A DNA stretch of 64,000 nt, taken from assembly GCF_009914755.1 (NCBI RefSeq), contig NC_060943.1; one strand, given 5' to 3'. The stretch's first letter is position 1. The number at the start of each line of letters is the position of its first letter. Made by a program: the position numbers and the translations under genes. Shown here piece after piece: positions 1 through 64,000 of this stretch. Origin of the DNA: the human T2T-CHM13v2.0 reference genome, Homo sapiens. The notes beneath the pieces were generated by a model. It had not been told where the DNA came from and made no database searches. It saw only the letters and a list, made by a program, of their open reading frames with translations.

Positions 1-559
<559 letters not shown>

Positions 560-1123
560 CTAGAGATAACAATAAACGATTATAGTTTAACTTAGGATGG
601 TAATATATCTCAACTACGACGAAGTCCAGCACATAGTAATCGCTATGTGTTTACTATGATGATTTTTATTATCTTCATCTAACAACAACAACAACAAAAA
701 GGCCAGAGGCATCTGTGCAAAGCTCGATAATGCTAATGGATTATGTTTATTAAGTATTCACTGTGTATTTGGTTTTGCGTTTTATTATACCTACGTTCTT
801 TCATTTGTTATCAAGGTCTCTATGAAGTCAGAGCTATTACTATCAGCATTTTACCCATGAAGAAACCGAGGTTTAGAGAGATTCTTTTCCAGGAACTGGA
901 TAGCCAGCAAGATGTGAAGCAGGGTAATCTGTCTCCTGAGTCTATGCTCTTCAGTGCCACCACTGTTTCCCAAAGTAGGATTTTAGAATTTTAGAGGATG
1001 CACAGAGCTCGCTCATTCATGTTCCATCACATAGTGAGAAAGTTTTGTTTTCTTTTGTTTTGTTTTTCAATCCTGATTGCACCAATGAGAAAGTCTCAGT
1101 TTGGTGCTAATACATCTTTAATT

Positions 1124-1253
1124 AAAAAAAAAAAAAAGTAGAGATGAGGTCTCACTATATTGCCCACTCCAGTCTCGAACTTCTGGCCTCAAGGAGTCCT
1201 GTCTCCCCCTCCCAAAGTACTGGGATTATAGGCATGAGCCAATGCACTTGGCC
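1124..1253 (-). mobile_element. FLAM/AluJ monomer
   Basis: Antisense Alu left-arm sequence (gagatgaggtctcact...cccaaagtactgggattataggcatgagcc) flanked by a ~29-bp direct repeat. Confidence 0.8.
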
Positions 1254-1509
1254 TCAGTTTGATCCTAATATATCTTTAATTCCTCTCTACACTTATCTCC
1301 CACTTTTAACAGAAAAGATCTTGAGTTAGAAGCTCTTAGCAGAGAACTGAGTCTAGAGTGATTTCATTATATGGTTCATAGTATTGATTTTCTATCCATA
1401 CTGGTTTTCTATTCTGTACTATACTGAGATAAAGTTTTTCATTTAGGTCAAAAATAATTTAAATATTAAGTAAATGTTAATATAAGCAGTGCACAGAATT
1501 GGCTCTGTG

Positions 1510-1690
1510 CTGTGCATGGGCTCTGTGATCTGGGCAAGTTCCCTCACCTCTCTGTGCCTCAGTTTCCTCACCTGCCAAATGGAGGCAGTAATGATGCCAT
1601 GTGTGTTGTAAAGTTACTGGGAGGAGTAAATGAACTAAAACGTGTAAAGCATCTACAAGCAGGCCCAGCACACAGGCAGCACCAAGTGAG
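1510..1690 (+). mobile_element. MIR SINE remnant
   Basis: MIR core ctgtgatctgggcaagtt...ctctctgtgcctcagtttcctcacctg. Similar remnants lie at ~810-960 (-), 2150-2360, 2770-2960, 5400-5570, 35440-35650 (-), 58850-59050 and 62050-62240. Confidence 0.7.
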
Positions 1691-2597
1691 GATTTGCTAG
1701 TGGTGTTTTTATCTGAGATGCCACCTCCTCTAAGAAGCCTTCCCTTGATCCTTGCTGACTCGTTGTTATTCCTCATGCCAGGTCCAAAGTGTACTGACAG
1801 GTTTCCCCTTTGACCTTCCTATGACTCCCCTTAGGGCCTAGGCTTTGACCAGCCTTATAGCCCAAGGGACTATATTGTACTCTCAAGATTGGAGGCTGCC
1901 TCCTCAGGGGCCACCCTAGCCAGGCTCATCACACAGCTGGCTCAGTGCTCTCCCTTGGCAACAACCTTAGGATAAAAGACATTTCCAGAGAAGTTGTCAC
2001 ACAGCATGCATGGTTTGAGTGCTTCACAAGAAATAATATCACAATTCCCTCTGAGTTGGTAAGGAAATGAAAAATGAATGAATGAATGAATGATCCTTCA
2101 CAAAACCTTCACAATGTCCCAGTTGGGTGAACAGAATAGGAATTATCTCCAGACCTCCTGGGTTCAATTTTAGTTTCACCACTCACTAGCTGTGCCCTAG
2201 GGCAAGTTATTTAATCTCTGTGTGTGCCTCCGTCTTTCTCTTGTAAAACAGAGATAATAACAGGATCTACCCTAGAGAGTTATTTTAAGGATGAGATGGA
2301 TTAATACATGTAAAATGCCTAGAACTGTGCCTGGCACACAGTATGTAAATATCTGCAATAATAATAACTTTCTATTTTCTAGATGAAGAAACTAAGACTC
2401 AGAGAAGACAAATGACATGCCCAAAGACACATTGATAAGAACGCATCTGGTAGTGGTGTTCGAGTCCAGCGTTGCAGCAGAGAGATGGGTAACTGTATGG
2501 CCGAACAGCTGTCCTCTCGTGGAAGAAGGAGGCCAATGTCCAGGAGTGGCAGGCATACTGGAACTTGGACTTCTGTAGGCCAACCTGGGTTCCACTT

Positions 2598-2712
2598 GGT
2601 AGATGGGGGTCTTGCTGTGTTGCCCAGGCTGGTCTCAAACTCCTGGCCTGAAGCAGTCCTCCTCCCTTAGCCTCCAGAGTAGCTGGGACTACAGGTACAC
2701 ACCACTGCAACC
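2598..2712 (-). mobile_element. Alu monomer fragment (FLAM/AluJ)
   Basis: gttgcccaggctggtctcaaactcctggcc...gtagctgggactacagg. Confidence 0.75.
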
Positions 2713-3269
2713 CCTCAGTGGTTGTTATTTAACTGAAGGGGGTTTTAGCTTTCATGTATCAGCTCACTCTGGAGCCAGACAGCCTGGCCTTCATGGCAGC
2801 TCTGCCCCTTACTACCTGTGTGACATCGGGCAACGTTACTGAGTGTCAGATTTCTTATTTGTAAAACAGGGATAAAAATGACATTGCTGTGCAAATTAAA
2901 AGAAAGAATCCATGTGAGATATTTAGCACACTGGCATACAATGAGAGCTTAATAAACATTGTTAGTTTTGTAAACTGAGGGAAAAAAATAGCCACAGGCC
3001 TGGGAACATAAATGCTTGGTAAGCTTCTCAGTTCCCTGGAAGTCTGACACGCAATGTGTATGTATGAACAAGGCAGGAGGAAGCATGACACCAAGCCTTC
3101 CTTTTAACAAACACTGTTTAAATCAGAGGTCGGAAGTCATGGACTGGAGATTCATTCTCTCCCCACTCATTTCTGCCCAGAGACACCTGGTGATCTGGCA
3201 TACACAGTGCTATGAACCTCAGAATTATTTGCTAGCATTTACAAATTGTGAGTACTCCCACATACAAAC

Positions 3270-4022
3270 TGTGGTAGATGGAATAATGCCTCCCCACAAA
3301 AATGTCCACAGCCTAATCCCTGGAACCTGGGAATATGTTACTTTACACAGCAAAGGAATGTTGCAGCTGTGATTGGAGATTGAGATAGGGAGAGTGTATT
3401 AGTCTGTTGTCATGCGGCTATGAAGAAATACCTGAGACTGGGTAATTTACAAAGAAAAGAGGTTTAATTCACTTACAGCTCAGCACGGCTGGTTGGGGGG
3501 GCGCCCTCAGGAAATTTACAATCATGGTAGGAGGCACCTCTTCACAGGGTGGCAGGAGAGAAAATAAGAGCAGAGCGAAGGGGGAACCCCTTATAAAACT
3601 GTCAGATCTCATGAGAACTCACTGTCATGAGAACAGCATGGGGGAAACCGCCCCCATGATCCATCACCTCCACCTGGTCCCCCCCTTGTTACAATTCAAG
3701 GGGATTGTAACAATTCAAGGTGAGATCTGGGTGGGGACACAGAGCCAAACCATATCAGAGAGTCTTCCTGCAGTGTCCGGGTGGGTGCGGCATGTTCATA
3801 GGGTCTTAGAAGAGGGAAGCAAGAGGTGAGAGGACAGAAATGCCACATTGCTGGCTTTGAGGGTGGGGCCAGAGGAGGGACCTGCAGGCAGAGATAGAGC
3901 TGGAAATGGAAAGGAAACCTTCTCCCTTAGAGTCTCCAGAAGAAGTGCAGCCCTACAGACCTGTGTTAGGCTTCAGACCTCCAGAATTGTAAAATAATAA
4001 AATTGCATTATTTTAAGCCACT
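3270..4022 (+). mobile_element. MLT1-type (MLT1D-like) MaLR solo LTR interrupted by a THE1 LTR
   Basis: MLT1 start tgtggtag...cctaatccctggaacctgggaatatgttac; the 3' part (agagtctccagaa...ttttaagccact) resumes after 3762. Confidence 0.7.
3395..3757 (-). mobile_element. THE1 (MaLR) solo LTR
   Basis: tgtattagtc...gagactgggtaattt...gggtggggacacagagccaaaccatatca with TG...CA ends and a perfect 5-bp TSD gagag (3390..3394 / 3758..3762). Confidence 0.9.
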
Positions 4023-4218
4023 CGAGGCCCATGTCCTCAACAAAGAGAAAGACGGTGGGGTGCTGTCAGCCAGGGTAGGTACCTGCTTGGTGGTCTGGGT
4101 CCTTTCCCACTGTGTCCATTCAGTTACATTACCTGCCCATCTGCTGAGGCCTCGAGTTTGGGACCTCAGGTTTATATAATTCCTTGCACAAGCATGATCG
4201 ATTGATTCCGGAGAGTAG

Positions 4219-4615
<397 letters not shown>

Positions 4616-7201
4616 TGATGTGTTCATCTGGGCAATGTGTGTTGAGGGGGCATAGGGAGGGGAGCTCTAAGGCAAATGTGCTGGGATTCTGCATTCGTCA
4701 TCCTCAAAACAAAATTGGTCCCTAGGTAGTTCTGCCTGTGATCCTGCATAATGTGCAAAGCCAGTAAGATGCCTTTGCCTCATCCCCAGGGAACATGCCT
4801 CCCAGCCACTTTCATCTCACCTAGTGCCTACACAGAAAGGCAACCGCCTCCCTGCTGAAGGGACCCCACGCCTGTCTCCTGTTTCCACACAATTACCCCG
4901 GGAAATGCCTGGCTTCCCATTTCCAGCTGCAGCCATCTTGACAGTTTCAGCCTCTCCCCACAGCCCACGTCCCTCACTTGAGCAGCGAGATGTGAAGACA
5001 GACAGCCGCTTGAGAACTGCACAGACTGTCCTTAATCTAAGCCATTTAAAAGGCATTTGTGTTCCATAAAACCCGTTTCTGTAATTCTGTGCCCCTACTT
5101 CTTTGAAAGATGATAACCCTAGGGAGGAGAAGAAATTAGCCAGGGAGGAGAAGTTCAGATGTGCTAATATTTTAATCGCTCATTCTTTCATCACATTAGT
5201 CACATTCATTAAATATGATTAATTTCAGGCTTTGTTGAAAACCCTATCAGTTTCCCTATCAGCCACACATCCATCTCTTGCCAAGCAGGCTGGTGCAGTA
5301 GCACCAAAAGTCCCCCAGTGTTTTTTACACCTGGATTGTATTATGTGCCCCCTGAAAATGTGTGGAATTAATTGAGCTCATTTGTTTCAAATACTTTGCA
5401 AGAGCCTGGGCTCTTGAGTCAGGCGGCCTAAGTGTGATCCTAAGTCCTCCCATTGCTGGAGTCACCTGGGCAAGTGACTGACGCCCTCTGAGCCCTGGTG
5501 TCCTCGTCTGAGGATGGAGATAAGAATACCTAACTCGAAAGTTGGTTGTGAAGATGAAAGAAGGCTTTCAAATTGCTAAGTTAGTTGGTTATGATTGTAA
5601 TTAAGGGCCCTTGGAGATGGATCATTCATCCATTCATTCATCCATTCAGAAGATTTGTGTACAGTGACTACTGTATGCAACCCTGTGTGTCCACTGCTGA
5701 TGAGAGAGACAGCAGCAAACACAGCAGTCAAATGCGTGTGGCCCCCAGGACCTTATATTTTAGTGGTGGAAGCTAGACAACCACCAAACATGTAATATAC
5801 CAGATGGTGGTACGTTCTATGGAGGAAAGAAAGGACGAGGGGCAGGGAGTCCTGGGCTGGTGGGACAGGGTGCTATGGCTCAGAGGGAACTCAGAGATCA
5901 CCTAATTCAGGCCCTGACCTGGAGGGCTCATGCTTTGCACACTGTGCTAAGAATTTGGACTTTCTTTCTCCAAGAATAAGGACAATGAGAGCCAGCAAGC
6001 AGGGAAGTGGAGCAAGGATGGTGCCGTCCGGCTGCTCAGCTGCTGGCTGGAACTCCCGGAGGACTCTGTGAGGATGCAGGTAGAAGGTGTGTAAGCATGT
6101 GACTGCATGGAAGCCCTCGGCATGTGATCCACTCCGTGTTCCAAATTGCCATCCTTTCTGCGTGCTGTTAGGGACTTCCCCCAGCTCTCCCTGCAGAGTG
6201 AGGAGTACTCTGAGACAGACGGGTCTAGGATGAACTGTGTTGATGGAGAAATGAACATTTTTTGGAGGGAAGGAAGATTTCGGGGTGTGGGGCATAAGTT
6301 GAAGGAGTATGGCTCTGAAAGTCCTTGGGCAGTTTGTAGAGGACAGAGAAGGTGGTAATGTCAGTTTCTGCCCCTCTCCCACCTCCACCTCTGGCCTTCT
6401 CAGTGGTCCTATGGCTCCCTACCTTCAGTCATCTTGTTCTCAAGCCTGAAGTGCTGGATCCACTCAGCTGCAACCCAGCTCAACACCTCTGTGGAAGCTT
6501 TGCCCATCAATCAGGAGAAGCTGAGATCCAGAGACTGATGCCCACGTTCTGTCTTTGCAGAGGGAAGCCCACCAGAGCCCTCTTCTCTCTGGGGAGGAGC
6601 TGGCTCCCTGAATCTCCAAGACAAACCCAGACAGCCCTGGGGACCTTGAATGTGAGCAAGGGGAGCAGAAAGGAGGCTCCAGCCCACCCAGGGCCCCTGC
6701 AGGGTCTGCACACACAATTACAGGTCCTCATTTCCCTCTCCTAATGATGCCCCAAAACATTAAGGGAAGTTAAATCAAACCACCAGGTGTCCAGCATGAA
6801 CAGCTGAAATAATAAATTCACGAGGTAAGTAAGACATTTTATTTGTACTATTTCAAAATTGGTAGATGCAGGAAAGCAAATTGTGATGTGCTTGGGATTT
6901 AATTTGTATTTCAAGGTACTAATGAAGGTAGCACCCATTTTCCCAAAGGCCTTTTCATCCCTGAATCTTGAGAGCACTTTTCTAAGCATATTGGGAATAA
7001 ATTAAGTTGCAAAACCTCCATGAAAAAGATTACGGTTAAAACATAATTTTGAGGAACCACTTGAGTTTATCCATTTACCTGCTTTTAAGTACACACACCT
7101 ATTTTTTTTGCAATTATTTTTCACAAAAGAAGGAACTTTGTGTGACGTATACAAGCAGGTAATGGCAAACCTCCAGCATCTTTAAAATAAAACTCAAATT
7201 G

Positions 7202-7505
<304 letters not shown>

Positions 7506-8109
7506 AAAACTCAGGCTGAACTAAACCAGCCTTCTGAGTCAATGTGCAGATATTCCATAATGAAGTATGCTGATTAATAAATTATTTGATTACCAGGTAA
7601 GTATACCTGCAATCAATATAACTGCCGAAAAGCTCTGAATTAGAAATGGTGCAATAAAATTTAACTGAAAGGTATTAGGAATTGGTAGTTTTAATTACAG
7701 GGAATGATTAATTGATCATTTAGACAGTATTGATCTACAACTTATTTAATTCTTTGCAATTTAATTTGTCAGATTTGAATCCAAATAACTGATGATTTGT
7801 TCCATGAATGCCAGAGCTGGAAGGGATGGGGTTGGCAGAAGAGACAAGACTGGACCATGGACCTGGTGGTTCTGTGCAGAGGCCAAAGCTACTCTCCTTC
7901 CCACCTGGCCCTGTGCTGGGCCTAACCTGGAGCCCCCTCTATCCTCTGCCTCATTCTTCTCCGGGTCAAGGTCCAGCATGAACTCCATGTCCTCCAGGAA
8001 GCCCTGGTGGACTTGGGCAGACCTGGGGACACGTCCAGCCTCCTGGCAAGATGGGGGTAACAGGAGTGTGTATAAAGGGGAAGGCAAGAATGTGCCCTTG
8101 GTGGAGCAG

Positions 8110-8625
8110 TGAAAAGAAGCCCTCATGTGACAAGTGTTTTGCTCCTAACCCACCTCCTCTGGTGACATCTTCTGGGTTAACTGCTCTTGCTGATCTCTGC
8201 ACATAAACCAAGCTAACTGTGAGAGGCCTTTCATTTCTAGTTTAAAGCAAGGAGACCACAGTTCCTTCTGAACACTCACCCCCAAGGAGATAAGGAGGGC
8301 GTCCCATGAGCAACACTGTGTGTTAAAGATGTACACGAGCACTGGGACCTGACCAAGGACAAACACGTCTCCAGCCCCCTCAGACCCTTGCTGCTGCTCA
8401 GATGTCCGCTGTCATCGGTCACATCCTAACCTCAACCCCCTCTCTCCTCCCACATAAAAGGAGGCTGAAATTCATAGTAACTTCAGATGGTTCTTTAGGA
8501 CACTGGCCCACCACCTTCTCGGTTGCTGGCTCTCCAAAACAAAGCCCCCTCCCTTGACCCAATTCCTTGTTTCTTGACGTACTGGCTGTTGTGCAGTGCA
8601 TGGTACCGGCTTGAACTCGGTTATG
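8110..8625 (+). mobile_element. ERV1 (MER4-group, LTR8/MER41-like) solo LTR
   Basis: 3' end ...caccttctcggttgctggctctcc...actggctgttgtgcagtg...cttgaactcggtta resembles MER4-group U5, with a TATA-like cataaaag near 8453. The 5' boundary is approximate. Confidence 0.55.
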
Positions 8626-10167
8626 TTGGCATGGCCTCTGGCGGTGCTCAGTTTGTGTGGATGAGTATTTTACAGCTACTGTCCTATTTCCAGTCCCCTT
8701 CCTCTGGACGGCTATGGGATGTGCTGTGGATGCCCTCTCTTAGGCTGGAATAAACCACCCTACCTTCTCCTCTGCCTTGTCTCCACCAAATAAACTCCTT
8801 AAGGCAGGGATAGAGTCTTGCACTCCACGAAGAAGTATTGCTGCATCCTCAGCTGTGTAAGAGTGACCGGGCTTCTTCTATTCCACCTGTAATGGAACTT
8901 TAGGCACGCAGAGAGAGATGGCAAATTTGTGCTGGCTGAAGGGGTCAGCAAATGCATATAAGGCTTCTTGTGCTCCAGAGAGAGAATGGAGTGCAGTCAG
9001 TGAGACCCTGAGGGGAGAAGGAACCAAAAGCCTGGGCAGAAGGGATCGTGGAGGTGCCCAGGGTCAGGAGGGATGGGAAGGGTGAGGAACACAAGAGATC
9101 ACCTGGAGGCATTAGAGGAGAAGGCAGGCACTGGGGACGGTGCCGCTGATCCAGGTGGAGCAACATCCTAGGACCCGAGTGCTGGGCAGGTGCATCCGTG
9201 GAGGGAAGCTTCTCTCCTCTCTCGGCTCCTGCTGAGAGAGGCAATCATTCCCCTGGCTTGCCCTGCAAGAGACAGGAGCTCTAGGTAGATCTCTGCTATC
9301 TAGGGAATAGAATGTGAATATTTGAAAGTTCTAGAGGTCAAGTCTTAGGTTCCCTCTCAGCTCAGATCCCAAATGGTACACTCTACCCTAACCCCCTTTT
9401 CTTGTAGCTTTGCTACATGGAGAGGAAAATACCTTGCCAGACACCAACAGTCCCTTCTCAGCACTTTTGTGTGAAGACAACTCAGACCCTAAGAGAATGG
9501 GGTCTAATTTGCAGGTGCCACTGGAAGGCAGAGGTCACGGGAGCCCTGGACTTCAGACAAGGTAGAGGGATCCTGGAGACAGCACATCTGGCCCTGGAGC
9601 CCTGCCCACCCGGGGAGTGAGGGCAGCTCTCCTGCTCTCCTAGGAGGCCTGCCCGAGGACCCCCATGTCCTCTATGTGTGGGATTCTGCAGTTTGCACTC
9701 ACAACCCAGAGCCTTTTACCCAACTACCCTGTTTGTAGGAATGTGTCCAAAATAAGCATCAGACAAGTACATGAAGATGAATGTGCAAAGACGTTCATAA
9801 CAGGATTGTTTATAATCATGAAAAATGATCTGCAGATTTCCTGTCTGCTGTGCAGGATGAGTTAGACGGGGATGCATCCATAAAATCACTTTGCCCTCAT
9901 TTAAAATTATATCATAGATCTATGTTTAATGACATAGTAAACGGTACTCAATGCATTAAGTGAAAAAAGCATATACATATCAGGATGTATATGATCAAGT
10001 TTTTGTTAAATGGATGCATGTATGCATGTCAGTAACTGTCTGTGTTTGCAAACAAAACGTCTAGCAAGACGTGCATCAAATATTAACAATCATTATCTTT
10101 GGATTCTGGATTTATTGACTTCTATTTTTGACTTTGCCCTTTGTTTTTCTATGTTATCTGACACTTT

Positions 10168-10310
10168 TACACTGAGTTTATATTATTTTTACAATTAAAA
10201 TATCAATCCATCAATCTACCTCCATTTGGGAAGTAGTAAAAAGTACACTGAGTTTATATTATTATTTTTACAATTAAAATATCAATCCATCAATCTACCT
10301 CCATTTGGGA
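10168..10310. repeat. Local 64/67-bp tandem duplication with a 12-nt spacer
   Basis: tacactgagtttatatt...ccatttggga at 10168..10231 and 10244..10310; identical except for one extra ATT. Confidence 0.95.
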
Positions 10311-10727
10311 GGTCCATTTCAACTACACAAGGAAGACAGGATAGGGAGGAATAGCACTAAGTATGAGTGCCTGTGATTCAGAGAGGGAAGCGACTTGGAA
10401 TTCTAGCCCAGCTCCTCCACCTGCCCCCTCTCTAACTCTTCCACTCTCCCATACTTGCTCCCGGTGCCCCAGCACTCCTGGGTGCCTCCTGTCTTCCCAG
10501 CACGCACAACCCAGCTGAGCTTTCTATTAGTACCCACTTTACCCCTGATCTTCCCGCCCTCCACACCTCTTGTCACTCCCAGTCACTCCACTGATTTTTA
10601 TTTTTTTATTTATTGATGTCATCACCATCTGAATCAACGATGTCTGTTTCTTTGCCTGCTCACTTACAGTTGGCCTTGTTTACTACTGTGGGAAGCTAAT
10701 GGTGTCTACTGTAGCCAAATCAGCACA

Positions 10728-11223
<496 letters not shown>

Positions 11224-11344
11224 TAATCAGCACCTTTAAAGAACCTAAAGATGGACTCCTGCCCATCCCACCCCATGAAATCTACATCTGAATATTAGAG
11301 AAACTCCAAGGGAGTTCTCAGTTTTCCCATATCTTCTCTGCTCA

Positions 11345-11845
<501 letters not shown>

Positions 11846-12990
11846 TCAATGAGAAGAAACCCCTATCCCCAGCAGTTGGTGAGTTGAGAATCATGCCAAG
11901 GAGGACACTCGGAACAGCCAGGTCAGAAAGCAGCAGCCCCTGGTGATGGCCTGGCCCGCCCAGACAGTGAATGCCGTTTTCTAAACCTGGTGAGATGATA
12001 AAATTTTAACCTGCTATGTAAAGCTATTTTTAAACATGGAGGGGAAAAAAATAACCTTTCCCTGGGTAAAACCGTAACAGTCACTTAGAGCACAATGGAT
12101 CTTTATTTTTTATGACCAAGTTATAAATTGTTGAAAATAAGAGTTTCAAATGGAAATGTTGACATAATAATCTTATCTATAGCAGCATGAATAACCAACT
12201 ATAACCGTTATTATTCTGTGTTCTATGAACGTTGGCTTTTTTGAAAGTTCAACTTGCTCAATATGTTTGCCTTTTAACATGAGTTAAGAGGTAATTTGCA
12301 TGAACACAAATAAAGAAGTATCAATTCAGTGGCATTATGAATTAATTAGCTGCAGCCCACCATCATGAATTGGGAAATGCAACCGCACTTTCCATCTCTT
12401 TTATTTATAGCCCACTCTTGCTACGTTACACCTTTTCAGATATTAAGTACTGAACATGGTTGCTTCTTAAAAAGGTTAATTATCCAAGACAGGTTTATGG
12501 TACCTTATCTAAAGGCCAATATTCTACTTCTTTGGGATCTTGGATTTACATAATTACAATCAGTGGAAAGTTTATCAGTCAGATTTCCTTTCCCACCACT
12601 CCTCAGCAGGCACCTTTGTCCTCTTGAGATCTACCAGTACTGGGGGTCTCCACCAGCTGGTCTTTGTTTCTTACTCCGGCAAAGCAACATTGACAGCTTG
12701 CAACAGCCAACTTTCCTTGCCTTAAATGTGAGGCACATGGAATGACCACATGAGCAAGGCAGGCTGAATCCAGCCCAAAGCCTGCAGCACCTGGAGCAGA
12801 GCTCACCAGTGGAGGCTGTGCGCAAAATCAGGCCCAGAGCCATGGTTTCTTTGGCCTGTAAAGTGTTAAAAAATGAGATTGGTGGGGGAGGAGCCAAGAT
12901 GGACGAATAGGAACAGCTCCGGTCTACAGCTCCCAGCGTGAGCGACGCAGAAGACGGGTGATTTCTGCATTTCCATCTGAGGTACCAGGT

Positions 12991-13335
12991 TCATCTCACT
13001 AGGGAGTGCCAGACAGTGGGTGCAGGTTGGTGGGTGCACGCACCGTGCGCGAGCCGAAGCAGGGCAAGGCATTGCCTCACTCGGGAAGCGCAGGGGGTCA
13101 GGGAGTTCCCTTTCCTAGTCAAAGAAAGGAGTGACAGACGGCACCTGGAAGATCGGGTCACTCCCACCCGAATACTGCACTTTTCCAACGGGCTTAAAAA
13201 ACGGCGCATCAGGAGATTATATCCCGCACCTGGCTCAGAGGGTTCTACACCCACGGAGTCTCGCTGATTGCTAGCACAGCAGTCTGAGATCAAACTGCAA
13301 GGTGGCAGCGAGGCTGGGGGAGGGGTGCCCACCAT
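12991..13335 (-). CDS. L1 antisense ORF0 (114-codon open frame)
   Basis: ATG at 13335 in strong Kozak context (gcaATGG). Translation MVGTPPPASLPPCSLISDCCASNQRDSVGVEPSEPG... is recognisably primate L1 ORF0. Splice donors CAG|GTGCGG (after 13230) and CAG|GTGCCG (after 13145). Expression is unproven. Confidence 0.6.
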   Translation of the reverse strand: MVGTPPPASLPPCSLISDCCASNQRDSVGVEPSEPGAGYNLLMRRFLSPLEKCSIRVGVTRSSRCRLSLLSLTRKGNSLTPCASRVRQCLALLRLAHGACTHQPAPTVWHSLVR

Positions 13336-13785
13336 TGCCCAGGCTTGCTTAGGTAAACAAAGCAGCCAGGAAGCTCCAACTGGGTGGAGCCCACCACAGC
13401 TCAAGGAGGCCTGCCTGCCTCTGTAGGCTCCACCTCTGGGGGCAGGGCACAGACAAAAAGACAGCAGTAACTTCTGCAGATTTAACTGTCCCTGTATGAC
13501 AGCTTTGAAGAGAGCAGTGGTTCTCCCAGCATGCAGCTGGAGATCTGAGAACGGGCAGACTGCCTCCTCAAGTGGGTCCCTGACCCCTGACCCCCGAGCA
13601 GCCTAACTGGGAGGCACCCCCTAGCAGGGGCAGACTGACACCTCACACGGCCAGGTACCCCAACAGACCTGCAGCTGAGGGTCCTGTCTGTTAGAAGGAA
13701 AACTAACAAACAGAAAGGACATCCACACCAAATACCCATCTGTACATCACCATGATCAAAGACCAAAAGTAGATAAAACCACAAA

Positions 13786-14801
13786 ATGGGGAAAAAACAG
13801 AGCAGAAAAACTGGAAACTCTAAAAAGCAGAGCACCTCTCCTCCTCCAAAGGAACACAGTTCCTCACCAGAAACGGAACAAAGCTGAACAGAGAATGACT
13901 TTGACGAGCTGAGAGAAGAAGGCTTCAGACGATCAAATTACTCCGAGCTACAGGAGGACATTCAAACCAAAGGCAAAGAAGTTGAAAACTTTGAAAAAAA
14001 TTTAGAAGAATGTACAACTAGAATAACCAATACAGAGAAGTGCTTAAAGGAGCTGATGGAGCTGAAAACCAAGGCTCGAGAACTATGTGAAGAATGAAGA
14101 AGCCTCAGGAGCCGATGCGATCAACTGGAAGAAAGGGTATCAGCGATGGAAGATGAAATGAATGAAATGAAGTGAGAAGGGAAGTTCAGAGAAAAAAGAA
14201 TAAAAAGAAACGAGCAAAGCCTCCAAGAAATATGGGACTATGTGTAAAGACCAAATCTACGTCTGATTGGTGTACCTGAAAGTGATGGGGAGAATGGAAC
14301 CAAGTTGGAAAACACTCTGCAGGATATTATCCAGGAGAACTTCCCCAATCTAGCAAGGCAGGCCAACATTCAGATTCAGGAAATACAGAGAACGCCACAA
14401 AGATACTCCTAGAGAAGAGCAACTCCAAGACACATAATTGTCAGATTCACCAAGTTGAAATGAAGGAAAAAATGTTAAGGGCAGCCAGAGAGAAAGGTCG
14501 GGTTACCCTCAAAGGGAAGCCCATCAGACTAACAGCAGCTCTCTCGGCAGAAACTCTACAAGCCAGAAGAGAGTGGGGGCCAATATTCAACATTCTTGAA
14601 GAAAAGAATTTTCAACCCAGAATTTCATATCCAGCCAAACTAAGCTTCATAAGTGAAGGAGAAATAAAATACTTTACAGACAAGCAAATGCGGAGAGATT
14701 TTGTCACCACCAGGCCTGCCCTAAAAGAGCTCCTGAAGGAAGCGCTAAACATGGAAAGGAACAACCGGTACCAGCCACTGCAAAATCATGCCAAAATGTA
14801 A
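13786..14801 (+). pseudogene. L1 ORF1 (disrupted)
   Basis: In-frame stops at 13885, 14095, 14173, 14245 and 14410, plus a 1-nt deletion near 14452 (1016 nt versus 1017 nt intact). Confidence 0.95.
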
Positions 14802-14849
14802 AGACCATCGAGACTAGGAAGAAACTGTATCAACTAACGAGCAAAATAA

Positions 14850-18692
<3,843 letters not shown>

Positions 18693-18920
18693 ACAATGAG
18701 AACACATGGACACAGGAAGGGGAACATCACACTCTGGGGACTGCTGTCGCTTGAGGGGATGGGGGAGGGATAGCATTGGGAGTTATACCTAATGCTAGAT
18801 GACGAGTTAGTGGGTGCAGCGCACCAGTATGGCACATGTATACATATGTAACTAACCTGCACATTGTGCACATGTACCCTAAAACTTAAAGTATAAAAAT
18901 AAATAAATAAAATGGGATTG

Positions 18921-19260
<340 letters not shown>

Positions 19261-20184
19261 TTACACACACACACATGCACACACCACACAGACAATCAGA
19301 TTGTCAGACCATAACAGCTGCACTCCTAGGCAGCAACCATGAGGAGTGATGTGGAGACCCCGGTTTAGACAGGGCCTGAGTTCTGCAGCTTCTCCGTGGT
19401 TGCTCCCAGCTCCCATTGTCTTCTAGAACACGAAGCTGAGGACTGGTTGTGATTTATCCCTCAATATTGGGTGCATTGAAAACTGTATGGTACCTGCCTG
19501 GCCCTTGTAACTGGAGGAGACATTTACACAAGGGCAGGGCTGCACCTGGGGTAGGGAGGGACAGGGAGGGAGAGGAGTACAAGACACCACATGGGGGCAT
19601 GGAAGAAGGCAGGCTCCGGGGTTGGTGCCCCCAATCCAGGTAGAGTGAGTACGCCTGGCACCTAAGTGCTAGGCAGATGCATCTGTGGAGGGAGACTTTG
19701 CTCCCCTCTTGGCTACTGCAGGGAGAGAGGTAGGAGGAGACCTCCCTGGAAGGTGCTCCAGGGGACCAGTTTGCAAATCCAAGCCCTGCAAAGCCAAGAA
19801 GGCAGGCCTCCAGCACTCTATTCAACCACCTGCAGACAGTGTGCAAGGTGAGCAAGACAGAAGGCAGGACTGCAGGAAGTAAGCAAGGAGGTGACACAGA
19901 CAGTGCCTGGAGCTGAGAGTGAGAGCTGCTCATGTGCATGATCAGTGAGGGCCTCTCTGTGATGACAGCAGGGGAGCAGAGACCAGAACAAGATGGCCCA
20001 GGAAGAGCTGGGGTAGATGTTCAAAGGCCCTCATATGGGCTTAAAGGCGGTACCACCTAGGCTCTGCGGAGACGCTGGGGTGATGGGTATGAGTGAGCTA
20101 GCCTAAGGTGAGAGGGGAAAGCCTGCAAGAGCTTGATCAGCTAGTGTTTTTCTCTCTCTTTTTCTTTTCTTTTCTTTTTTTTTT

Positions 20185-20480
20185 AGAGACAGGTTCTCGC
20201 TGTATTGTCCAGGCTGGAGTGCAGTGGCTGTTCCCAGGAACCATCCCACTGCTGATCAGCATGGGAATTTTGAACTTCTCTGTTTCCAACCTGGGCAGTT
20301 TCATCCCTCCTTAGGCAACCTGAGGGTTCTGCACTCCTGAGAGGTCATTATTTGGGGGCTAAACTTAGTGCAGACACCCGACTGGCACAGCGCATTGTAG
20401 CCCCAAACTTCTGGGCTCAAGCCATCCTCCCACCTTGCCTCCCGAGTAGCTGGACTACAGTGTGCACCACTGCACCCAGC
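20185..20480 (-). pseudogene. 7SL (SRP RNA) processed pseudogene, RN7SL-P type
   Basis: Alu-domain ends enclosing the S-domain (ctgatcagcatgggaatttt...ccttaggcaacctg...aacttagtgcagacacccga), with a T-rich tail to the left. Confidence 0.92.
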
Positions 20481-21554
20481 AAGGGCAATGTTTTTTGCAC
20501 TGTGAAGACCCATTATTAGATCGTAAGATCCATTCATTGGATCTTAACCAGTATTTAAAAAATAAAAATAAAAATAATACATCATAAAACAGCATAGAAT
20601 AGTGGAGAAAATACAAATGCATTGCCCGTAGGAAGGGTGAGCTTGCTTTGTGGGCCTTTATTTCAGTTTTACGTATGCACATGCACACACACTGGGTCTG
20701 GACTTCGAGTGCCAGGCTGCAGATGCCTTTACCTTGCTGAGGCCCCCCAGCTGCCCACCTGAAGGAAATCAGATAAGTGAAGCTGATGCGATGTGATCCC
20801 TTAAAAGTCAGGTGGAACATTCAGGAGGCCCTGAGCTAAACATTGCCAGCAGCAAGGTCACAACTGCCAGAACAGCCAAGGCCACTCCTGCTCAGCACAG
20901 AGAAGGCAGCCAAGCAGATTTCTTGGAGCAGCTGCCAAGAGAGTCTGCCCAGTGTGATGGAGAAAGAGCCCCACGTGTGGAGCACCTGCCAGGTGCCAGG
21001 CACTGCGCATCCCGATCTCTGGGTGAGCTGTGCTCCAAGGGCCAAGTCCATGTCAGTGTTGCCATAAGAGATGCCCCAGGCCCAGCAGGCAGTGCATGCT
21101 CCCCACCCCCACCATGAGCTGAGTGTTTCTGGTCCTCACATCAGCCCTGCAAGGTAGATCTTATGATCTTTGTGTCAGGGGTGAAAAACTCAGGCACAGT
21201 GTTCAGTGACTAGCTGAAGGGGCAGAGCCAGAATTCGAACCCAAGTGAGCCTGACACCAGGGCCTAGGTTTTCTCTTCCATGACACAGTTCTCACCACAC
21301 TGAGAGTCAGAGGAGGCACAGGTCCTCTCCTGGGGCTTCCAGAAGAATACTGCTTACAAGAAAAAACAATTATAGGAAAAATAAGGTGTGAGGGATACTA
21401 CGGACACAGCTCTGCATTGGCTGGGAGAGGGACAGATCAAAAGCCTTCTAGCAAATATCAACTCCATGAGGACAGGCACTGTGTCTGCCCTGCCTTCCAC
21501 CAATCCCCAGCTTTCAATACAGCACCTAGAACATGGTAGCTCAGTAAGTATCTG

Positions 21555-21800
21555 GTGGATGGGTAGATGGATAGATGGATGGATAAATGGATAGATGAAT
21601 GGATGGATGAATGAATAGATGGATAGGTGAGTGGATACATGGACGGATGGATGAATGATCACTGTATGGATAGGTGAATGGATACATGGATGGATGAATT
21701 GATGGATGCATGGGTGTATGGTGGACGGATGGATAACAGCGGACTGGATAGATGGATGAATTGATGAATACATACATGGATGGATGGATGGATGCATGGA
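21555..21800. repeat. Degenerate (TGGA/TAGA)n microsatellite at the end of an L2 remnant
   Basis: ~245 bp of ggat/agat units. Confidence 0.9.
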
Positions 21801-23167
21801 AAGAGATCTGTGTTGTTGGTCTATACCTTCCAATGGCTCATTTGTTAGCAGGCCACATTCTCTTTATTGGCCTCAATTCTGCACCTGTAGCCTGAGGGCC
21901 TGAGTTCAGACTGTATTCAGGGAGCTTTCATGGGTGCCATCAGAGGTCTCCCGGACAATCCTGCTAGACTGGCTCCTCCCTCCATTCCCACCCCTATCCC
22001 TAGAAAAGCACAGAATGCCAAGGCTGCCCAGTTGTGCACCTGAGGCAGCCCAGTTGGGCATCTCTAAGAATGTATGTAGATTATGAATGTGACTGACCCC
22101 ATCCTGGGTGCTGCAGCTTTGAACTAACACTTAAAAAACAAAAAAAGAACACACACACACAAACACACAAACACACACATTCTGGAGTGAGCTTGGCAAA
22201 CTGCTTCTGAGCCCTTCCTGTGTGGGTAGAGAGCACAGTAATTAAATGGACTGGTTCTGGAGCCAGACTTCCTGGGCTCATCTCCTTCGTGGCAGTGAGA
22301 CCAGGCACTGGATTCTCTGAGGTTTCACTTATCCTCTGTTAAATGGGATAGCACCTGCCTCTCCAGGTCACTGTGAGGGTCAGACGCTCCCCTTAGCGGG
22401 GACTTTCCATATCACTGGGGTTTACCAACAGGTCGGTAAACTCTGTCACAGTGGCAGGGCTTCTCAAGTCCAAGTTCAGCACTACCCCCCAGAAACAGGT
22501 GAGATATCCTTTTCCTGGGTTTACAGTGTCCTGGAGCTTTGTGAAGGGGCTGGTGTATCACATGAGGTAATGATCTGGGACTGGATGGACTCCCAGGACA
22601 GGTGTGAGTGTCACCTCTGCTGGGTGGCCAAGGGGCACAGTGCTGGACACTGACAACATGAAGTACTCACCTCTATGCAATGCTGACTCTCAAACCCAAG
22701 CAAATAGAGTCTGCAGGTGTGAGTGGGGCATAGAGCTGGGTGGCCTGCTGAAGAATTCACTGCCTTGCCATCCCTGAACACACACACATGTGGTTTCTCC
22801 CAGACCTTCGACAGGCTATAGCCCCTGGCTTTCCCCAGTACGTTTCCTCCTTACATAGTTTTCCCAGGAGCCTGACACCTCACTCCCACCTAACTCTTCT
22901 TCCTCCCTGCTTTCCTGAGAGATATTTTAGCCATTTCTACTACCACCATTGCCTCAAACCCTGTTCTCTTCCTTTCACAGGGAACCTTGCCTTCTTATCC
23001 TAGGAGCCTAAATTATTATCAATGGAAAAAAATGCTTGCTAGAAGGCAAGGCTGGCTTACTTATTACACTCTACTGAAAAATGGGAGAACAATCACCCAG
23101 TCCGACAAAGGAAGGGGGACAATGACACTTGTATGGCACTCACTAGATAGGCTCCATAGCATATTTT

Positions 23168-23463
23168 CTTTTTACTTTTTTGAGACAAGGTCTCACTCTG
23201 TTGCCCAGGCTGGAGTGCAGTGGTGCAACCTGGGCTCACTGCAACCTCCATCTCAAGACTCAAGTGATCCTCCCATCTCAGCCTCCTGAGAAGCTGGGAC
23301 CACAGGCATGTGCCACCATGCCTGGCTAATTTCTTGCATTTTTTGTAGAGATGGGGTGTTGCCATTTTTCCCAAGCTGGCCTTGAACTCCTTGGCTCAAG
23401 CAATCCATCCTCTTTGGCCTCCTAAAGTGCTGAGATTACAGGCATGAGCCACTGTGCTCAGCC
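23168..23463 (-). mobile_element. AluJ, full length
   Basis: Antisense dimer; TSD tagcatatttt (23157..23167 / 23464..23474). Confidence 0.93.
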
Positions 23464-23479
23464 TAGCATATTTTAAGTG

Positions 23480-26030
23480 AAAGAAAATAGTAGTAAACTT
23501 GAAGACAGATCAATAGAAATTAATTCAGTCTTAGGTACATACACAAAAAAGGTTTTAAAAATAAAAATACTTTCAGAGATGTGTGAGACTATAGTGTGTG
23601 GTCTGAAATGCAGGTCATTAGAATCCCAGAATGAGAGGAGCAACAGAAAAGGAAAGAAAAAAATATTTAGAGAAAGAATAGCCTCAAAAGCTCCAATTTC
23701 TGTTGAAAAAATTAACTTACAGATGCAAGAACTCGATAAACCCCAAGTATAATAAAACTAAAGAAAATTCTACTGGATATATAATACTCAACATTCAGAA
23801 AGCCAAAGAAAGATAAAATTTTGAAAACATTCAGCCAAAGTGACTCCAGAAGAAAACCAGTAAGAATAATCACTGATTTCTTATCATGAGCTATGGATGC
23901 CAAAAGAAATAGAAACAATATAATTCAAGTACTGTAGGGTGGAAAAGAACAGTCAACCAAGAATACTATATTCAGATAAAATATGCCTCAAAAATGAAGG
24001 TTAAATAGAGACACTTTTAGAAAACAAATACTGTGATAATTTGTTACCACCAACAGACCTGCACTACAAAAAAAGTAAAGGAGGTCCTTTAAGCTGAAGA
24101 AATAAAGAGCTCTGAAAATAGTGGATATGTTCATAAATACAAAGGACCATTTGTTTAATTTTCTTCTTTTAAAAATATGATTGTTTAAAGCAAAAATTGT
24201 AATACTGCACAAATGGGTTTATAATGTGTGTGTGTGTATATATATATATAAAAATAACACTAAAAATAGGGTGGCAAATGGAAACATACTATTTCAAGTT
24301 TCCTATATTTTGTGTAAAGTAAGTTGATATTAACCATAAGTAGAATGGGTTAAGTTAAAGGTAGCTATAGTAATCCTATTAGGAACCACTAAAAACATAA
24401 GGCAAATATGTATATTTTGGAGACAGGGTCTCACTCTGTTGCCCAGGCTACAGATGTGTGCCACCATGCCTGGAGGTTTTTTTTTTTTTTTTTTGTAGAG
24501 ATGAGGCCTTGCTGTGTTGCTAGGCTGGTCTAAAGCAGTCCTTCTGCTTCCACCTCCCAAAATACTGGGCTTACAGGTATGAATGCCTCTCCTGCAAAAT
24601 ATATAGATAGAAAGCCAATAAGGAATTTAGATGAAATACTAAAATATTTTAACAAAAAAGAAGACCAGAAAGTAAGAACAAGGGGAGAACAACACCAAAT
24701 AGATTAGGCAAATAGAAAATAAATAGAAAAATGGCAAACTTTGATACACCATGTCAATAATTACATTAAATGTATAAAGAATATTCACTTCAATCAAAAG
24801 GCAGAGATTTTTAAGGGTTGGATAAAAAGCAAGAATTGGCCAGACACAGTGGCTTATGTCTGTAATTCCAGCATTTTGGAGGTTGAGGCAGGAGGACTGC
24901 TTAAGCCCCAAAATGTCAGACCAGCCTGGGGAACATGGTGATACCGCAACTATACCAAAAAAAAAAAAAAAAAAAAAAAGGTGGAGGTATCGCTTGAGCC
25001 TGGAAGTTTGAGGCTACAGTGAGCCATGTTCACGTCATTGCACTCCAGACTGGGTGACAGAGAAAGAATCCTGTCTCAAAAAGAAAAAAAAGAAAAAGAA
25101 AAAGCAAGAATCAAGTATATGCTCTTTACAATAGACACAATTTAAATTCAAATACAAGAAAAATATATTGAAAGAAAAATATGCAAAAAAAATGCAAAAT
25201 GTAAACATACAAAAGCTGAAGTGGTCATAATAATATTAGTCAAAATAGATTTCAAAACAAGTGCTATTATTACTAGAGGGGAAGAAGAACTTTGCATTAC
25301 TACAAAAGAGTCAGGCCAGGCGTGGTGACTCTTGCCTGCAATCCCAGCACTTTGGGAGGCTGAGGTGGGCAGATCACCAGGTCAGGAGATCGAGACCATC
25401 CTGGCTAACATGGTGAAACCGCGTCTCTACTAAAAATACAAAAAATTAGCCGGGCGTGGTGGCGGGCGCCTGTGGTCCCAGCTACTCGGGAGGCTGAGAC
25501 AGGAGAATGGTGTGAACCCAGGGGCAGAGCTGGCCGTGAGCTGATGTCGTGCCACTGCACTCCAGCCTGGGCGACAGAGTGAGACTCTATCTCAAAAATA
25601 AAAATAAATTAAAAAATTTAAAAAAGAGTCAATACAATCAGGAAGATATGGCATTTATAAAGGTGTAGGTGCCTAATAACAGATCTTCCAAATACATGCA
25701 TAAAAATTGACAAAATTAAAAAGCAAAATAGACAAAGCCACAGTCATAGTAAGAGACGTTAGTGCACCTCTCTCAGGGGGCAAAGAGAACTACTAGACAA
25801 GAAACCAGTAAAAGTATGGAATGTCTGAAGAACATTATCAACCACCTTCACCTACTTGACATTGATAGAACCCTACACCAAACAACTGCAGAACACATTC
25901 ATTTCAAGTGCAAATGGATGTGCATCTAGTAGATCATACACTATGTCATCAAACAAATTCAATAGATTTCTAAAGAATGAAATCTTACAAAGTATGTCCT
26001 CTGACCACAAAGAAAGTAAATTATAAATCC
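23480..26030 (+). mobile_element. Ancient L1M fragment (ORF1 and start of ORF2) interrupted by three Alus
   Basis: A-rich, degraded ORF1/endonuclease-like sequence (SSKLEDRSIEI...; cctctgaccac at the SDH motif). Alu pieces at ~24415-24595 (-), 24838-25105 (+) and 25314-25621 (+). Confidence 0.75.
25314..25621 (+). mobile_element. AluY-like, full length
   Basis: Diagnostics gagatcgagaccatcctggctaac and agaatggtgtgaacc; TSD aaaagagtca (25304..25313 / 25622..25631). Confidence 0.92.
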
Positions 26031-26808
26031 TAGCAGAATTCAGTCAGTAGCAGAAATCTCACCCCGTCTAGTATCCTGAGAAACTTTTGAGGAAAATCTC
26101 CTCTCTGCAGCTTTTCAGTAAGCACTGAACTGGGGAAGTTCAAAAATAAATTTTTCTTTTAAAAATAACTATCCTGTTTCCACTCTGATAAGCACATGAA
26201 CAACCATTCCTCACTTTGAGCTGATGGCAGAAAATGCAACTCCAGCTGGAGTTAGCAAAAAATAAATGCATTAGCTCATGTGAACAGAAAACCCCAGCAT
26301 GAGGATATGGTCTCACCCTCAGCCTCCCCTCAGCCTCCCAGCTCTACTTTATTCTGTGTGGACTCCCTCTTGAGCAATGTCTTCTATGGCAGGATGGCCA
26401 CGTTCATCTTCATGTCTGGCAGAAACAGAGCTAGTGTTTTCCAAGAGGCACAGCTTTTCGTTATCACTGTTTCTGATTGGCTAAGTCTAGATCACATGAC
26501 CACTCTTGACTCTGAGGTTGGCATCAATCATTCCACTCACTGCAAGGGTTGATAGTGAGTTGGTGGTTTCCCAGAGGGACACTGAGGTTGAGAAGAGAGA
26601 ATGAACTGAGCAGGCAATGACAGCAGATGTGCACTCCCTGCACCCACTGGGTTTAAAGATGGTGGAGCAGGAGGTAGGGAGAAATGTGGAGGGATCTGAT
26701 GGGCAGATGAAATCCCAGCAGGTCAGAACTTACCCCAGAACCTAGCTTAACCCCCCTGTCTTTCCAGACAATGGTCACTTCCAGGTGGGGGGCTGATTAG
26801 TGCATGTG

Positions 26809-26841
26809 TACACACACACACACACACACACAACACAAACA
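26809..26841. repeat. (CA)n microsatellite
   Basis: Direct inspection. Confidence 0.9.
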
Positions 26842-28559
26842 CTCATTGTTTTCATTTTCTTTCCATTTTTTCACAATGAATACAACTTATATTATTTCTG
26901 TATTGTGTTTTGAAAACACAAATATTTAAGGCAAAAACATCCTTTGGGGGTTGGAATCTTTTTTCTTTTTGAGGGGACATAGAGTAGAATTATGAAAAGA
27001 TGCTTATCTTCAAGGTCAAAACTGTACACTCCACAGGTGCTATTACAAACATTTAGCCAGTTTCTACTTTTACCCTCAAAATAGGAATAACCTCTCATTT
27101 AATTACCTCATAAGTTGTGGGGAAAGCCCTCACCAAAACGTGGAGCATTTGAGATAGTGCATGTAAACCAGCTTTCTATACCGAAGGTGTTTTACAGAGG
27201 AGAGAAAAGGTTATCTGTATTTCAATTCTGGAAGCCACAGGAAAGTAACTTGTGTTACTTTCAGAAACACAAGTTTCTGAAGCTCCTATTCAGAAAGGAT
27301 CTTTTTCCACCCTTCAGAGTCACAGCCTTCTTTCCCCCAAAGGGAGAAGCCTTTACCTGTTGTATCTCTAGGCTTTAACCACCACACAAATAGAAATAAC
27401 AATTGTAGCGTGGAACAAACCCAAGGGACAGAGGCAATTAAAAATAAATCAGACATCTTGGAAAAAGTCATTTGCAGAAACAGTTGTGTCCACAGCATGA
27501 AATATGGAGGAAATACATTAAAGCAAAAATTAATTTAATAAACACTCACCCTCATTCTTTTTAAAGGATCGAATAGTATAAAATACTTCATTAGGCAAAG
27601 TCTCAGCAGGGGAACATGGACTTTTTTAAAAAATGACTTTGTAAGTTAGAGATGGAAGATAAAAAAGAAGAGAGAGATGGGGAGAACATGGCTTTTGTCT
27701 GAGTGTGCAACTTTAGAATAGGGCAGGGAAGTTCAACTATGGGGAGAAGATGGTCAGGGTGCTTAGGACCCCCTCATATCCCAGGGGTCCCATCATGCTA
27801 GAAACACACAAAGCCAGTGAGACAATGGCAGCCTCCACCCAGATAATCCACACACACAGAAACACATCTGATTTAAGACCCAGAAATGGCTTCAACAGTG
27901 CCATCTCCTGCCCTAAGCTGCTCTGCACTTGCTCTGGGAGGTGAGTAGAAATGCTACTGAGGAAGGTAAATCATCTGATCTCCCCCAAGTTGATCCCAAG
28001 GCCTTGCGCGGTGCTGGGGGATCAGCTGATGCCCCCAAATGTGTGCCGATTGATGTAATGAGCATTTGGGGGTGCCAACCCAGGGTCCTTTTTCTGTTCA
28101 CTTCCTACTGATACCCAGCTTTTTCTTCAGGAATCCACCTCAGCTCATGGCCCGACCCAGAATTCCAGATTGGGGCTTTTAGTGGCTGAAATAAATTCAG
28201 GTATTCCATTTCCCAGACCTGGTCATTAGTTTAGAGGTGACCCTTCTGCAATGTTGAGACAGGAACACTCACCAACTGGATTCTGTGATGTGCAGGCAGG
28301 AAACCTAAAATTGTGGGAACAACTATGGCTGCAAAAAGGGAAGTCAGCCCAGGGCCAAAGCCAGCACACACAGAAGGACCCAGAGGGAGATCAAGCAAAA
28401 TAGGGCACCCTGATCATGCCATTCCTGAAGCTGTGCTTTCCTTGATTTCCAACAGTTTATTCCAGTAGGAATAAATCTTGCTTGTTTTATAGGCTGGTTG
28501 GAATTTGGCAGCAGTTTGATGTTTGCATGTTAAGAGTTCTGACACTGAGCAGGTTGGAG

Positions 28560-28705
28560 AATGAGAAAGAGCAAGACAAGAGAAAGGAAGGGAGAGGGAA
28601 ATTAAGAAAGGGAAGCAAGGAGAAAAGAGAGGGAAGAAAGGAGGAAAGAAAGGAAAAGAAAGGAGAAAAGGAGAGGGAAATTAAGAAAGAGAATAAACGA
28701 GAAGA
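28560..28705. repeat. Polypurine (GA-rich) low-complexity tract
   Basis: Almost exclusively A/G. Confidence 0.85.
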
Positions 28706-29408
28706 GGCAAATCATAATAATAATAATCCAGAAGAATAAAAGATTTTTAGGGCAGTATGGGGTTGTGTAGACTGATATGTCCAGCTCTCATATTATGGAT
28801 GAGAAAATAGAGGTCCCAAGAAGCAACGTGACTCTGCCAGGGCCACACCATCAGTGTGACCCAGCATGAGGACCCAAGCGTCCCGGCACCCAGCCTCCTT
28901 CTTTCTTCCCCCAAGTCACAAATATAGAGAAGCAGTTTTTATAGCTAAAGTAGTTCTTGCTTATTACAGAGAATTTGAGATGTGCACAGAAGTAGAAAAA
29001 AGAAAAAAGCCATAATGTTACCATGCAGATATAACCATTATTAACATTTAACCAATTTTCCTGTCAGTATTCTTCTGTATTTAAGGATCATTTTTACAGA
29101 GTTTTAAACCCTCAGTTTACATAATTGTATTCCCTGCTTTTTTCTCTTATGTCGTAAGCATTCCCCATGTTACTGCATATTCTTCAGGAACAAAAATGTT
29201 TGACTCTATAATATTCAATCAGGCAGATAGACCCTCATTTATTTAACCGTTTTCCTACCAGTTTTCCTACCAGTGGATATATTTTTCAAATTTTCAACAC
29301 TTACTTTCAAAACGCTTGAAGATCCTCACATAAAACTTTTTTGTATGTAAGATTATTTACTTATAATTGATTCACAGAAGTGAAATCTTAGGGTTGAAGG
29401 GCAGGAAT

Positions 29409-29520
29409 TAGGGTTGCCACATTTAGCAGCTAAAAATGTAGGATTTAAATTTTTCATTTCAAATTATTTATCTGCAATTGAAATTTAACTGGGAGTTCTG
29501 TATTTTATCTGGCAACCTTA
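29409..29520. mobile_element. MER53-type hAT MITE, internally deleted
   Basis: TIRs tagggttgcca / tggcaacctta; perfect 8-bp TSD gcaggaat (29401..29408 / 29521..29528). Confidence 0.85.
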
Positions 29521-32500
29521 GCAGGAATATTTTTAAAGGTTTCCATACATATTTCCAATGCCCTCAGATTAGAAAAGAGAGAGAATGAGGGAATAACATC
29601 TAACATTCTATTTTGTGCCATGCACTCATTTAAATATTTTATGGCCATTTAAGTGCATTTAAGCTTTGTGTTGACCTCTAAGTTAAGGAATTATTGTGAG
29701 CCCTACTTTGCAGATGAAAAAGCAGAGGTCGACGAGGTTAAGTAAAATGTTCAAGACTACACAACTAGGACTCCGGGGGAACTAGAATTGAACCCGGGCA
29801 GCCTGACTGCTACAGTGTCCCCAGAAAGCCAAGGAAAGAGTGAAACAGGCCGAGAGAGGAGATTCAGGCTGTGACTCTTGAGAGAAGCAGACATCCACGG
29901 TCCGTCTTGCCCGGGTCCCCCTCGAAGTCAAAATCAGCCATGTGAGCAGTCTTTCCCGACTCAGAGACCCCAAATCCTCACCACACATTAGCAGGATATT
30001 GATCATTCACTGAACACATTGGGGCAAGACAGGGATCCACGCATAATGGAAATAATTTCATAAAATCCATTTTAAAACTGGTCAATCCCGTCTCGAGTTC
30101 CTCTCCAGCTGCCAGGCTGGTCCTTCCCATCTTTCAGCCTCCACACCCATCACTCCACTCAGCTAAAACACCCCCTCTACCACCTAGACCTGCCCTCCCT
30201 GGAAAGGAGAGGTTATACTTAATGAATCTCCCTGTTTTTCAAAATATCAGACAGTAAGGGACTTTATTCCTTCCTTCTTCCCTGTCTCCCATACATTTCC
30301 TTCCTTTCACTTCCTCCCTTCCCCATGTGACACTCACCAAGCACCAAGAAGATCTTCCTCCACCCAGAGGCAATGAAGACATCCCAGGCAACAGCCCTAG
30401 GCAGACCACAGAGGGTAGCCAGGCTCGAAGGCTTCAGACAAAGAGCCGGGAGGGCCCAGAGGGGACACAGCGCTCCCACCTGGGTAGCGTGTAAGACTTC
30501 ATGGCACAGGTGCCGCTGAGCTGCGCACTGAAGGGCTGATAGATTTTGTACAGGTAGAGATGGATTGGAATTAGGCCAGGGGTGAAAGGGAAGCAGGGGG
30601 CTGCCCCTTCCCAGTGAGAACATTTTGAGGACGCAGTCTAGGGAAAGAGAGAGCAGGGCTTGAGCCTGAAGCAGACTGAGTTCTCCAGAATCCCCACGCA
30701 TACTTATCAGCAACTCCTCGTGGCTGATGCCGAAAGAGTCCTGGGTGACGCCAGAGCTGGCTTCTGGGATCTTGTTGTGGGGAGCATCCCCACGTGGCCA
30801 GGACCCCCACCCATTGCTGGGACAATATACAGTTGATATGCATGGCTTCACCCAGGCCATCTTTTAAATGACTCACAAAATGCATCTAGGATTTTAAAAC
30901 TGCTCATAAAAATGGATCAATCAGCACAAGGCTGAAATAACTAGTTCCTTTTGCTAGGAAAAAGAAAATGTGCTTCTTAATTATTGTACTGATTGCGTGA
31001 AAGTTTTTTTTTAAATGCAACAAAGAGGCCTCTGAAGGCCCTGTCCTTCTACCTGCCTATAGGGTAAAGAATCTAATTAAAACAAAGAAAATAGATGAAT
31101 ATTTAATGATATGATTTTCCCCCACTACTTTTTACTTCTCAACTTAACCCAGTGACAGCTCCAAAAATTCCTCCAACAAAGAACACGCAAAATCCCACGA
31201 GCGTGATCTATCAGAGCAGAGTTTGCATAAACAGCTCTGTGCTTCAGAGCTGACGCCACAACTCCTCCCTCAAGCCAGCCATGGCTGCTGCTTCCACAGC
31301 CCTCTGAGGGTGCCCTGGCCTCCTGTCCTAAACATCCCGGGCCTTCAGAGCTGCCTGCCCCTGAGGTCGGTCCTGACACTGCCCCTTTGTTATGAGGACC
31401 TTGGGAAAGTGGCCCAAGCACAGCGGCACTGCCTACGGGTTGCCAGAAGGATGCCACTGGACCAGGTAAGGAAGCACTTAGCGGAGTGCCTGACACAGAG
31501 CAGCCACTCAGCCAATGACTGGACGGCATCTGTGACTGTAACACACTTGGAGACTAAGGTCCAGGGGTGAGGGAGGGTGATTTTTCAGAAGTCACAGACA
31601 GATTGGTGGTAGAGCCATTGTGAATTACTCCTCCCTGTATTCTGAGTTACCTCCCATGTGTTGGCCTCCAGTGCTGGCTGTATTCTCTGCCACTAGTAGA
31701 ATGGTCCTTCTTGCCTGGACTTCTGCGCTGGTCACTTTGGGCTACACAAATGCCTGTAGCTCTCCTCGGGACCTACCTTCATCCTATTCTAGAATGGGTA
31801 GGTATCCTTTTATATCTGCTAAATTACTTTTGATTCTAAGAGACAGAAAGTTTAAGCACACTGACTTAAGCCTAAAGGGGACTTCATCACTGAAATACCC
31901 TAGGGTAGAACTTCAGTTTCATAGCTGGATCCAGGGGCTGGACTGATGTCCCCAGAGCTTGGCTTCTCCCTCTGGCTTCTCTCTCCTGCAGCCTCCATTT
32001 TCAGATAAGCTGTCCTCTAGGGGTTGCAGGATGGTTCTTGAAGCTCTCACCTCTCATCTAAGCAAGTAAGCAAGCCCCACCCCCCCGCATAGGACTCCCA
32101 AAAAAAGTTTCATCATAGCTTATTGACTCAGGTAAAGTGGGCAACATGCCCATTCCTGAACCAATCTCCATGTCCAGAGACATGTGATGGAAGACTGGCA
32201 GGGCTATTTCCTCTGAGTTCCTGTGAGTATCATTAGTGCCTCTACTCATGAGTCTCCCAGGAGGAGGAAAGGGTGGGTTGTTCAGTAGTTTTCTTAGCCA
32301 GAACAAATTTTCACTAATAAATCTGTACTTCTGCGCTGGAGAACAGTGAAATGTGAGTGCAGGCAGTGATCACACAAGGAGACTAACACATCAAATTCAG
32401 CCCTCCGATGGACGGAGAGTAACTGCACTGGATCTTCGAATGTGGATTCATTGTCAGCATGAAATATTGGCAGAGTTCCCATAGACATTCTGGTTCCCAG

Positions 32501-32988
32501 CTTCCTTGGTAAAATTGGGTTGCGGCCAGAGAGGCATGTCCCTAGCTTTGCCCTGCTAGTCTTTACAGCAGGCTACAGAACCTGCCTTCACTGCTCTCAG
32601 TTACTGCCTGGGTGCTGTGGCCGGCTAAGTTTGCAACCCCTGGTGGAAGTCCACTCAGTGTTCATAAGAATTCCCCTCAATCTAGAGCACTGTTCAGAGT
32701 GAGTGCCTCCTTGCAGCTGAGCCCTCACACCAGGAATGCCACTTCTCCCATCTCCAAAGAGTGTCACAGCAGGCCTGGGAGGCAGATGGGCTGTTTGGGG
32801 GAAGGAAGCTGAAGACTGATGAGGTCGAAGGATACCGAGGTAGAAACAAGTGTTAACCTGTGTAGCCCAGGCAGTGGGAGGTAGAAGAGGAGGGCTTTCC
32901 TCAGACCCTATCCCTGGGCCTAAAATGGAAGAAACTCAGATATAGGGCCCTATGAAGTCCAAACGGGGAGCAATTAAAAGGTGCACGG

Positions 32989-33285
32989 GGCCAGGAGCAG
33001 TGGCTCACGCCTGTAATCCCAACACTTTGGGAGGCTGAGGTAGGCAGATCACTTGAGGTCAGGAGTTCAAGACCAGCCTGGCGAACGTGGTGAAACCCCT
33101 TCTCTACAAAAATACAAAAATTAGCTGGGTGTGGTGGTGGGCGCCTGTAATTCCAGCTACTTGGGAGACTGAGGCAGAGAATTGCTTGAACCTGGGAGGC
33201 GGAGGTTGCAGTGGGCTGAGATCGTGCCACTGCATTCCAGCCTGGGCAACAGAGCAAGACAGTCTCAAAAAAAAAAAAAAAAAAA
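32989..33285 (+). mobile_element. AluS (Sz/Sx-like), full length
   Basis: Dimeric Alu with a poly-A tail. Confidence 0.95.
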
Positions 33286-33556
33286 GACCGTGGTCAGCAT
33301 CTTCTGTCTCTCCACCTTCCCCATCTCCCTGCCTAGCGGGAGGACAGGAGCAGCACCAGGATGGCAGACATGACACCTAGGCTGCTGGGCAGTTTCACCT
33401 TCCCTCCATCCACACCTTTCCCCACAACCCTGGGGGTCCCCTGAAAATCCGTTTCTCAGGCTGACAGCTGTTCTGTAGGTGTGGGATGGGGGCTGGTGTT
33501 CAGGTAAGCCAACCCAGATGACAGCAAGACAGACAACTTTCTCAAAAGTAAAATAC

Positions 33557-33829
33557 AGCCAGGCGTGATGGCTCACACCTGTAATCCCAGCACTTCAGTA
33601 GGCCAAGGCAGGAGGATTGCTTGAGGCCAGGAGTTCTAAGCCTGGGCAAATAGCAAGACCACCAAATTTTTAAAAAATTAGCTGGACATGGTGGCATGTG
33701 CCTGTTCCAGCTATTTGGGAGGCTGAGCAGGAGGATCACTTGAGTCCAGGAGTGGGTTATGGTCGCACCACTGCACTCCAGCCCGGGTAACAAGGGAAGA
33801 CTGTCTCTAAATTAAAAAAAAAAAAAAAA
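33557..33829 (+). mobile_element. AluJ, followed by an antisense Alu fragment at ~33980..34132
   Basis: AluJ diagnostics ggaggattgcttgaggccagg; poly-A tail. Confidence 0.88.
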
Positions 33830-36721
33830 GTAATCAATTTCCCTCTTGTGGTGGCATCTCACTCCCACATACACCCTAAATCTGCCCCTTCCTCTCCACC
33901 TGTTTTGCCTTCAGCCTAGACCTAGCCCCATCATTCTTACCTGGACAGCTGCTCCTTCTTTTTAACTATTATGGTTATTTTTAGAGACAGAGTCTCATGC
34001 TGTCACTCAGGCTGGAGCACAGTGGTGCAATCACGGCTCATTGCTAGCTCAATCTCCTGGGCTCAAGCAATCCTCCCACCTCGGCCTCCCAAGTAACTGG
34101 GACCACAGGCACGAACCACTGTGCCTGGCCAGCTCCTTTCTTTCTCCTGGACTCCCGCCAGCCACTCTTGCCCTGCCACACACCCACAACCTGCTTAAAA
34201 TCTGCAAATGGCTTCTGATTTCACAGGGATAAAATCCTTACTATTTGCAGAGGCCTAAGAGGCCTTTAGTGATGCATCTCCCTTCATTTTTGCCGCTCCT
34301 GCCCCATGTCAGATGCTGGGGGTGCCTCACCCCTTCCACCTGTCCTTTGCTGAGGGGCAGTGCCCTGCTCCACGCTCCACCCTGTGGCCTAGAACTGCAC
34401 CTGTCACAGAGTGGGTGCCAAATGAAGGAATAAATGCATGAATGCATGAATGAATGAACATGGTTTGGAAACAATTTGAGCAGTCTGAACTTCTGTTTAT
34501 CAGTAAAGACAAGTATTTTTGAATCCCTATAGACCTCATTTAAAAATTTAGCTTGGGTACAAGGATGGTGCGGAGAAACGGGAAAGTTGGCATTATTTTA
34601 CAGTTTATTTAATTCTCTCCTCCTGCTGGCACTAATTTAATTCATCTCCATAGCTAACGGAAGGACGGAACTGAAATATTAACCTCAAAGGCGGTGCGGA
34701 AGCAGATAATGGGGCTGTGCCTGCAAGCACAGAGTAGAAAGATAAAAGAGAGGGACGGCTGCTTCCAGGGGAGAATTATGCGGGGAGAGAAGTATAGAAG
34801 CCTTTTTTCTAATGGTTCATTTCCTTTCTCTTTAGTCCAAAGTGATAAAAGCAAATAAATTTGTGTTTAGAATCACAGACATAGTACAGGACCATTATAA
34901 AAAGACATCTTCCCAGTGAAACTTTGTCAGAAGTTCTTAATGTCAAAAGCGTGCAAAGTGGATTAAAATATCACAGGCAAGCAGCAGAGATTGTCAAAAT
35001 GACAGAAGATTATTAAACCTGTATATTTATCCCTTCATTTTCATCTCCACATGAGACCCCAGCGTGGTGCTGTTTCTGTGTGAAGCCCTCGGCCACGTGG
35101 CCAGCTGAATGTGGGCGGGGACCCGCCTGGGCAGAGCCCAAGATGCCGTCCCAGCTCCCCGGCCTCTGGCTTGAACAGAGTCCAATCTAAGAGTCAGAAT
35201 ACACAGAGAAAGTGGCCCTTCTGCCTGGCTGACATTTAGCTGTCATTCCTTCCCTCCTGAGGGAACTCGTGGGCAGTGACAGCAGAAAACACTGCAGGGA
35301 GAAGGAGCGGGAGTGCAGGGCCAGCTGTGAGATTGGCATGGGGTGACTCCTTCTGTCTGCAGGGTCCCTGGGGAAAGAAGAGCAGGTGGGCGCCTCGAGG
35401 CTCCTTTCTCTCTGGGTGAGTTCTAGCAGCTACCACCGATGGGGAGTATCCTCTGTGCCTGGCTGTGTACCTGGGCTTTGGACGCATTCTCTCATTTATC
35501 CTCATCACAGCCCCTGAGGAGGGGGCTGTTGTCCTCCCCATTTGACAGATGAGAAAACCATGGATTAGAGGCCAAGAACTTGGCCAGGGTCTGCAGCTGA
35601 CACCTGATGGCGCTAGGTTACAGCCCAGCTCTGCCCGATTCCAAAACAAAGCAATCCCTCCGTGGTGCCCCCTCTAAGGCAGCTCCAGGGGTAAAAAGCA
35701 TGTAGTCACTGTGGACGCATAGATAGGGATACAGAAAGCTCTTCAGGACAGCATGTCCAGGGCACAGGCAGCTGCAGAGCAGTGGCTCCAGGCTGGAAGA
35801 GCTCAATACGTCTGCATTGGCTTATAACAGCTCTGGAAAGGTGCTCGGTGGGAACAGGTGGGCCAGCAGTTGGGAGCTGGGGGATGGAGGCAGGAAGGGA
35901 AGCGAGACCTTCATTTCACTGTTGACCCTATTGTGCTGTTTGAATTTGTCTTTCTGTGTGCATGGATTTGAAAACACATATGGTAAAACAACATGAAAAG
36001 TAGCTTGGCTAGATGGAAAAAGAAGCCTGGGAGTTCGCCTCCTCACCTGACCTCTCCCTATTGCACACACACCTTGCTTCCATCTGCCAGGCTGGGGTTG
36101 CCCAGGCCCCTGCCTCATTTCTGAGCCAGGATCTCCTCAGGGCTCTTTCCCTCTTCACTCGACTGCCTGCTCTCCTCTCCCTTTCAGCACAAGTCTTGCT
36201 CCTCTTCAGCCTCAGCTCTATTTCTGCCTCCTCCAGGCAGTCTTTCCTGACTACCCAAAGCCCTCTGTCCTCTCTCAAGATGGTGCCCAGCAAAGAAAAC
36301 TTTCCTGTCCATAGCCCAGACTCACAGCCTCACTGGTATGGTTTGGATCTGTGTCCCCATCTAAATCTGATGTTCACTTGTGATCCCCAGAGTTGGAGGT
36401 GGGGCCTGGTGGGAGGTGATTAGATCATGAGGGTGGTTTCTAATGGATTAGCACCATCCCCCTAGTGCTGCTCTCATGATAGAGTTCTCACGAGATCTGG
36501 TCATTTAAAAGTGTAGCTCCTTTCCCCTCTCTCTCTCCCTCCTGCTCTGGCCAGGTAAGACGTGCCTGCTTCCCTTTTACCTTCAGCTGTGCGCCATGAT
36601 TGAAAGCTTCCCAACGCCTCCCAAGAAGCCGTCACACTTCTTATACAGCCTGTGGAACTCTGAGTCAGTTAAACATCTCTTCTTTATTAATTGCTTGTCT
36701 CAGATGTTTTTTCTTCCTGTT

Positions 36722-43040
<6,319 letters not shown>

Positions 43041-43354
43041 ATCAGATATTTCTTGATAGCAATGCAAGAACAGACTAATACACTCACCATCCTTGGGTCA
43101 GCTCATAAGGGCAGGCCACGTTCTATCCTTCCTTCATCCCCTCCTCAGTTAATTGGGAAGTTCAGAAGAAACATCTGTGTTAAGGTTAACTGAGCACCTG
43201 CTACCCACAGAACTGAATACGCTGAGCTCGCTGTGAAGCTAAGGGCTGGGCCTGGGGCTGCGGGCTATTCAGGTTAGGCAAAGGGAGGAGGACGGGAAGG
43301 GCCATTTTGAGGGCTGGCTCTCTGTTTAGCAAGGGTGACCTAAGTAGAGTCAGC

Positions 43355-43670
43355 GCAGGGAGATCCAGGTTTGCAAGGCATGAATCTTATACAATCTGGG
43401 GATCCAGTTTAAGAAAAAGAGTATAATATTATAAATACTAAATTTTGTATGAAAATGAATTTCTATTATGAGAACATAAATCACAACAAATATTAGAGGC
43501 TTAGACATTCAGGCCCCTTTTCAGATTTCTTTAGGCAATTTGCCAGAAATACTTTTGCAGACACATTTTATGATAGCGCCCTGGCCCTCCTCCCCACCCA
43601 AAGCTCTGCTGAAGTCCCAAGCTGCCAGCAGATGAGAGGGTCTGATGCTTCATTAACTTCATAATCAATT
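43355..43670. mobile_element. Probable hAT-Tip100-type DNA transposon remnant
   Basis: caggggagatccaggttt...atcttatacaatctgggg...tttaagaaaaaga resembles the terminus of that group; family uncertain. Confidence 0.4.
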
Positions 43671-44093
43671 CATCTCTTTGGAGAAGATCCACCATGCCAG
43701 GCTGCCTTCGTGAAGAATGAAAATGACAAATCAACAGAAACCAGCTGTGATCCAGTGAACCCAGCTCCTATGATCCCACCCAGTGCCCTCCTGGCCCTGG
43801 GAGGGGCAGAGCAGCTCACAGCAAGCCTCAGCCTTGAAAAGCAGGGTTAGAATCCTTGGCACCCAGGCCAGGGCCTGGTGCATAGGAGAGACTCAGCAAA
43901 AGGTATGTGAATGGGTAGATGATAGAGAGTAGCTATAGGGAGAAACCAGCTGCCAGGGCTTTACAGGAGAGGGGGCTCAGAGCCTGATGGCTCTACGTGT
44001 GCATTTAATCAAACATTTAAGAAGAAATAATGCCAACTGTACACCTCTATGCTCACTCTTCTAGAAAACAGAAGAGTAGAAATGGCACTCTGA

Positions 44094-44443
<350 letters not shown>

Positions 44444-44519
44444 GGTATCACATATTTCTGATACCAAAGCCAGACAGAGAAACTTCAGGGAAAGACCAAT
44501 ATTACTCATTAAATAACTA

Positions 44520-45420
<901 letters not shown>

Positions 45421-48400
45421 AAAAACACACAGTTTCAAACTCTACTCCTAAATATTTTGATTTAATATTTAATGTCTGGGTAGATAAAGCCTAGGTATTT
45501 TTTATAATGCTCCCCTGGTGCTTCTGGGGTAAGACCCAGGTTGGTGAAGGAATTGGACATAACTTTTGAAAAGGTCAATGGAGTCAGGTCACTTCTCTGC
45601 TCAAATCTTCACAAACACATCCCATTTCCATCTTTGCAGGTTCGTCTCAGAATACTCTGTGTCTCTCTCACTGTGACTCTGCCACCTGGACTCTCACCCA
45701 TTCCTTTATTGTCCCCAGTGGTTCTGCTGGTTCAGGCTGCACGTTGCCCTTTGGCCTGCGATGCTCTTCCCTGCACAGGGCCGCATGATTTCTGACATTC
45801 ATGGCACCTTCCTCAGCAAGGCCTCCCCTGACCTCTCCATCTGTGGTCACCCTCCATCCCCAGGCTCTCTCTTCATTTCTTTGTTTCATTTTCTTCACAG
45901 TGCTTATTGCTTTGTAAAATAATCTAGCTGTTTCATTACTTGTGATTCACCCTCTCCGTAGTTTATAAGCTCAATGAGAGCAGGAGCTTTGTCTGTCTTG
46001 TTCTCTGCAGTATCTTGTCCCCCAAATGGTGCACAGTAAGTGCTTAAGAAAATCCAGCTGGATAAATAAGCTCACAGAGTTGTTGTGAGGTAGTGAAACT
46101 GAAAGATTCACCATTGACCACTGAAGAAAAATTACAGAAAAGGTTGAATAAATCTTAGAACGTGACTACAAGCAGTGAAGGAAATGCAGTGCTTCATTTT
46201 CTTCTTTCACTTTCTGATATTTTCCTAAATCCTTGCAAAGAGCAAAAATTGTCATGAACTCCTATGAGTACATCTGTCCAGCCAATCAGCCACCATCCGC
46301 CTCTCCAGAAACCACCATACGGATTCACAGGGAGGAGTCCCTCCAAGGCAGCCCTTTTATACCCCATCCTCCCTGGACACAGCTAACTGGAGAAGCAGCA
46401 GACACCTTGCCCTTCCTGGGCAAATCAGATCCTCTGCAGGTGGCTAGCTAAGGTGGGAAGTTAGCTGGCTCCTCCTAGTGGAGGGAGAAGGGGCTAAGAA
46501 AGTGGAATGTCTTGCACCAGTGGGAGGGGAGCAGGGCAAATGCAGAAAGCAGCAGGCTAGACCACAGGGCTCTCCTGTTCCAAGGCCTGCTTAGCTCAAA
46601 CACGTCCTCACCTTAGAATTCCCTCTCCTAGAAACCATCCATTCTGTTTTGTTTTGTTTTGTTTTGTTTGTTATCTTTTTTGCTTGGGCTCACTTGAGTG
46701 CTTCTATTAGTTGATACAAGAAGAATTGTAACTAATCAAACCTCCATTACTGTAATAATAAGAAAAATAGTGCTATAAGAATTCAATTTACATACAAACA
46801 TTTTTAATATGAGTACGTATTTACAACCGGAACATAAAGAGAGGTCCCCTTGTAGTTTCTATTGTGCCATTCTTGACTTGCAGGTTCTCTCTCCCCTAGT
46901 CCAGGATGCCCTTGGAAATGTCTGATTTCCAAACCAAAGCCAGGGCTGTGGGAATGCTGATGGCGATGTGGGTGACTGGGTCCCAGGTTGTCTCAGCCTT
47001 GCGTGGGAGCAGCCGTCCCTGAAGACACCAGTGCCCCATGCCTGCTCAGCACTAATTTGAGCTGTGACACCATTTTCCAAGCTGTCACCACCTCCAGCAA
47101 CAACAGAACCTCTCTGGGGGGAGCAGGGAGGGTTGGTATTCAATTTCCCTCCTCTGCTTCTCAAGAGTTGAGTTCCCAAGTTCAAAGACATCTATCATGG
47201 TGAGTGATGGATTGTATTTCAGAGCAGGTTGGCAGCAGGAGGGAATTGGATTTAGAAACAACCATCTGGCTTTTGCAACTGTGTGCCCTTTGGCCTGCTC
47301 AGCGTCAAGCCTGCTGTCACACAATCTGAGTAGCCCTGGGAGCAGACCCGACCCTCGTGTCCAGCCCAGACAGGTCTCTGTGCTGGAGAAGTAGACAGCA
47401 CTCAGGAAGCTAGTGAGGACCCCATGGGGCTGCTCATGGAGGGAGTTGGGGCTGAGCACAGAGATCTTTTTGAGAGCCAACTATATGCTGGGCACTGGGG
47501 AGACAGACTGAAGAAGACAAAATGCCTGCCCACCAGCAACACTCATTCATTCATTCATTCAAAATCATTTAGTTTTTGTGTGTGTGTGTGCCTACTAGGC
47601 CCAGGCATTGGCAAGTTTGCTTCCCACTGGACAATGGGCAGCTCTTTGTCTCTGAAATCGCACTGTTGGGGCTCAGATGCCAACTCCATTGCCTTGTTTG
47701 TTGTGCAACACAGGCAAGTGGTGCTGATTGGCGGTTGAACATCAGCACCTTCCCTCTCTACAGCACTGTGTCCCCCCCTGCTGGTTGGGAGTAATAATAA
47801 CACCCATCTATCTATGGTCTCTGAAACAGTGTCGACAGGGCACCTGTGAGTAGTAAATGTTCACTAATATTAGCTGGTAATACTTTTTAAATTTGCTTAT
47901 TAGTTTTTGTTTTTGCTGTTACCACTTTTATTGTGTCCATGCATTCTTTACTCAGACACAATTCTTTGACCACCTTTTTAACTGACTTATCAATTGGTGT
48001 GATATCCTTACACCATCCATTTTAGTAGCCACAGCAATGGCAGATTTTAATGCAATAACTCACACTAATAAGGGGTGTCCCTCTTCGCATGTAATCTCCC
48101 TTGGGTCCCCATAAGCTGGGGCTCTGGGTGGTTCCAGAGTCTCACAAATGCAACATCTCAATGCCATCTGTGTGGTCAGCAGCTTGACACTCCGGCTGCA
48201 TTTTCCATTCTGTGAGCAGATTGGGAGGCAGCCAAGGTGAGTATCAGCTTTTAGGATACCTGGGGAGAGACTGTGTCTCCTCACTGCTTAGCAAAGAGTG
48301 GAAGAACAACCAATCAGTAGGCAGTAGGCCATGACAGCACTTGCAGCTGACAAGCAGTGTCACTCTCTGTCATGTTTTCAAAAACTCTTTAGGGGTAGCA

Positions 48401-48422
48401 AGCTCTAGAAGACACCAGGTTA

Positions 48423-49163
<741 letters not shown>

Positions 49164-50005
49164 TTATTTATCCTTTACCCTCAAGGGACTCTCATCTGGG
49201 TAGTAAAAGAATAAAATCGTTTGATAAAACAGTATAAAAAGATGTTTAAACCCTAGTGGTGTGTAGTTGTGTGTGTACATTAGTGTGTGTCTAACAGAGG
49301 CCAAGAATGAGACACCAGCCAATGACATCATCCACACTGAATACAGAAATCACCACATTAGCTAACATTTATGGAGTGTTTATTGTGTTCCAGACACTGT
49401 ACTAAGTACTTCTATGTGCATTACCTCATTTAATTATCACAACATAATAATGTATGTAAAACACTTAATACCTGGTGCTGAGAAGGTGCTGAATATGAAA
49501 CTGTCACCATTACTATTATTAATTATTACTGTTTAGATTATCATCCCCAGTTTCCCGATGAGGAAATTGAGGCTCAGGGATGCAAAATGGCCTTCCCTTG
49601 TTTTTTAATTGCAAAACGATCTCAAACTTGGTGTGTGTGAATGTGTGTACGTGCACAAATCTAAGGATAGAAAGAATGGAAAGTGACCTTTCTCCTGCAC
49701 CTTTCTAGCACTGAGAATGTAGTAGCCACTGCCATTCATTCACTCACTAAGTCCTATTTCGTTTTCTTAGCTGACAGATCAGGACACAGGAGGATGGAAT
49801 ATAACTCAAATAACTTTTCCAGAGTCACGGAGTGAGACAGGCGTGGAGTTAAATTCTTCCAAGGTGGGTGAGCATGAACCCAAAGTTCTCCTCCACTCAG
49901 ACAATTCATCCTGTAAGACTCAAGATGCTCAACTGCAGAGTGGTCATGACATGACTCCTGCATGCTCAAAGCCACAGGAGGGCCAGAAGAAGCTATGCAT
50001 GTGGA

Positions 50006-50169
50006 CACCTCAGTGGGAAATCCTGTCCACTGCGTAAGCACCCAAGAAACAGTTGGGTCTCCTCTTTTAGTGTGAAAGTGCAGCATCTGTTCACACTGTG
50101 GGGTGAGCAGTCCACAGAGCAGAGCCCACGGTTCTGCAATCCGGGGCTCTGCCCCGTGCCCCTCTCTGG
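50006..50169 (+). repeat. Copy 1 of a ~160-bp dispersed direct repeat (partner 53417..53580)
   Basis: Manual alignment gives about 85% identity. Confidence 0.9.
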
Positions 50170-53100
50170 ACACACTTTGGCAAGGACATGGTTCCAGTCC
50201 ACTGCTCTGTGCCCAGAGGATATCTCAAGCCCCACAATCACCCAGGAAAATGGCTTTAGTTCCAGAACCAGAGAGAAAAGGGAGGCTTCCTGGGGAAAGA
50301 CAAGGACAGCTAGAGGTTCATTTCTGCCCTTGGTTCTCCTTTCTGCACGTCATGTGTAATCCTGTCTCTAAATACCTCCCTGGCTCAGCTGGGCATTCTC
50401 ATGCCAACTGGGATGAAGAGCAGCTGGTTCAGGCTGTGATTGGTTCCTGGGACCTCTTCTTCCCCTACTGCCAAGGCTGCAGTTGCCACCAAATGATGGT
50501 TTCCCCTCCCTCTGACACTGCCTGGAGCCCAGCTGACTTCACACTTCACTCCTCCCTCCTGCTCACCAGTGATAAGAATAGCAACCACAGCATCACCCCA
50601 AACCCCTCCAGGGTGAAGGAAGGGGCAGCTGTCACCTTAAGTGTCAACTCCAGGTCCTTGTGAGCTATAGAATCAGGTTTGAGAAACACCCTTTGGTTGG
50701 GGAAGTAAGCACCAGACACCCCCTGCTGGCTGAAAGTGGAATTCAGGTTCGTGGTCCCGCTGCAGCCTGGGAGAGCTCCCTAATCTTCATGGACATCATT
50801 ATCCCCATTTTCCAGATGAGGAAACAGACAAAGAATTTGCCCAAGGCACCACTGCTAGTCAATGATGCCCTCCAGGCTAATCCCATTCCAAATCTCCTTT
50901 TTCTTTCCGAGGGACTGCCTAAATATCTAGATGTTCCACACCCAACCTTTCAACTCTCCCTTCCTATGCCTTTTGATTCAGTAAATGCACCGTTTGTATT
51001 CCCTTGGAAATTCCACTCTGGAAGGAGAATCTTTTGACAGAGGCGTGCTGCATCCTGAGACGCTGAGCCGATGCAATCACTCATTATCTCATTGATGCAG
51101 GGCAGAAGGTCCCCTCCCTTCCAGCAGGCCACAGAGGAATTCCTCGGAGGATGCAGATGCTGCATGTCTTGACTTCCAAGCCAGGGAATTTCTGCCTTTG
51201 TGCCTGCACCTGTATTAATTAATCATTCTTCTAACACTGGCTGTGTCTACATGCATTATTCTAAAAGACAATTCTATTCTTAAAAATAAGCTAATTTAAG
51301 CCAGTGATCTGCTGCTTTTTCTTTTTTCTTTTTTTTTTTTTTTTTGCTAAATTTTGGTTTTAAAATAAAATCAATCTTAAGAATAGAGAATTCAATAAGG
51401 CAAAATTCTTGAAAGAAGCTTATCATTTATTCATTTATGTAGCATGTATGTGACAAGACCAGGCTAGCAATGTAGGGAGTGGATCAAATAGAACTGACAG
51501 CAAAGGCCCCCAGTCTAATATGCGGAAGAAAGAAAAGACAAGCTCACTGCAGAATGCAGAGAAACACATCACACAGGCAAATAAAATGTTCCTTGTTCCC
51601 ATTTTCACCCCTTAACAGCAAAAAAAATAAATATGCATTCATCTTACAGGGCATAAAAGAGAGGTCTGTTCAATTGTCAAATCTAGAGAAACTTGGTGGT
51701 GGAGGCAGAATTCATGCCTATGAGTTTACCATCAATTGCTGAGATTATTAGAACAACACGGACATGCTTGGGAGTGGAGAGGGGACTGAGATTAGCATCA
51801 CCAGGGAAGTGCAACGGTGGGTGGGTTCCTTCTTGTAGGGGAGTGAGCAGGTGTTAATTGTCATTGCTTGTGCAATGGCATGGATAAGGTTAGGCTAGCA
51901 TTTGGCATCCACTATCTGTAAAGAAAGGGTTTTTTAATAGTCCTCACATGTCTACAGGGTGTGACAGATTTAAATTAGATAAGAGATAAATTGTTTTCAG
52001 GGACAAATTAAACAAAGCAGTTAATGATATTACAAATCACTCTCAGCTGTCATTGAAGCAGTCTTCTGATGTTGTCCATGAGGCCCAGTTCTGTCCATCT
52101 GCAAGCTGCTGTGGGGCCCTGAGCACAGACCTTGCAGCTAGACCATGTGGGCCTTTCCCAGGCTCTGCGCTTCCCAGGCTGTGAGCCTGTGATCACCTCA
52201 CCTCACATCCCGGAACCTCAGCGCTGCATCTGTGAAATGGGGCTAGCTCCCCCATCTCCTCAGATTGAGGTCAACAATGTGATGTCATAAAAAGTGTTCG
52301 CTAAACACGGTCACCACTATTTAAAAAACAATCACGCAAGCTTGGGGTGGATGTGATTTGTCTGTGCAAAGGGTCGACAGTGGTGGCGTGCAATGATCGC
52401 CTCACATTACCGAGTAAGGTGGCTCTGCCACCATCATTCTTGTTGACTTCTGGGGGAGGGATGGAGTCCCAAAGAAAAGAAAAGAAGGTCCCAGGGCCTC
52501 TGGGAAAGACCACATTACATGGTGTGGGTTGTGTTCCTGAATGTGTCCATACTGGAATGTGGGTCTCTGGAGGACGGATGTTCCCAGTTTCTCTCTGCAC
52601 CACTCCCACCCCACTCCTAACGCTTCTCCTTGACTGGAAGGAAACATGGCCTCCTCTCTCCTCGGGGTTCATCTCCTATGGGGGCTTCCTTCCTCCTGGA
52701 GCCTGGAGAGAGATGCGGGGGGCAAGGGTTGCTCCCACTTTTGAGCAAGTCCTGAATTTTATCTCCCACCTTGGCCTGCGTGCAAAGGACAGGGTACCTC
52801 TCATCTTAGTGTTCTGCCTCCTGGATGTGCGTTGGACATTCCAGGCTGTCTCTCTGTCCACATTCATGTAAGGCCCCAACACACAGCTGCTTATTCTGCA
52901 GGGTGACTCCTGATCAAGGCCAGACTCAGCACCACTCTCCAGATTGTGCACTGTCTGGGGCAGGGCCCTCCGTGTCGCCTTTCTGAGCCCCTAACAGATC
53001 TCGTTCAAAGCCGGACCCATAATCAATGCTCAGAGAAAGTGTTGAACAGACACATGCCCCAAAGAGTCTGAGCTTCTTCACTTAAAGTTTCCTGGGCTCT

Positions 53101-53416
53101 GCCTCCATCCTCAGAAATGACCCATCCATTTCAAAAAGAGGCTCTCCAATGTCAATACTGCACCTCCCCAGGATCCAAATCCATTTCCCTGCTCCTCCAG
53201 CACAGCACAATTAATAAACGTCCCACTGGCTTGCCATTCCAGGTTGGGAGCTCACAGCATCCCTTGAAACCATGCTGGCAGAGAATTTGTCACCGTCAAC
53301 TCGCTGCTCCTCCCGTGGTGCCACACCCCAGATGACACAGAGCATGGCCTATGCCTGTCAGCAGACCCTCCACTGCTGCTGTTGCCAGCCCCCAGGTCTC
53401 ATCCTCCTTCCAGGGT

Positions 53417-53580
53417 CACCTTTGGAAATGCTGCCCACTGAGTAAGTGCCCAAGAAACAATCAGGTCTCCTGTTTTAGTGTGAAAATGCAGGTCTGTTCA
53501 CACCCTGGGGTGAGCAGTTCACAAAGCAGAGCCCATGGTTCTGCAATCCAGGGCTGGCTGTGCCCTGCATCCCTCTCTGG
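53417..53580 (+). repeat. Copy 2 of the ~160-bp dispersed direct repeat
   Basis: Shares cccaagaaaca...ttttagtgtgaaa...ggggtgagcag...ggttctgcaatcc...ccctctctgg with copy 1. Confidence 0.9.
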
Positions 53581-54019
53581 GTTGTGAGGTTGTGTGGGCT
53601 GTGGATCCATATCACATGCCAAATACTCTTCCTGGTGAGAGGGATGCAGAGATCAGCAGACACACGCCAAGACACCAATAAACTGGCAGCCACCTACAAT
53701 CCAGAGCATGTCAGCTGGTGACAAGGGCTGAGAAGAACACCCAGAGTGGCTGCGTGGCCAGGGCGGCATCCTGAAGAGGAGATTGCCAAGCAGTGCTGGA
53801 ATTGTATGAGTAAGTCAGCCAGGGACAGTCTGAAGAGTGTGAGCCAAGTAAAGGGAACAGCACACGCAAAGGCCCTGTAGCAGGAATGTGGTTGGCTTGG
53901 TCTGGAGGCAGAGGAAGCTGAGTGACAAGAGTGGAGTGACAAGGGGGAAGAGAGAGGCAGAGGCTAGAACAGGTAGGGCCTGTGAGCCATGGGATGAGCT
54001 TCTCTAAAATTCAGCCCCC

Positions 54020-55190
<1,171 letters not shown>

Positions 55191-57869
55191 AGTTCACAGA
55201 AGGAGTTTCCATCTGAGGCTGAGAGTGGGCAGCAGAGGGGCGCCGTCTGATACAGAATATCCAGAATGTCTGCAGTTCCCTTGGCTACCCACACCGCGGG
55301 GCTTGAGGGACAGGAGCCGGCACAGGAGAGCTTGGCTGCAGTGTGGACAGTGGTGGGAGGCTGGTGGGTGCAGAAACGGGGAGGTCATTCAGGAAACGGT
55401 GGCAGGCGTCATGAAGCAAGTACGGAGGCTAGGCCCGCGGGGGAGGCTATGGGGAAGGAGAGACTGTGGGCAGCTCCAGGGAGGGCGGCCCAGACCCCGA
55501 GACAGACTGATGGGACCCGTGGAGAGAGAGGGCGAGAGAGGGATGGAGGGGCTGCGAGGCGTCCAGCCTGCATAACAGGTGAACAAATCTGCCTCTCTAA
55601 ACACGAGATCTGCCTGCAGGGAGGCGACTTCCCTGGTTCAGTCCCCTCTGATAGAGACCGGAGAAAAGGCCACCTGGGCAAAGCTTCCCAGGTGGGGCGA
55701 GCAGCTGTGGGAAACGGTGCGCACTGGAGCACCCTGGCCAGCCAGTTTTTCTCTGTGTTTGCAGAAAATAGTCATTTCCTCCTCTTTCTTCTTTTTATTG
55801 CCAGGAGAGAAGCATTTCCGCGAAGCCCCAGTGCACGTGATGGGAACGTGCTCCCACTTCCTATGAGTTGCTAGAATGCCGAACAGTCTTTGTGAACGCA
55901 AATGGATGGCCTTGTCAGCAGCGAGAATATGTGCAGAATATACAGTTGCATTAGACAGGGAGGTGGCCGGCATCCATGGAGCAGGTCTGCATGGGTACAG
56001 CCCGAGGGTCCGGAGGCGGGCTGGAGACCTACTCTGCCTCCGCCCAGCTTCCTCATGCTCGAGCCTGCTAGGGCAGGACTCAGCCCAGAGAGCCTGCTGG
56101 ATTTGGGGCTCTGTGTGGAAGGGCGAGGAGACATCGCAGTGCCACTCTGACACTGCATACATTTTCCTAAAGCACAGGAAAGGAAACAGAAGGCTCCAGG
56201 GAGCCCCAGGACTTGACCTCTGGGGTTGGGCCATTCTAAGGGCAGGCTCAGCAGTCTCTCTGCTCTCCAGGAAAGGCGTTCCCTCTACGGGAGACAGCTC
56301 TGGGCTTGCTTTGAGGGCTCCAGACTGGATTCAGCATACGCGGGAGCTGGGGGAGGGCGGCTTGCAAGGCGGTGAGCTCCCCGCCACTGGAAGCTGGAAG
56401 CTACAGGGAAGCTTCCGCGGAGGACTGGCGATGGCTTCTTTGCTCCAACAGCTGCTCCTTGTGCCAGGCTCAGGCTGAGTTACAGCTAGAGGTGCAGTGG
56501 CTACAAGAGTTTCTGCTCACGGTCATGGAAGAGAAAGAAAATGAACAAGGTAAGTGCCATGAAAAAAAAAAAAAAAGAGGCATGGGGGAGAGGTGGGGGA
56601 TTTTGCAGCTTGGTCCCCAGCAGAGAAGAGCCATTTGCTGAAAAGGAGTAGCACTGGGTGCATCTGGAGCAGCGGCAGCCCACGCAGAGGGAACAGCCAC
56701 TGCCGAGGCCCAGAAATGGACATTCGTTGTGACATTCGATGCTGCTGAGATGACATCTAGCAGTTGGTGCCTTCCCCTCCAAGTCCAGAGAAGGAGGTGA
56801 GGCCTCACCGGGGGGGCCTATGGCCTGGAAAAAACCTGTGTAGGTGTGAACTTGGTCTGGGGTCCACTGGGACGGGGGTGACAACCAGGCGGCCAAAGTG
56901 GAGCGTGGGAAGGGGCGTGTCAAAGCTGAGCTCTGTCCTGCAGGCCTATGGGCCAGCGGCTCCCTCTGTCAGGCTGGTGGGAGGGGGCTCCGTCTGCCAT
57001 CTCCCTCACCCGCCCCCCCCTCCCCCCCCCCCCGCTGTGGCTGCCAGCTCTCACACCCGGCATATGCTGGATTCTTATTTTAGCTACTGTGACAATTCTC
57101 AAAATAGGCACCAAAGAGGAAAAGGTGAGCCTTCCCCCACAGGTGCTGGAGGGAGGGCCACTGTGGGGCACACAGGCAGCCCCTCCCGACATGGGGTCTT
57201 ATTGTGTTTCCCTCACACTTGCAACGGGAACAGAGTTTCAAGGCTGAAAGTTTAAAAACTGCTTCAGGACTTCACGAAAACCCTGAATGAAAGTGCTTTA
57301 AAAAGTGGCAAAAAAAAGAAAGAAAAAGTAAAAACACCCAGAAAGTGCCAAAGAAAAACTGCAACAAAGTAGAGAAGTTAAAAATACCTTAAAGTAATGG
57401 AGAATGAGAGAGTTTAACATTCTCTTAGGAGGAAGATTTAATCCAGCAGCTGACACAAAGTGTTTGCAGTCGTGGCCCGGGAATCACGGGAGTTGAATCG
57501 GAGCCCCTGAAGATCACGTTCCCAATGAACAAGTGCAGGAACAGAGGCCACAGCACATACCCAGGGACATCAGAACTTCTCACATACAGGTTGGGTTTGC
57601 GTGCATAGAAATTCCTTCCTCTTACTAGGTACAAGCAAACCCTCCTGAAGGAACCAGAGATCCTAGAATTTCTAGGCCATGTGGACATCATCAGGATCCT
57701 CGTTGCTGTCTCAGTTGTGCTTACCCTTGGGGGACTTTCCTACTGGCTGAGAGAGCAGAAACAAGACATTAAACCAAGCTGGGGGTGTGCCTTCCAGCTT
57801 TGATGCTGAGCCAGAAAGATGGGGGTGGAGACGCCACTTCTGCAGAGCCCAGGGATGCCACTTGAGGAT

Positions 57870-58555
57870 GCTGTATTCGTTTTTTTATTGCTACATGACA
57901 GATTGCCACAAATTTAGCATTCAAAATAATATGTTTATTAACTCACATTTTCCATGGTCCAGGAATCCAGGCCCCAGGTTCTGCTCAGGGTCTCACGAGC
58001 CTGAAGTTGAGGGGCCCCCGGGCCTGCATTCTCATCTGGAACTTGAGGTCCTCTTTTAAGTTCATTCAGTTTGTTGTGAGAATTCAGTTCCCTGAGGTTG
58101 TAGGGCTGAGGCCCCTAGTTGTTTTTTTTTTTGTTTTTTTTTTTTTTTTGCTAGTTGCTTGCTGGGCCCATGCTCAGCTCTTAGGACCACCCTCTGTTCC
58201 CTGACTCAGGCTCCTGTCGTTGGTTTACAGTATTGATGTCTGGCCTCTTCCAGCATTGCAGGAACATGCCTCATGCTTTGAATCTCTCTGAATTCCCTGT
58301 CTGTGACCTCTAGACCCAGATTTAAAGGGCTCATGTGATTAGGTCAGGCCCACTCTGAGAAGCTCCCTTTTGTTGACTCAACTGATTAGTGACCTTAATC
58401 ACATCTGTTAGTCATTCAACACAGTGATCATGAGAATGATACCCCACCAAGTTCACATATTCACAGTTCCTGCCACGCTTGAGGGGAGGGAGTCACAGAA
58501 GCTGTGCATACCTGGGGCAGGAGTCTTGGGGCCACCCTAGAATTCTGCCACCACA
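57870..58555 (-). mobile_element. MLT1-type MaLR LTR
   Basis: tgtatt...ttgccacaaatttagc...gggctcatgtgattaggtcaggcccact...ctagaattctgccaccaca. Confidence 0.7.
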
Positions 58556-59094
58556 GGCATCCCTGTGGGACCAAGCCACAGCCATCCAGTGGTGCCCTGA
58601 CCCCTCCATGTCCCTTGGTGACCTCTCACCCGCTGTGCTGTCACTGACAGAATCCCAGAGACACGGGGCTGTGGAAACTTCTTCTAGTCATCTTGTCAGT
58701 GACAGGAAGGGTGCTTTGCCTTGCCCTAAGAGTGATGCTTAATGATCTCTCAGTTAACTGGCTTTTCCTCAAGGATCTGAAAGCCAAAGTCCTCCAAGGT
58801 TGATCACTGAGCCCCCACAGCCTATTTTATCATCAAGAAGGCATAAGTGTACAGGTTCCAAAGTCAGACAGCTGAGCTGCCTACCAGCTGTGCAGCTTTG
58901 GGCAAGTTGCCTGGCTTCTCTGAGGCTCAGTTTTCTCATTATAAAATCGAGACAAGATTGGCCCTACTTCTAGAATCATTGTGAAGATTAGAGTCTATTT
59001 AAAACACTTGGCACAGTGTGTGGCACACACAGTAAGCAGCTGGCACTTGTGATATGGTGGCATTATCTCTCATGCTTCTAGAGAGGTTGGGGTG

Positions 59095-59270
59095 AAGATG
59101 TGTGCATGAGTGTGCATATGTGCATGTGGTCATGTAGGTACATGTGCTCGCATGAGCATGTGTGAAAGCATGTGCGACCATGCATGCATGTATCACGTGT
59201 GTGTGCATTGTGCCTGCATAAATGTGTGAAAGTTTACATGTACATGTGTGAGTGCAAGCAGGCGGATGCA
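59095..59270. repeat. Degenerate alternating purine-pyrimidine (TG/CA) tract
   Basis: tgtgcatgagtgtgcatatgtgcatgtg... Confidence 0.8.
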
Positions 59271-59529
59271 CACAAGGTTCAAATTCAGGAGGTGTGATGC
59301 TAGTCACAGCTCAGTTTTCAAGAAGGTGCCTGGCATGGGCAGGAAGGTACCTGGCATTCCACTTTCTGCACCTCAGTTTCTCCATTTGCAAAGCAAAAGA
59401 TGGACTAGATTTTCTCTAAGTACTCATGCATCTCTAAGGTGGCACCATCCTACATGGAGGCCTTCCAGAACTTTCTTTGGCTCTTATTTGATTTGATCAT
59501 TTGTTTTTACATACTTTGTATATACATAC

Positions 59530-59573
59530 TGTATCAGTCAGAATTTTCCAGAGAAACAGAATCAAAAGGATGT

Positions 59574-59616
<43 letters not shown>

Positions 59617-59992
59617 TTTAGAAAGCTATTTATCATAAGGTATTGGCTCAAGCAATTATGGAGGCTGAGAAGTACAGACACAGGAGAGCTGATACTACGA
59701 ATTCCAGTGCAAGTCTGTGCTTGAAGGCAGGAGAAAACCGATGTCCCAGCTTGCAGACAGTCAGGCAAAGAGAAAGAATTTTCTTACTCAGCTTTTTGTT
59801 CTACTCAGGCCTTCAACTGATTGGACAAGCTCCACCCACACCAGAGAGGGCCACCTGCTTTCTTCAGTCCACTGATTCAAACGTTAATGACATCTAGAAA
59901 CACCCTTATGGACACACCCAGAAATAATGTTTAGCCAAGTATCTGGGCACTCCATGGCTCAGTCAAGTTAGCACATAAAATTAGCCATCACA
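59530..59992 (-). mobile_element. MLT2 (ERVL) solo LTR containing a (TAGA)10 STR
   Basis: tgtatcagtca...ccagagaaacagaa...aggtattggctca...aaaattagccatcaca; STR at 59575..59614. Confidence 0.85.
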
Positions 59993-62900
59993 GTTACTTT
60001 ACGTACATTTGCGTACACCAACGTACAACTTTTAAAGGTTAAAAATGTAGGAAAGATGCACTCGGTCACATTTGTGGAAGCTACGCTTGACAAGATAGCA
60101 ATGCTTAATGTGGAAGGCCACCATCACACCCTTTGTATCACTCTCCCCCAGGCCTTTTCTCCATTCTCCTGAATTGCACACTTTTCAAGTCTTCTGATCT
60201 GAAACATTTCTCCCCAATTGAGGCGATCGGACGTGATCTCAGACCGTAATGTATTGTAGCTTTTAACTGTTGAGCCAGACTTTCTGACTCAGCACATTTT
60301 AATCAATTTTCTTTGCTAAGATCAGGGAGATGTCATCTATAATAATCCCATCTGACCTCCCAAAGTCAGGCTGATAAAAATATTAATGTCAGCTTCTTGC
60401 AGCCTGGCAGAGAGCAACACCCAGCTTGACAAGCAAACAAATGGCTCAGAGCTGTCTGCAGGACACCGATGAACCCGTATTAATGAATAGCTTCATCAGC
60501 AAGCATTGCCCTCCAGGCAGAGCTGCCACAGGCTGGAGACTCATAAGAGGCTCAGCAGCCTTCCTGGCGAGGTCTTATTGCCCATCATTGGGGCCATGGA
60601 ACGTCAATTAGACATGTCTGCTAAGATGATTCACCCTCCTCCATAATGTGCTCCAGTTGGGCAGCTGGGATCACCCAACATGGCTCTTTACTTCTTTTAT
60701 TCTCCCTGCCTAGGAACCCTCCCATTGTCACCTGTGTCAGGTATTTCCAGCTGTGACATCAGAGACATTAGGCCCTCTGAGAACACTTAGCAATCCTAAA
60801 TAGGAATAAAGGATTATTCCCAAGGGTCACAACTTTATGAACCTTGACCTGATTCAGCAAGGAGTATGTTTATTTGATCATCTTGTTTGTTCATGCAGTT
60901 TCTCAAGAAACGATTACCAGGTAGGGTTTGAGTGACTCACAATACAAGCAGTTCAGCATCTCCCTAACTCTTGTCCCTCTGTGAATATCTATGCTTCTTG
61001 TCTGGACGCTGCAGGTTCTGAGTTTCTCACTCCTGATTTTACTGGGGCCATGGTAGAGCGAGGCAAATGTTAACGTGCTCACATCACAGATGCAATCACT
61101 TGTCCAGGCTGTGAGTCGGTGCTGGGGCAGCTGCACTGCTGGCCTCTGGACTCTGACTCCAGTGTTCATTGCATTAGCCCTCTCTCAAGTCCATCTTTCT
61201 GTCTCTAGTCTTCAGAGCCTGGGACCTTTCATTGTGAAAGAGGAGAGGACAAGCTTTTCCCATGCGGGTGAGCAGCGAATCCAAGTTGCCTGTCTCCACT
61301 CTTCAAAGGCAGGAAATTGTTTCACCATGTTCCACAAAAGGAATATGGTCTGCAAATGGAAGAATCATTTGGGAAAGCAGCTTATGCAGGAGCCCCAGGA
61401 GGGTGGCTGCAGTTGATTCAATGGTCTCATGACGGTGTGATGTGTGATGCAGTAGCCTCCTGGCAAAGAAGTGCCCCCAAGCAGACCCGCTGTATCCTTG
61501 GACCCTGCAGCAGCCAAACTACAATACATAGCCACAGGCATTGGCTTTGCCCATCCAGTCCCCTCTATACAGCCCATTCATATGACCTGAGCACTAAATA
61601 AAGACCTCAGAATGGCAGAGATACAGCCAGGGAGCCGCTGCTTACTAAATTACTAAAATGTAATGCCTCACTGGGTTGGATGCCGGCATTGGCAGGGCTT
61701 TTGTTTGTTGGTTTGTCTATTTGTTTAGCAAAATTAGCAAGCAAAATTAAACCCTTGTCACCTTCTTCAGCCGGAATGTGAGCTGGAAGACCATTCTCCA
61801 GAGCAGAGCCTTCATTTGCAGGCTTTTCTATAACTGGGGAGCAGTGGAGGGACAGGAGGTGGAAGGGCACTGCTGTAACCACCACAGGGCATCTTACTCA
61901 GCCCCAGGAGTGAAAGTGGAAAGAAAAGCACAGGCAGAGAGACCTGCACACTTTCCCTGCTCCCTAGAGGACCCTGCCAATCCCGGGCTGTCTGGGTACT
62001 GCCTCCCAGGAGCTCTGTAGGAAACTGGAAAGGGAGTGGTTGGAAACACAGTCTCTGCAGTCGGAGCTGGAACAAGTCACTGAATCCCTCTGTGTCTCCA
62101 CTTCCTTGTTTTATCTCAAGGATGATAATACTAGCATATATCTCCCAGGGTGGTTGTGAAGGTTCAATAAGGTGCATATGCAATATGCTTAGCACCAAAA
62201 CTGGCTCGTAATTACATGCACAATAAATGCTAGCTTTCATTAATGCTGTCTGTCACGTGTGAGATAAAGCTACTGGTCCCAGGAGGCCTCTACTCCTGCT
62301 AGGATGCAGTTCCCTTGGGCAAATGGTACTCCCAGGGCTGGTGCGCAGCGCCTCTGAGCAGCTGACAGCCAAGATTAGATGAGTTAAGACTGTGTCTCCT
62401 ACCTCCATTTGCAAAATCCTCTATAAAAAGGTAGAGTAGGTAAGGTGGAAGGAGAGAGTGAGTCACCCTTCCTGGAGCACAAGCCAGCGGCGCCCTGACC
62501 CCCACCTGTGCTGTGTCCCATCAAGCTCCCGTAAGAGGCCTGTGTACATCCTGCTGTCTTTCCCCAGCACAGCCTGCTTTGCACCTCCTCCAAGATCCTG
62601 CTATATGGAGGTGATTTGGGAGGAAGACAGGACCATGGGTTTCCCTGACCTGCCTATTTCTTTGTCCTAAATAGTGTTACCGAGCCCCAGGTCTTCAGGC
62701 ATAAAGGGACCTCTCAGGCTGGGACAACACAGTGCATCTTAGAGGGAGCCACCATGAACTCTGGAACCTTGGTGCCACGTGACATCCAAGGACATTTGTG
62801 TAACTCAGCAGAGTAAATGAGGACAAGGAGGACTAAATTGCTATCTGAGATCGCCTTTCCCATCAGCAAGATGGTGGAACTGGGGTTCTCAGTGTCCAGT

Positions 62901-63756
62901 TTAAGTTGATTTAAAGAAACTTGAGAATTGTAATATGTATTGCATGCTGCAATCATGAACTATCGCTCATACCTGCTGCACATCTAGCCCCCCTCCCTTC
63001 CTCCGCTGCCACTTTTGGTCCAGCATGAAAAGACCTCCTAGCTGGTCTCCCCACATCCTCTTGTTCTCCTTCTGCCTACTCTGCACATGGCAGCCACAAT
63101 GACATTTGTAAAATGGATATCTGGTCATGCTTCTCCTTTGCTAAGACCCTAGGAGGACCACCACTGCTGCTCAGCAACCCACCCCCCACTGGCTCTCAGC
63201 CACCCACTCCACCCCATCCTCTTTGGCGCCAGGCTCCAGCTGTCTCCATCATTGCCAGCTTTCACTGAGCTCTCACAGTAGGCCTGAAGCTCTTCCACTT
63301 ATTGTATGACCTCATTTAGTCTCAACTCCTTGGGAGATATCTTCACAGAGGCACAGTGAAGTTAAATTATTTGGCTAGGATTGCCAAGCCAGGGCCCCAA
63401 ACCTAGTCCCAGCCCATCTCTTCTATCTTAATAAATATCATCAGCTGCCCAGCATGTCATGCCAGATGCCCAGGAGCCACCTTCCATCCTCTTCCTCCAT
63501 CACCCCCTATATTTACTGCAGCAGCAAGGCCTGTGGATTTTCATTCACCTGCCTCCCGTGCACACATTTGTCCCTTCCACTGCCGTCTCGCTGGTCCAGT
63601 CACCACCATCCCTCACTGGAACAACTCCAGCAGCCTCCTCGCTGGATGGCCTGCTCTAATCATGCCCTCTGTTTGTTTCTCTTCCTCTCTCCTTTCCTCC
63701 CTCCTTTCCTTCTTTGCTCTCTTCCTCTCTCCTTCCATCCTTTCTCCTTTTTCTTT

Positions 63757-64000
<244 letters not shown>

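What the first reader, a model, noticed from the sequence alone, without database searches (positions are those of the whole stretch)
13230..13335. L1 ORF0 donor is in phase with UQCRFS1: possible ORF0-Rieske fusion that swaps the mitochondrial presequence
Seen: the L1 antisense promoter region and ORF0 point along the minus strand toward UQCRFS1, ~13 kb away on the same strand. ORF0 ATG (13335) to donor CAG|GTGCGG (13230) is 106 nt = 35 codons + 1. UQCRFS1 exon 1 is 214 nt = 71 codons + 1, and both end on G. Established: L1 antisense promoters drive chimeric transcripts, and ORF0 fuses to host exons via these donors. Inference: splicing to UQCRFS1 exon 2 (outside the window) would give ORF0(1-35)-UQCRFS1(72-end). 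This retains the transmembrane and Fe-S domains but lacks most of the targeting peptide. Read-through could alternatively interfere with the UQCRFS1 promoter when the L1 is demethylated. A phase match has a 1-in-3 chance of occurring at random, so this is a testable hypothesis only.
Basis: partly seen in the sequence, partly recalled or inferred. Interest (0 to 1): 0.7.

Follow-up and report, generated by a model that had tools for sequence, protein, structure and literature searches.

The report
L1 ORF0 donor upstream of UQCRFS1
An ordinary full-length L1 retrotransposon 13 kb upstream of the Rieske gene UQCRFS1 has an antisense ORF0 splice donor that would join UQCRFS1 exon 2 in frame, but nothing shows the splice occurs, and its product would lack a mitochondrial import signal.

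Summary
On the minus strand the ORF0 ATG is at 13335 and the donor is CAG|GTGCGG with last exon base 13230. That is 106 nt, phase 1. UQCRFS1 exon 1 coding sequence (220..7) is 214 nt, also phase 1. I fetched exon 2 from the same genome; its first base is at window -4728. The junction codon would be G|TC, Val72. The virtual ORF is 238 aa against 274 native.

The match is not special. ATG, 106-nt spacing and GT together are kept in 24 of 29 nearest other L1 copies, so this is generic L1PA architecture. A second family donor sits in phase 2.

No transcript evidence was found. UQCRFS1 is absent from the supplements of three published L1-chimeric-transcript catalogues and from every relevant full-text search.

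Obstacles:
- a 17,957-nt virtual intron
- 33 poly(A) hexamers on the way
- 19 acceptor-like sites scoring at least as well as exon 2
- a published main antisense start site downstream of the ORF0 ATG

ORF0(1-35) has net charge -3 and 7 prolines, so it is not presequence-like. A fusion would probably stay outside mitochondria.

Verdict: real geometry, ordinary element, unsupported fusion. Low interest.

The parts
12884..18912 (+). Full-length young primate L1 (L1PA-type), about 6.03 kb, flanked by a roughly 12-nt target-site duplication (AAAATGRGATTG)
   Evidence: 5' end and A-rich tail with flanks; ORF layout; Pfam endonuclease and RT domains; thousands of genomic relatives
12884..13785 (+). 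L1 5'UTR (902 nt), CpG-depleted (26 CpG in the 907 nt counted, 12884-13790; observed/expected 0.36). It holds the antisense promoter region.
   Evidence: nearest other copy 95% identical
12991..13335 (-). ORF0, 114 codons in this copy. Kozak context G at -3 and G at +4. No ATG in the 150 nt upstream.
   Evidence: no Pfam family
13230..13335 (-). ORF0 ATG to donor 1: 106 nt, 35 codons + 1 (phase 1). Corresponds to L1 positions 452 to 347.
   Evidence: same spacing with GT in 25 of 29 other copies
13224..13232 (-). Donor 1, CAG|GTGCGG. Best match to the 5' splice-site consensus in the antisense 5'UTR by a crude count (6.5 of 9).
   Evidence: identical 9-mer in 22 of 29 copies
13139..13147 (-). 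Donor 2, CAG|GTGCCG, last exon base 13145, 191 nt from the ATG (phase 2). Out of frame with UQCRFS1 exon 2.
13786..14801 (+). L1 ORF1, broken: in-frame stops at codons 34, 104, 130, 154 and 209, then a frameshift near codons 225-232
14865..18692 (+). L1 ORF2, open, 1275 aa, with endonuclease and reverse-transcriptase domains
254..13229 (-). Stretch an antisense transcript must cross before the UQCRFS1 promoter: 12,976 nt with 23 AATAAA and 10 ATTAAA. 19 of 959 AG sites score at least as well as the exon 2 acceptor on a crude heuristic.
11515..11837 (-). Alu lying antisense to a minus-strand transcript, about 1.4 kb past the donor, with poly-pyrimidine + AG acceptor-like sites (first exon bases 11797 and 11727)
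   Evidence: sites; masked block from the hub table; the reading as an antisense Alu rests on recalled Alu sequence
7..253 (-). UQCRFS1 exon 1. Coding part 220..7 is 214 nt (phase 1) and encodes residues 1-71 of the presequence. Exon 2 starts outside the window at -4728.
   Evidence: hub annotation

Best explanation
This is an ordinary, old but full-length L1PA retrotransposon with ORF1 broken and ORF2 open. Its 5'UTR carries the standard antisense ORF0 with its two standard splice donors. Donor 1 is in phase 1 in essentially every copy of the family. UQCRFS1 intron 1 also happens to be phase 1, so an in-frame join is possible on paper, and that match is coincidental.

The most likely biology is that the locus makes no ORF0-Rieske product of any consequence. 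When the antisense promoter fires, transcripts most likely end at one of many poly(A) signals, or splice to nearer cryptic acceptors, within the 13 kb before the gene.

If a junction to exon 2 ever forms, the encoded 238-aa protein would lack residues 1-71 of the presequence. It would carry an acidic, proline-rich N-terminus in its place. It should then fail presequence-dependent import and be a non-functional by-product.

Shown: coordinates, phase, domain content, generic family architecture, sequence obstacles, absence from three catalogues. Inferred: no or negligible splicing, no import.
For: - Phase and frame.
- Generic architecture: of 29 other copies, ATG kept in 28, 106-nt spacing with GT in 25, open to the donor in 22, second donor at 191 nt in 24.
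- Base rate: Criscione 2016 (PMC4908685, passage) cites about 3,200 ORF0 loci, of which 57 were seen fused to a gene exon, about 1.8%.
- Position: the same paper (section 6 read whole) says sense L1 antisense transcripts typically start downstream of the gene's TSS. This L1 is 12.6 kb upstream of it.
- Start site: section 7 (read whole) places the primary antisense start at about L1 nt 400. The ORF0 ATG here is at L1 nt 452, so such transcripts would lack the ORF0 AUG. There is no other ATG between 13283 and 13230 (sequence).
- Catalogues: UQCRFS1 has 0 occurrences in 10 supplement files of PMC4908685, 9 of PMC10879037 and 3 of PMC9396940.
- Full text: 0 papers for UQCRFS1 with 'antisense promoter' + LINE-1, with L1PA, with 'chimeric transcript' + retrotransposon, or with ORF0.
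- Obstacles: 33 poly(A) hexamers, 19 of 959 competing acceptor-like AGs, a virtual intron of 17,957 nt against a native one of 4,734 nt.
- Targeting: ORF0(1-35) has 1 K/R, 4 D/E, 7 Pro and a maximal helical hydrophobic moment of 0.20. UQCRFS1(1-35) has 3 K/R, 0 D/E and 0.50.
- Exon 1 is the Pfam 8-kDa N-terminal region. That region is the targeting peptide, kept after cleavage as complex III subunit 9 (passage in PMC4391031).
Against: - No RNA data (RNA-seq, CAGE, long reads) could be examined, so absence of the junction is not shown.
- The three catalogues are incomplete and are not aimed at L1-derepressed or 19q12-amplified tumours. They rest on ESTs, a cell-line panel, and brain and glioma samples.
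- The list of 57 ORF0 fusions in Denli 2015 is not held and was not seen.
- The sequence is permissive. Donor 1 is intact and is the best donor-like site in the antisense 5'UTR. ORF0 has a good Kozak context and no upstream ATG within 150 nt. The exon 2 acceptor has a good pyrimidine tract.
- Poly(A) hexamers and heuristic acceptor scores are weak predictors. Introns of 18 kb are common.
Confidence: 0.82

Rival explanations
1. A rare, noise-level chimeric mRNA does form. In cells with a demethylated L1 5'UTR (embryonic stem or carcinoma cells, testis, tumours) the antisense promoter fires upstream of 13335. Donor 1 pairs with the exon 2 acceptor and skips exon 1. This gives an in-frame ORF0(1-35)-Val72-Rieske mRNA. 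Its protein stays cytosolic and is degraded, though it might be visible as a junction peptide.
For: In-frame geometry. Intact ATG, Kozak context and donor. ORF0 fusions and L1 antisense chimeras are documented in general. No stop-codon problem arises, because the fusion ends at the native stop in the last exon.
Against: Not in three catalogues or any searched text. The base rate of observed ORF0 fusions is about 1.8% of loci. The L1 lies upstream of the gene rather than in an intron. There are 33 poly(A) hexamers and 19 competing acceptor-like sites on the way. The main antisense start is reported downstream of the ORF0 ATG.
Confidence: 0.1
2. The L1 antisense promoter acts as a distant upstream promoter. 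Its transcripts splice into a cryptic acceptor just upstream of or inside exon 1, or read through it. They keep the native ATG and the native exon 1 donor. The result is a long-5'UTR UQCRFS1 mRNA that encodes the normal protein, with ORF0 acting as an upstream ORF.
For: Acceptor-like sites lie close to the promoter on the minus strand, for example first exon bases 678 and 1115. L1 antisense promoters are described as alternative start sites for genes.
Against: The evidence gaps are the same as for the first rival. Three AATAAA hexamers lie at 786, 751 and 670, just upstream of the promoter. RefSeq lists a single transcript (hub table).
Confidence: 0.04
3. Transcriptional interference: read-through antisense transcription from the demethylated L1 runs over the UQCRFS1 CpG-island promoter and dampens it.
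For: The strands match and no annotated gene lies between (hub table). No tool result speaks for it.
Against: 12,976 nt with 33 poly(A) hexamers must be crossed. UQCRFS1 is a strongly expressed gene (TPM values above 100 in muscle and heart, table passage in PMC8788487).
Confidence: 0.03
4. A functional ORF0-Rieske protein: the chimera is made, reaches a defined compartment and does something, such as extramitochondrial Fe-S chemistry or a dominant-negative effect on complex III assembly.
For: Only the open frame and the retained UCR_TM and Rieske domains.
Against: ORF0(1-35) is acidic and proline-rich with a low amphipathic moment. The presequence it replaces is itself a complex III subunit. 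The architecture is generic and was not shaped at this locus.
Confidence: 0.01

Closest known systems
L1 ORF0 and ORF0-gene exon fusions (Denli et al. 2015, as described in PMC4859970 and PMC4908685; the original paper is not held)
   Same: Antisense ORF in the 5'UTR of a primate L1, with a strong Kozak context and two internal splice donors. Donor 1 lies after codon 35, and a downstream host exon is in the same phase.
   Different: Published fusions rest on observed transcripts. Here none was found. ORF0 in this copy is 114 codons, against about 70 described and 102 in 16 of the 29 nearest copies. That difference lies after the donor and does not matter for a fusion.
L1 antisense-promoter chimeric transcripts (Criscione 2016, PMC4908685; Pinson 2022, PMC9396940; Lanciano 2024, PMC10879037)
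   Same: A young L1PA 5'UTR oriented so that its antisense strand runs in the sense direction of the neighbouring gene.
   Different: Catalogued cases typically start from intronic L1s downstream of the gene's TSS. This L1 is intergenic, 12.6 kb upstream. UQCRFS1 is in none of the three supplements.
L1 copies with an intact ORF2 and a broken ORF1 (a category I recall from L1Base; not checked in any call)
   Same: Full-length element, ORF2 of 1275 aa open with endonuclease and RT domains, ORF1 disabled.
   Different: No difference apparent. I could not check whether this locus is listed there.

Membership tests
Full-length primate LINE-1 (L1PA) | About 6-kb element with a roughly 900-nt 5'UTR, ORF1, ORF2 with endonuclease and reverse transcriptase, an A-rich tail and a target-site duplication | tested here: met
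   Element 12884-18912; 5'UTR 902 nt; ORF1 remnant; ORF2 1275 aa with Pfam Exo_endo_phos and RVT_1; tail and roughly 12-nt duplication. The subfamily (L1PA2 or L1PA3) was not assigned because no repeat library was available.
Full-length primate LINE-1 (L1PA) | Many close relatives in the same genome | tested here: met
   Between 4,025 and 5,966 first-look candidates per segment. Best other copy 95% (5'UTR), 98% (ORF1), 97% (ORF2 5' part), 99% (ORF2 3' part). Only 40 candidates were scored per search.
L1 ORF0 locus | Antisense ATG with Kozak context in the 5'UTR, open frame, two splice donors | tested here: met
   same layout in most of 29 other copies
ORF0-host gene fusion / L1 antisense chimeric transcript | Host exon downstream on the same strand with a phase-compatible acceptor | tested here: met
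   Exon 2 first base at window -4728; G|TC gives Val72; 238-aa open frame
ORF0-host gene fusion / L1 antisense chimeric transcript | An observed spliced transcript joining the L1 donor to the host exon | tested here: inconclusive
   No RNA data available. UQCRFS1 is absent from the supplements of three catalogues and from text searches. Denli 2015 is not held.
ORF0-host gene fusion / L1 antisense chimeric transcript | Antisense promoter active at this locus, with a start site upstream of the ORF0 ATG | not testable with these tools
   Needs CAGE, nascent-RNA or methylation data. The published main start at about L1 nt 400 would lie downstream of the ATG at L1 nt 452.
Mitochondrial matrix-targeting presequence (for ORF0 residues 1-35) | Net positive charge, few or no acidic residues, capacity for an amphipathic helix (criteria recalled from general knowledge) | tested here: not met
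   Net charge -3 (1 K/R, 4 D/E), 7 Pro in 35 residues, maximal hydrophobic moment 0.20. UQCRFS1(1-35) has +3, 0 acidic residues and 0.50. No dedicated predictor was available.

The most novel reading that the evidence does not exclude
In cells where this L1 5'UTR loses methylation, its antisense promoter could act as a far-upstream UQCRFS1 promoter. Candidates are pluripotent or germ cells, or tumours, especially those that amplify the chromosome 19q12 region holding UQCRFS1 (that association is recalled, not checked). Donor 1 would splice over exon 1 to exon 2. The product would be a presequence-less ORF0-Rieske chimera that stays outside mitochondria. Its junction peptide would then be a retrotransposon-derived, tumour-restricted antigen candidate. 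It would also be a natural test of what a Rieske protein does without its presequence, which is also complex III subunit 9.
Probability: 0.05. Interest if true: 0.4.

Novelty: already known. Interest (0 to 1): 0.12.

Why it matters
If the fusion were real, it would be a primate-specific retrotransposon rewriting the N-terminus of an essential respiratory-chain subunit. It would also be a possible source of a tumour-specific junction peptide.

As it stands, the value of the check is negative. The phase match follows from a spacing shared by most L1PA copies and a one-in-three coincidence. The replacement N-terminus is not an import signal, and no published catalogue lists the transcript. The same test would flag every phase-1 gene downstream of any of the thousands of ORF0-bearing L1s, so it should not be given weight without RNA evidence.

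Tried and rejected
- Denli 2015 by DOI: not held. The primary list of 57 ORF0 fusions was not seen.
They may bear on whether this L1 is expressed.
- Earlier-findings look-up: not open.
- A literature search with min_terms 2 was badly specified. It returned 22,201 papers without requiring UQCRFS1 and is uninformative.
- UQCRFS1 + LINE-1 gave 5 papers, none about a chimera by title or abstract. The one I opened lists UQCRFS1 only as a ZNF331-affected protein.
- UQCRFS1 + 'antisense promoter' gave 1 paper, in which the phrase concerns PPARGC1A.
- Splice-site strength: no MaxEnt tables or training set were available. I used a count of matches to the 5' splice-site consensus and a home-made pyrimidine-tract score. 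These are crude and not calibrated.
- Subfamily assignment: not possible without a repeat library. I built no consensus of the L1 copies.
- A mosaic origin for the L1 (old 5' part, young 3' part) was considered because of the identity gradient of 95, 98, 97 and 99%. It was not pursued. The gradient is also expected from CpG decay in the 5'UTR and from the far larger number of 3' copies.

Full report
**What is there.** The window is human chr19 (T2T) upstream of UQCRFS1.

- A full-length L1 lies on the + strand from 12884 to about 18912. It starts with the usual L1 5' end and ends in an A-rich tail. It is flanked by a target-site duplication of about 12 nt.
- Its 5'UTR is 902 nt (12884-13785). 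It is CpG-depleted: 26 CpG in the 907 nt counted, observed/expected 0.36.
- ORF1 (ATG 13786) has in-frame stops at codons 34, 104, 130, 154 and 209, then a frameshift near codons 225-232.
- ORF2 (14865-18692) is open for 1275 aa and has endonuclease and reverse-transcriptase domains.
- The nearest other genomic copies are 95% identical in the 5'UTR, 98% in ORF1, 97% in the 5' part of ORF2 and 99% in the 3' part. Only 40 of 4,025-5,966 candidates were scored per search.
- It is a young primate L1PA copy, not a recent insertion. I could not name the subfamily.

**The observation.** On the minus strand the ORF0 ATG is at 13335. It has G at -3 and G at +4, and there is no ATG in the 150 nt upstream.

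- The frame is open for 114 codons.
- CAG|GTGCGG ends the would-be first exon at 13230. That is 106 nt from the ATG, phase 1.
- UQCRFS1 exon 1 coding sequence (220..7) is 214 nt, also phase 1. Both end in G.

Exon 2 lies outside the window, so I searched the window's own genome with Pfam UCR_TM. That search found it.

- The acceptor has a good pyrimidine tract, and the first exon base is at window -4728.
The frame then runs to the native stop.
- The virtual ORF is 238 aa against 274 native. The virtual intron is 17,957 nt against 4,734 nt native.

**Is it more than chance?** No. I took the 29 best-matching other copies of the 494-nt ORF0 and antisense-promoter region from this genome and mapped the ATG and donors in each.

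| Feature | Copies (of 29) |
|---|---|
| ATG kept | 28 |
| 106-nt spacing with GT | 25 |
| Open from ATG to donor | 22 |
| Identical donor 9-mer | 22 |
| Second donor at 191 nt (phase 2) | 24 |

The phase-1 donor is therefore a property of the L1 family and was not shaped at this locus. The only locus-specific coincidence is that UQCRFS1 intron 1 is phase 1. That is roughly a one-in-three event, and less surprising still once the phase-2 donor is allowed for.

**What the fusion would be.**

- Exon 1 encodes only the Pfam 'Ubiq-Cytc-red_N' 8-kDa N-terminal region. Exon 2 encodes UCR_TM and the Rieske 2Fe-2S domain.
- That N-terminal region is the targeting peptide. In mammals it is kept after cleavage as complex III subunit 9 (passage in PMC4391031).
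- ORF0(1-35) has 1 basic residue, 4 acidic residues and 7 prolines. Its maximal helical hydrophobic moment is 0.20. The first 35 residues of UQCRFS1 have 3 basic residues, no acidic residues and 0.50.
- By the usual criteria for presequences (recalled), ORF0 is not an import signal.
- The product would be a Rieske protein without targeting, not one with a swapped presequence. I infer that it would stay cytosolic, get no cluster and be degraded. This was not tested.

**Would the splice happen?** I had no RNA data. Indirect evidence points against it.

1. Base rate: about 3,200 ORF0 loci, of which 57 were seen fused to a gene exon (PMC4908685 citing Denli 2015).
2. Sense L1 antisense transcripts typically start downstream of the gene's TSS, from intronic L1s (PMC4908685 section 6). 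This L1 is 12.6 kb upstream.
3. The primary antisense start is placed at about L1 nt 400 (section 7). The ATG here is at L1 nt 452. Many antisense transcripts would therefore carry the donor but not the ORF0 AUG.
4. On the 12,976 nt between the donor and the UQCRFS1 TSS, the minus strand has 23 AATAAA and 10 ATTAAA. Two lie within 1.2 kb of the donor, and there are runs in Alu tails.
5. On a crude pyrimidine-tract score, 19 of 959 AG sites score at least as well as the true exon 2 acceptor. They include sites in an Alu that lies antisense to the transcript at 11515-11837.
6. UQCRFS1 has 0 occurrences in the held supplements of three catalogues of L1 chimeric transcripts:
   - 10 files of PMC4908685
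   - 9 files of PMC10879037
   - 3 files of PMC9396940
7. No paper in the library combines UQCRFS1 with 'antisense promoter' + LINE-1, with L1PA, with 'chimeric transcript' + retrotransposon, or with ORF0.
8. The few papers that hold UQCRFS1 with LINE-1 or with 'antisense promoter' are unrelated.
9. RefSeq, as given by the hub, lists one UQCRFS1 transcript.

**Evidence against my reading.**

- The sequence is permissive. The donor is intact and is the best donor-like site in the antisense 5'UTR. The ATG context is good and the acceptor is good.
- Hexamer counts and heuristic scores predict little.
- The catalogues are incomplete, and none targets 19q12-amplified tumours.
- The primary ORF0 fusion list and the supplements of one pluripotent-cell study could not be seen.
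- A rare junction in L1-derepressed cells remains possible. I put it near 10%, and a functional protein near 1%.

**Comparison with what is known.** The element is a standard member of the L1PA family and a standard ORF0 locus. Every sequence feature tested is met. It would work like the published ORF0-exon fusions if it were spliced. The defining feature of that class, an observed transcript, is untested here and absent from the sources I could read.

**Verdict.** The geometry is real, the element is ordinary, and the fusion is a paper possibility with a low prior and a probably inert product. Interest is low. The decisive test is a junction-read search between chr19:31,757,230 and chr19:31,739,272 (T2T).

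Noticed in passing
window 13786-18692 (+): The disabling lesions of this L1 are very unevenly placed. ORF1 has 5 nonsense codons and a frameshift within its first roughly 230 codons, while the 1275-codon ORF2 has none. If 6 lesions fell at random over 338 + 1275 codons, all landing in ORF1 would have a probability of about 1 in 10,000. This is a post-hoc calculation of my own. Chance, a mosaic or gene-converted element, or something preserving ORF2 are all open.
   Followed up: partly
L002 (G000:C22:40345021-40348218): A second Rieske copy on chromosome 22 matches UCR_TM as well as the real gene does (107.7 bits). It has an uninterrupted frame of 283 aa from its first Met, so it is an intron-less retrocopy that is still open. 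I recall a 'Rieske-like protein 1' pseudogene entry of this size; that was not checked.
   Followed up: partly
L003 (G000:C7:140012783-140015980): A third UCR_TM match on chromosome 7 (81.1 bits) with an open frame of 170 aa. Probably another retrocopy.
   Followed up: no
window 12807-12855 (-): Just outside the L1 5' end, the minus strand has an exon-like 49-nt piece. It has an acceptor-like site (first base 12855, heuristic score above that of the UQCRFS1 exon 2 acceptor), an ATG in good context and a strong donor (CTG|GTGAGC). It would be the first competitor for any antisense transcript that is not spliced at 13230. This is a pattern only.
   Followed up: no
window 18913-19215 (+): A 5'-truncated Alu abuts the L1's 3' target-site duplication. 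That is why the masked block runs to 19229 and makes the L1 look about 300 bp too long.
   Followed up: partly
L011-L039, ORF0 region: Among the 29 nearest copies, ORF0 is 102 codons in 16. It is 114 codons here and about 70 as described for the human-specific family. ORF0 length therefore varies between L1PA lineages through changes downstream of donor 2.
   Followed up: no
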